Source: an uncultured Planctomycetales bacterium (GTDB lineage: Bacteria; Omnitrophota; Gorgyraeia; Zapsychrales; JANLHA01). From it: a DNA stretch of 49,172 bases. Below, one piece after another: positions 1 through 49,172 of the stretch (position 1 is its first letter; each line of letters opens with the position of its first letter). Both the position numbers and the translations under genes were made by a program. Under the pieces are notes generated by a model. The model searched no databases. It had not been told where the DNA came from and saw only the letters and a program-made list of their open reading frames with translations. Location of the stretch: positions 1-49,172 of the forward strand of contig CAYVEC010000013.1 of the NCBI GenBank assembly GCA_964450385.1. The letters run 5' to 3'.

Positions 1-233
1 GATGCCGTGCCGACCTCCGGGTGAAGACCAACCACCTGATCAGCCGATGGCCTCCCAAGGCCGGTCAGCCGATCAAGAAACGAACCTAAATAAATAAACA
101 CGGGGCGGGGCGACACAGCGAGAGGTTTGACCACGACCCGAATGAAACTCATTAGAACGAGATGGGCTGCAACCGCAGACACCAGCCCCAGCCATTCGCT
201 CATCACCCACAATTTAACGCGGCCCCTGCTCAT
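1..233 (-). CDS. 5' part of a membrane-anchored protein, possibly a TonB/TolA-like energy transducer; runs off the left edge and is absent from the ORF track
   Basis: ATG at 233-231 overlaps the exbD stop (TAATG). The frame is open to position 1 and reads MSRGRVKLWVMSEWLGLVSAVAAHLVLMSFIRVVVKPLAVSPRPVFIYLGSFL..., a basic N-terminus plus a hydrophobic helix containing His. It lies directly after exbB-exbD. Confidence 0.65.
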   Translation of the reverse strand, partial: MSRGRVKLWVMSEWLGLVSAVAAHLVLMSFIRVVVKPLAVSPRPVFIYLGSFLDRLTGLGRPSADQVVGLHPEVGTA

Positions 234-634
234 TAGTCTTTCGTTGTTGCGATATTGATCTTCTCGATCCCCGACTGACGGCAGAGATCCCAGATATCGA
301 CGATCCGCCCCATCGAGGCGCGGCGATCGGACTTGATCATTAGGGCGGCATTCAGATTCTTGATTTTCACCAACTCAGCCTGCAGCTCCTTCACTGTCAC
401 AACCCTACCTTGAAAATAAAGGACATCCTCACTCGTGATGGAAACGACAAAGCTGTTGTCATTAAGGGAATCGCTCGTCACGGCCTTCGGAAGCTTCACG
501 TTGATCCCGGACTGAAAGGTGAACGACGACGACAGCATGAAAAAAATAAGCAGCAAAAACACCATATCGATCATCGGGGCCATGTCGATCTGCTCAAGAC
601 CCCGTTCAATCTTTGTGTTCCGTTTAAACCGCAT
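233..634 (-). CDS. exbD: Biopolymer transport protein, ExbD/TolR family
   Basis: IDMAPMIDMVFLLLIFFM transmembrane motif with the conserved Asp; C-terminal IKSDRRA...GIEKINIAT; GGAGG RBS. TolR cannot be excluded. Confidence 0.93.
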   Translation of the reverse strand: MRFKRNTKIERGLEQIDMAPMIDMVFLLLIFFMLSSSFTFQSGINVKLPKAVTSDSLNDNSFVVSITSEDVLYFQGRVVTVKELQAELVKIKNLNAALMIKSDRRASMGRIVDIWDLCRQSGIEKINIATTKD

Positions 635-658
635 CTCCCGTCCTCCCCCTAGCTCTGC

Positions 659-1312
659 TTAGGATTCCGCCGTCTCATGAAGATGGCACAAAAAGTTCAG
701 CAATTCCGTGGCCACCCGCTCCATCTCACGAACAAAGGCCCCGACCCGGCTCACGAGATAATTATACGCGACATACGTCGGGATCGCGACCACAAGGCCG
801 GCCACGGTTGTTAACAATGCCTCGCTGATCCCCCCGGCGAGGTCGCCCGGCGTCACAGGATTCATACTCGCCGCCCGGACCTGAATGGTATAGAAACTCG
901 CGGTCATCCCTGTGACCGTGCCCAAGAGCCCCAAGAGCGGTGCCACATGAGCGATCGTCGCCAAGGCCGTAAACCTGCGCTCAAGGAGCGGCACCTCAAA
1001 CACGCTGACATCCTCCATGGCCTCGCGGATCTCCTCCCGGGACGATCCATATTTCAAGATGCCCGCCTTCATGATCTTCGCGACCGGTGAGGGATCATCA
1101 TCACAGAGGGCCACGGCCTCTTCAACCCGGTCCTTCCGCATGAGCTGAAAGACATCGGTCTTAAGCTTCTGGGCATCGGTCTGAATCCGAGCAAAATAAA
1201 TTAATTTGCCGATCACGATGGCCACCGCAAAAACAGAGCACAAGGCCAACGGGATCATGATCGGCCCCCCGGCCAGCAAAAATTCTTTCGGACTCAACTG
1301 CCATATTGCCAT
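659..1312 (-). CDS. exbB: MotA/TolQ/ExbB proton channel family protein
   Basis: APLLGLLGTVTGM and GISEALLTTVAGLVVAIP helices; AAGGAGG RBS; adjacent to exbD. Confidence 0.94.
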   Translation of the reverse strand: MAIWQLSPKEFLLAGGPIMIPLALCSVFAVAIVIGKLIYFARIQTDAQKLKTDVFQLMRKDRVEEAVALCDDDPSPVAKIMKAGILKYGSSREEIREAMEDVSVFEVPLLERRFTALATIAHVAPLLGLLGTVTGMTASFYTIQVRAASMNPVTPGDLAGGISEALLTTVAGLVVAIPTYVAYNYLVSRVGAFVREMERVATELLNFLCHLHETAES

Positions 1313-1346
1313 ACACCCTCCTTCATGATAAGCCTAAGATATTGTT

Positions 1347-3824
1347 TTATTCGACCATCTCCGCGATCCACCCGAGCCGTTCCTCGGCGTATTTTGATTC
1401 CTCGATCTTAAAGGCAACCAGTTTCTCGTAGATCAACCGTGCCTCGGCCCATTTCTGCTGATTCTCAAAAATGCGCGCGATCCTTAAATACGCCTTCACG
1501 GTCCAGGTGTCAGGATCCGAGGCGAGATAGACGACCTTAAAATACTGGTCCACTGCCTGTTCGATCTGACCATCCGCCTCATAGGCATCGCCGAGGGCAA
1601 AGAGGATCTCGGCATTCGTGGGCCCAACATCGCCTTGGGACGCTGCCAGGGCCTGGTGATAGACCGTGATCGCGTCCCCCGGCCGATCCTGTGCGAAATA
1701 CACCCGTGCCAACTTCACCAAGGCCGCGCGCTCATAGGCCGGGATCGTTTCAGCGATCTCGCGATAGGCCGCGACCGCCTTCTCCGAATTCCGTTCATCG
1801 GCGAAAATATCGGCGATCGCCAACTGGGCGCTCGCATAAACATCATCCGGGGCCTCAGGCGAGATCTCATGATAATACGCCAGGGCCTTATCCAATTCGC
1901 CTAAGGAGGCAAAGGCATGCCCCAGATCATACCGGACCAGGTCGACGCGCGGGCTGCTGCTGAACTTTTCAAAGAACTGAAGATACAATCCGATCGCCTC
2001 TCGGAACTCGCCCCCATCGAGATAGCGGTCCGCCAGCCATAGGAGGGCGTCCTCATGCGTCTCACTGCCAGCATAGCGTTCCATGACGCCCTTAAACAAT
2101 TTCATGGCCTCTTTCAAATCGCCAAGGAGGTAGACGGCCTTGGCCACCTGAAGTTCCGCGGACGCGACCAGGGATCCGCTTAAAATGCCCTCTTTTAATA
2201 TCCGTCGAAAAAGAGCAACCGCATCCTGATACCGGCCCTGATTAATCAGCGAAAGGCCCAGAAGGTACTCGGCATCGGGCCGCAGATGATGGAGCGGCAT
2301 CTCCGTGCGGAAACGGTCAAACGACTCCGCGGCCTGAACCCAGACCCCTTCCCGAAAATACACGATCCCTAAATAATAGAAGGCCTCGCCGATATGTTTG
2401 CTTTTAGGGAAATTCGCGGCCAGGCTCTGGAGGGAGATCTTCGCCGCCTCAAGATTGTTCAGCCGCAGAAGAGCGATCCCCTGCTGAAACTGTGCATAAT
2501 CCGCATAAACGCTGTCGGAAAATTCTCCAAGGACACGATCGTAAATCTCAAGGGCCTTCTGATAACGGCCCGCCTCATGATAGAGGTCCCCGATCTGCGC
2601 TAGGGCGCTTACCTTCACGACGCGATTTTTCGAGCCCTCAACAACACGAGAGAACGTCGCAACCGCCTGATCAACGTCCCCAAGCTGAAAATACGACCAG
2701 GCGACCCCATAATAGGCCTGCTCCAAGAGCCGTTCACCGACGGGCTTGTTCTTGGCATATCCGAGGACCCACTGAAAGGCCTTAAGCGCGTCATCATAGC
2801 GCCTGTTATCAAACAACAGATTTGCTTTATTTAAATACGTTTCGACCAAACGCGGGCTTTCAGGGAATTTCGTAATAATAAGATCATACCGAGCGATCGC
2901 CTCGTCAACCTTCTGCTCATTCGCATAGAGAGCCGCCTCTCCAAAATACACCTCATCCATCGACGCCAGGCCATGCCGTGTGATGAGGCCTTCCGCGGCC
3001 GCGAAGCGCTCTCGGGCCAGGTCATACTTCTTTAGCCGAATATAACTCCAGCCCATCCCGATCTCCGCCATCATCTTGATCTGCGGCGGATTGTCGGCCT
3101 CACCGGCCTTCGCATAATAGGTGACCGCAGTTAACGGGTCATTCAGAAAATACAGATTCTCGCCGATATAAAAGAACGCCTTCCCGGCATTCGCGGCGCC
3201 CGGGAATTCCCGGAGGTATCGTTCAAGGAGCCCGGTCGCCTCCTCTTTTTTATCCAGATTGATCAGCACCTCGGCCCATCGGAACAGGGAGTCCTCGGCA
3301 AGGGCATGCTGGGGGTACTCGGTAATGACCCTCTGAAAGGCCGCTGCCGCCTCCGCATATTTTGCCTGTTCCAAGAACGCCCAACCAAGGGAATACACGG
3401 CCTGCGGCACATACGGAGAATCAGGACATTCCTCGATGACCCTCTGGTAAAAGGTCACGGCCTGACGGTAATCTGAGGCCTTCAGATACGTCTCCCCAAG
3501 CCAAAAGAACGTCGCGTCCTTCAACTCGGTGTAGGTCGATGAGATCTTCTGAAAAATGTCAAAGGCCTTTAGATACTGGCTTTTAAAAAAATAACATTGC
3601 CCCTGAAGGAGTTTGGCCTTGGGGACATAGGCGCTCGAGGGATACTGCGCTAGGAACTGATCGATATAGCGAAGAGAGACATCATAGAACCCGTCGTCAA
3701 AGGCTTTCTGTGTGACAAAGAAAAGCTCGCTCTCATCGTTAGCGGGCCCGGCCAATAACGGAACGGCCCCGCCGAGCATAGCCCCAATGACAAGAACCCC
3801 GCAAATAAACGAGCGCATCATCAT
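1347..3824 (-). CDS. Large secreted/periplasmic tetratricopeptide repeat protein (~825 aa)
   Basis: Signal-peptide-like N-terminus (MRSFICGVLVIGAMLGGAVPLLA) followed by many TPR units of the type A.Y.LG..Y...G.Y..A...F..VI..YP. Start placed at the ATG triplet after GAGAGGGG; the ORF track starts at GTG 3836. Confidence 0.9.
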   Translation of the reverse strand: MMMRSFICGVLVIGAMLGGAVPLLAGPANDESELFFVTQKAFDDGFYDVSLRYIDQFLAQYPSSAYVPKAKLLQGQCYFFKSQYLKAFDIFQKISSTYTELKDATFFWLGETYLKASDYRQAVTFYQRVIEECPDSPYVPQAVYSLGWAFLEQAKYAEAAAAFQRVITEYPQHALAEDSLFRWAEVLINLDKKEEATGLLERYLREFPGAANAGKAFFYIGENLYFLNDPLTAVTYYAKAGEADNPPQIKMMAEIGMGWSYIRLKKYDLARERFAAAEGLITRHGLASMDEVYFGEAALYANEQKVDEAIARYDLIITKFPESPRLVETYLNKANLLFDNRRYDDALKAFQWVLGYAKNKPVGERLLEQAYYGVAWSYFQLGDVDQAVATFSRVVEGSKNRVVKVSALAQIGDLYHEAGRYQKALEIYDRVLGEFSDSVYADYAQFQQGIALLRLNNLEAAKISLQSLAANFPKSKHIGEAFYYLGIVYFREGVWVQAAESFDRFRTEMPLHHLRPDAEYLLGLSLINQGRYQDAVALFRRILKEGILSGSLVASAELQVAKAVYLLGDLKEAMKLFKGVMERYAGSETHEDALLWLADRYLDGGEFREAIGLYLQFFEKFSSSPRVDLVRYDLGHAFASLGELDKALAYYHEISPEAPDDVYASAQLAIADIFADERNSEKAVAAYREIAETIPAYERAALVKLARVYFAQDRPGDAITVYHQALAASQGDVGPTNAEILFALGDAYEADGQIEQAVDQYFKVVYLASDPDTWTVKAYLRIARIFENQQKWAEARLIYEKLVAFKIEESKYAEERLGWIAEMVE

Positions 3825-3851
3825 CCCCTCTCGCACAGTGATGTGGCCTGT

Positions 3852-3879
3852 ATTATAGCAACTTTTCCATCCGTTTCAA
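3852..3879 (-). promoter_or_regulatory. Sigma70-type promoter for the TPR-exbB-exbD unit
   Basis: Minus strand TTGAAA(3879-3874)-N16-TATAAT(3857-3852), with TGc extended -10. Confidence 0.75.
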
Positions 3880-3898
3880 TCATGCTCGGCCATGCTGA

Positions 3899-6694
3899 CT
3901 ATTTCGGAAACAAAACTTTCTTCAGATACTGACCCGTATACGAATCCGGATGACAGGCCAGGTCTTCGGGCCGACCCTCACAGACGATCCGGCCGCCCTG
4001 ATCCCCGCCTTCAGGTCCAAGGTCGATCACATAATCCGCGGTCTTGATCACCTCGAGATTATGCTCGACCACGAGCACCGTGTTCCCTTTATCGACAAGC
4101 TGCTGGAGGACCATCAACAGCCGATGGACATCCGCGAAATGAAGGCCCGTGGTCGGCTCATCCAGAATATAAAGCGTGCGGCCAGTCCCCTGTTTGCACA
4201 ATTCAGCCGCAAGCTTGACCCGCTGGGCCTCTCCCCCCGAAAGCGTTGTCGATGACTGGCCGAGTTTGATATAACCGAGGCCGACCTGACTCAGGGTCTC
4301 GAGGACCCGGTGGATCTTCGGAATATGCTCAAAGACCTCGAGGGCCTCATCCACGCTCAAGTCCAGGATATCCGCGATATTCTTCCCCTTAAAATAGATC
4401 TCGAGGGTCTGCTCATTAAATCGCCGCCCATGACAGACCTCGCACTCAACAAAGACATCCGGCAAAAAATGCATTTCGATCCGTTTGATCCCGTCACCGG
4501 TGCAGGCCTCGCATCGCCCGCCACGGACGTTAAAGCTGAAACGCCCAGGTTTGTATCCCCGGACCTTCGCCTCCGGGGTCTGGCTCAACAGGTCCCGGAT
4601 ATAACCAAAGACCCCAGTATAAGTCGCGGGATTTGACCGGGGCGTCCGGCCGATCGGCGACTGATCAACGACGATCACCTTGTCAATGTGCTCGATGCCC
4701 TTAAGGCTTTTGAGCCGAACCGAGCGGCCCGAGTCTTTTCGTAACGCGCTCGTGACTGCCGGGAACAGGGTATTCTCGATGAGTGACGACTTTCCGGACC
4801 CCGAAACCCCGGTCACACAGACAAACGCACCCAACGGGATGCTCACAGAAATATTCTTCAGATTGTTCTCCCGGGCGCCATGAAGAACGAGGCGCCGTGA
4901 TCCGCTGATATCCCTTCGGTGCGCCGGAACAGGGATCCCGATGTCACCGTTGAGATATTTTGCCGTGAGCGATGCGGGGCATGAGAGCAGACCCGCGACA
5001 TCCCCGGCATAGATGATCTCGCCCCCATGGATCCCGGCCGCCGGACCCAGGTCCACGATAAAATTCGCATGCCGGATCGCCTCCTCGTCGTGCTCAACCA
5101 CGATCAAGGTATTCCCAAGGTCGCGCAGTTGCTCAAGGGTTTCAAGCAAACGGACGTTGTCGCGCTGATGAAGCCCGATACTTGGCTCATCAAGCACATA
5201 GATCACCCCGACGAGACCCGACCCGACCTGGGTCGCGAGCCGGATCCGCTGGGCCTCTCCCCCCGATAGGGTCGCGCTCTTCCGATCAAGGGTCAAATAA
5301 TCGAGCCCGACATTAATGCAAAAATCGAGACGCCGCCGGATCTCGCGGATCATCGGATCCGCGATCAACCTCTCCTCACGCGAGAGGTCGAGGGCATCAA
5401 CAAATGCCCGAACTTTTGCGATCGATAAGGCAGTGACCTCGGCGATGTTCTTGCCGCCGACGTACACGGCGAGTGCCTCTTTTTTAAGCCGGCGTCCCCC
5501 GCACGACACGCAGGGATGAACAGACATGTATTGCGAAATCTCGTCCTTCAACCAATCGCTCTCCGTCTCTGTAAAAAGCCGCTGCATATAGCCGAGGACG
5601 CCTTCAAAACGCTTGCCCCAGACCTCATCGTTGGAGCCTCCCAAGATGATCGATCGAAATTTCTTCGGCAGGTCCTGGAACGCTACATCTGTCTCAACAT
5701 CATACAGGTCCGCGATCTCCCGGAGCACCGCTCGATAATACATGAGATAATTATGCCGCCCGCGCTGGTGGGGCGCGATCGCGTAGACCCACGGCCGTGA
5801 GGGGTCTGGGATCAGCCGCTCAGGATCGATCTCCAGTTTGGTCCCAAGGCCGCCGCATGCGGGACAGGCGCCGTAAGGCGAATTAAAGGAAAAAGTCCTT
5901 GGTTCGATCTCAGCCAGGCCTGTTCCGCACTGGACGCAGGCATACTGTTCACTAAAGGCCTGCTCCCTCCCCTCGTCATTAAAAAGAACCGTGACGAGCC
6001 CCTTGCCGAGCTCGAGAGCGGATTCGATCGAATCGGTGAGCCGTTTTTTCACCGTCGGCGAGACCTGGATCCGGTCAACGACCACATCGATATGATGCGC
6101 CTTATAGCGGTCGAGACGGACCTCCTCATCAGTCGAGATGATCTTCCCATCGACGCGCAGCCGAACGAAACCGGCCTTGGCCACCTGTTTCGTGATCTGA
6201 CGATACTCGCCCTTACGCCCACGGATGAGCGGGGACAAGACCGTGATCTTGGTGCCCTCGGGATGCGCGAGGAGTTGATCCACGATCTCCTGGGCCGATT
6301 GCCGTGTGATCGGCCGGCCGCACTCGACGCAGTGGGGACGCCCGACCCGGGCAAAGAGGAGGCGGAGGTAATCATAAATCTCGGTCTGTGTCGCCACGGT
6401 CGAACGGGGATTGCGGCTGGTCGTCTTCTGGTCAATCGCAATCGTCGGGGAAAGCCCGTCGATCGACTCGACATTCGGCTTCTGAAGCTGATCAAGGAAC
6501 TGCCGGGCATAGGCAGACAGACTGTCCATGTAACGGCGCTGACCCTCGGCATAGATCGTGTCAAACGCCAAGGAGGATTTCCCCGATCCGCTCAGCCCCG
6601 TGATCACCACCAATCGGTCTCGAGGGATCTCAAGGTCGAACCCCTTGAGGTTGTGCTCCCTCACGTTTCGGATCACGATCGTGTCATGGCCCAT
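3899..6694 (-). CDS. uvrA: Excinuclease ABC subunit A
   Basis: Two Walker A motifs ([18 protein letters not shown]), two LSGGEAQR signatures, CxxC zinc fingers. ATG 6694 follows AAAGGTGG; the track starts at GTG 6703. Confidence 0.98.
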
Positions 6695-6724
6695 CCCGTC
6701 CACCTTTCATCGATGTCTACGACA

Positions 6725-6765
6725 ATAAAATAGCCCCGTCATCTTTAAATGCGGGGCTATTTTAT
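6725..6765 (-). terminator. Intrinsic terminator-like hairpin after the Lys-rich gene
   Basis: Perfect 14-bp inverted repeat ATAAAATAGCCCCG (6725-6738) / CGGGGCTATTTTAT (6752-6765) with a 13-nt loop; the GC core is followed by a U-rich tract on either strand. Confidence 0.75.
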
Positions 6766-6783
6766 CACAAAAAAAAGACGGGC

Positions 6784-7119
6784 TTATCTCTTTTTTGCCG
6801 CCTTTTTCTTCCCAGCCTTCTTTGCAGTTTTTTTCTTCGCTGCCTTCTTGGCGGGTTTCTTCTTTGCTGCTTTCTTCTTTGCTGCTTTCTTCTTGGTTCC
6901 GCCTCTTACCATCTTCGCGCAAGAAATGTCCCCGTCTTTATCAAGAAAGTACAATACTCCTGACTCCTTCTTGACGCCGACCTTGGCCACCTTCTTCGGT
7001 TTGCCACCTTTCTTGGCGCCTCTAGCCATGACTGCGCAAGAGACATCACCGTCTTTGTCAATAAAGTAAAGCATTCCCTTTTCTTTCTTGACGCCGACCT
7101 TAGCCACTTTCTTTGCCAT
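6784..7119 (-). CDS. Small, very basic protein: two tandem 32-aa domains plus a histone-H1-like Lys/Ala tail; putative nucleoid-associated protein
   Basis: Strong RBS AAAGGGGGTGAG. 38 Lys in 111 aa. Residues 3-34 and 42-73 are 26/32 identical. Tail KKKAAKKKAAKKKPAKKAAKKK. Confidence 0.85.
   Translation of the reverse strand: MAKKVAKVGVKKEKGMLYFIDKDGDVSCAVMARGAKKGGKPKKVAKVGVKKESGVLYFLDKDGDISCAKMVRGGTKKKAAKKKAAKKKPAKKAAKKKTAKKAGKKKAAKKR
6901..7113 (-). repeat. Intragenic tandem duplication with 117-nt period
   Basis: Units at 7113-7018 and 6996-6901 encode KKVAKVGVKKEKGMLYFIDKDGDVSCAVMARG and KKVAKVGVKKESGVLYFLDKDGDISCAKMVRG; both share the DNA ttcttgacgccgacctt. Confidence 0.9.
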
Positions 7120-7169
7120 TGTCTCACCCCCTTTCCTCGTTCACCATATCGTAAAAAGGGCCTCCCCTT

Positions 7170-7976
7170 TTACGTACCAACCGTGACATCAGAACAAAAC
7201 CCCCGCAGCGTTTCGATCGCCGACAAGACCGCCAGATAACTCGTCTTGAGATTGTCCGGGCAGACCGCGTTCTCTGTCCGTGTCACGATCCGTCCGAAGG
7301 GACCGATCGCCTCGATCTCATGCGAATTCTGAACAAACGACGGTGATGTCAGGATCCTCACCTTTATTTTATCCTCGGCACGCGTCGCCAAGGCGAGGGT
7401 TGCAGCCACATTGATGTTCTGAGGAAAGGCGCGTACGGCCTCGGCGACGGGCCCTTCAAAGATCAGGGTCTCGCCGGTCACGCCGCCCAGATCGAGCCCG
7501 GACCGGCGGACATACTCATTCCCGTCGAAGCCCGAGACGGGCTTGCGGGTGGTAAGGGTGATCGAGGAAAAACCAACGGCCGCCGCGGCCCGAAGGCCGT
7601 CGATCCCGGCAATCGCCCCCGAGGGGATGAGCAGCCCGACACCCGCGGCGCGTGCCGCGTCAAGGAGATGGCGATGGGCCAGAAGCTGGCCGACGCTCAT
7701 GACGAGGACGCTCCGCCGAGCCGCAATGATCGTTTCGATCACGTCAGCGACCCGCGGGTCGTTAACGGCCTCAACAACAAGATCACTCGCTTTGATTAAG
7801 GTGTCGATTGTTCGGTGAACCAACTCCGGTCGGCCAAGATGGCGGGCAACGTCCGAGGCTCGCTCGGCATGATGATCATATATTCCGACGAGAAGGGCAG
7901 AGGCGACCGTCCCTGATTGAATTGCCTCTGCGATCCGAGATCCAATGGCCCCGCACCCTAAGATCCCAATATTCAT
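7170..7976 (-). CDS. nadX: L-aspartate dehydrogenase (NAD biosynthesis)
   Basis: MNIGILGCGAIG Rossmann start, PSGAIAGID, FPQNINVAA, NSHEI...KTSYLA. The extension to 8048 is AT-rich and contains the promoter. Confidence 0.92.
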   Translation of the reverse strand: MNIGILGCGAIGSRIAEAIQSGTVASALLVGIYDHHAERASDVARHLGRPELVHRTIDTLIKASDLVVEAVNDPRVADVIETIIAARRSVLVMSVGQLLAHRHLLDAARAAGVGLLIPSGAIAGIDGLRAAAAVGFSSITLTTRKPVSGFDGNEYVRRSGLDLGGVTGETLIFEGPVAEAVRAFPQNINVAATLALATRAEDKIKVRILTSPSFVQNSHEIEAIGPFGRIVTRTENAVCPDNLKTSYLAVLSAIETLRGFCSDVTVGT

Positions 7977-8037
7977 TCCGTTACCGTCTAGATTTCTACA
8001 TGCCTCGAGTTTAACGTCGTCGACCAATAACGAAAAT

Positions 8038-8066
8038 ATTATATCCACAAAAAATTAAATTTGCAA
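8038..8066 (-). promoter_or_regulatory. Internal sigma70-type promoter upstream of nadX
   Basis: TTGCAA(8066-8061)-N17-TATAAT(8043-8038), overlapping the panC stop. Confidence 0.7.
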
Positions 8067-8897
8067 AGCAATATTATCAATTAATCGTGTCCGTCCGAAA
8101 AAAACCGCCGCGGCCATGACCGACGGCCCTCGGAGGGTCTGAACCGGCTCCAGGGTCGCCGCGTCAACGCACTCCAGATAATCGATCCGTCCGCTCGTCG
8201 AGCGGATCCGTCGCCGCGCCTGCGCCAGAAGGACACGGGCGCTGCGCTCGCCGGCCCGGACCTGACGGCGTGCCTCTCGGAGGGCCTGATAGAGGACAAC
8301 GGCCTCTTCCCGCTCTCGCGACGACAGATACTGGTTCCGCGAGCTCAGGGCCAGCCCGTCGGCCGCCCGGACCGTGGGGCAGACACGAACGGCGATCGGC
8401 AGGCCGAGGTCCCGCGTCATCCGGCGGATCACGGCGGTCTGCTGAAAATCCTTTTCACCAAAATAGGCCCGGTCGGGCATGACGGCAATGAATAATTTCG
8501 CAACGATCGTGGCGACCCCCCGGAAATGACCCGGCCGCGAGGCCCCGCAGAGACCCCGGCTCAGGACCGGGACATCAACGACCGTCTCATGCCCCGGGGG
8601 GTACATCTCATCAGGGGAGGGATAAAAAACGATGTCCGCCCCTGCCTCACGGGCAAGCCGGCAGTCGAGGGCCTTGGGGCGCGGATACCGCGCGTAATCC
8701 TCCCGCGGACCGAACTGCGTGGGATTAACAAAAATACTGACCACGCCGACATCGCATTCTTTTTTGGAACGCCGGATCAGCGACAGGTGACCCTCATGAA
8801 GGGCCCCCATCGTCGGCACCAGCCCGATGGTTCGCCCCTCTGCCCGAAACCGCACGAGCGCCCGACGCAACCCTCGAATCGAATTAATGGTCATCAT
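8055..8897 (-). CDS. panC: Pantoate--beta-alanine ligase
   Basis: VPTMGALHEGH, FVNPTQF, RPGHFRGV, FGEKD, GLALSSRN, RLIDN. Confidence 0.97.
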   Translation of the reverse strand: MMTINSIRGLRRALVRFRAEGRTIGLVPTMGALHEGHLSLIRRSKKECDVGVVSIFVNPTQFGPREDYARYPRPKALDCRLAREAGADIVFYPSPDEMYPPGHETVVDVPVLSRGLCGASRPGHFRGVATIVAKLFIAVMPDRAYFGEKDFQQTAVIRRMTRDLGLPIAVRVCPTVRAADGLALSSRNQYLSSREREEAVVLYQALREARRQVRAGERSARVLLAQARRRIRSTSGRIDYLECVDAATLEPVQTLRGPSVMAAAVFFGRTRLIDNIALQI

Positions 8898-9318
8898 GGA
8901 AACCCGTGCCCGTTAGGTCAGGTTGAATCTCTCTCAACGGGGTCATGACAAAGGCCCGATCGCGCATCCGAGGATGCGGGATCGTCAATGTCTCCGTCGA
9001 CACCGTGATCGAGTCATAGAGAAGGATATCGATATCGATCGTGCGAGGGCCGTTGGGCACCCCTCGTACCCGCCCCAGTTGCCGTTCAATATCCATCACG
9101 GCGGACAATAAGGCCTGAGGCGTCAATTCTGTTCTGACCCGCGCCACGGCGTTGATAAACCGGCCCTGCGGCGGGCCGCCGACCGGATCGGTCTCAATAA
9201 AGGAAGAAACCTTCTCGATCCCCACGCCATATTCGTCAGAAAGCCGGGCCAAGGCCGTGCGGATCATGTCGGCCCGGTCGCCGAGATTGGACCCAAGGCC
9301 TAAAAACACCGTTGCCAC
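8884..9318 (-). CDS. folK: 2-amino-4-hydroxy-6-hydroxymethyldihydropteridine diphosphokinase
   Basis: FLGLGSNLGDR, GPRTIDIDILLY, IPHPRM..RAFV. Confidence 0.97.
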   Translation of the reverse strand: MATVFLGLGSNLGDRADMIRTALARLSDEYGVGIEKVSSFIETDPVGGPPQGRFINAVARVRTELTPQALLSAVMDIERQLGRVRGVPNGPRTIDIDILLYDSITVSTETLTIPHPRMRDRAFVMTPLREIQPDLTGTGFHDDH

Positions 9319-9345
9319 ATTCTCCCCCCGTCCCCTGACCGCCGG

Positions 9346-10512
9346 CTACTTCAGGACCGCGCCCAATCGCTCGACGGCCTCGATGATCCGCTCTTTCGGC
9401 ACGGTCAGGGCCATGCGAATATAGCCCTCTCCCGCCTTGCCGAACCCGATCCCCGGCGTCATGACAATATTCGCCTGGTCCAAAAAGAACTTGGCCGCGG
9501 CCATCGAATCGTCCTGAAATTTTTTAGGCAGCCGCGCCCAGACATAAAATGCCGCCTTCGGGGGCGTGATCTTCCATCCGAAACAGCGCAGCCCGTTGAT
9601 CAACAGGTCCCGCCGCTCCTCGTAGAGCCTGCGGAGATCATCGATCTCTTCTTCCGGCGTCGCCAGGGCCGCGATCGCGGCGACCTGGATCGCCTGAAAG
9701 ATCCCAGAATCAAAATTTGATTTCACCTTGGCCAGGGCCGCGATCAGGGTCGGATTCCCGCAGGCCCAACCCACCCGCCAGCCCGTCATATTATAGGTCT
9801 TCGAAAAGGAATGGAATTCAATGGCCACATCCCGGGCCCCGTCGATCTCAAGGATCGAGAGCGGCCGCTCGTGGTCGTAATAGACCTCCGAATAGGCCAT
9901 ATCCGAGATCAAGACGATCCCCCGCTCACGCGCCAACGCGACCAAATCGGTATAGAACTCCCGTGTCGCCGTGGCCGCCGTCGGGTTGTTCGGATAATTC
10001 ACATACATAAATTTCGCGTCCTTGATCTCGGCGACGCGCTGAAGGTCCGGCAGAAAGCCCCGGCTCTCCTTGAGCGGGACCTCGACGATCCTCGCCCCGG
10101 CAAAGATCAACGAGGCCCTGTAGGCCGGATAGGCCGGGTCCGTTAAAATCACCTTGTCCCGGGGATTCACGATCCCGAGGGGTAAATGCGCCAATCCCTC
10201 CTTCGATCCGATCAGGGGATAGATCTCCGTCTCCGGCTTGAGAACGACCTGGAACCGCCGCTCGAACCATCGGGCGATCTCCTGCCGCAACGCCGGAAGC
10301 CCGGCATCAAAGGCATAATGATGATTCGCCGGATCCCCGACCGCCTGTTTCATCGCCTCAATAATATGAGGGAAGGTGCCCGTGTCAGGGTCTCCAATCC
10401 CCAAGTTAATGATATCGCGGCCTTCAGCAATCGCGGCCCGTTTCGCACGATCAATCTCGACAAAAAGATATGGCGGTATTTCCTGTAACCGATCCGAAAA
10501 CGCTATCTCCAC
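9346..10512 (-). CDS. dapL: LL-diaminopimelate aminotransferase (class I/II PLP aminotransferase)
   Basis: PPYLF, NLGIGDPD, NYPNNPT, SFSKTYNMTGWRVG (PLP Lys). Located in a dapA-dapB-dapF-lysA cluster with no dapD or dapE. Confidence 0.85.
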   Translation of the reverse strand: MEIAFSDRLQEIPPYLFVEIDRAKRAAIAEGRDIINLGIGDPDTGTFPHIIEAMKQAVGDPANHHYAFDAGLPALRQEIARWFERRFQVVLKPETEIYPLIGSKEGLAHLPLGIVNPRDKVILTDPAYPAYRASLIFAGARIVEVPLKESRGFLPDLQRVAEIKDAKFMYVNYPNNPTAATATREFYTDLVALARERGIVLISDMAYSEVYYDHERPLSILEIDGARDVAIEFHSFSKTYNMTGWRVGWACGNPTLIAALAKVKSNFDSGIFQAIQVAAIAALATPEEEIDDLRRLYEERRDLLINGLRCFGWKITPPKAAFYVWARLPKKFQDDSMAAAKFFLDQANIVMTPGIGFGKAGEGYIRMALTVPKERIIEAVERLGAVLK

Positions 10513-10568
10513 TCCCTGCTCCTTCGTTGATAAACCGCACGGTCGTTCCGTATGATGATATGATGTTT

Positions 10569-11288
10569 TTATTCAAGGCCCAGGACATCGGCCATGGTAT
10601 AAAACCCGCGCGGCTGCTTCATAACGAACTTTGCCGCGTGAAGGGCACCGCGCACAAAGATATCACGGCTCTTCGCGTGATGCTTGATGGTGATCACATC
10701 CTCGGGGCTATCGAAGACAACCTCATGATCCCCGATGATCTCCCCTTCGCGGATCGACTCAATATTCGAGACCCGTTTGTGCGACCCGGCCTGGATCAGC
10801 TCGGCCAATGTTTTTGCCGTCCCTGACGGCGCGTCTTTTTTCTGGGCGTGATGCGCCTCGCTCATTCGGACACGATAGGTATCCGGCGTGGCCTTCGCGA
10901 TGAGCGCCACGCTCTTAAAGAGCACATTGACGCCAACGGACATGTTCGAGGAACAGACAATCGCGATATCCGCCCCAGCCGCCTTGATGGTCTCCTGCTG
11001 GTCGGCCGCTAACCCGGTCGTCCCGATCACCATTTTGACCTTGTGCTCCCGACAAAATCGGAGGTGCTCCATGGTCGCCTGGGGGGTCGTAAAATCAATC
11101 AGGACATCACACCCCTCCAAGACCTCTAACGACGATGAGATCGGAACCGCATTGAGCGTGCTCCCGATCGTCGGATGGTCAGGGCGCTCGATCAGTGCCG
11201 AGAGCATAAAATCATCATCGGTGATCGACAGGACCACAATCCGCTGTCCCATCCGTCCCTGACACCCCGCAACAGCTAAATTGATCAT
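10569..11288 (-). CDS. dapB: 4-hydroxy-tetrahydrodipicolinate reductase
   Basis: GCQGRMG, DFTTP, VIGTTG, EAHHAQKKDAPSGTA. Confidence 0.97.
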   Translation of the reverse strand: MINLAVAGCQGRMGQRIVVLSITDDDFMLSALIERPDHPTIGSTLNAVPISSSLEVLEGCDVLIDFTTPQATMEHLRFCREHKVKMVIGTTGLAADQQETIKAAGADIAIVCSSNMSVGVNVLFKSVALIAKATPDTYRVRMSEAHHAQKKDAPSGTAKTLAELIQAGSHKRVSNIESIREGEIIGDHEVVFDSPEDVITIKHHAKSRDIFVRGALHAAKFVMKQPRGFYTMADVLGLE

Positions 11289-11307
11289 ATCCGCTTCTCT
11301 CCCTTCA

Positions 11308-12186
11308 TCATTTTAAGATCCCATATTTCTTAAGCGCGTCAGCCACCTTCTCCTTACTGGCCGATGCAATCCGGCACAACGGGAGACGCAGATCCCCAGA
11401 ACACAGTCCCAAAAGCTCCATGGCCTCTTTGACCGGGGCCGGATTCGTTTCAACAAACATCGCCTTCACCAACGGCAGCATCCGAAAATGCAGGGCCCGG
11501 GCCTGGGCAGCATCCCCAGACTCAAAAAGGGCCACCAGATCCGCGACATCCTTCGGGATAATATTGGCGACCACCGAAATCACGCCGACCCCGCCGATAC
11601 TCAAGAGCGGCAGCGTCAAGGCGTCGTCCCCCGAGAGCAGGATGAAGTCATCCGGGCAGAGGAGCCGAATCGTCTGCATCTGCTCAAGCGACCCTGCGGC
11701 CTCCTTGACCCCAATAATGTTTTTGCAATCCCTGGCGAGCCGGGCCATGGTAGCCGGTTCAATGTTACACCCGCACCGGCCAGGGATATTATAGAGAATG
11801 ATCGGGATCGCCACACTCTCGGCGATCGCCTGAAAATGCTGATAGATCCCTTCCTGGGTCGGACGGTTGTAATACGGCGTGACACTGAGCACCCCATCGG
11901 CACCGGCCTTGGCCGCGTGCTGTGTCAGGCGGATCGCCTCAGCCGTCGAATTCGATCCCGTGCCCGCAAGTACAGGAACACGCCCCGCGGCCGCCTCGAT
12001 ACAGATCTCAATCACCCGGTCATGCTCATCGTGCGAGAGGGTCGGCGACTCCCCAGTCGTGCCGCACGGAAGGATCGCGCTCGTCCCGTTCTGAATCTGG
12101 ATATCAACGAGCCGCCGAAGCGTCGGCTCATCGACCCGCCCGGCCTTAAACGGCGTCACAATCGCGACAATGGAACCCTTGAACAT
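11308..12186 (-). CDS. dapA: 4-hydroxy-tetrahydrodipicolinate synthase
   Basis: GTTGESPTL, TPYYNRP, LYNIPGR, GVKEA (Schiff-base Lys), NPAPVK. Confidence 0.98.
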   Translation of the reverse strand: MFKGSIVAIVTPFKAGRVDEPTLRRLVDIQIQNGTSAILPCGTTGESPTLSHDEHDRVIEICIEAAAGRVPVLAGTGSNSTAEAIRLTQHAAKAGADGVLSVTPYYNRPTQEGIYQHFQAIAESVAIPIILYNIPGRCGCNIEPATMARLARDCKNIIGVKEAAGSLEQMQTIRLLCPDDFILLSGDDALTLPLLSIGGVGVISVVANIIPKDVADLVALFESGDAAQARALHFRMLPLVKAMFVETNPAPVKEAMELLGLCSGDLRLPLCRIASASKEKVADALKKYGILK

Positions 12187-12199
12187 AGCCCCCCCCGTG

Positions 12200-13036
12200 T
12201 CATTTTTCTGGTGTATAAAAAAACTCGCCCTGAGCGATCCGCTTGGCTGGACCCTTAAGCCAAACGTTCATCAGCCCGTGATCGGTAATGTCGAACACGA
12301 CCTCCAGGATATCGCCGTTCCGCGTCCTCACACGCATCTTCGCCCCGCTCTCAAAACCCGCCGCGGGCTGCGACTGCAGATAGGCGATGACCGCGGATGC
12401 CACACTCCCGGTCCCGCAGGCCCGCGTCTCCGCTTCAACCCCACGCTCATACGTGCGGACCGCGACCAGACCATCGCCGACCGGCTCAATAAAATTCACA
12501 TTCGTCCCCCGGGGAGCGAACTTCTTATGAAACCGAATCATCCTCCCGATCGTCGCCACATCGATCGCCTCCAATCCGTTCACAAAGACAACCGTGTGAG
12601 GCACCCCGGTATCAATATAATGAACACGCAGCTTCCGCGTGTTCAGCATCAATGTCAGATTCGGACGATAATCCTTCGGATCGCTCAGGCGCACCGTGGC
12701 CTCCTCACCCTTGGCCTCGGCAAGGATCACCCCTGCGAGCGTCTCGATCCCAAAAAAAGCTTTCTTGGGCGACTTCTGCCCAACGATATACGCCGCCATA
12801 CAGCGGGCCCCGTTCCCGCACATCTCAGCCTCAGACCCGTCGGCATTGAAGATCCGCATCCGGTAATCCGACTTTCGGGAGGTCTCAAGGACAAGCAGTC
12901 CATCGGCCCCGATCCCGCCCGTGCGGTCACACACCCGACGGGCAAGCACCGCATAATCCATCCGCTTGATCGCGTCGATCACGATAAAATCATTACCAGC
13001 CCCTGTCATCTTCACAAACGGGATCCGTCTGTTCAT
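12200..13036 (-). CDS. dapF: Diaminopimelate epimerase
   Basis: KMTGAGNDF, EMCGNGARC, GVPH, RTYERGV, ACGTGS. Confidence 0.98.
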   Translation of the reverse strand: MNRRIPFVKMTGAGNDFIVIDAIKRMDYAVLARRVCDRTGGIGADGLLVLETSRKSDYRMRIFNADGSEAEMCGNGARCMAAYIVGQKSPKKAFFGIETLAGVILAEAKGEEATVRLSDPKDYRPNLTLMLNTRKLRVHYIDTGVPHTVVFVNGLEAIDVATIGRMIRFHKKFAPRGTNVNFIEPVGDGLVAVRTYERGVEAETRACGTGSVASAVIAYLQSQPAAGFESGAKMRVRTRNGDILEVVFDITDHGLMNVWLKGPAKRIAQGEFFYTPEK

Positions 13037-13040
13037 TCTC

Positions 13041-14303
13041 TCACCTCACGCAATCCGCGATCCGTTCACCGCGGATCAGATCGTTAAACATCTCACGCCG
13101 CCGCACGATCTCATACCTCGCCCCCTTGACCAAGACCTCAGGGGCCCGTCCGCGGACATTATAGTTGCTCGCCATAACATGGCCATAGGCCCCGGCGCTC
13201 ATGATCGCAAGAAGGTCCCCGGACTCCACCACCGGCATGAGCCGGTGTTTCGCAAAGACATCGCCGCTCTCGCAGATCGGACCCACCACATCGACCTCAA
13301 CCGATTCTCCCGAGCGTGGCGTGACCGGGACGATCTCATGATGGGCATCATAGAGCGATGGCCGCGCCAGGTCGTTCATCCCGGCGTCGACAATAATAAA
13401 TTTCTTGACCCCGTTATCTTTTAAATACAGGGTCCGCGTCACAAAGATCCCGGAATTGCCCGAAATGAACCGCCCGGGCTCCATAATGATCCTCAACCCT
13501 GTCTTCTTGAGCAGCGGGACAAGGGCGTCAGCGAAGACTGAAATCTCGTCGACCGGCTGATCATGGTGATACTGAATCCCGAAACCTCCGCCCATGTTAA
13601 AATATTTCAAGGCAACCCCATGACGCGCCATCTCGGAGACAAAGGCCGTGACCGCCGCAATCGCGGTCACATACGGCTCAACCGTCGTGATCTGCGATCC
13701 GATATGCATATGGACGCCAGTCATCCGGACGTTAGGGAACCTCTCCGGATGCGTCATGATCTCGCCGGCCGTCGCGAGGTCGATGCCGAATTTTTTCCTT
13801 AAGGTACCGGTGACGATCTTATCGTGAGTCGAGGCCGCCACATCGGGATTGATGCGAAGCGCGACCTCAGCGGTCTTCCCCATCGTGCCGGCGAGGCGAT
13901 CGATCTCAGCAAGCTCGGCGAGTGACTCGACATTAAAAAATAGGATTCCGGCCTTCAAGGCCGCCCGGATCTCCTCCTCCGTCTTTCCCACCGAGGCGAA
14001 CACAATCGTTCGCGGATCCGCCCCGGCCTTCAGGGCCTTGCGGAGCTCGCCGGCGGAGACAATGTCGAACCCGACCTCCTGCCGCGCGAGGAGCCGGATG
14101 ACCGAGAGATTGCTGTTGGACTTCAACGCGAAACAAACGAGCGGTTTCACCGGAGCGAACGCCGACGCGATCTTCCGGTACTGATCGACAAAGGCCTGAT
14201 AACTGTAAATATAGCACGGTGTCCCGGTCTCCTTGATGATCCGTGAGACCCGCACCTTCTCACAATAGAGCTCGCCGTTCTTATAACTAAAATGCGACAT
14301 CAT
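13041..14303 (-). CDS. lysA: Diaminopimelate decarboxylase
   Basis: FALKSN (PLP Lys), KFGI, HMHIGSQI, EPGR, GPICESGD, GAYG..MASNYN. Confidence 0.97.
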   Translation of the reverse strand: MMSHFSYKNGELYCEKVRVSRIIKETGTPCYIYSYQAFVDQYRKIASAFAPVKPLVCFALKSNSNLSVIRLLARQEVGFDIVSAGELRKALKAGADPRTIVFASVGKTEEEIRAALKAGILFFNVESLAELAEIDRLAGTMGKTAEVALRINPDVAASTHDKIVTGTLRKKFGIDLATAGEIMTHPERFPNVRMTGVHMHIGSQITTVEPYVTAIAAVTAFVSEMARHGVALKYFNMGGGFGIQYHHDQPVDEISVFADALVPLLKKTGLRIIMEPGRFISGNSGIFVTRTLYLKDNGVKKFIIVDAGMNDLARPSLYDAHHEIVPVTPRSGESVEVDVVGPICESGDVFAKHRLMPVVESGDLLAIMSAGAYGHVMASNYNVRGRAPEVLVKGARYEIVRRREMFNDLIRGERIADCVR

Positions 14304-14318
14304 CGCGCCACCCCCGTC

Positions 14319-15665
14319 TTAACCACGTGTCCCTTTCCGTTGAGAGCGCTTCGCCACGACCGAACGCCGAGGATCAATAATCTGCCGCACGGCCTTGCGC
14401 GTCAATAACGCATGGACCGAGCTCAGGGCCGAATCGGTCATGTCCACGATTGCTGTCCCCGACGTCAGCTTCAGCCGGACCAGCTTCCCGATACAGGCAT
14501 GGGCCTCTTTAAAGGCGACCCCGCGCTCCACCAAATAATCAGCAAGGTCCGTGGCATAAAGGCTCTCATCATCCAGCTGGGCCGCGAGCCGCTCTGGATT
14601 GAACTGGACATGTTTCAACAGCTCCGCCAAGATCTCAAGTGAATCCTGAATGATAAAGAACGAATCAAAGAGCGGCTCTTTATCATGCTGCATATCGCGA
14701 TTATAGGACAGCGGGAGGCCTTTCATCATGACCAGGACGTTCACCAGATTCCCATAAAGACGGCCGGTGTACCCGCGGACGAGCTCGAGGACATCCGGAT
14801 TCTTCTTTTGCGGCATCAAGGAACTCCCCGTGCAAAAGGCGTCATCGATATCAATAAAATGAAATTCCGTGCTCGCCCAAAGGATCATGTCCTCACAGAA
14901 ACGCGAGAGGTGCATCCCGATCGTCGCCAACGCGCTCAGTGTTTCAACAACAAAATCCCGGTCTGAAACAGTCGCAAGTGTGTTATCCGGCGGAGTGATC
15001 GGCTTCGGGATCCCGTCCTTGGCAGGAAGTTGATAATATTTCGCCGGGATCATCGTGCCAGCCAATGCCCCAGAACCAAGGGTCAACTCAATGCCATTAT
15101 ACGCATTCAAGAGCCGCATCTCATCACGCTCAAGCATCGTCGCATAAGCCTCAAGGACATCCTGGACCGCGACCGGCATGGCATGCTGAAGATGAGTATA
15201 TCCCGGCATGATGAGATCCTTATTCTCCGCCCCCTTCTCCTGAAGGGCCGTGATCAGCCGGCTCAGGTATCGCTCAGTCTGCAGGAGATGAATAACGCAA
15301 AAGAGTTTTGTGTCAAAAAGGACCTGATCATTCCGGGACCGACAGGTATGGAGCTTCGCGGCGACCGGACCGACCTTCGGATCTTTTTCCAATAAATGTT
15401 GGATATACGAATGGATGTCCTCAAAACGCGGGTCCGCCTTAAACGACCCCTCGTGGATGCTCGTCACGATCTTCTTAAGACCCTTCTGGAGCTTTTGGTA
15501 CTCGCCGGCCGTGAGGAGCCGCGCCTTTTTCAGGATCTCAATATGTTTTAATGACCCCATGCAATCATATTCAGCCAAGATACAGTCGAAGTGGATCGAT
15601 CCGGAAAACTCTTCGACGAGCTGATGGGTCTTCTGACTAAAGCGCCCGCCCCAAAGTTTGCTCAT
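14319..15665 (-). CDS. argH: Argininosuccinate lyase
   Basis: KLWGGRF, RSRNDQV, MPGYTHLQHA, GSSLMPQKKNPD. Confidence 0.98.
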   Translation of the reverse strand: MSKLWGGRFSQKTHQLVEEFSGSIHFDCILAEYDCMGSLKHIEILKKARLLTAGEYQKLQKGLKKIVTSIHEGSFKADPRFEDIHSYIQHLLEKDPKVGPVAAKLHTCRSRNDQVLFDTKLFCVIHLLQTERYLSRLITALQEKGAENKDLIMPGYTHLQHAMPVAVQDVLEAYATMLERDEMRLLNAYNGIELTLGSGALAGTMIPAKYYQLPAKDGIPKPITPPDNTLATVSDRDFVVETLSALATIGMHLSRFCEDMILWASTEFHFIDIDDAFCTGSSLMPQKKNPDVLELVRGYTGRLYGNLVNVLVMMKGLPLSYNRDMQHDKEPLFDSFFIIQDSLEILAELLKHVQFNPERLAAQLDDESLYATDLADYLVERGVAFKEAHACIGKLVRLKLTSGTAIVDMTDSALSSVHALLTRKAVRQIIDPRRSVVAKRSQRKGTRG

Positions 15666-15707
15666 AATCTTTTGCTCCTTGCTGTTAGCCGCAAGACCCG
15701 CAGCGGC

Positions 15708-16886
15708 TCATTCCTGAAAGGGCATGGCCCAGAGAGTGTTGAACCCTTCGGCCTTGCTCTGATCAAAGCGATCCCCGGCGCTATACGTAGCCATGGCCTT
15801 TTTATAGCGGGAATATTTTGATTTCCGGCCGACCACCATACAGCTCCCCTTGAACAGACGCACCCGGACCACCCCGGTCGTGCGCTCATGGATCGCGTTC
15901 ACATAGGCGTCCATCTGTTTTTTGAGGGGCGTCTCCCAGAGCCCATTATAGGTGAGCTCGGCATACTTATGCGCCATCCGCGTCTTATGCTGCATAGTAT
16001 CACGGTCTAAAATCAAGGCTTCAAGTTCCGAAAGGGCCGCATGCAAGATCGTGCCCGCGGGATTCTCATAGACCTCGCGCGACTTGATCCCGACGAGCCG
16101 GTTCTCGATCATATCAACCCGGCCGACCCCATGGAGCCCCCCGATTCTATTGAGCTCCTCGATGAGCGCGACGGGCTTAAATGATTTACCATCGATCCTT
16201 TTCGGGATCCCACATTCAAATTCAATCTCGACATACACCGGGGTGTTCGGCGCTTTCACAGGATCCGACGTCAGGGTGAAGACCTCCTCGGGCGGCTCGA
16301 TCCATGGGTCTTCCAGGACACCGCACTCGATCGCCTTACCATAGACATTCGTATCGATGCTATAAGGACTCTTCTTTGTCACCGCGACCGGGATATTCCG
16401 GCTCCGGGCGTACTCGATCTCCTCTTCGCGCGTCTTGAATTCCCATATCCGGACCGGCGCAATGATCTCCATCTCAGGGGCCATCAGGCGAAATGTCGTC
16501 TCAAACCGCACCTGGTCATTGCCCTTGCCCGTACAGCCATGAACAAGACCGTCGGCCTGTTCCTCTTTCGCGATCCGGACCTGATGCTTCGCAATGAGCG
16601 GCCGTGATAAAGCGCAGGCGAGAACATATTTGCCCTGATACAACGCCCCGGCCTTCAACGCTGGAAAAACATACTCGCGGATGAATTCATCCTGGAGGTT
16701 CAGGCAATAGACCTTGCTCGCCCCGGACCGAAGGGCCTTTTTCTTGACCTCCGCAAAATCATCGCCCTGCCCCACATCCGCGCAGAACGCGATCGTCTCA
16801 TAATCCCGATCCTTCAGCCATGAAATGATACAGGACGTGTCTAACCCGCCCGAATACGCCAGCACGACTCGTTGTGACTTCTTCAT
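15708..16886 (-). CDS. argG: Argininosuccinate synthase
   Basis: VLAYSGGLDTS, LSRPLIAK, HGCTGKGNDQVRF, NRLVGIKSREVYE. Confidence 0.98.
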   Translation of the reverse strand: MKKSQRVVLAYSGGLDTSCIISWLKDRDYETIAFCADVGQGDDFAEVKKKALRSGASKVYCLNLQDEFIREYVFPALKAGALYQGKYVLACALSRPLIAKHQVRIAKEEQADGLVHGCTGKGNDQVRFETTFRLMAPEMEIIAPVRIWEFKTREEEIEYARSRNIPVAVTKKSPYSIDTNVYGKAIECGVLEDPWIEPPEEVFTLTSDPVKAPNTPVYVEIEFECGIPKRIDGKSFKPVALIEELNRIGGLHGVGRVDMIENRLVGIKSREVYENPAGTILHAALSELEALILDRDTMQHKTRMAHKYAELTYNGLWETPLKKQMDAYVNAIHERTTGVVRVRLFKGSCMVVGRKSKYSRYKKAMATYSAGDRFDQSKAEGFNTLWAMPFQE

Positions 16887-17818
16887 GTCTCATCCGTTTC
16901 TTTATCGCGTAATAGAAAGATCAAAATGGCCTTCTCCGCGTGCATGCGGTTCTCGGCCTGATCAAAGACAACCGAATGCGGTCCATCGATCACCCCGGCG
17001 GTGACCTCCTCGCCGCGATGGGCCGGCAGACAATGCAGGAAAAGATAGTCCGCCGCTGCACGGGCCGTCAAGGCCTCATTGATCTGATACCCCTGAAAAT
17101 CCTTAAGCCGCTTCGCGGTCTCTTCCTCCTGACCCATGCTCGTCCAAACATCGGCATAGACCACTTGCGCCTTCTCGATCGCCACCTGAGGCGACGTGGT
17201 CGTACGGATCCGTGACCCGCTCGCAGCGGCATAACGGCCCGCGGCCTTCAGGACCTCGGCATTAACCTCATAACCTGAAGGGGTCGCGATGTTCATATGG
17301 ATCCCAAGCTTTGCACAGATGAGCAACAGGGAATGACAGACATTGTTCCCATCGCCAATATACGCGACCGTGAGGTCTGTCAGATCCTCAAAATGCTCCT
17401 GGACCGTCAAAATATCGGCAAACGCCTGACACGGATGGTACAGATCAGACAACCCATTGATGACCGGGACCGTGGCATAGGTCCCAAGATCAACGACATC
17501 CTGGTGAAAGAACGTACGCGCCACAATGCAGTCCAGATACCGTGACAGGGTCTTGGCAACATCCTCGGTGCTCTCACGCTTGCCTAGATTGATCTCCTGG
17601 GGGCCGAGATAAATACAATGCCCGCCGAGCTGATAGGTCGCGACCTCAAAAGAGACCCGGGTACGGTTCGAGGGCTTCTGAAACACAAGCCCGACGGTCT
17701 TTCCGGCCAGATGGTCCGTCTTAAGCCCCTTGTCTTTTTTCAATTTCCTCGCCATCGTCAAGATCTCGCGGATCTCCTCGGATGTCAAGTCATGCATGCT
17801 AATCAGGTCTCGTTTCAT
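16883..17818 (-). CDS. argF: Ornithine carbamoyltransferase
   Basis: FQKPSNRTR (variant of STRT), HPCQ, DVWTSMG, HCLP, DQAENR. Confidence 0.95.
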   Translation of the reverse strand: MKRDLISMHDLTSEEIREILTMARKLKKDKGLKTDHLAGKTVGLVFQKPSNRTRVSFEVATYQLGGHCIYLGPQEINLGKRESTEDVAKTLSRYLDCIVARTFFHQDVVDLGTYATVPVINGLSDLYHPCQAFADILTVQEHFEDLTDLTVAYIGDGNNVCHSLLLICAKLGIHMNIATPSGYEVNAEVLKAAGRYAAASGSRIRTTTSPQVAIEKAQVVYADVWTSMGQEEETAKRLKDFQGYQINEALTARAAADYLFLHCLPAHRGEEVTAGVIDGPHSVVFDQAENRMHAEKAILIFLLRDKETDET

Positions 17819-19008
17819 GATCCGTGCCCCGCTACTTTCGTCATAGCCTCGTCGATGATGCCCAAGGCCTTATCCATTTGTTTTTTCGTTACCGTTAACG
17901 CCGGCATAATCCTGAGGACATTCCCCTGCGTACAATTGATGATGAGCCCCTGCCGGAGGCACTCCTCAACAATCCCGGCACCCGGCATCGTGAGCTCGAT
18001 CCCGATCATCAGACCCAGGCCCCGGACCTCACGAATGCACCCATGGCGGGCCTTCATCTTTAAAAAACATTCCATCGCGTAGGCCCCCATCCGTCGGGTA
18101 TTATCCAAAAGATGCTGGCCGTCCACGGCCTTAAAGACCCCAAGCGCCGCCTTGCAGACCAAAGGACTCCCGGCAAAGGTCGAGGCATGCATCCCGGGCT
18201 TGAGGCTATCGGCAAAGGCACGCTTGACAACCATAGCGCCGATCGGCAAGCCTCCGCCCAAGGCCTTGGCCAGGGTCATCACATCCGGCTCGATCCCATA
18301 ATGCTTAAAGGCGAACATCTCACCGGTTCGGCCGATGCCCGTCTGGACCTCGTCGACAATGAGGAGGACGTTCCGCTCGGAACAGAGACGGCGCAGGCCC
18401 TGAACATATTGGGGATCCGCGACATGGACCCCGCCCTCACCCTGAACAAGCTCCAACATCACAGCGATCGTCTTATCGGTCATTCCCCTTTCAACCGCGG
18501 CGAGGTCATTAAAAGGGACATATCGAAATCCCCCCGGGAGCGGCTCGAACCCGGTTCGGTATTTCTCCTGCCCCGTTGCGCTCAGGGCCCCGAGCGTCCG
18601 GCCGTGAAAGGAATGGAGCATACTGATGATCTCATACCGTGAGCCGGCGCCATAGGCGCGGGCGAGCTTGATCGCGGCCTCCGAGGCCTCGGCCCCGCTG
18701 TTACAAAAAAAGACCTTGCCGTCAAAAGCCCGATGGACGATCTCGCGCGCGAGCTTGGCCTGATGGGGATGATAAAAGGTGTTCGGAATATGGATCAGCT
18801 TGCCGATCTGGTCGCGGACCGCGGCCATGACCTTCGGGTGGCAGTGACCGACGTTATTGACCCCCCACCCCGGAAAAAAATCAAGATACCGCCGGCCCTG
18901 AATATCGGTGACATCCATCCCCTTCGCCTTGACGAAAATCAACGGGGTGCGTGTATAGGTGTTCACAATGAACTGCTGATAGGCATCAAAGATCTCTTGC
19001 TGTTTCAT
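17815..19008 (-). CDS. argD: Acetylornithine aminotransferase
   Basis: FCNSGAEA, SFHGRT, DEVQTG, TLAKALGGG; arg operon context. Confidence 0.95.
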   Translation of the reverse strand: MKQQEIFDAYQQFIVNTYTRTPLIFVKAKGMDVTDIQGRRYLDFFPGWGVNNVGHCHPKVMAAVRDQIGKLIHIPNTFYHPHQAKLAREIVHRAFDGKVFFCNSGAEASEAAIKLARAYGAGSRYEIISMLHSFHGRTLGALSATGQEKYRTGFEPLPGGFRYVPFNDLAAVERGMTDKTIAVMLELVQGEGGVHVADPQYVQGLRRLCSERNVLLIVDEVQTGIGRTGEMFAFKHYGIEPDVMTLAKALGGGLPIGAMVVKRAFADSLKPGMHASTFAGSPLVCKAALGVFKAVDGQHLLDNTRRMGAYAMECFLKMKARHGCIREVRGLGLMIGIELTMPGAGIVEECLRQGLIINCTQGNVLRIMPALTVTKKQMDKALGIIDEAMTKVAGHGS

Positions 19009-19025
19009 CGCCCGATGGGAAACCC

Positions 19026-19883
19026 CTATCCTTCCGTTAAAAATTGTGTCCCGATCCCTTTGTCCGTAAAGATCTCAAGCAGGAGCGAATGCGCGAGCTG
19101 GGCATTCACGATATGCGCCTTGTGGACCCCGCCCGCCAAGGCCTCGACACACGCCTGGACCTTGGGGATCATCCCTCCGGAGATCACACCCTCTCGTATG
19201 AGGGCCTTCACCTGGTCCACCGTCATCGAGGAGATGAGCGAATCCGGATCCGCCGGATCCCTGAGCACGCCCCGGACATTGCTTAAAAATACGAGCTTCT
19301 CGGCCTTCAGCGATGTCGCAATCGCGCTCGCCACCTCATCAGCGTTCACATTGTGCGGCTGCCGTTCGACACCCACACCCATCGGGGCAACAACCGTAAT
19401 ATGACCTTCCTTCAAATGCGCCTCGATCGCGGCTCGGTCAATGCGTGTAATGGTTCCGACAAAGCCGAGATCCTGCGCCGCCTTCTTTTTTTCCACATGA
19501 ACGATATTCTGATGGCCGTGCAGGCCCGTGACATCCCCGCGCAACGCCCTGATCTCATCAACAATGCGGCTGTTAAGCTTCCCGAGCTCTTCCCCGACGA
19601 TCGCAAGCGTGGCCTCATCGGTCACCCGGATGCCGTCGTGGAACCGCGGCTCGATCCCGCTCGCCTTCAACCGCTGGCTGATCTGAGGACCGCCCCCATG
19701 AACAAGGATCGTTCGGATCCCGACATAGCTTAAAAAAACGATGTCCTCAAGGACATTCTTCCGGATCGTGGCATCCTCAAGGATGCTCCCTCCGTATTTA
19801 ATGACGAACACCTTCCGCCGGAAGGCATGAATATACGGGATCGCCTCAACGAGGACACTAGCTTTTCGGATCGAGGTTTCCAT
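19026..19883 (-). CDS. argB: Acetylglutamate kinase
   Basis: VIKYGGS, HGGGP, NVNAD, GGMIPK, LEIFT..GIGT. Confidence 0.97.
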   Translation of the reverse strand: METSIRKASVLVEAIPYIHAFRRKVFVIKYGGSILEDATIRKNVLEDIVFLSYVGIRTILVHGGGPQISQRLKASGIEPRFHDGIRVTDEATLAIVGEELGKLNSRIVDEIRALRGDVTGLHGHQNIVHVEKKKAAQDLGFVGTITRIDRAAIEAHLKEGHITVVAPMGVGVERQPHNVNADEVASAIATSLKAEKLVFLSNVRGVLRDPADPDSLISSMTVDQVKALIREGVISGGMIPKVQACVEALAGGVHKAHIVNAQLAHSLLLEIFTDKGIGTQFLTEG

Positions 19884-21025
19884 TATGTGTATTTCCCATT
19901 GATACGGATGTATTCTTCCGTGAGGTCACAAGTAAACACCGTCGCCGCGGCGTCCCCCAGCTGCAGGTCAGCAGTGATATGGATATGAGACTTCATGGTC
20001 TTGACGCGGATCTTCAGGTTTTTCTCGCTAATCCGCAACCCCAGCGAACCGGCTGCTGCCGCGATCCGTCCCCAATTCGGGTTCGGCCCGTAGGCCGCAG
20101 TTTTGACAAGATTCGAATTCGCGATCGCCTTTGCCACCTGGCGTGCCGTCTTTTCAGTCGGGGCGCCGAGCACATCGATCTGAATGAATTTTGATGCCCC
20201 TTCTCCGTCAAGAACGATCTTCTTCGCCAGGTCAAGACAGACGATCTCCAGGGCGCAGCAGAACCGATCGAAATCCGCTCCCGTGTCCCGGATGACCGCG
20301 TTCCCGGCCTGTCCATTCGCAAGCACAACGACCATATCATTCGTGCTCATGCACCCATCGACGGTGATGCTGTTAAAGGTGCGTTCCGTCACGGTCCGCA
20401 GGGCGAGCCGCAACATCGGCCCGGTGATCGCGGCATCCGTCGTCACAAACGCGAGCATCGTGGCCATGTTCGGTTCGATCATCCCCGATCCCTTGGCGCA
20501 TCCGCCAACCGTCACAACGGCGCCGCCGATCTGGGCCTGGACCGCAAGCTCCTTGAGGATCGTATCCGTTGTCATGATCCCCTGCGCGGCCCGGCGTCCA
20601 CTCTCACGACCGGCCCTGGCCCCGGCAATGATCTCAGGGATCTTGCGCACGATCTTATCAACCGGCAGAGGCTTCCCAATGATCCCGGTCGAGGCCACAA
20701 CGACCTCGGCTGTCTTGATCCCCAAGACCTGCGCCACGGCCTGAGCGGTCGCCTCAGCAGCGACCAGCCCATCGTCTCCTGTAAAACAATTCGCATTTCC
20801 GCTGTTACAAATAATGACCCGGGCCTGCCCCTTTTTTAAATGACGCGCACTCACAACAAGCGGGGCCGCCTTAACAGAATTCCGCGTGTAAACCCCGGCA
20901 GCCAAGCACGGAACCTCGCTCATGATCAGCGACAGGTCCGGTCGGCCCGAGCGCTTGATCCCGCAGCTCAGCCCATTCGCCTTAAATCCCTTCGGTTTCG
21001 TAACCCCGGCTTTATAGATCTTCAT
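19883..21025 (-). CDS. argJ: Glutamate N-acetyltransferase / ornithine acetyltransferase
   Basis: NSGNANC, STGIIG, IMTTD, KGSGMIEPNMATML (autocleavage Thr), STND, DGEGA, TCDLT..YI.IN..YT. Confidence 0.97.
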   Translation of the reverse strand: MKIYKAGVTKPKGFKANGLSCGIKRSGRPDLSLIMSEVPCLAAGVYTRNSVKAAPLVVSARHLKKGQARVIICNSGNANCFTGDDGLVAAEATAQAVAQVLGIKTAEVVVASTGIIGKPLPVDKIVRKIPEIIAGARAGRESGRRAAQGIMTTDTILKELAVQAQIGGAVVTVGGCAKGSGMIEPNMATMLAFVTTDAAITGPMLRLALRTVTERTFNSITVDGCMSTNDMVVVLANGQAGNAVIRDTGADFDRFCCALEIVCLDLAKKIVLDGEGASKFIQIDVLGAPTEKTARQVAKAIANSNLVKTAAYGPNPNWGRIAAAAGSLGLRISEKNLKIRVKTMKSHIHITADLQLGDAAATVFTCDLTEEYIRINGKYT

Positions 21026-21047
21026 TCGTGGCCCCTGTTGAACACGC

Positions 21048-22097
21048 TCATCCGTTAAGAAGTCCCATGGTCTCAGGAAGACCGAACATGATATTCATGT
21101 TCTGAATCGCCTGCCCCGCCGCCCCTTTGATAAGATTATCAATCGCCGACATAATGATGATCACATGATTCGAGGCATCGACACGGACCGCGATATCGCA
21201 GAAATTCGTCCCAACCACATGCTTGATCTCCGGAAGCGACGCACCCTGAAGGACCCGGACAAACGGTTCTGTTTTATAAAACTTTTTATACAGGCTCGGG
21301 ATATTGGCCGGCACCTGTCCCTCCTTCACCACCACATAGATCGTTTCAAAGATCCCATTGTTCATAGGAACGAGATGCGGGGTGAACACGACATTCACCT
21401 CGCCCCCGGCGATCCGCCCGAGATATTGCGCGATCTCGGGGGTATGCTGATGGCCGAGCACCTTATACGCCTTAAAGCTCTCATTGGTCTCGCAGAACAT
21501 GAGCGACCCGTCCACCTTTTTCCCGGCCCCGCTCACGCCGGATTTCGCATCGATGACGATGTTCGCGATCGCCTCCCGATGAAGCCCCACCAGGGGGGCC
21601 AACCCGAGGATCGCAGCCGTGGGATAACACCCAGGGTTTGCGATCAGCGGGGCCTCAGCGATCCGGGTCCGAAAGATCTCGGGGAGCCCATAGACCGCCG
21701 TTGATAACCAGCGCGGGTCCGTGTGTTTCTTGCCGTACCATTTCTTATAGGCCGCGGCCGAGGCGAGCCGGTAATCCCCGCTCAGGTCAATCACCCGGAC
21801 CTTCCGTTTTAAAAGATCGGGCGTCATCGTCATCGAGACCGCGTGCGGAACGGCGAGGAAAACGACATCGCACAACGAGGCGGCCCGCTCAGCGTCGAAC
21901 CGCTCACAATACAGGCGTGTCTGCTTCGCGAGCGCCGGCCAGATATCGCTGACACGACCCTCGGTTGTGTTCGCGGCGACATAGGTCACCCGGACCTGGG
22001 GATGATTCAGAAGAATTTTGAGGGCTGTGAACCCGGAATATCCGCTCAGCCCGACCACACCGACGCGCAGGGGCGTTTTTTTGACAAAATTATTCAT
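21048..22097 (-). CDS. argC: N-acetyl-gamma-glutamyl-phosphate reductase
   Basis: GLSGYSG, DLSGDYRL, ANPGCYPT, SGVSGAG, HQHTPEI, DNLIKGAAGQA. Confidence 0.98.
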   Translation of the reverse strand: MNNFVKKTPLRVGVVGLSGYSGFTALKILLNHPQVRVTYVAANTTEGRVSDIWPALAKQTRLYCERFDAERAASLCDVVFLAVPHAVSMTMTPDLLKRKVRVIDLSGDYRLASAAAYKKWYGKKHTDPRWLSTAVYGLPEIFRTRIAEAPLIANPGCYPTAAILGLAPLVGLHREAIANIVIDAKSGVSGAGKKVDGSLMFCETNESFKAYKVLGHQHTPEIAQYLGRIAGGEVNVVFTPHLVPMNNGIFETIYVVVKEGQVPANIPSLYKKFYKTEPFVRVLQGASLPEIKHVVGTNFCDIAVRVDASNHVIIIMSAIDNLIKGAAGQAIQNMNIMFGLPETMGLLNG

Positions 22098-22134
22098 TGG
22101 GATCTCACTTAAGTATATGAAAAAATAATGATTT

Positions 22135-22163
22135 ATATTAAAGTAAAAAGCCTATCTCGTCAA
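22135..22163 (-). promoter_or_regulatory. Sigma70-type promoter of the arg-lys run
   Basis: TTGACG(22163-22158)-N17-TAATAT(22140-22135); the -35 lies in the loop of the rpsI terminator hairpin. Confidence 0.7.
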
Positions 22164-22188
22164 CTCTTTTATCGAGGGAGATAGGCTT
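22141..22188 (-). terminator. Intrinsic terminator after rplM-rpsI
   Basis: 11-bp stem AAGCCTATCTC (22148-22158) / GAGATAGGCTT (22178-22188), 19-nt loop, followed on the minus strand by UUUUUACUU. Confidence 0.72.
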
Positions 22189-22215
22189 GAAAATACCAAA
22201 ATTATGACTGAATTC

Positions 22216-22611
22216 TTATCGTTTAACCCACTGGAATTTCCTGCGAGCTCCCTTCTGTCCCGGCTTTTTCCTCTCCTTCATCCTCGGATCGCGCCGCATC
22301 ATATCTGCCTTCTTCAGCGTTGGCTTTGACTCCGCGTCAAACTTCACCAAGGCCCGGGCCAAAGCCATGCGAACAGCGCCCGCCTGTCCTGACATGCCGC
22401 CGCCATTGACACTGACATCGATGTCGAATTTTCCTACCGTATTGGTAAGCTTTAACGGCTCAAGGATGGAAATCCGGTCCGTCTCGCGTATGAAATACTT
22501 TTCGAACTCGTTCTTATTAATATAGAATTTTCCGGCGCCCGGCGTTAAATTCACCCGAGCCACGGAACATTTGCGTCGTCCTGTTGCACCATATGTGACC
22601 ATCTCTACCAT
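22216..22611 (-). CDS. rpsI: 30S ribosomal protein S9
   Basis: ATGRRK.SVARV, GGG.SGQAGAVR, RDPRMKERKKPG..GARRKFQWVKR. Confidence 0.99.
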   Translation of the reverse strand: MVEMVTYGATGRRKCSVARVNLTPGAGKFYINKNEFEKYFIRETDRISILEPLKLTNTVGKFDIDVSVNGGGMSGQAGAVRMALARALVKFDAESKPTLKKADMMRRDPRMKERKKPGQKGARRKFQWVKR

Positions 22612-22623
22612 CGAATCTTCCTC

Positions 22624-23073
22624 CTAAACGTCTAACGAAATCGGTTTCTGTGCCACATGCGGATGCCGATCCCCGGCGTAAACGCGCAGGCGTGAGCGGA
22701 GCGAATTCCCGAGCCGCCCTTTCGGCAGCATCCGGTTCACCGCGAGTTCCATGGCCTTCGTCGGAGCGATCTTCATCATATCCTGCAAGACAACGCTCTT
22801 CTGCCCCGATTGATATCCCGAATACCGCTGATATACCTTCTGCTGCAACTTCGCGCCCGTGACACGGACCTTAGCCGCGTTGATAATGATCACACGGTCC
22901 CCTGTGTCCATATGGGGTGTAAAGATCGGCTTATCCTTGCCGCGCAGCACGGCTGCGACCCGAGCGGCCACCCGCCCCAAGATCTTATCCGAGGCATCGA
23001 CCACATAAAATTTTCGATCAATCTCCCCCTCTTTGGGGATATACGTCTTTTGTGTCTTCATTTTTCCCGTCAT
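22624..23073 (-). CDS. rplM: 50S ribosomal protein L13
   Basis: VVDA..KILGRVA, KPIFTPHMDTGD, RMLPKGRLG, HPHVAQKP. Alternative ATG at 23061. Confidence 0.99.
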   Translation of the reverse strand: MTGKMKTQKTYIPKEGEIDRKFYVVDASDKILGRVAARVAAVLRGKDKPIFTPHMDTGDRVIIINAAKVRVTGAKLQQKVYQRYSGYQSGQKSVVLQDMMKIAPTKAMELAVNRMLPKGRLGNSLRSRLRVYAGDRHPHVAQKPISLDV

Positions 23074-23107
23074 CCTTACCCATCCTCACTTTTGACAATG
23101 AGACAAA

Positions 23108-23135
23108 ATTATAACATTAAATCTTTCGCTGTCAA
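23108..23135 (-). promoter_or_regulatory. Strong sigma70-type promoter for rplM-rpsI
   Basis: TTGACA(23135-23130)-N16-TATAAT(23113-23108), with TGt extended -10. Confidence 0.85.
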
Positions 23136-23139
23136 CTTT

Positions 23140-23934
23140 TTATTTCTCGCCACGGTAGACGACCCGAACAAGGGTCAGGCCCCGCGCGGGCGCCGTATCC
23201 CCGGCCTGTGTCCGATCCTTTGAGCGAAGGATCTCCCCCACCCATTCAACCGGCTGCTTTCCGGACCCGACCGCGATCAACGTCCCCACGATATTCCGAA
23301 CCATTTTATACAAAAAACCATTCGCCTCGACCTCGATATGGATCAATCCGGCCCGCTGACGTATCTCCAGCCGGGTGATATGACGCCGCGTGTCCTTTTC
23401 GGCATCACGTTCCCGCCGGGCGGCATCCGCGGCCATGAACGACCGGAAATCATGCCGGCCGATGAGACATGCCGCGGCCGATCGCATCCGCCGAACATTC
23501 AGCCGATAAGGAACATGTGTCGCCGTGCGGCGATAGAGCGGTGACGGCTGAGGGCGATTAAGGATCACATAATGGTAGATTTTACGACGAGCCGAGAACT
23601 GCGCGTGAAAACTTGGCCGGGCATCCGCTGCCTCGAGTACACTGATATCGTCCGGAAGCCGAGCGTTCATCGCCCGTTCAAGGTCTTGAATCGGGATCAT
23701 CGATGAGGTATGAAAATGAGCGACCTGACCAGCAGCATGCACCCCGCTATCCGTGCGCCCTGACCCGATCACCGTGACCTTCTCCTGGATGACGCTCTCA
23801 ACCGCCTCCTCAAGGGTCTGCTGAACGGTCCGCTGCCCACGCTGCCGCTGCCATCCGTTAAAATCCGTTCCATCGTATTCGATCGTCAACCGTACCGTGC
23901 GCATCACCCGCTCAGACCCCCGCGCCCGCGTCAC
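23140..23934 (-). CDS. truA: tRNA pseudouridine(38-40) synthase
   Basis: YDGTDF.GWQ, SGRTDSGVHA (catalytic Asp), HDFRSF, FLYKMVRNIVG. Alternative start at ATG 23904. Confidence 0.97.
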   Translation of the reverse strand: MTRARGSERVMRTVRLTIEYDGTDFNGWQRQRGQRTVQQTLEEAVESVIQEKVTVIGSGRTDSGVHAAGQVAHFHTSSMIPIQDLERAMNARLPDDISVLEAADARPSFHAQFSARRKIYHYVILNRPQPSPLYRRTATHVPYRLNVRRMRSAAACLIGRHDFRSFMAADAARRERDAEKDTRRHITRLEIRQRAGLIHIEVEANGFLYKMVRNIVGTLIAVGSGKQPVEWVGEILRSKDRTQAGDTAPARGLTLVRVVYRGEK

Positions 23935-24926
23935 CGTCCCTGAATGAGACGCTCCGCGATCTGGACCGCGTTAAGGGCCGCCCCCTTTCGGATATTATCC
24001 GAAACAACCCAGAGATTCAGCCCGTTCTCGATCGTCTCGTCCTCTCGGATCCGGCCGACAAAGGTCTCGTCCTTGCCCGCGGCCATGAGCGGCATCGGAT
24101 ACATGTTCTTCGCAAGATCATCCATGACCGCGACGCCCGGCGCCTTTGACAAGAGCTCGATCGCCTTCTGCCGGGTGATCTTTTTCTCGGTCTCGATATT
24201 CACTGACTCGCTGTGACCATAAAAGACCGGGCAGCGGACACACGTGGCCGTGACCCGGATCGAATCATCATTCATGATCTTTTTCGTCTCGTTTACCATC
24301 TTCATCTCTTCTTTGGTATAAAAATTCGGCATGGTCACATCGATCTGCGGAATAAGATTATGCGCGATCTGATACGGAAAGGCCTCCGCCTTCATTGTTC
24401 CGCCGAGCTGGGCCTCGAACTCTTCGATGGCCGGGGTCCCGGCCCCGCTCACCGCCTGGTAGGTCGAGACAACGATCCGCTTGATCCGGGCATAATCATG
24501 AAGGGGTTTCAGCGCGACCACCATCTGGATCGTGGAACAATTCGGATTCGCGATGATCCCCTTGTGGCGGAAAATGTCCTCAGGATTCACCTCAGGAACG
24601 ACGAGCGGCACGCCCGGCTCCATCCGGAAATGGCTCGTATTGTCGATGACGACGGCCCCGGCCTTCACCGCTGAGGGGCTGTACTCGGCGGAGATCTTAG
24701 CCCCCGGCGAGGACAGAACAATGTCAATGCCCTTAAAGGCATTATGGTCCAACTTTGATAATTTGAATTCCCGCCCGTCGATCTCGTACCGCCGAAGGGC
24801 CTCATCAGGATTGAACGATAAGAGCCGAAGTTCATTGACCGGAAATTTTCTCTGCTTGAGAATTTCGAACATGCAGTCCCCGACGGCCCCTCGGATCCCC
24901 GTAATCGCCACATTATATTTTTTCAT
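23931..24926 (-). CDS. asd: Aspartate-semialdehyde dehydrogenase
   Basis: IDNTSHFRM, VVPEVN, ANPNCST, YQAVSGAG, GHSESV, DNIRKGAALNAVQIAE. Confidence 0.98.
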   Translation of the reverse strand: MKKYNVAITGIRGAVGDCMFEILKQRKFPVNELRLLSFNPDEALRRYEIDGREFKLSKLDHNAFKGIDIVLSSPGAKISAEYSPSAVKAGAVVIDNTSHFRMEPGVPLVVPEVNPEDIFRHKGIIANPNCSTIQMVVALKPLHDYARIKRIVVSTYQAVSGAGTPAIEEFEAQLGGTMKAEAFPYQIAHNLIPQIDVTMPNFYTKEEMKMVNETKKIMNDDSIRVTATCVRCPVFYGHSESVNIETEKKITRQKAIELLSKAPGVAVMDDLAKNMYPMPLMAAGKDETFVGRIREDETIENGLNLWVVSDNIRKGAALNAVQIAERLIQGR

Positions 24927-24960
24927 GGATCACCATTCTTTCTACGGATCTATCCTCTGA

Positions 24961-26016
24961 TTATAACTGTTTCACCACGAGATCACCGACCTCGGTCGTG
25001 GAATATCCCATCTTCCCGGCGGCAACGTCCTTAAGCTTGGTCGTCACAACCGTGCGAACAGCGGCCTCGACCTGATCCCCAGCCGTCGTCTCCCCGATCT
25101 GACGGAGCATCATGGCCACGGCGCAGATCGCCGCCAACGGATTGATCACCTTTTTCCCGGTGTATTTCGGCGCGGAACCCCCGATCGGCTCGAACATCGA
25201 AACCCCTTCGGGATTGATGTTCCCGCCGGCCGCCAGCCCCATCCCCCCCTGGATCATGGCCCCAAGGTCCGTGATGATATCGCCGAACATGTTATCCGTG
25301 ACGATCACATCGAACCACTCGGGATTCTTCACGAACCACATTGTCGTCGCATCGACATGGGCATAGTCCGTCTTGACATCGGGATACTCTTTCGCGATCT
25401 CATAGAACGCCCGCTCCCAGAGGTCAAAGGCAAAGGTCAGGACATTCGTCTTGCCGCAGAGGGTTAATTGCTTCTTTCGGCCGTGATGACGCGCATACTC
25501 AAAGGCATAACGCAGGCAGCGCTCGACCCCACGACGGGTGTTATGCGAGATCTGGATCGCGACCTCGTCCGGCGTGCCCTTATGCTGGAATTCCCCCAGA
25601 CCTTTGTAGAGCCCCTCGGAGTTCTCGCGCACGACAACAAAATCAATATCCTCGGGCTTTTTATTTTTTAAAGGGCAGAACCGGTCATCGTAGAGCTGAA
25701 CCGGCCGAAGATTGATGTACTGATCCAGTTCAAAACGAAGACGCAGTAAGATGCCTTTTTCAAGAATCCCGGGTTTCACTTCCGGATGCCCGATCGCCCC
25801 CAAGAAGATCGCGTCGAACTTTTTAAGATCACTCACAGCCGTCGGGGGCAGGACCTCGCCCGTCCGCATATAGCGCTCCCCGCCAAAATCAAAATTCACC
25901 GTCTCGCACGTGAACCCGTTCTTCTGGGCCGCCGCGGCGAGCACCTTTAAGCCCTCGGCCACGACCTCCGGCCCGGTCCCGTCACCCGGGATCGTTGCGA
26001 TCTGATACGTCTTCAT
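24961..26016 (-). CDS. leuB: 3-isopropylmalate dehydrogenase
   Basis: [59 protein letters not shown] before ATG 26016. Fits leuB-asd-truA synteny. Confidence 0.9.
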
Positions 26017-26057
26017 AACTCCCCTTCCCGTTGTGTCTGTCGTTACGTTCACATCCA

Positions 26058-27305
26058 TCAACCATTAAAACGCTTCATGATGATCGTGGCATTATGCCCG
26101 CCAAACCCGAGCGAATTCGACATCGCCACATCCACGGTCATCGCGCGGGCCGTGTTCGGCACATAATCGAGGTCGCATTCCGGATCCGGCGTCTCATAAT
26201 TGATCGTCGGCGGCACCATGTTATCACGGATCGCCTCAACACACGCCACGGCCTCAATCCCTCCGGCGGCGCCGAGGAGATGCCCGGTCATCGATTTGGT
26301 GGAACTGACCGCGACCCGGTGGGCGATATCCTCACCAAGGGCAAGCTTGATCGCCACGGTTTCGATCTTGTCATTCAGACTGGTTGAGGTCCCATGGGCA
26401 TTGATATAATCCACATCTCCGGGCGTCAACCCCGCGTCCTCCAAGGCCAGCCGCATCGCGTCGGCCGCTCCCTCACCGCTCGGCTCAGGGGCCGTCGAAT
26501 GAAAGGCATCCGAGGTCCGTCCGTATCCAACGAGCTCAGCCAGGATCCTCGCCCCGCGCGCCTGGGCGTGCTCCAGGGTCTCCAAGAGGACAACACCCGC
26601 CCCCTCGCCCATGACGAACCCGTCTCGGTTGAGGTCAAAAGGACGGCTCGCGTGCGCCGGCTCATCGTTCCGGCATGACAGGGCCTTCAGCGAGGCGAAC
26701 CCGGCCACCGCGAGCGGCGTCGTCGCGTTCTCTGTCCCTCCGGCCAAAAGGACATCGGCGTCTCCGTATTGGATCATCCGCAAGGCCTCACCGATCGCAT
26801 TAGTCCCGGTCGCGCAGGCCGTGACCACACAGAGGGCGCAATTTCGGGCGCCGGTCTCGATCGCGACCTGCCCGGCCGCTTCATTGATGATAATCTTAGG
26901 AATCAGAAAAGGCGAGACCCGGCTCGGCCCACGTTCAAGAAGCTTTTTGTGCTCTGTTTCGATCGTGTTCATGCTGCCGATCCCGGATCCGATCATCACA
27001 CCGAATCGCTTCTTATCGACGCGCTCGAGGTCAAGACCCGCCTGCCGGACCGCCTCTCGTGACGCGACAACCGCGAACTGAGTAAAACGAGCGAGTTTTC
27101 GAGCATCTTTAACGTTGAAATGATCTTCCGGATTAAAATCAACCGCCCGTCCGCAGATCTGCGAATCAAATCCCATGGGATCAAAATGTTCGATCCTCCG
27201 AATCCCACTCGTCCCGGCCTTGAGCGCCCCCCAAAATTTCTCAACGCCTGTTCCAACTGGAGAGACCACCCCCATCCCCGTGATCACGACCCTGCGTTTC
27301 GCCAT
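26058..27305 (-). CDS. fabF: 3-oxoacyl-ACP synthase II
   Basis: RRVVITGMG, TACATG (Cys), NAHGTST and GHLLGAAG (His/His), NSLGFGGHNA. Confidence 0.98.
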   Translation of the reverse strand: MAKRRVVITGMGVVSPVGTGVEKFWGALKAGTSGIRRIEHFDPMGFDSQICGRAVDFNPEDHFNVKDARKLARFTQFAVVASREAVRQAGLDLERVDKKRFGVMIGSGIGSMNTIETEHKKLLERGPSRVSPFLIPKIIINEAAGQVAIETGARNCALCVVTACATGTNAIGEALRMIQYGDADVLLAGGTENATTPLAVAGFASLKALSCRNDEPAHASRPFDLNRDGFVMGEGAGVVLLETLEHAQARGARILAELVGYGRTSDAFHSTAPEPSGEGAADAMRLALEDAGLTPGDVDYINAHGTSTSLNDKIETVAIKLALGEDIAHRVAVSSTKSMTGHLLGAAGGIEAVACVEAIRDNMVPPTINYETPDPECDLDYVPNTARAMTVDVAMSNSLGFGGHNATIIMKRFNG

Positions 27306-27348
27306 ATCTTATTCTCCCATCGTCTTGGTCACATCGACGTATATAGAC

Positions 27349-27376
27349 GATTGCCCCGATGTAAACCGGGGCAATC
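27349..27376. other. Intercistronic stem-loop between acpP and fabF
   Basis: Perfect 10-bp inverted repeat GATTGCCCCG / CGGGGCAATC with an 8-nt loop and no U-tract. Confidence 0.6.
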
Positions 27377-27410
27377 TGAATGTTACGATCTCTCGGCACA
27401 TCACAGCAGA

Positions 27411-27650
27411 CTAATTACTGGCGACCTTCTCTTCAATATATTTCGTCGCGTCGCCGACCGTGGCCATTTTCTCGGCGTCCTCATCCGGAATCTCAATCCC
27501 GAACTCTTCTTCGAGCGCCATGATCAACTCAACCGTATCGAGCGAATCCGCCCCCAGGTCATCGATAAACGACGCCTCTGGTTTGGCCTCCTCGACCTTG
27601 ACCCCAAGCTGCTCAGCGATAATCGACTTAATTTTTTCTTCAACTGACAT
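27411..27650 (-). CDS. acpP: Acyl carrier protein
   Basis: [10 protein letters not shown] phosphopantetheine site; AAGGAGG RBS before ATG 27650. Confidence 0.98.
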
Positions 27651-27678
27651 ACAATTGCCTCCTTTTAAAAACTGCAAA

Positions 27679-28419
27679 TTAAATACCCATCCCCCCGTCA
27701 ACCAACAACACCTGTCCTGTTATGTAATCCGCATCCGACGATGCCAAAAATAAACATGCCTTCGCGATATCCGCCGGTGACCCCAACCGTTTTAACGGGA
27801 TCACCGCCATGAGACCTTCCTTCACCTGATCGGACAATTTATCGGTCATGGCCGTCTGGATAAATCCCGGAGCCACCGCGTTCGAGGTGATCCCGCGCGA
27901 TGCGAGCTCCTTCGCCACAGTCTTGGTGAGCCCAATGAGCCCAGCCTTGCTCGCGGAATAGTTCGCCTGACCGGCGTTACCGATCACCCCAACGATCGAG
28001 GCGATGTTAATGATCTTACCCTTCCGGGCCTTGACCATACTCCGCGCTACGGCCTTGGTGCAGATGAACGCACCTTTTAAATTCACGTTGAGAACGGCAT
28101 CCCACTCTTCCTCTGTCATCCGCATCAGAAGATTATCCTTGGTGATGCCAGCATTGTTAACTAATATATCAATGCGCTTATGATTGTCAAGAATTTTGTC
28201 CACCAGTTCCTGCACGCTGGCGCCGTCTGTGACGTTACAGACGCAGGCGTCGGCCTTAAACCCTTTCGCCCTCAACTCCGCCGCTGTGACCTCGCAGGCC
28301 TCAGCCTGAATATCTGAGATAATGACAGTCGCCCCCTCCTGCGCAAAGGCGAACGCGATCTCCTTACCAATGCCACGGGCTGAGCCTGTAATTAACGCGA
28401 TCTGATCTTGTAATTTCAT
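27679..28419 (-). CDS. fabG: 3-oxoacyl-ACP reductase
   Basis: [28 protein letters not shown]. Confidence 0.98.
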
Positions 28420-28461
28420 GGATCCCCCTAAACCGCCCTCTCATTTCATGAATTCGCTTCC

Positions 28462-28489
28462 ATCTTAACAATGCCCGCCTTTTTTGCAA
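28462..28489 (-). promoter_or_regulatory. Sigma70-type promoter for fabG-acpP-fabF
   Basis: TTGCAA(28489-28484)-N16-TAAGAT(28467-28462), with TGt extension. Confidence 0.65.
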
Positions 28490-28498
28490 GTGAAAAAT

Positions 28499-28536
28499 AA
28501 AAAAAGACAGGCGCGATTTCATGCCCCGCGCCTGCC
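28499..28536 (-). terminator. Intrinsic terminator after the rlpA-like gene
   Basis: GGCAGGCGCG / CGCGCCUGUC stem with an 11-nt loop, followed by seven U. Confidence 0.85.
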
Positions 28537-28567
28537 GTATCCCCCTCTGACCGAATATCGGTCATGA

Positions 28568-28999
28568 TTATAGAAATTCGATCTTCACATCGATCAATCC
28601 GTCCCTCAGATCCGCGATCTCATCAAACGCAGCCTTTGAGAGATCAATGATCCTCCCCCGAAACACCAAGCGTTTATGCGGACCGCGGTCATTCACACGC
28701 ACCACGATCGAACGACCGGTCTTCATATTAGTCACCCGAAGCCGTTGATTAAACGGGACATCCCACATGGCACACGTAAAGGCCGTATCATCAAAGATCT
28801 CCATATTCGCCGTGTGCTTCCGGATCCCCGGTGATTGGCGTGAATACCAGGAGGCCTGCCCGTGCAGGGCTGCCTCGATCTCAGCCACAGGATCTGCCGC
28901 GGAAACAACAGAATTCTTCGCGTAGACGCCATGCGCGGTGACCGCAACAAGGGCCATTCCTACAACACTAACGATCCAATAATGACGTCGTCCTCTCAT
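28568..28999 (-). CDS. rlpA: RlpA-like double-psi beta-barrel (DPBB) lytic transglycosylase, catalytic domain only
   Basis: GQASWY, TANMEIFD, VRVNDRGP, RIIDLSKAAF; signal-like N-terminus; AGGAGG RBS. Confidence 0.88.
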   Translation of the reverse strand: MRGRRHYWIVSVVGMALVAVTAHGVYAKNSVVSAADPVAEIEAALHGQASWYSRQSPGIRKHTANMEIFDDTAFTCAMWDVPFNQRLRVTNMKTGRSIVVRVNDRGPHKRLVFRGRIIDLSKAAFDEIADLRDGLIDVKIEFL

Positions 29000-29041
29000 G
29001 CCGTTTCCCTCCTATACCCCGCACAGCACATATTGACCAAA

Positions 29042-29071
29042 AAGATACCACATGGCTCTTAGGTCAGGCAA
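29042..29071 (-). promoter_or_regulatory. Possible promoter for the rlpA-like gene
   Basis: TTGCCT(29071-29066)-N18-TATCTT(29047-29042), with TGg extension. Confidence 0.4.
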
Positions 29072-29190
29072 GGGAAACAGCTGATGAGGCACCGTTCTAA
29101 CGTGTTGAGAGAACAACAGTTGAAAAACGAATGGGATTTTTTTAGAAAACCAGAGAAATTATGTCCGGGAAGGGATCAAAATATCATGGA

Positions 29191-29643
29191 TCATGGACTG
29201 GAACGGTCGGAACGAAAATCAGCATCCTGGGCATCGGGATAGGTCATCCGGCCTTGGCGGCGATGATCAGGGGCCTGTCGAACGCTCACACCGCGAAGAT
29301 GCGCCTTGACGCCGGCCTTAACAACCCCTCGCGTCCACGGAATAAGAAGAAACAGCCCGATCAGGTCCGTCACGACCCCAGGCGTTAGAAGAAAAACACC
29401 CCCGGCCAAGACCATCAATCCGTCTAGCATCTCCTCAGTCGGCATCTCGCCCTGCTGGAGCCTTTCCTGGATCCGGGCCACAACCAAAAACCCCTGGACC
29501 CGCGTCAACGCGGCCCCGGCCATCCCGGTTAAAATGATCAGGGCCAGGGTATTCCATCCGCCGATACGGCTTCCGATCTCAAGAAGGATCGCGAGCTCGA
29601 CCGCAGGAAGGACGATAAAAAGTGTCACAAGAATACCGAGCAC
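29191..29643 (-). CDS. fxsA: FxsA family membrane protein
   Basis: LPAVELAILLEIG, TLALIILTG, GGVFLLTPGVVTDLIG.LLLIP. GTG 29643 has better RBS spacing than TTG 29649. Confidence 0.9.
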   Translation of the reverse strand: MLGILVTLFIVLPAVELAILLEIGSRIGGWNTLALIILTGMAGAALTRVQGFLVVARIQERLQQGEMPTEEMLDGLMVLAGGVFLLTPGVVTDLIGLFLLIPWTRGVVKAGVKAHLRGVSVRQAPDHRRQGRMTYPDAQDADFRSDRSSP

Positions 29644-29687
29644 AGGCAACCTTTCTTTCTCTATATATAGGCACCGCGCGGGAACAC

Positions 29688-30230
29688 CTAGCGCTTGATC
29701 AGGGTCAAAAACTCATTCCGGGTTGAATGCTCATGCCGAAAAGCCCCCAGCATACAGGAGGTGATCATCTCTGAATTCTGTTTTTCAACCCCGCGCATCA
29801 TCATACACAAATGCCGTGCCTCGATCACGACCCCGACCCCAAGGGCCCCGGTATATTTTAAGATCGCCTCCGCGATCTGCTGGGTCAGATTCTCCTGGAT
29901 CTGAAGCCGGCGGCCAAAGGCATCAACGATCCTCGCCACCTTAGAGAGCCCGAGGACCTTGCCCTTGGGCAGATACCCGACATGGCATTTCCCGAAGAAC
30001 GGCAGAAGATGATGCTCGCACAGGGAATAAAGCTCGATATCCTTGACGATGACCATTTCGTCGTTTGTGGTCTCAAAGATGGCCTGATTAACAATGTCAT
30101 CAAGACTCTCGCGATACCCCCGGGTCAGATAGGCAAACGCCCGGGCCGCGCGTTTGGGCGTGTCGCGCAGGCCCGCCCGGTCCGGGTCTTCACCGATGTG
30201 GGCCAGAATATTCCGATAAAAATCTTCCAT
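29688..30230 (-). CDS. folE: GTP cyclohydrolase I
   Basis: [38 protein letters not shown]. Confidence 0.98.
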
Positions 30231-30263
30231 ACCGTTGTCCTTTCTTCATATCCGTGTCAGGCG

Positions 30264-30293
30264 ACTATAACACATTAAAAAGTTCATTGTCAA
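30264..30293 (-). promoter_or_regulatory. Sigma70-type promoter for folE
   Basis: TTGACA(30293-30288)-N18-TATAGT(30269-30264), with TGt extension. Confidence 0.65.
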
Positions 30294-30310
30294 AGACTAA
30301 TCTAAACTGG

Positions 30311-30338
30311 TTGCCAAAAATCGGGGTTCAGGTACAAT
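30311..30338 (+). promoter_or_regulatory. Sigma70-type promoter for hisK, back-to-back with the folE promoter
   Basis: TTGCCA(30311-30316)-N16-TACAAT(30333-30338). Confidence 0.65.
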
Positions 30339-30370
30339 GTATCCAGATAAACCGCTGAGGAAGGAAATCC

Positions 30371-31177
30371 ATGCTCCCCATCGTTGATTACCATATGCAT
30401 ACCCCCCTCTGCGGCCATGCTACGGGCGACCCCTCTGAATATGCCGAGCAGGCGCTCGCGCGCGGGCTCAAGGAAATCGGATTTTCCGACCATGCCCCTT
30501 TTATCCAGCGGCCGCTCCCCGGGATCACGATGAGCGATTCAGAACTCCCTCATTATATCGAGATGATCCGCTCATGTCAGCGGTCATTCGCGGATCGCCT
30601 GACGATCCGGCTCGGGATCGAGGCGGATTTTATCCCGGGCTGTGAGGAAAAGACCCGGGATCTCCTCGCTCAACACCCATTTGATTATGTCTATGGTTCG
30701 GTCCACTTTATCAACGACTGGGGCTTTGACAACCCCGATGAGCGGATACGCTGGAACCAGGCGGACATCAATGAGACCTATCGGCTGTACTACAAACTCC
30801 TGCGCGCCGCGGCTCAAAGCCAGCTTTTTGATATCATGGCCCATGTCGATCTTGTGAAAAAATTTGGGCACCGGCCGACCGTTGACCTTCATCACGACCT
30901 CGCGGAGACCGCGCGGGTCTTTAAAGCCTCCGGGGTCGCGATCGAGATCAATACGGCGGGCCTCCGAAAAGACGTTCAGGAGATCTACCCCTCGCTCGAG
31001 GTCCTCAGGTTCTATGTCGCTGCCGGCGTGCCCGTCACCTTTGGGTCCGATGCCCATCGGCCCGAAGAAGTCGGCCTAAATTTCAGCGAGGCACGGTCCG
31101 TGGCCCTTGCCGCCGGATGCCGAGAATATGTCTTATTCCGCGACCGCCGGATCGACCGAGTCATGCCCCTAACCTGA
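30371..31177 (+). CDS. hisK: Histidinol-phosphatase, PHP (HisJ/HisK) family
   Basis: DYHMHTPLCGHA, FSDHAP, GIEAD, GSVHF, AHVDLVK, GSDAHRPEEVG. Confidence 0.88.
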   Translation: MLPIVDYHMHTPLCGHATGDPSEYAEQALARGLKEIGFSDHAPFIQRPLPGITMSDSELPHYIEMIRSCQRSFADRLTIRLGIEADFIPGCEEKTRDLLAQHPFDYVYGSVHFINDWGFDNPDERIRWNQADINETYRLYYKLLRAAAQSQLFDIMAHVDLVKKFGHRPTVDLHHDLAETARVFKASGVAIEINTAGLRKDVQEIYPSLEVLRFYVAAGVPVTFGSDAHRPEEVGLNFSEARSVALAAGCREYVLFRDRRIDRVMPLT

Positions 31178-31213
31178 TCGCCTCTGCGCTCAGATTCGCG
31201 CCACGAAAAACCG

Positions 31214-31477
31214 CTAACCTTTTTTACCGGTATAACGAAAAAGCTCCTGGAAGGAAAAGTCCTGCGCGTCCTGGACCGAATTTATGGCCCGAAGGATCTT
31301 CATCTGCACCCCGTAACTGAGGGCACGGCCCCGGCGGGCCTTCGCAACCATCTTGTGAGTGAGCTGTTCGGTAGAGGCCGCGACAAGATCCGTGTTTCGA
31401 ATCCCTCGATCGGTCATGAGTGCGTCGATCGGCTGAGGCCCCATCTCCATCCCAGGCCCACGATCAGACTGCGACAT
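31214..31477 (-). CDS. Small hypothetical protein (87 aa), probable XRE/Cro-like helix-turn-helix
   Basis: Overlaps the cstA stop by 14 nt. LTHKMVAKARRGRALS..VQMKILRAIN follows the XRE recognition-helix pattern. Alternative ATG at 31450. Confidence 0.7.
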   Translation of the reverse strand: MSQSDRGPGMEMGPQPIDALMTDRGIRNTDLVAASTEQLTHKMVAKARRGRALSYGVQMKILRAINSVQDAQDFSFQELFRYTGKKG

Positions 31478-33149
31478 GCCTGCCCCCTTTCGCCCGGATA
31501 GCGGCAACCGCGCTCACCATCAACGCCGCGGCAAGGACAAGGAGGACCACCGCAGACCCGACCAAAGGCCACTGGGCTGATTCCGAATTGATGATCAATA
31601 GTTCAATAAGTGCCCAGATCGAAATCGCCATCATAAAAATAAATGGCACGAGCGCGACCCAGACATTTTTCCCCGCGGCCCAAAGCCCGAGCGTGATCGT
31701 GAGCAGGGTCAGCCCGGCAAGAAGCTGATTCGCGGCGCCGAACACCGGCCAGATCCTCTGGGCCTCACCCGACACCGCCACAAAACCCGCCGCGGCCAAG
31801 ACAAGAGACGTTGTCAGATACCGATTTTCTGCAGCGGAACGAAGCCACCCGGGCCTCCCCACCTCGCCTTTCGGAGGCATGCCCAATTCCTGAACGGTAA
31901 AGCGCGCCAAGCGCGCCGCGGTATCGAGCGTCGTCAATAAAAAAGCCGCGACCGTGAGTGACACAAAGACTTTTCCCATCTCAAGCGGGATCCCGAGCCG
32001 CACCGACACCGCGGCCAGTCCCGAGGAAAAGACAGCCACCGGCCCCTGATGACGCAGGGTCTCATAAAACGCGTCACCCCCGAGACTAGCCGCCGCGATC
32101 AGGGCAATGACAGCCACGACCCCCTCGACTATCATCCCGCCGTACCCGACGCGCAGGGCATGACCTTCAGTTCGCAACTGTTTCGAACTCGTGCCTGACG
32201 CCACAAGGGCGTGAAAACCCGAACAGGCACCGCACGCGATCGTCACAAACAGCATCGGGACGATCAGCCACGGCCTCTCCCCGGCCCCGGGGATAACAGC
32301 GCGCATCCCGGTGAAGGCCGGCATATCAAGGGACGGCGCCGCGACAAGGATGCCGATTAGACCAACCAGAATCATGGCATAAAGGAGAAATGAATTCAGA
32401 TAATCACGTGGCTGAAGAAGGATCCAGACCGGGGCCGATGCCGCGACAAAAACATAGATGAACAAAACCGCCATCCAAAAATTCACGACCCCTGCCGTCG
32501 AGAGGCCCAAGAACGCGGACGGATCACAGGGATAGATGACACCCGCCACGGCCGCGGCACCAAGGAGAAGGACAAAAATGCCCGTCGTCACCCACAACGG
32601 TAAAACCCCGGCCCGGTGAACCAGCCCGAAGCCCACGGCGATAAAAATAAAGAGCACGGATGCGGTCGCGACCGCCGGGATCGCAACAAAGGTCTTGGCC
32701 ACGAGCAGAGCAAAGATCGCGATGATGAGGACGAGGGCCGCGACACAGAACAAGAGAAAGATCTGCCGTGCCTGATACGAGAGATGATTTTCAATAACGT
32801 GGGCAATCGACCGCCCCTCATGCCGCACCGAGATAATGAGCGCCGCAAAATCATGGAGCGCGCCGATAAACACACAACCGATCAGGATCCAAAGCAAGAC
32901 CGGGACCCATCCGAAACACAGGCCGAGGACCGGCCCCACGATCGGCCCAGCCCCAGCGATCGAGGCGAAATGGTGCCCAAACAGCACCGGGGTCGCGGTC
33001 AGAACATAATCAACCCCGTCATTCAACGTCACCGCTGGGGTCGGCCGTCCGCTATCAATATCAAAAAGCCGCGCAAGCCGCCCGCCGTACCAACGATAGG
33101 CGATCCCAAAAATCACGATGACCAGCACCAACAGAAATGCCCCGTTCAT
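31464..33149 (-). CDS. cstA: Carbon starvation protein A family peptide/pyruvate transporter
   Basis: TPA....DGVDY, FGHHFASIAGAGPIVGP, APVWILLQPRDYLN, ACGACSGFHAL, TTLDTAARL, FGAANQLLA. Confidence 0.95.
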   Translation of the reverse strand: MNGAFLLVLVIVIFGIAYRWYGGRLARLFDIDSGRPTPAVTLNDGVDYVLTATPVLFGHHFASIAGAGPIVGPVLGLCFGWVPVLLWILIGCVFIGALHDFAALIISVRHEGRSIAHVIENHLSYQARQIFLLFCVAALVLIIAIFALLVAKTFVAIPAVATASVLFIFIAVGFGLVHRAGVLPLWVTTGIFVLLLGAAAVAGVIYPCDPSAFLGLSTAGVVNFWMAVLFIYVFVAASAPVWILLQPRDYLNSFLLYAMILVGLIGILVAAPSLDMPAFTGMRAVIPGAGERPWLIVPMLFVTIACGACSGFHALVASGTSSKQLRTEGHALRVGYGGMIVEGVVAVIALIAAASLGGDAFYETLRHQGPVAVFSSGLAAVSVRLGIPLEMGKVFVSLTVAAFLLTTLDTAARLARFTVQELGMPPKGEVGRPGWLRSAAENRYLTTSLVLAAAGFVAVSGEAQRIWPVFGAANQLLAGLTLLTITLGLWAAGKNVWVALVPFIFMMAISIWALIELLIINSESAQWPLVGSAVVLLVLAAALMVSAVAAIRAKGGRHVAV

Positions 33150-33202
33150 ATCCCCCCTCAATCACGAGATGACGGCTCTATCCTTCCCCCACCGCCGACC
33201 GA

Positions 33203-33505
33203 TCACACGGCCCCCGACCCGCCGATCCGGCGGGCGACCTCGACCCGGCAGAGGGCGAGTTGTGCCTCAAGCTTCATTTCCGCTGAGCGGTTTTGCCCCG
33301 ATCCATACCCCATCACCGCGCCGATCACGACACCGATCGAAATAATCAAGGGGTCAAAACCACAGACCATGATGTCCGCGACCTTGGCAAAGATGAGCAT
33401 CCCAGCAAAAACCCCGATAAAAAAATGACACGTCACGATTGAGCGGGACTGTTGATACAACCGCTCCGCGTACTCTTCGACGACCTTCGGATCATAGACG
33501 ACCAT
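33203..33505 (-). CDS. Hypothetical membrane protein (100 aa, two predicted TM helices)
   Basis: AAAGGAGG RBS before ATG 33505, overlapping the ispG end; hydrophobic stretches FFIGVFAGMLIFA and LIISIGVVIGAVMGYG. Confidence 0.8.
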   Translation of the reverse strand: MVVYDPKVVEEYAERLYQQSRSIVTCHFFIGVFAGMLIFAKVADIMVCGFDPLIISIGVVIGAVMGYGSGQNRSAEMKLEAQLALCRVEVARRIGGSGAV

Positions 33506-34760
33506 GTTCGCCTCCTTTGTAGTCCGTTCCACCAAACCGTTTTCTGATATATTCCTCAAGCACGTTCATGAAGACGCGCACCATCTCCCCCTGCGGCACG
33601 CTCGCAGTCTTGCGCCCATCGATAAAGATCATCGCCTGCGCCCCCTCACCCGACCCAGGCAGGCAAATCCCGACATCAGCCTCCCGGCTCTCGCCCGGCC
33701 CGTTCACAATACACCCCATAACCGCGATCCGGAGCCTCTCGACCCCTGGATACCGCGCGCCCCATTCCTCCATATGCGCCTGAACAAACATCTGAACATC
33801 ACGGGCCAGCGTTTGATACACATCGCTCGCCGTCCTGCCGCACCCGGGACAGCTGATCACCATTGGAAAAAAACGCCGTATCCCAAGCGACTGAAGTATG
33901 TGGCGGCAGAGGGCAACCTCATCGGCACGAGGGGCACCCGGAGTTGGTGTAATCGACGCCCGGATCGTGTCCCCGATCCCCTGACTAAGCAGGACGCCTA
34001 TCGCCGTTGATGTCGCGACCATGCCTGGCATCCCTCCTCCGGCCTCGGTTAAGCCCAAATGGATCGGATGATCCGTTTCACGTGCCAGGGCCTGATTCGC
34101 GGCAATCAAGGTCGAGACATCAGAGGCCTTGATGCTCAACACGATCTGATCACGGGGCAGTCCGAGCCGGACCGCCTGACGCGCACTTTCAAGACAGCTT
34201 CGAACCAAGGCATCAACGACAACGGCCGACGGGTCCTGTGGCCTGAAACGACGGGCATTGCGGTCCATAAGCCGGGCGAGGAGCTCCGGGTCGAGCGACC
34301 CTCCGTTCACCCCGATTCTCACCGGACGGCCGTGATCCGCCGCAATCCGGATGATCGCACGAAAATGATCCTCCCGCGCGTCCCCACGGCCGACATTCCC
34401 AGGGTTGATCCGGTATTTGTCGAGCGCGGTCGCGAGCTCCGGCACCGTGGCCAGCAACCGATGACCGTTAAAATGAAAATCTCCGATGAGCGGAATAGTG
34501 ATCCCCTCGTCATTTAAACGAGAACGGATCGTGACAGCGGCCCGGGCCGCTGTCTCATCATTCACCGTGATCCGGACCAATTCACTCCCGGCCGCGACAA
34601 GGCTCCGAATCTGGGCCAACGTCGCCTCAATATCGGCTGTGGGGGTATTCGTCATGCTCTGGACCGCTATCGGATGACGCGACCCGATCATGACCCGCCC
34701 GATATGAACACTGCGTGTAACTCTCCGCCGGATGCTCTCTAATTGTGATGTTTTTTCCAC
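33492..34760 (-). CDS. ispG: (E)-4-hydroxy-3-methylbut-2-enyl-diphosphate synthase
   Basis: IAVQSMTNT, GDFHFNG, RINPGN, RIGVNGGSL, HLGLTEAG, SCPGCGRT, MGCIVNGPGE. GTG 34760 chosen as start; the track extension to 34835 spans the promoter region. Confidence 0.97.
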   Translation of the reverse strand: MEKTSQLESIRRRVTRSVHIGRVMIGSRHPIAVQSMTNTPTADIEATLAQIRSLVAAGSELVRITVNDETAARAAVTIRSRLNDEGITIPLIGDFHFNGHRLLATVPELATALDKYRINPGNVGRGDAREDHFRAIIRIAADHGRPVRIGVNGGSLDPELLARLMDRNARRFRPQDPSAVVVDALVRSCLESARQAVRLGLPRDQIVLSIKASDVSTLIAANQALARETDHPIHLGLTEAGGGMPGMVATSTAIGVLLSQGIGDTIRASITPTPGAPRADEVALCRHILQSLGIRRFFPMVISCPGCGRTASDVYQTLARDVQMFVQAHMEEWGARYPGVERLRIAVMGCIVNGPGESREADVGICLPGSGEGAQAMIFIDGRKTASVPQGEMVRVFMNVLEEYIRKRFGGTDYKGGEHGRL

Positions 34761-34769
34761 GTGAGGTGC

Positions 34770-34798
34770 TTGTGTTTCGTGATATTCAATGTTATAAC
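34770..34798 (+). promoter_or_regulatory. Candidate promoter for ispH-murB
   Basis: TTGTGT(34770-34775)-N17-TATAAC(34793-34798), with TGt extension. Confidence 0.5.
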
Positions 34799-34806
34799 TT
34801 AGTAGT

Positions 34807-34835
34807 ATCTTAATCACCTTTATTCTGAAATGCAA
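34807..34835 (-). promoter_or_regulatory. Candidate promoter for the ispG operon
   Basis: TTGCAT(34835-34830)-N17-TAAGAT(34812-34807). Confidence 0.55.
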
Positions 34836-34852
34836 GGATTGCCGTCGCTTTT

Positions 34853-35770
34853 ATGAAGATCTATCTCGCGCGCAAGCAAGGATTCTGTTCCGGCGTGGCC
34901 CGTGCCATCCAGGCCGTCAACAAGGCCCTGGACGAATATGGGCCGCCCCTCTATGTCTACCATGAAATCGTCCACAACACCTTTGTCGTTGAGTATTTCC
35001 GCGATCACGGGGTCGTCTTTGTCGAAGACCTCGCCGATGTCCCGGAAGGCAGCCGTCTGATCTTTAGTGCCCATGGCATTTCTCCGTCGGTCATCGAAAC
35101 GGCCGAGACGCGGCACCTCCAATGGATCGATGCCAGCTGCCCGCTCGTCAAAAAAGTCCATACCGAAGCCATGGACTTTGTCCGTGAGGGGCGCCACGTG
35201 CTTCTCGTCGGGCATCCCGGCCATCAGGAGATCATCGGCACCGCGGGCTATGTCCCGCCGGACAAACTCACTATTATTCAAACCCTCTCGGATATCGCGG
35301 GCCTCGACCTACCCGATACCACGCCCGTCGCCTATCTGACCCAGACAACCCTCTCGATCGATGAGACGCACGACCTCATCGCCGCCCTCAGGGACCGGTT
35401 CTCGAACCTAAAAGGCCCGGACCAAAAAGATATCTGTTTTGCCACGCAAAGCCGTCAGGACGCGGTCAAAGAACTCGCAGCCGTCTCGGAGGCGATCCTC
35501 ATCTGCGGCTCCCCGAACAGTTCCAACTCCAACCGCCTTCGGGAAACAGGCGAACGCGCCGGGGTGCCCTCGTATATCATCGACTCGGCAGCCGAACTTG
35601 ATTTTTCCTGGCTGACCCCGATCGAGCGGCTCGGGATCTCCTCGGGGGCCTCGGTCCCTCACTGCGTGGTCCAGGAGGTTATTAACGAAATAAAAAAGCG
35701 GGTCCCGAATGTCACGGTCACCGCGTTAACAGGATTTAAGGTCCCGGACAACTTCCCCAATAGCCCATGA
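34853..35770 (+). CDS. ispH: 4-hydroxy-3-methylbut-2-enyl diphosphate reductase
   Basis: GFCSGV, HEIVHN, SAHG, DASCPLV.KVH, GH..HQE, DICFAT..RQ, NSSNSNRL, SSGASVP. Confidence 0.98.
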   Translation: MKIYLARKQGFCSGVARAIQAVNKALDEYGPPLYVYHEIVHNTFVVEYFRDHGVVFVEDLADVPEGSRLIFSAHGISPSVIETAETRHLQWIDASCPLVKKVHTEAMDFVREGRHVLLVGHPGHQEIIGTAGYVPPDKLTIIQTLSDIAGLDLPDTTPVAYLTQTTLSIDETHDLIAALRDRFSNLKGPDQKDICFATQSRQDAVKELAAVSEAILICGSPNSSNSNRLRETGERAGVPSYIIDSAAELDFSWLTPIERLGISSGASVPHCVVQEVINEIKKRVPNVTVTALTGFKVPDNFPNSP

Positions 35771-36702
35771 ACGAATCGATCAACAACCTGCGCCGATCCC
35801 TGGCCGCCACCGATGCGGTATGGCTGCCCGACACACGTCTCTCCGCGATCACCACGTTCCGTATCGGCGGCCCGTGTCTCGGCATCATTGACTGCCCGGG
35901 TCCAGCGACATTCGTCCGGACGCTTCAAGCCGCGTGGGCCCATCATATCCCGACGCTGATTCTCGGCGAAGGGTCCAATGTCCTGGCCCCTGACGAGGGG
36001 ATCGACCGCCTCGTTATCAGGCCCCGGGCCGAGTCCCTGACCACCCTCGAAACAGATCCAACCCAGCGGACCGTCACGGTCTTTGCCGGTGCCAGCCTTG
36101 ACCTTCTCGCAGAATACTATGCCCACCACGGTTACACCGGGCTCGAGTTCGCCCACGGGATCCCAGGGACCATCGGAGGCGCCGTGAGTGGCAATGCCGG
36201 GGCCTTTGGCCAGGACATCAGTCAATGCGTGGCTGGGGTGACCGTCATCAACCCCGACGGAAAGGACCAACAATTACCGCATGACGCCCTTGGATTCTCC
36301 TACCGCTCGTCGCGCTTTAAGTCATCCCCTGATGTCATCGTCTCGGTCACCCTTCATTATGGGGACGGCGACGCGGGCTGGCTCGCTCAGGAACGTGAAC
36401 GCGTCCGCGCGGTCCGGCACGACAAACACCCCGACTACCGAACGACCCCCTGCGCAGGAAGTTTCTTTAAGAACATCATCTCACCGGACGGAACACGCAC
36501 CGCGGCCGGGAAGCTCCTCGACGAGGCCGGCTGTAAGGCCCTCCGTGTCGGCGGCGCCTCGGTCTTCCCTAAACACGCGAACATTATTATCAACGATGGA
36601 CAGGCAACGGCACAGGACGTGCGCGCCCTCGCAGATTCGATGGCCCAACGGGTCTATGAACGATTCGGGGTCGACCTGACCCCTGAGGTCCGTTTCGTCT
36701 AA
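35767..36702 (+). CDS. murB: UDP-N-acetylenolpyruvoylglucosamine reductase
   Basis: TFRIGGP, LGEGSNVL, GIPGTIGGA..GNAGAFG, FSYRSS, AGSFFKN, HANIIIN, LTPEVRF. Confidence 0.96.
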   Translation: MNESINNLRRSLAATDAVWLPDTRLSAITTFRIGGPCLGIIDCPGPATFVRTLQAAWAHHIPTLILGEGSNVLAPDEGIDRLVIRPRAESLTTLETDPTQRTVTVFAGASLDLLAEYYAHHGYTGLEFAHGIPGTIGGAVSGNAGAFGQDISQCVAGVTVINPDGKDQQLPHDALGFSYRSSRFKSSPDVIVSVTLHYGDGDAGWLAQERERVRAVRHDKHPDYRTTPCAGSFFKNIISPDGTRTAAGKLLDEAGCKALRVGGASVFPKHANIIINDGQATAQDVRALADSMAQRVYERFGVDLTPEVRFV

Positions 36703-36723
36703 CGTCAGAATGGATGAACGGCG

Positions 36724-36987
36724 TTAAACCGTCTCCTCCCATTCCTCAAAGGCGACCGGATGGTGAAGCAAGAACGACACCTCGCGGAGCGTATCGCTAT
36801 GCTTGGGATCTTTAAATAAGACGTCGATCAGCTTTTCCCTGATCTCGACATGATAATTGCCCTCTAACAGGACCTGATAATCCTGATAATCCTCACGATA
36901 AACAACCCCCTCGATCGGCCGATCGATCTTGATCTGCGACCCTAACGCAAGCAATCGGTCTAAAACCTGTTCTGGATGGTGTAACAT
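36724..36987 (-). CDS. Hypothetical protein (87 aa) at the end of the suf operon
   Basis: Strong RBS GAGGAGGGGAGG before ATG 36987; no family recognised. Confidence 0.7.
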   Translation of the reverse strand: MLHHPEQVLDRLLALGSQIKIDRPIEGVVYREDYQDYQVLLEGNYHVEIREKLIDVLFKDPKHSDTLREVSFLLHHPVAFEEWEETV

Positions 36988-37057
36988 ATCCCTCCCCTCC
37001 TCATGTGTTTCTATCCTACCCCACAGCGACGACTTTTCCAGAGAAATTTTAAAAATT

Positions 37058-37510
37058 TTATTCCGTGGACACCGTCTCGTTCTGGTCAAGGGCCCCTTTC
37101 AGCGCGTGCCAGGCCAGGGCCGCGCACTTGATCCGCGATGGATATTGCCAGATCCCGGAAAAGACCGCGAGCTTCCCTAGTCCAGCGGTTCCTGCCGCGC
37201 CCTCCTCCCGCTTTAAAAGCATATCATGGAACGCCTCAAACATGCGTCTCACCTCATCGACCGTCTTGCCCTTGATCTGATCCGTCATCAGAGACGCGGA
37301 TGAGCGCGAGATCGCGCACCCCTCACCTTGAAAGGCCGCGTCCTGAACGACCCCGTCGGATGTCACCGTCAAATAGACATGAAGATGGTCGCCGCAGAGA
37401 GGATTATACCCTTCTGCCTTATGCGTGCAGGGATCGATGGCCCGAAAATTCCGGGGATTCTTATGATGCTCCAAAATCATCTCTTGGTATAATTCATTCG
37501 TCTCCATCAT
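37058..37510 (-). CDS. sufU: SUF-system NifU/SufU family Fe-S assembly protein
   Basis: LYQEMILEH..NPRN, NPLCGD, GEGCAIS..SAS, RIKCAALAW; follows sufS. Confidence 0.93.
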   Translation of the reverse strand: MMETNELYQEMILEHHKNPRNFRAIDPCTHKAEGYNPLCGDHLHVYLTVTSDGVVQDAAFQGEGCAISRSSASLMTDQIKGKTVDEVRRMFEAFHDMLLKREEGAAGTAGLGKLAVFSGIWQYPSRIKCAALAWHALKGALDQNETVSTE

Positions 37511-37518
37511 TCCTCCCG

Positions 37519-38745
37519 CTAAAGAAAGAGCTGAACCGCCCGTTTCACCGAGCGCACAAAGACCTCAATTTCGTCAATCGTATTATAAAAAGCAAACGAC
37601 GCCCGTGATGTTGCGGGGATATTAAAATGGGCCATGACCGGCTGGGTGCAGTGATGCCCGGTCCGGAGGGCCACCCCATCCTGATCGACCAGGGTCCCCA
37701 AATCATGGGGATGGATCCCGGGAATAACAAAAGAGAGGATCGCGGCCTTCTCCGGTGCGGTCCCGATGACCCGCGCGTCCGGGACCTCAGCGCAGAGCCG
37801 TTCAGTCGCTCGCGCGAGAAGACCCTGCTCATGCGCCGTGATCGCATCGAATCCGATCGAGCCCGCATACTGCAGGGCCTCAGCGAGACCGATAACGCCC
37901 GCGATATTCGGTGTCCCAGCCTCAAACCGATGCGGTACAACCGCGTACTCGGTGCGTTCAAAGGTGACCGAGGCGATCATGTCCCCGCCGCCCTGATACG
38001 GCGGCAGCCGCTCCAAGACCGCGGCCTTGCCATAGAGGACCCCCGTCCCGGTTGGACCAAAGACCTTATGCCCCGAGAACACCAAGAAATCACAATCCAG
38101 GTCCTGAACATCCACCGGCCGATGATTGACCGCCTGGGCCGCGTCAATGAGGACGAGAGCGCCCTGGCGATGGGCCAGATCGATCACCGCCTTGACCGGG
38201 TTCACGGTCCCGAGCGAATTCGAGACATAAACAAGCCCCACGACCTTTGTCCGCGCGGTCATCATCCGCCGGGCCGCCTCCATGTCAAGCTCCCCGGCGT
38301 CATTCATCGGGATCACGCGCACGGCCGCGCCAGCGCGTTCGGCCGCTAACTGCCAGGGAACGATATTCGAATGATGCTCCATCTCCGAAATGAGGATCTC
38401 GTCACCCGGGCCGAGGACCGACTGGGCCAGACCGTGAGCCACAAGATTGATCGATTCGGTCGCGCCACGCGTAAACACGATCTCGTTCATGGACCGGGCG
38501 TGGATAAAATCGCAGACGGTCTGCCGCGCCGCCTCATACCGGGCTGTGGCCTCTTCACTTAGCGTATGGACCCCGCGGTGGATGTTCGCCGTGTACTCAC
38601 GATAATAGCCAATCTCAGCGCTGATAACGGATTCGGGTTTTAAGGTCGTCGCCGCGTTATCAAAATACACAAGCGGCCGGCCGGCCACGAGACGCCGGAG
38701 CACCGGAAAATCCACGCGGATCTTATCAATCACAAAAGGTCTCAT
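37519..38745 (-). CDS. sufS: Cysteine desulfurase, group II
   Basis: YFDNAATT, NIHRGVH, EHHSN.VPWQ, SGHK.FGPTG, EAGTP, RTGHHCTQP. Confidence 0.97.
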   Translation of the reverse strand: MRPFVIDKIRVDFPVLRRLVAGRPLVYFDNAATTLKPESVISAEIGYYREYTANIHRGVHTLSEEATARYEAARQTVCDFIHARSMNEIVFTRGATESINLVAHGLAQSVLGPGDEILISEMEHHSNIVPWQLAAERAGAAVRVIPMNDAGELDMEAARRMMTARTKVVGLVYVSNSLGTVNPVKAVIDLAHRQGALVLIDAAQAVNHRPVDVQDLDCDFLVFSGHKVFGPTGTGVLYGKAAVLERLPPYQGGGDMIASVTFERTEYAVVPHRFEAGTPNIAGVIGLAEALQYAGSIGFDAITAHEQGLLARATERLCAEVPDARVIGTAPEKAAILSFVIPGIHPHDLGTLVDQDGVALRTGHHCTQPVMAHFNIPATSRASFAFYNTIDEIEVFVRSVKRAVQLFL

Positions 38746-40056
38746 TTAGATCATCCCCTGAATCTTCCGCGCCAGACCGGTCTCAAAATACTTCCGGAGA
38801 TCCGGCTGCGCGATCTCGGTTAATATATTCGTTCCGAACCCCTCGACCAGGAGCCGGGCGCTCTCCCGCGGCGAGAGCCCGCGCGAGCGCAAATAGAAGA
38901 GCTGCTCCTCGGCAATCTGACCGACCGTGGCCCCGTGGCTGCACTTGACATCATCGGCCTCGATGATCAGTTCCGGCGTCGTGTTCACCCGCGCCTGCTC
39001 GCCCAATAAAATATTCCGGTTCATCTGATACGCCTCGGTCCCGGCGGCCGGCGGACTGACACGGATCCGTCCGTTAAAGACCCCGTGCCCAGAGCCGGCG
39101 ATGATCCCCCGATATTCCTGGTGGCTAGCACATTCGCGGACCGGATGATGGACCACCGGCCGGTGATGGATGATCTGCCGCGCGCCCGCGCAATACACCC
39201 CGTTCAGGACCGCCCGGGCATGCGCGCCCCGGAGATGCACGTCAAGGTCATACCGTGTAAGGGCGCTCTCGCCGATGCTCATGGCCAAACTCTTAAGACT
39301 CGCCCCTTCCAAAGCCGCGACCCGGGTCATCGCCATCCCGTACGAGCGTTCACCATCCTGGGTCAGGCGCGCGTATTCAAGCCGGGCCTCCTCATGGAGG
39401 AGGATCTCCGTGAGCGGGGCGTGGACCGCCGAGGCCCCTCCGTCGAGTCCACGATGGGTCTCAAGGACCGCTGCCGATGACCGCGGCCCCATGATAAGCA
39501 AGACCCGCGGCAGGGTGAGCCGGTCCGGGCCCTGATGGGTCGTCAGGTGAACAAGGTGAATGAGCGGCGCGACCGCGACATCCGCTGCCACATCGATCAC
39601 GACCCCGCTCGAAAAAAAAGCCCGGTTCATCAGTGAAAAAAAGGCGTCCTCGGCGTGATCAAAATGACGCAGGGCATTCTGGACCTGGTCCGGGCATTCG
39701 CGGCAGGCCGCTGACCACGAGAGGACCTTAAGGGCCTTGAATGGGGTCGATAAATTCCGGTAGATCTCAACAAGTTCCCCATCAACGAATAATATCGTGA
39801 ATTCCCGGGTCGAGAGCCCGGCAGAGCGTTCGATATGCCCCCGATCAACATGACCGATCGACGTCAACGCAAAACGGCCGGCCTGGATCGGGGATAGGGG
39901 CGTGAACCTCCAACCTTCCTCCTTCATCGACGGAAGAGCCGCCGTCTCAAAACGCCGCCGCGCCTGACCACGCAAGGCCTCCATCCACCCGGCAGCCGTT
40001 GCCTCAGGCTCGGGCAGGAAAAAAATGTTGTGGTAGACACGGGTCTGCTCTGTCAT
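38746..40056 (-). CDS. sufD: Fe-S cluster assembly protein SufD
   Basis: EGWRFT, VFNGRI.V, PELIIEADDVKCSHGATVG, LFYLRSRG. Confidence 0.95.
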   Translation of the reverse strand: MTEQTRVYHNIFFLPEPEATAAGWMEALRGQARRRFETAALPSMKEEGWRFTPLSPIQAGRFALTSIGHVDRGHIERSAGLSTREFTILFVDGELVEIYRNLSTPFKALKVLSWSAACRECPDQVQNALRHFDHAEDAFFSLMNRAFFSSGVVIDVAADVAVAPLIHLVHLTTHQGPDRLTLPRVLLIMGPRSSAAVLETHRGLDGGASAVHAPLTEILLHEEARLEYARLTQDGERSYGMAMTRVAALEGASLKSLAMSIGESALTRYDLDVHLRGAHARAVLNGVYCAGARQIIHHRPVVHHPVRECASHQEYRGIIAGSGHGVFNGRIRVSPPAAGTEAYQMNRNILLGEQARVNTTPELIIEADDVKCSHGATVGQIAEEQLFYLRSRGLSPRESARLLVEGFGTNILTEIAQPDLRKYFETGLARKIQGMI

Positions 40057-40057
40057 C

Positions 40058-40807
40058 TTATTTCAACCAATCATATCCCTTGTCCTCAACCTCAAGAGCG
40101 AGCTCCTTGCCGCCCGAGGAGACGATCCGGCCATCCTGAAGGATATGGACCCGGTCCGGAACGATATAATTCAAAAGCCGCTGATAATGCGTGATGACGA
40201 CAAAGGCGTTCCGCGGCGACCTCAGGGCGTTGACCCCATTGGCCACGATCCGCATCGAATCGACATCCAGGCCCGAATCGGTCTCGTCAAGCACCGCGAG
40301 CCGCGGATTCAGGACCGCCATCTGAAGGACCTCATTGCGCTTCTTCTCCCCACCGGAAAAATCAACGTTCACGGCGCGGTTGATGAATTTGTCATCCATA
40401 TCGAGGACCCGCATTTTTTCGTGGACATAGACATCAAAGTCCAGTGGGTCCATCCCCTCGACCCCCTGATGGTCGCAGGCCGCGTTATAGGCCGCCCGGA
40501 GGAACATCGAGGTGTTCACCCCAGGGATCTCCACCGGATATTGAAAGGCCATGAAGATGCCCTCACAGGCCCGCCGCTCCGGGGGCCATTCAAGAATATT
40601 GGTCATCTGGCCGCCGACCATGAACAGGATCTCCCCATCGGTGATCTCATAGGCCGGATGTCCGGCAATGATCTTCGACAGGGTGCTCTTGCCCGAACCG
40701 TTGGGCCCCATGATCGCGTGGACCTCACCCGGGCCGACCACGAGGTCGACGCCTTTAAGGATCTCATGGCCCTCGACGCGGGCATGCAAATGACGGATCT
40801 CGAACAT
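40058..40807 (-). CDS. sufC: Fe-S cluster assembly ATPase SufC
   Basis: MGPNGSGKST, FQYPVEIPGV, FSGGEKKRNE, LDETDSGLD, ITHYQRLL; AGAGG RBS before ATG 40807. Confidence 0.97.
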   Translation of the reverse strand: MFEIRHLHARVEGHEILKGVDLVVGPGEVHAIMGPNGSGKSTLSKIIAGHPAYEITDGEILFMVGGQMTNILEWPPERRACEGIFMAFQYPVEIPGVNTSMFLRAAYNAACDHQGVEGMDPLDFDVYVHEKMRVLDMDDKFINRAVNVDFSGGEKKRNEVLQMAVLNPRLAVLDETDSGLDVDSMRIVANGVNALRSPRNAFVVITHYQRLLNYIVPDRVHILQDGRIVSSGGKELALEVEDKGYDWLK

Positions 40808-40826
40808 AACGATTCCTCTCTTGTGC

Positions 40827-42293
40827 CTATCCCACACTGTGCTCGAGCTTCATCTCGAGCAGCCGGACCGCCTCAACGGCGAATTCCATGGGGAGTTTCG
40901 TGAACACCTCTTTACAGAACCCGTTAATGATGAGCGACACGGAGTGCTCGGCATCCAGGCCCCGCGACCGCAAATAAAAGATTTGGTCCTCGCTGATCTT
41001 CGACGTCGAGGCCTCATGCTCCGTCACCGCGCTCGGATGACGGATATCGATCACCGGAAAGGTGTTCGCCCGGCACCGGTTACCCACGAGCATCGAATCG
41101 CACTGAGAAAAATTCCTCGCCCGTTCCGCCGACGGAAGCACCTTGACCAGGCCCCGATAGGTATTGCTCGACTCATCCGTTGATATCCCCTTGGAAATGA
41201 TCCGGCTCCGGGTATCTTTCCCGATATGGATCATCTTGGTCCCGGTGTCTGCCTGCATCCGATGGTTCGTGAGCGCTACCGAATAGAACTCCCCGATCGA
41301 ATGATCACCCTCAAGCACCGTACTCGGATATTTCCAGGTAATGGCTGACCCCGCCTCGACCTGGGTCCAGGAGATCTTGGAATTGGCCCCCTGACAGCGG
41401 CCCCTTTTCGTGACGAAATTATAGATCCCGCCCCGGCCCTCGGGATCTCCGGCATACCAGTTCTGGACCGTGGAATACTTGATCTCGGCGCGCTCCAAGG
41501 CCACAAGCTCGACCACCGCGGCATGAAGCTGATTCTCATCGCGCATCGGCGCCGTACACCCTTCCAAATACGAAACATAGCTCGCCTCGTCGGCCACGAT
41601 CAGGGTCCGCTCAAACTGACCGCTCTGCGCCGCGTTGATCCTGAAATAGGTCGACAGGTCCATCGGGCAGCGCACCCCTTTGGGGATATAACAAAACGAC
41701 CCATCGGAGAACACAGCCGAATTCAAGGCCGCGAAAAAATTATCCGCGCGGGGCACCACCGAGCCCAAGTGCTGCCGCACAATGTCCGGATACCGCTGGA
41801 TCGCCTCAGACATCGAACAAAAGATGATGCCCTGCGCGGCCAGGATCTCCTGGTGCGTGGTCCCGATCGAGACGCTGTCAAAGACCGCGTCGACCGCAAC
41901 ACCCGCGAGCCGTTTCTGCTCGGTGAGCGGCACGCCCAGCCGCGTAAAGGTCTCGAGGATCTCCGAATCAACCTCGTCAAGCGACGCCGGGACCTTCTTC
42001 GGCGCCGTGTAATAACAGATCTCCTGATAATCGATCGTTGGGTATGCGAGACGCGCCCAGTGCGGTTCGGTCATGGTCTGCCAGGTCCGGAAGGCCTCAA
42101 GCCGCCACGCGAGCATCCACTCCGGCTCGTTCTTCTTCCGTGAAATAAGACGGACCGTCTCCTCGCTCAGGCCCTTCGGGATCGATTCGCTCTCGGTCTC
42201 GGTCACAAAGCCGTAACGGTACTCCCCCTGGCCCCAACCCGCCGGACCAGAGGTCATCTTTTCCGATGACGGCTGTTCTGGAACGTTAGTCAT
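40827..42293 (-). CDS. sufB: Fe-S cluster assembly protein SufB
   Basis: [62 protein letters not shown]. The track starts at GTG 42302. Confidence 0.98.
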
Positions 42294-42765
42294 CCGCCTC
42301 ACCGCCTTCTGCCCCGCCGTCCCCTTCAGCCGGACACGCCTGCGGCCGCTGCCGCGCCCTGCCTGTCACAAGAGATGCCACCGTGATCTCGGCGAGAAAA
42401 TTCTTGACCTGTTCATTCAATGACAGCAACGGACTGATCACCCCGCAGGTCTCCATGGCCTTACAGCTGAGCGGCCGGCCGGTCAAACAGCTCGTGATCC
42501 GCACCGGACCGAGGAGAATATCATTCAGATCCTTAAGGGAGATCCGGGTGATGTCCCGGATCAGCTGATAACCCCCGTGCGCGCCCTGCTCGGCGTGTAG
42601 GATCCCATGCTGGGCAAGAATCTGGAGGACCCTCGCCGTCGGGTCGAACGGGATCTTATACGCGTCGCAGACCTCCTTCGCCGAGGTGCGCTCCCCCGGG
42701 GTCTTAACGCTCATATGCTTTAAGGCAAGCAAGGCGTACCCGATTTTTTTATTCACCTTGAACAT
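42286..42765 (-). CDS. Rrf2 family transcriptional regulator (suf regulator)
   Basis: [29 protein letters not shown]; Cys cluster C-x7-C-x5-C. Confidence 0.9.
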
Positions 42766-42767
42766 GG

Positions 42768-43316
42768 CTAGGCCGGCATGACCGTGATCTCAGGGTCGAA
42801 CTGTTCTCGAAGCACCCCCTCGATGAGCTGAAGGGTCCCGAAGGTCGCCGACGGGCAACACCCGCAGGCCCCCTGATAATGGATCCGAAGCATCTTTTGA
42901 TGATAGTCAATGATCTCGAGATCCCCGCCGTGCATCTGCAGGGCCGGGCGGATCGTCTGGTCAATGATCGTCTCGATCTTTTTAAGGTCCTCGCCGTCGG
43001 CACCTTGTGGGACGGGCCTGCCCGGAACCTTGAAATCCGGACTGTGGTAGGCCACCCCAACGGTAAGCTCGCGCTTAACGTCCCGTTCGAGCTCCTCCCA
43101 ATCCGCGCCGCCGTCCTGGGTGACCGTGACAAAATTCGCGGCCAAGGACACCTCGGTAACGTGCGGAAGCGACATCACCCGGCGGACAAGCTCAAGGTCG
43201 CCGGCCTCATCCAGGCTTTTGAAGACCGCGCGGCCCTCGGTCTTGATCACCCGGTCAATGATGAATTTTACGGTATTCGGATTTGGCGTGTTCTGCGAAA
43301 AAACATTAATGGACAT
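42768..43316 (-). CDS. Nfu/NifU family Fe-S scaffold-carrier (Nfu N-terminal domain plus NifU C-terminal domain)
   Basis: TPNPNTVKF, NFVTVT, IRPALQMHGGD, YQGACGCCPSA..TL. ATG 43316 follows AGAGGGG. Confidence 0.92.
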   Translation of the reverse strand: MSINVFSQNTPNPNTVKFIIDRVIKTEGRAVFKSLDEAGDLELVRRVMSLPHVTEVSLAANFVTVTQDGGADWEELERDVKRELTVGVAYHSPDFKVPGRPVPQGADGEDLKKIETIIDQTIRPALQMHGGDLEIIDYHQKMLRIHYQGACGCCPSATFGTLQLIEGVLREQFDPEITVMPA

Positions 43317-43408
43317 ACCCGGTTCCCCTCTCTGTGCGTCCTCATTCCGGCAATTTCGAAATAAGTACTTTGTTTTATAACGCATTTATACGATGATTTA
43401 TAATGAAT

Positions 43409-43436
43409 ATTTTATCCAATATCTCTTTTCTGTCAA
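43409..43436 (-). promoter_or_regulatory. Sigma70-type promoter of the suf operon
   Basis: TTGACA(43436-43431)-N16-TAAAAT(43414-43409) in a very AT-rich gap. Confidence 0.75.
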
Positions 43437-43473
43437 TAAATACTTCTAAACTCGCCTTAGTTCGGCCCCGCGC

Positions 43474-44673
43474 TCACGCCCGGGCCAAAAAGGTCGTATA
43501 GATGTAATCCGCGAAGGGAAAGGCACAGGTGAAGGCCGGTGAGACCGCGTTAAGAATGTGGACAGACCCCGGCGTGGCCTCAACGACAAAATCCTGAACC
43601 AGACATCCGTTGGGGATGTCGAGGAGCTGGGCCCGGATCCCGGGCGGGGTATAATCACCGAACCCCTCAGGGTCGATCCCGGGGATCATCTGCTGAGCGA
43701 GCGAAATAAAATAGCGCCGCCCATACTTCCGGATCTCCTCAAACGCCAGGTCACGGAAATGAAAGGCATTGGTCAGAAAAAGCCGTGCCTCATGCGTCAG
43801 GATCTCGGCGGCCTCACCCACGCGGAAGCCCGAGACCCCGGCGTAATTCTCCCGCCAAAAGGCCGGGATCGCCGTGGGCCCGATCTTGATATGGTCATCC
43901 ACGGTCTTGGTAAAATGGACGCCGAGGAATGGGTTATTTAAATTCGGCACCGGATAGACATTGATCCGCACATCTGTCGTGTTCTTGGCGTATTTTAGAT
44001 ATAGGCCCTTAAACGGGATCATCGTATACCGCCGCGCCAGGCCGACATCCCTCGCCACCCGGTCGGCATAAAGCCCGGCGCAGTTGATCATCGTTCCGGC
44101 GGAGAATTCACCCGCGGTCGTCTCGATGACCCCGTCCCGCGCTCCGATATAGCGCGCGTTAAAACAGAACACCACCCCGGCAGTCTTCAGGTTCTCATAG
44201 ATCGCCTCGCAGACCCGGAGCGGGTCCAGACTGGCCGTGTCCGGCGAATACAGGGCCTCGCGGAAGGTCCGCACCCCAGGCTCAATCTCCCGGGCCTCGG
44301 CCTCTGAGATGAGCGAGACCCGGCTGCCGTTCTTCATCCCCCGCTCAAAAAGGACATGGAGCTGACATCGCTCCGCCTCATCCTGGGCCACGACGAGCTT
44401 GCCGCAGGCGTTGACAGGGATCCCGCGCTCCGCGCAAAACCGCTTCATCGCCTGATTCCCAGCCACGGTGAAGCGCGCCTTAAAACTATCAGCGGTGTAA
44501 TAGAACCCCGCGTGGAGGATCCCGCTGTTCCGGCCCGAGGCATGGGCCCCGACCCGGGCCTCTTTCTCGATCACCGCGATCCGCTCCGCGGGAACCACCT
44601 CGGCGAGCCGGCGGGCGAGGCTGAGCCCTACGATACCCGCGCCAATGATCACATAATCATAATGTTTAGTCAT
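43474..44673 (-). CDS. lhgO: L-2-hydroxyglutarate oxidase (LhgO) family FAD-dependent oxidoreductase
   Basis: IIGAGIVG, EKE..VG.HASGRNSG.LHAG.YY, NCAGLYAD, PNL.NPFLGVH, GIRAQ, NAVSPAFT. Substrate is not proven. Confidence 0.82.
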   Translation of the reverse strand: MTKHYDYVIIGAGIVGLSLARRLAEVVPAERIAVIEKEARVGAHASGRNSGILHAGFYYTADSFKARFTVAGNQAMKRFCAERGIPVNACGKLVVAQDEAERCQLHVLFERGMKNGSRVSLISEAEAREIEPGVRTFREALYSPDTASLDPLRVCEAIYENLKTAGVVFCFNARYIGARDGVIETTAGEFSAGTMINCAGLYADRVARDVGLARRYTMIPFKGLYLKYAKNTTDVRINVYPVPNLNNPFLGVHFTKTVDDHIKIGPTAIPAFWRENYAGVSGFRVGEAAEILTHEARLFLTNAFHFRDLAFEEIRKYGRRYFISLAQQMIPGIDPEGFGDYTPPGIRAQLLDIPNGCLVQDFVVEATPGSVHILNAVSPAFTCAFPFADYIYTTFLARA

Positions 44674-44742
44674 ACGAACGATGGAGTTAATGGTTTGAAA
44701 GATCCCCGCAGGTCATGAACCCGGCAGGAACGATCGTCCCCC

Positions 44743-44922
44743 TTAACCGAAAAAACGGTCGCCCTGCGCCCACTGGCTCCCGGGGACCTCGTCGATCACG
44801 AGATACGTGTGCTCTTTCGGCTTATGGGCCACGCGCTCGAGGGTATCACTGAATTCCCGGGCGATCTGGGCCTTTTGCTCGCGGGTCAGTGTTCCAACGA
44901 GCTTTAGATTGATATACGGCAT
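44743..44922 (-). CDS. 4-oxalocrotonate tautomerase family protein (59 aa)
   Basis: N-terminal Met-Pro, PYINLKLVG..T.EQK, VIDEV...W; AAGGAG RBS overlaps the metW stop. Confidence 0.9.
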   Translation of the reverse strand: MPYINLKLVGTLTREQKAQIAREFSDTLERVAHKPKEHTYLVIDEVPGSQWAQGDRFFG

Positions 44923-44932
44923 CGCTCTCTCC

Positions 44933-45538
44933 TTATGGTTTCTGAAGGACAAAGATCCCGAGCGTGGCAAAAAGGTTCGGCAGGAACGGGACCCGGCGTG
45001 TCACCCCGATCGCGACCTGCTGACAGATCCGTATTTTTTTATGGCGGCAAAACCGCCGAAAATCATGGAGACTGAAAAACCGGAGGTTCGGCGTGTTATA
45101 CCATTCATACGGCAGGCACTTGGTCTTGGGCACGCGGCCCTCAAAGAAGATCTGGACCCGCGCCTTCCAAAAACAAAAATTCGGCACGCCCACAATGACC
45201 TTTTTCCCGATCCTGAGGGCGTCGAGGATCACCTTCTCAGCATCGAGCACCTGCTGAAGGCTCTCGTTAAAGATCACATAATCAAATCTCTTGTCCGTAT
45301 AATGCTCGAGCTCGTCATTGATGTCCGCGTGCGACACCGTAAGCCCGCGCTCCATGCACTGGCAGACCGAGCGCTCGTCAAGCTCTATCCCTGATCCATG
45401 GCACCGTTTCTGCTGAATGAGACGGCTCAGCAATTCACCATCCCCGCAGCCGAGGTCCAGGATCCGCGACCCGGGCTCCACGATCCCGCAGATCACCTCA
45501 TAATCCGGACGCGCGACATCGTGTCCCTTCGTACTCAT
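44933..45538 (-). CDS. metW: Methionine biosynthesis protein MetW (methyltransferase fold)
   Basis: ILDLGCGDGELL, FDYVI..ESLQQV, PNF, LPYEWYNTPNLRFFS..DF; coupled to metX. Confidence 0.94.
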   Translation of the reverse strand: MSTKGHDVARPDYEVICGIVEPGSRILDLGCGDGELLSRLIQQKRCHGSGIELDERSVCQCMERGLTVSHADINDELEHYTDKRFDYVIFNESLQQVLDAEKVILDALRIGKKVIVGVPNFCFWKARVQIFFEGRVPKTKCLPYEWYNTPNLRFFSLHDFRRFCRHKKIRICQQVAIGVTRRVPFLPNLFATLGIFVLQKP

Positions 45539-46671
45539 GCCTGCTCCATCATCATGCGGTTAAGAAAATGCCGGACGACCTGATCCTGGCGGTCATTCTC
45601 GATCAAAAAGGCGTCATGGCCGTAATCCGAATCGATCACGATATTCGAGACGTCATGGTCATTGGCCTTAAGTGCCGTGACAAAGGTCTTGAGCTGATGC
45701 GACGGGTAGAGCCAGTCGGATGAGAATGAGATCACGAGGAATTTAGAATCCACGTGCTTCAGGGCCCGCGCTAGATTCCCTTCCTCTTCCTCAAGATCGA
45801 AATAATCAACGGCCTTCGTGATATACAGATACGAATTCGCGTCAAAACGATCCACGAAACTATCCCCCCGGTAACGGAGATAGTTCTGCACCTCAAAATC
45901 CATGGAAAAATCATAGCCGACCCGCTCCTTATCGATGAGCCGGCGTCCGAACTTTTCATCCATGGACTTTTCGCTCATGTAGGTGATGTGTCCGATCATC
46001 CGGGCCAGGGCGAGCCCCCGCCGGGGCAGGGTCTTTCCATAATAATCACCTCCGCACCAGTCGGGATCAGACATGATCGCCTGGCGGCCGACCTCATGCA
46101 AGGCGATCTGCTGGGCATTATGTCGGTAATTCGTCGCGATGATGATCGCGGACTGAACGATCTGGGGGTACAGGACCGCCCACTTCATGGCCTGGAGCCC
46201 GCCCATGGATCCGCCCGCAACCGACAGGAGCTGGGTGATCCCGAGATGGTCAAGAAGTCGCTTTTGAACCTCGACCATATCCTTGATCGTGATCACAGGA
46301 AAATTCAGGCCGTAGGGCCGGCCCGTCGCGGGATCGATCGAGGACGGTCCGGTCGTGCCCTGGCATCCGCCGAGCACGTTCGAAGAGATGATGAAATATT
46401 TGTCCGTGTCAAAGGCCTTGCCCGGACCGATCATAATGTCCCACCAGCCGGGTTTTTTGGCGCCCTCATGCCAACCCGCGGCATGGGCGTCGCCCGAGAG
46501 GGCGTGACAGATGAGAACCGCGTTCGATCGCGCGGCATTAAGCGTGCCGTAGGTCTCATAGGCGATCGTGATGGGGCCGAGACGCGCCCCGCTTTTCAAA
46601 ACTAATTCATCCGGAGGCTCACAGACCGTGACCGACTGCGTCGCGACGATCCCTAAACTCTGACTTTCCAT
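45535..46671 (-). CDS. metX: Homoserine O-acyltransferase, MetX family
   Basis: CHALSGD, GGSMGG (Ser), SDWLYP (Asp), YGHDAFL (His). Acetyl versus succinyl donor is not resolved. Confidence 0.97.
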   Translation of the reverse strand: MESQSLGIVATQSVTVCEPPDELVLKSGARLGPITIAYETYGTLNAARSNAVLICHALSGDAHAAGWHEGAKKPGWWDIMIGPGKAFDTDKYFIISSNVLGGCQGTTGPSSIDPATGRPYGLNFPVITIKDMVEVQKRLLDHLGITQLLSVAGGSMGGLQAMKWAVLYPQIVQSAIIIATNYRHNAQQIALHEVGRQAIMSDPDWCGGDYYGKTLPRRGLALARMIGHITYMSEKSMDEKFGRRLIDKERVGYDFSMDFEVQNYLRYRGDSFVDRFDANSYLYITKAVDYFDLEEEEGNLARALKHVDSKFLVISFSSDWLYPSHQLKTFVTALKANDHDVSNIVIDSDYGHDAFLIENDRQDQVVRHFLNRMMMEQA

Positions 46672-46709
46672 GGGCAGCCCTAAAAAATGGTGGTGTTAGA
46701 TACGGAAAA

Positions 46710-46738
46710 ATATTAACACATTTCATCCGGCCGTTCAA
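46710..46738 (-). promoter_or_regulatory. Sigma70-type promoter for metX-metW
   Basis: TTGAAC(46738-46733)-N17-TAATAT(46715-46710), with TGt extension. Confidence 0.65.
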
Positions 46739-46747
46739 CACGGAATC

Positions 46748-47770
46748 TCACGCACCGGCATACCGGAACATGGCCTCGATCGACCGCAGGGCCCGCTGGC
46801 GCAGACCCTCTTCGATGACCACGCGCTCGGTCTCCCGCGGCACGGTCATGACGCGATGGATATCCTCAAGGCTGTTCGACTTCATGAACTCACAGACGCG
46901 GCAGGCGCCGACCAGGTTCTTGTCCGGATATTCGACCTTGATCCGGTGCCCGAGCCCGCACTCGGTGAGGACCAGAAAGTCCTTCGCCGGTGAGGCCGCG
47001 ATAAACGACATCATCTGCGAGGTACTGCCGACAAAGTCCGCCTTTCGGCAAACCTCGGGCAGGCATTCGGGATGCGCGACAACCACGACACCCGGGACCT
47101 CGAGGCGGACCTGATCGATCTCCTCGGCCCGGATCTCCTGATGGACCGTGCAGTCGCCGGGAAAATATTTGATGTCCTTATGAATCCCCCGGCGGGCAAG
47201 GTCCTCGATGATATTCTGGGCCATCTGCTGGTCCGGCAAAAAATAAATCTTATCGGTGGGCAGGCGCTCAATGATCTTAACGACATTGCCCGAGGTCACG
47301 CAGACATCGCACTCGGCCTTGACCTCGACCGTGGTATTGATGTAGCAGACAAAGGTATAGTCGGGATATTCCTTCCGCAGACCGCGGACCTGCTCGGCCG
47401 TGATCGCGTCCGCCAGGGTACAGCCGGCATTGCGGGCCGGAACCAAGACCTCTTTATTCGGGTTAAGGATCTTGGCCGTCTCACCCATGAACCTCACCGC
47501 GACAAAGACGATCGTATCGGCTGATGTTTTTAACGCGTCGCGGCTCAACCCATAAGAATCCCCGACGAAATCCGCGACCCCATAAATGATCTCAGGCGTA
47601 ACATAAGTATGGGCGAGGATCACCGCGTTCTGTTCGGCCTTGAGCCGGTTGATCTCGGTGATAAGCGGCATGAATTCTTCGCACTTTTTTAGGGAATATT
47701 GGCAGCAGCTGGCGCCGAGCTTGATATTCTTAAGTTTTGCGTACAGTTCCTGCGCCGTGTGTATCGTCAT
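46748..47770 (-). CDS. nadA: Quinolinate synthase
   Basis: ILAHTY, DFVGDS, FMGETAKILNP, AGCTLAD, CYINT, GDCTVH, AHPEC, GSTSQM, CEFMK. Confidence 0.96.
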   Translation of the reverse strand: MTIHTAQELYAKLKNIKLGASCCQYSLKKCEEFMPLITEINRLKAEQNAVILAHTYVTPEIIYGVADFVGDSYGLSRDALKTSADTIVFVAVRFMGETAKILNPNKEVLVPARNAGCTLADAITAEQVRGLRKEYPDYTFVCYINTTVEVKAECDVCVTSGNVVKIIERLPTDKIYFLPDQQMAQNIIEDLARRGIHKDIKYFPGDCTVHQEIRAEEIDQVRLEVPGVVVVAHPECLPEVCRKADFVGSTSQMMSFIAASPAKDFLVLTECGLGHRIKVEYPDKNLVGACRVCEFMKSNSLEDIHRVMTVPRETERVVIEEGLRQRALRSIEAMFRYAGA

Positions 47771-47803
47771 GCCCTGCCCTTATCGTGGAAAATAATTGTG
47801 TAC

Positions 47804-47832
47804 ACTATACGGCAAAAACCGCAAGAAATCAA
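47804..47832 (-). promoter_or_regulatory. Sigma70-type promoter for nadA
   Basis: TTGATT(47832-47827)-N17-TATAGT(47809-47804); overlapped by the palindrome ATTGTGTACACTAT. Confidence 0.65.
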
Positions 47833-47847
47833 GCATTACGCCAGGCC

Positions 47848-49170
47848 TCAGCCCGCGGCCAGAACCCCTTTCAGGGCGTGCGGCGAGACATCCGTGATCA
47901 ACGCGGCGATTTCACTCCCAAGCCCGGGCCAGGGCGTCCCCGCGGTCGGCGGCTCAAGGATGACCCGCCGGTCCGTGATCGTCCGGCCTTCAAGCCGGCC
48001 GTCGGTATCGGCATCGATCATGACCGGAACGGTCTGACCAAGATACGGCCGGTTCCGTCGTAACGAATGCTCTTTTTGAAGATCGTTCAGGAGAACGATG
48101 CGCCGTGTCTTTTCTTCCTCGGGCACATCATCGGCATAATCGCGAGCGGCCTGGGTCCCCTCCCTCGGTGAATATTTAAAGATAAAGGCGGCATCGAACA
48201 TGACCTCCTCCATCACCGCGACCGTGTCCCGGAAATCCGCCTCGGTCTCACCGGGAAATCCCACAATGATGTCGGTCGTGACCGCGCCCCCGGGGACCCG
48301 CTCCCGGATCCGACGCGCGAGGTGGAGGTACTGCTCCCGCGTGTACGTCCGGTTCATCCGGGCCAGGACCGCGGAACTGCCGGCCTGAAGCGGCAGGTGC
48401 ACGTGCCGGCAGAGGCGCGGGTGGCGGGCGACGAGATCAATGAGCCGTTCATCCATGTCCTTCGGATGCGGGGAGGTGAACCACACGCGCCGCAGGCCGT
48501 CGACCGAGGCCACCTGTTCAAGGAGCGCCACAAAATCCGTGTCGCCATGACGATAGGAATTCACGTTCTGCCCGAGCAGGGTCACCTGGGCAAACCCGTC
48601 CCTGACAAGCCGGCGTGCCTCCTCAAGGATCCCCTCGGGCGAGCGGCTCCGCTCGCGGCCCCGCGTATAGGGGACGACACAATAACTGCAGAAATTATCA
48701 CACCCGCGCATAATCGCGATCCAGGCGTTCGCCGAGCGCTCGCGCGTCGGGCAGATCCCTTCATAGGTCTCTGTGGACGCCAGGTCCACGTCAAAGACCT
48801 TTCGGTCATGGGCCTGCTCAATGAGCGTCGGCAGCCGCTGATACGAATCCGGGCCCGCGACAAGATCAATATCGAGATTCCCGTCCGTGAGGAGTTCGGT
48901 CTTCAAATGCGCGGCGATGCAGCCAAGGATCCCGTAGACCGCGGGCCGGCCCGCCCGGCGGTAGCGAACCTCATGGACCATGCCCACAACCCGGCGCACC
49001 GCGTTGTCGCGCACCGAGCAGGTGTTGAACAGGATCACGTCTGCCGCCCCCTCCTCGTCGGTCAGGGCATACCCCGCCTGCACGAGGATGGACCGGATGA
49101 GCTCCGTGTCGTACTCGTTCATCTGACATCCGAAGGTGCGCAAAAGTATACGCTTTCCATGACCCGGCTT
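47848..49170 (-). CDS. miaB: tRNA-2-methylthio-N6-dimethylallyladenosine synthase; 5' end probably beyond the right edge
   Basis: RTFGCQMN, NTCSVR, GCDNFCSYC radical-SAM motif, TTDIIVGFPGET, FKYSPREGT. The frame stays open upstream of TTG 49143 as KPGHGKRILLRTFGC. Confidence 0.95.
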   Translation of the reverse strand, partial: KPGHGKRILLRTFGCQMNEYDTELIRSILVQAGYALTDEEGAADVILFNTCSVRDNAVRRVVGMVHEVRYRRAGRPAVYGILGCIAAHLKTELLTDGNLDIDLVAGPDSYQRLPTLIEQAHDRKVFDVDLASTETYEGICPTRERSANAWIAIMRGCDNFCSYCVVPYTRGRERSRSPEGILEEARRLVRDGFAQVTLLGQNVNSYRHGDTDFVALLEQVASVDGLRRVWFTSPHPKDMDERLIDLVARHPRLCRHVHLPLQAGSSAVLARMNRTYTREQYLHLARRIRERVPGGAVTTDIIVGFPGETEADFRDTVAVMEEVMFDAAFIFKYSPREGTQAARDYADDVPEEEKTRRIVLLNDLQKEHSLRRNRPYLGQTVPVMIDADTDGRLEGRTITDRRVILEPPTAGTPWPGLGSEIAALITDVSPHALKGVLAAG

Positions 49171-49172
49171 GC

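Follow-up and report, generated by a model that had tools for sequence, protein, structure and literature searches.

The 49,172-nucleotide stretch of DNA analysed here (the window) encodes a small, strongly basic protein that belongs to a large, unannotated family which, as its sequences indicate, is under very strong constraint. The find is better framed as this cross-domain family, present in bacteria and DPANN archaea, than as a single odd gene. We judge it an even call that the family binds nucleic acids without sequence specificity, most likely as DNA-architectural (nucleoid-associated) proteins. A preliminary description of this DNA had proposed a new chromatin domain. The domain has indeed not been described before, and of the readings considered a DNA-architectural role has the best support: DNA-type fusions, repeatedly gained tails, the cytoplasmic side on which the domain lies and strong expression signals all favour DNA binding, if indirectly. 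An RNA- or ribosome-binding protein would account equally well for the charge, the tails and the strong expression.

The product starts with ATG, its stop codon occupies positions 6784-6786 and its sequence is MAKKVAKVGVKKEKGMLYFIDKDGDVSCAVMARGAKKGGKPKKVAKVGVKKESGVLYFLDKDGDISCAKMVRGGTKKKAAKKKAAKKKPAKKAAKKKTAKKAGKKKAAKKR. It contains 38 Lys, 3 Arg, 6 Asp and 2 Glu residues and carries a net charge of +33, in agreement with the composition reported earlier (111 residues, 38 Lys, 3 Arg, 8 acidic residues, net about +33); the two-unit domain alone has a net charge of +11. The protein is thus small (111 residues), basic (pI 10.5) and, having no signal peptide, cytoplasmic, as are nucleoid-associated proteins. 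Recurrence of the two-unit protein in over 2000 protein clusters shows this to be a genuine gene, far beyond what chance would produce. A Phe-rich 106-residue open reading frame on the opposite strand (6749-7069, +) was rejected as a gene because it arises from Lys codons read in antisense (AAG/AAA as CTT/TTT). For this reading-frame calling, the family gene was ranked over the overlapping antisense frame, which otherwise won in 33 cases among 85 sources, made up of the window and 84 loci. Nearly all open reading frames called in the window (1-49172) lie on the minus strand, and the annotated ones are housekeeping genes (dapA/dapB-type, folK, panC, uvrA, rpsI-rplM, acyl carrier protein and NifU); the same interval holds no tRNA gene and no Rfam match at gathering thresholds.

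Table 1. Features of the basic-protein gene, its product and its immediate surroundings, in window coordinates.
Feature	Residues	Position	Strand	Basis or remark
uvrA		3899..6703	(-)	directly downstream of the 111-residue gene
Intrinsic-terminator hairpin, 19 bp, U-rich 3' side		6724-6766	(-)	between the 111-residue gene and uvrA
CDS of the 111-residue basic protein		6784..7119	(-)	open reading frame list and translation; homologs at E 1e-31 to 1e-36
Polycationic Lys/Ala tail	74-111	6787..6900	(-)	38 residues after G73
Repeat unit 2	42-73	6901..6996	(-)	predicted strands 42-45, 55-59, 65-69
Inter-unit linker, Gly/Lys-rich (AKKGGKP)	35-41	6997..7017	(-)	
Repeat unit 1	3-34	7018..7113	(-)	self-comparison, AlphaFold2 strands, conserved columns
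Predicted strands of unit 1	3-6, 16-20, 26-30			AlphaFold2, pLDDT >90; tight turn D21-K22-x-G24-D25
Shine-Dalgarno site GGAAAGGGGGTGA		7124-7136	(-)	4 nt upstream of the ATG
Weaker hairpin over the stop codon of the upstream aspartate-dehydrogenase gene		7150..7174	(-)	RNA fold

The protein is built from two copies of one unit. Self-comparison aligns residues 3-34 with residues 42-73 at 26 identical positions out of 32, and the 39-residue offset is the sole signal, with 26 matches versus 1-7 at the other offsets scanned from 30 to 49; the two 32-residue units and their period, first noticed from the sequence alone, were thereby reproduced. At the DNA level, the units are identical at 73 of 96 positions. 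The linker between them varies in sequence and length across the family, where a slightly longer stretch averages ~12 residues with a net charge of ~+3.5. An AT-hook in the linker was rejected, as the window protein has GKP and GRP occurs in only 4 of 140 representatives of this variable segment.

A search with the N-terminal 78 residues matched 2131 clusters of proteins at the 90% identity level. Among the best 120, identity is 73-89% over ~75 residues and length is 75-102 residues (phmmer E 1e-31 to 1e-36); none has a Pfam domain, and all are called hypothetical protein; those among them with an organism name are mostly Candidatus Omnitrophota, plus one Endomicrobium. At 111 residues, the window protein is longer than all of the 120 closest relatives listed. 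A profile search of 1.84 billion representatives collected 1024 clusters at 50% identity (E <=0.001); of 150 representatives listed from these, 78 are at most 100 residues long and have a median pI of 10.2. As the representatives are mostly short, the typical member is a stand-alone two-unit protein with few terminal basic residues, and family members typically measure 75-85 residues. The ~39-residue period is found in 179 of 260 members.

The consensus is nearly identical in both units, EKVAKVGIK(R/K)EKGYLYFIDKDGDVSR(V/A)KMARG, and identity between the units inside one protein (0.51) is close to that between proteins (0.45-0.51), which indicates that both units are under the same constraint. 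The window protein fits the family motif K-[VI]-x-K-x-G-[VI]-K-[KR]-E-x-G-[YFW]-L-Y-[FY]-[IVL]-D-K-x-G-[DN]-[VI]-S within its ~32-residue units. Two alternative uses of conserved-looking residues were rejected: an EF-hand-like calcium loop at DKDGD, since its third position varies freely (Q/N/H/A/K/S) among homologs, and a metal or disulfide role for the two Cys residues, which are replaced by Arg/Lys in other phyla. A cluster look-up for names and cultured sources returned only hypothetical proteins from metagenomes, and full-text literature searches yielded neither a description of the family nor expression data. A subclass of ~172 residues (P0174, P0209, P0222 and P0260, the last at L250 2083-2613) carries a conserved C-terminal domain of ~85 residues (...VKYLVY...NLR.VN.VPKKY) with no Pfam or PDB match.

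The spread of the family was assessed in three scans with one genome per GTDB species, which gave ~1000 species-level genome matches in total; every record is a MAG or SAG, and no cultured organism with a family member was found in these scans. Omnitrophota-type motifs occur in at least 558 genomes, a set that includes Omnitrophota (some labelled Planctomycetales), Endomicrobia/Elusimicrobiota, Myxococcota, Babeliaceae, a few Firmicutes-labelled MAGs and at least 9 Woesearchaeota MAGs with 62-77% identity, most of them 70-77%. A distinct subgroup is found in 303 genomes, nearly all Marinimicrobia/SAR406, and a high-GC subgroup in 179 further genomes, mainly of uncultured Myxococcota and Pseudobdellovibrionaceae, with more Woesearchaeota/Nanoarchaeota. 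The phyla covered are therefore Omnitrophota, Elusimicrobiota, Marinimicrobia (SAR406), uncultured Myxococcota and Bdellovibrionota, Dependentiae and Woesearchaeota/Nanoarchaeota. That the DPANN (Woesearchaeota/Nanoarchaeota) copies (L010, L017, L021, L035, L065, L071, L073, L080, L082, L212-L216 and others) are mostly 70-77% identical to the Omnitrophota protein suggests either transfer between archaea and bacteria or extreme constraint. A phage origin was discarded, as tblastn found no relative in 50,697 phage records and only 5 of 2.9 million IMG/VR contigs hold one; these five contigs (L245-L249, one of 430 kb), classed as viral (putative), encode relatives at 38-58% identity.

The domain matches no known family. 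Searches of Pfam (E up to 10), NCBIfam, PHROGs and PADLOC returned nothing significant for the window protein, nor did PDB sequences, whether searched with the single sequence or a profile, and a single repeat unit gave nothing significant against the known-family databases. When 60 diverse members were compared one by one with Pfam at E <=1, only scattered sub-threshold matches appeared, among them DUF5050 in 9 members and Choline_bind_2/3 in 5 (E 0.037 or weaker). Neither the window protein nor any of the 60 members matched Bac_DNA_binding (PF00216) or CW_binding_1; the Linker_histone model gave no match at E up to 10, and the predicted domain is all-beta. For CspA, hhalign produced no alignment and there was no Pfam CSD match; for Sso7d it produced no profile alignment, and the SH3-like five-stranded barrel that marks Sul7d/Cren7 proteins was not recognized. 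Cold-shock domain and Sso7d identities were rejected for want of a profile alignment, and membership of the choline-binding repeats because the resemblance is faint and at the level of a motif. In all, no homology or fold similarity to known DNA-binding proteins was detected. These results uphold the earlier statement that the protein follows no known HU/IHF-type pattern (no HU/IHF, linker-histone or Sso7d match in profile searches) and the earlier suggestion that the domain is undescribed: it is new to Pfam, NCBIfam, PHROGs, PADLOC, PDB sequences and the literature searched. The preliminary description had further held that a match to a cell-wall-type repeat would speak against its view; none was significant, and the choline-binding resemblance stayed below threshold.

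AlphaFold2 yielded one confident model out of five from a shallow alignment, and five agreeing models (pLDDT 83-90) from a diverse 60-sequence alignment of the domain, the best of which reached a pLDDT of 90.4 and a pTM of 0.73. The two-unit domain is thus confidently predicted to be compact and all-beta, with three strands per unit. In the predicted hairpin register, residue 20 pairs with 26, 18 with 28 and 16 with 30. We infer two faces from this register and the conservation pattern: the invariant, small or hydrophobic residues L17, F19, S27, A29 and M31 likely form a core between the units, and the aromatic residue at 16, the invariant Y18, I20, V26 and the variable, often basic positions 28 and 30 likely line an exposed face.

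The polycationic tail is of the KKKAA type, as first described; its length is 38 residues when counted from G73, and 36 by the boundary used previously. It is modeled as a low-confidence helix in the full-length AlphaFold2 prediction and is encoded by tandem DNA repeats with periods of 15 and 27 nt. Mapping of taxonomic spread and tail presence had been suggested at the outset, and alongside the ~1000 genomes reported above, polycationic tails of 25-73 residues were counted in 17 of the 85 species-level loci, in Omnitrophota, Woesearchaeota, Elusimicrobiota, Myxococcota and others. Their repeat motifs are lineage-specific (KKAV, KKTA, RRKPA, KKKAA), which indicates that tails were gained repeatedly and independently; they lengthen through tandem DNA repeats. 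Such repeated gains imply that extra affinity for polyanions is useful to the family protein. Most members end after 5-10 basic residues, so that the H1-like tail is a variable accessory and not the defining feature of the family.

Cellular abundance was judged by proxies, namely the Shine-Dalgarno sites and terminators of 85 loci, and these signals fit a strongly expressed, separately terminated gene. The ribosome-binding site of the window gene is strong, as claimed from the start, and lies in an unpaired region of the RNA fold of 7117-7190 (-), 74 nt (-18.5 kcal/mol, z -2.45). Across the 85 loci, the median energy of the anti-SD duplex is -12.0 kcal/mol for family genes versus -5.3 kcal/mol for other open reading frames, even though the latter were given their best candidate start, and 92% of family genes versus 10% of the others reach -9 kcal/mol or lower. 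The 70 nt downstream fold with a median of -25.4 kcal/mol for family genes versus -11.2 kcal/mol for other genes. In the window, the terminator hairpin folds at -29.4 kcal/mol (z -5.4), with none of 200 shuffles as stable; a simple terminator scan did not flag it. The view that the gene forms its own transcription unit holds at the 3' end, where the terminator is strong, and is unsupported at the 5' end, since the 50-bp gap upstream of the gene contains no sigma-70-like promoter. The weaker hairpin upstream may act in weak termination or mark a processing site.

Several fusion partners among the long relatives point to DNA. One fusion, P0261 (L251 3235-4347), carries an HNH domain with a PADLOC match (1e-20) to type IV methyl-directed restriction enzymes; its gene is flanked by a HipA/HTH (HipBA) pair and an AbiEi/AbiEii pair, a locus that looks like a defence island. 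A second HNH fusion is present; one fusion C-terminus matches the candidate defence protein PDC-S18 (2e-12), one fusion region matches a phage D5-like transcriptional regulator family (5.8e-9), and zinc ribbons are frequent among the partners. Other partners (OmpA, DoxX, HIT, GAF and HEAT) are uninformative on DNA. No RNA-specific partner (RNase, helicase, S1 or KH) was found among the 25 most frequent Pfam families of 49 long representatives. In membrane-anchored relatives, the hydrophobic segments and their flanking charges place the domain on the predicted cytoplasmic side.

We propose that one sheet face of each unit (Y18/Y57, I20, V26 and the basic positions 28 and 30) would contact DNA, a surface put forward from hairpin register and conservation, while the opposite face (L17, F19, S27, A29, M31) would pack the units against each other. 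The cationic linker and tail would neutralise backbone phosphates, and the two equivalent units would allow one molecule to touch either neighbouring sites of the same duplex or two separate duplexes. The 38-residue Lys/Ala tail would raise affinity and condensing power, as do the tails of histone H1, Hc1 and HupB.

Lys/Ala/Pro-rich C-terminal tails are known from histone H1, chlamydial Hc1/Hc2 and mycobacterial HupB. Residues 74-111 resemble them in being of the KKKAA type, of low complexity, predicted to be disordered or weakly helical, part of a small basic protein and variable in length through tandem repeats; unlike in H1, Hc1 and HU, the folded part of the window protein is unrelated (it has no linker-histone, Hc1 or HU domain) and the tail is optional in the family. 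Sul7d (Sso7d) and Cren7 are small basic beta-sheet chromatin proteins of Crenarchaeota, and the family as we propose it would resemble them in size (60-80 residues), basicity, all-beta structure and abundant-looking single genes, as well as in a triple-stranded sheet with exposed hydrophobic or aromatic residues flanked by Lys/Arg. HU/IHF (Bac_DNA_binding) is the near-universal bacterial nucleoid protein. Like the family described here, it is small, basic, usually encoded by a single gene and equipped with strong expression signals, and HU gains Lys/Ala tails in some lineages; however, there is no relation in sequence or fold, HU being an alpha/beta dimer with beta arms. IHF-like genes have been reported in at least some Omnitrophota (PMC11390915), which makes the family unlikely to be a simple replacement for HU/IHF; the two probably coexist.

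The most serious competitor to DNA binding is a small basic protein that binds rRNA or mRNA, with lineage-specific ribosomal proteins, RNA chaperones and factors of ribosome hibernation as examples, and we regard it as rather unlikely. Ribosomal proteins, too, are typically small and very highly conserved, with a pI above 10, a very strong Shine-Dalgarno site and an own terminator; the family gene of one Endomicrobium contig lies just upstream of rpmH-rnpA-yidD-yidC; and Lys-rich tails also occur on RNA-binding proteins, the tails here showing weak NCBIfam matches to those of valine-tRNA ligase and topoisomerase I. Yet besides that single rpmH adjacency, none of the ~165 loci examined has a ribosomal-protein operon context, the informative fusions join the domain to DNA enzymes and regulators and not to RNA enzymes, and the sole ribosome-derived Foldseek match is non-significant (E 0.33-0.87, TM <0.3). 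A tail that ranges from ~5 to 73 residues between close relatives would also be unusual for a protein fitted to the ribosome.

The hairpin motif G-[YFW]-L-Y-[FY]-x-D-x-x-G-[DN] raises another reading, in which the unit is a beta-hairpin module that self-assembles or binds a partner other than nucleic acid, possibly an anionic lipid, polyphosphate or another protein, and in which the charge has some other purpose; the module would be kin to, or convergent with, choline- and cell-wall-binding hairpins or beta-propeller blades. The motif shares with choline- and cell-wall-binding repeats (CW_binding_1, Choline_bind_2/3; LytA, PspA) a Gly, alternating aromatics, Asp, x, x, Gly arrangement. The sub-threshold Choline_bind_2/3 matches noted above are joined by faint matches to PspA/PspC (E 0.007-0.12), 3hia (E 0.67) and the LytA choline-binding domain (hhalign over 17 columns, probability 1.6%, P 0.03), and the propeller families appear as faintly through DUF5050 and the ELP1 propeller; several relatives are membrane-tethered. 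None of these matches is near significance or a curated cut-off. Choline repeats are ~20 residues long and form long arrays, whereas the family has two units at a 39-residue period, is strongly basic and cytoplasmic, even in its membrane forms, and is hosted by didermic bacteria and archaea without choline teichoic acids. As a hairpin module of this sort would also leave the extreme basicity, the repeated gain of polycationic tails and the nuclease and regulator fusions unexplained, we consider it improbable and retain it as a low-probability rival.

Genomic context lends no support to a part in DNA repair. Adjacency to uvrA, to which the preliminary description had drawn attention, is real: uvrA lies at +1 or +2 in 44 of the 85 species-level loci and no more than four genes away in 45. 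Aspartate dehydrogenase is the upstream neighbour in 52 loci, the 45 among them, and all of these are of the Omnitrophota type. The block order in Omnitrophota is aminotransferase, folK, panC, aspartate dehydrogenase, family gene, uvrA and TPR protein. The suggested tie to repair did not hold, as the adjacency is confined to Omnitrophota: in Elusimicrobiota a small HTH_17 gene lies upstream and uvrA is absent nearby, Marinimicrobia show envelope-gene neighbours, and Woesearchaeota and Myxococcota have yet other neighbours, again without uvrA. The adjacency therefore reflects phylum-level synteny and is no evidence for a repair role. That the protein is a dedicated nucleotide-excision-repair accessory or a specific regulator coupled to uvrA is very improbable, and a functional link was rejected, since the pair sits inside a longer housekeeping block, stands 80 bp (window) to ~240 bp (L001) apart with a strong terminator in between, and is missing in the four other lineages. 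Among the loci examined, no DNA-related neighbour is conserved across phyla; the lack of a common neighbour is usual for single-gene nucleoid proteins and also for scattered small ribosomal proteins.

Two further features of the neighbourhood were observed. An HTH_17 (excisionase-type) gene of 70-94 residues lies upstream on the same strand in nine loci, from Elusimicrobiota and one other MAG; it is adjacent in six (L004, L013, L030, L046, L049, L057) and one gene further away in L022, L072 and L079, forming with the family gene a conserved pair of small putative DNA binders. The replication origin appears to be close to the family gene in several lineages, a position that would increase the dosage of the gene: dnaA is three genes downstream in L046 and L051, L004 has rpmH-rnpA-yidD-yidC downstream, and in L177 the complete chromosome OZ245817.1 starts ~13 kb from the gene.

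Accounts of bacterial chromatin usually centre on HU/IHF, H-NS-like proteins, Fis and Dps, to which bacterial histones have recently been added. Beyond a DNA-architectural role as such, we tentatively advance a bolder and more doubtful idea, that the family is an unrecognised chromatin family with a new all-beta fold, spread partly by transfer between domains among uncultured bacterial phyla and DPANN, which would take a major part in coating or compacting the nucleoid of mostly small cells, with tail length tuning compaction. The family is as conserved as a ribosomal protein and is present in ~1000 species-level genomes, including those of the globally abundant marine SAR406 and of ultra-small Omnitrophota and DPANN, and it has no name, Pfam model or structural relative. 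With archaeal and bacterial copies 70-77% identical, the question of inter-domain transfer arises. Even if the protein proves to be RNA- or ribosome-related, its spread and constraint merit a structure and biochemistry, for which its small size and ease of production are an advantage. Should it bind DNA, the few known chromatin proteins would be joined by one with a new fold, which would also provide a handle on genome packing in lineages that have not yet been grown.
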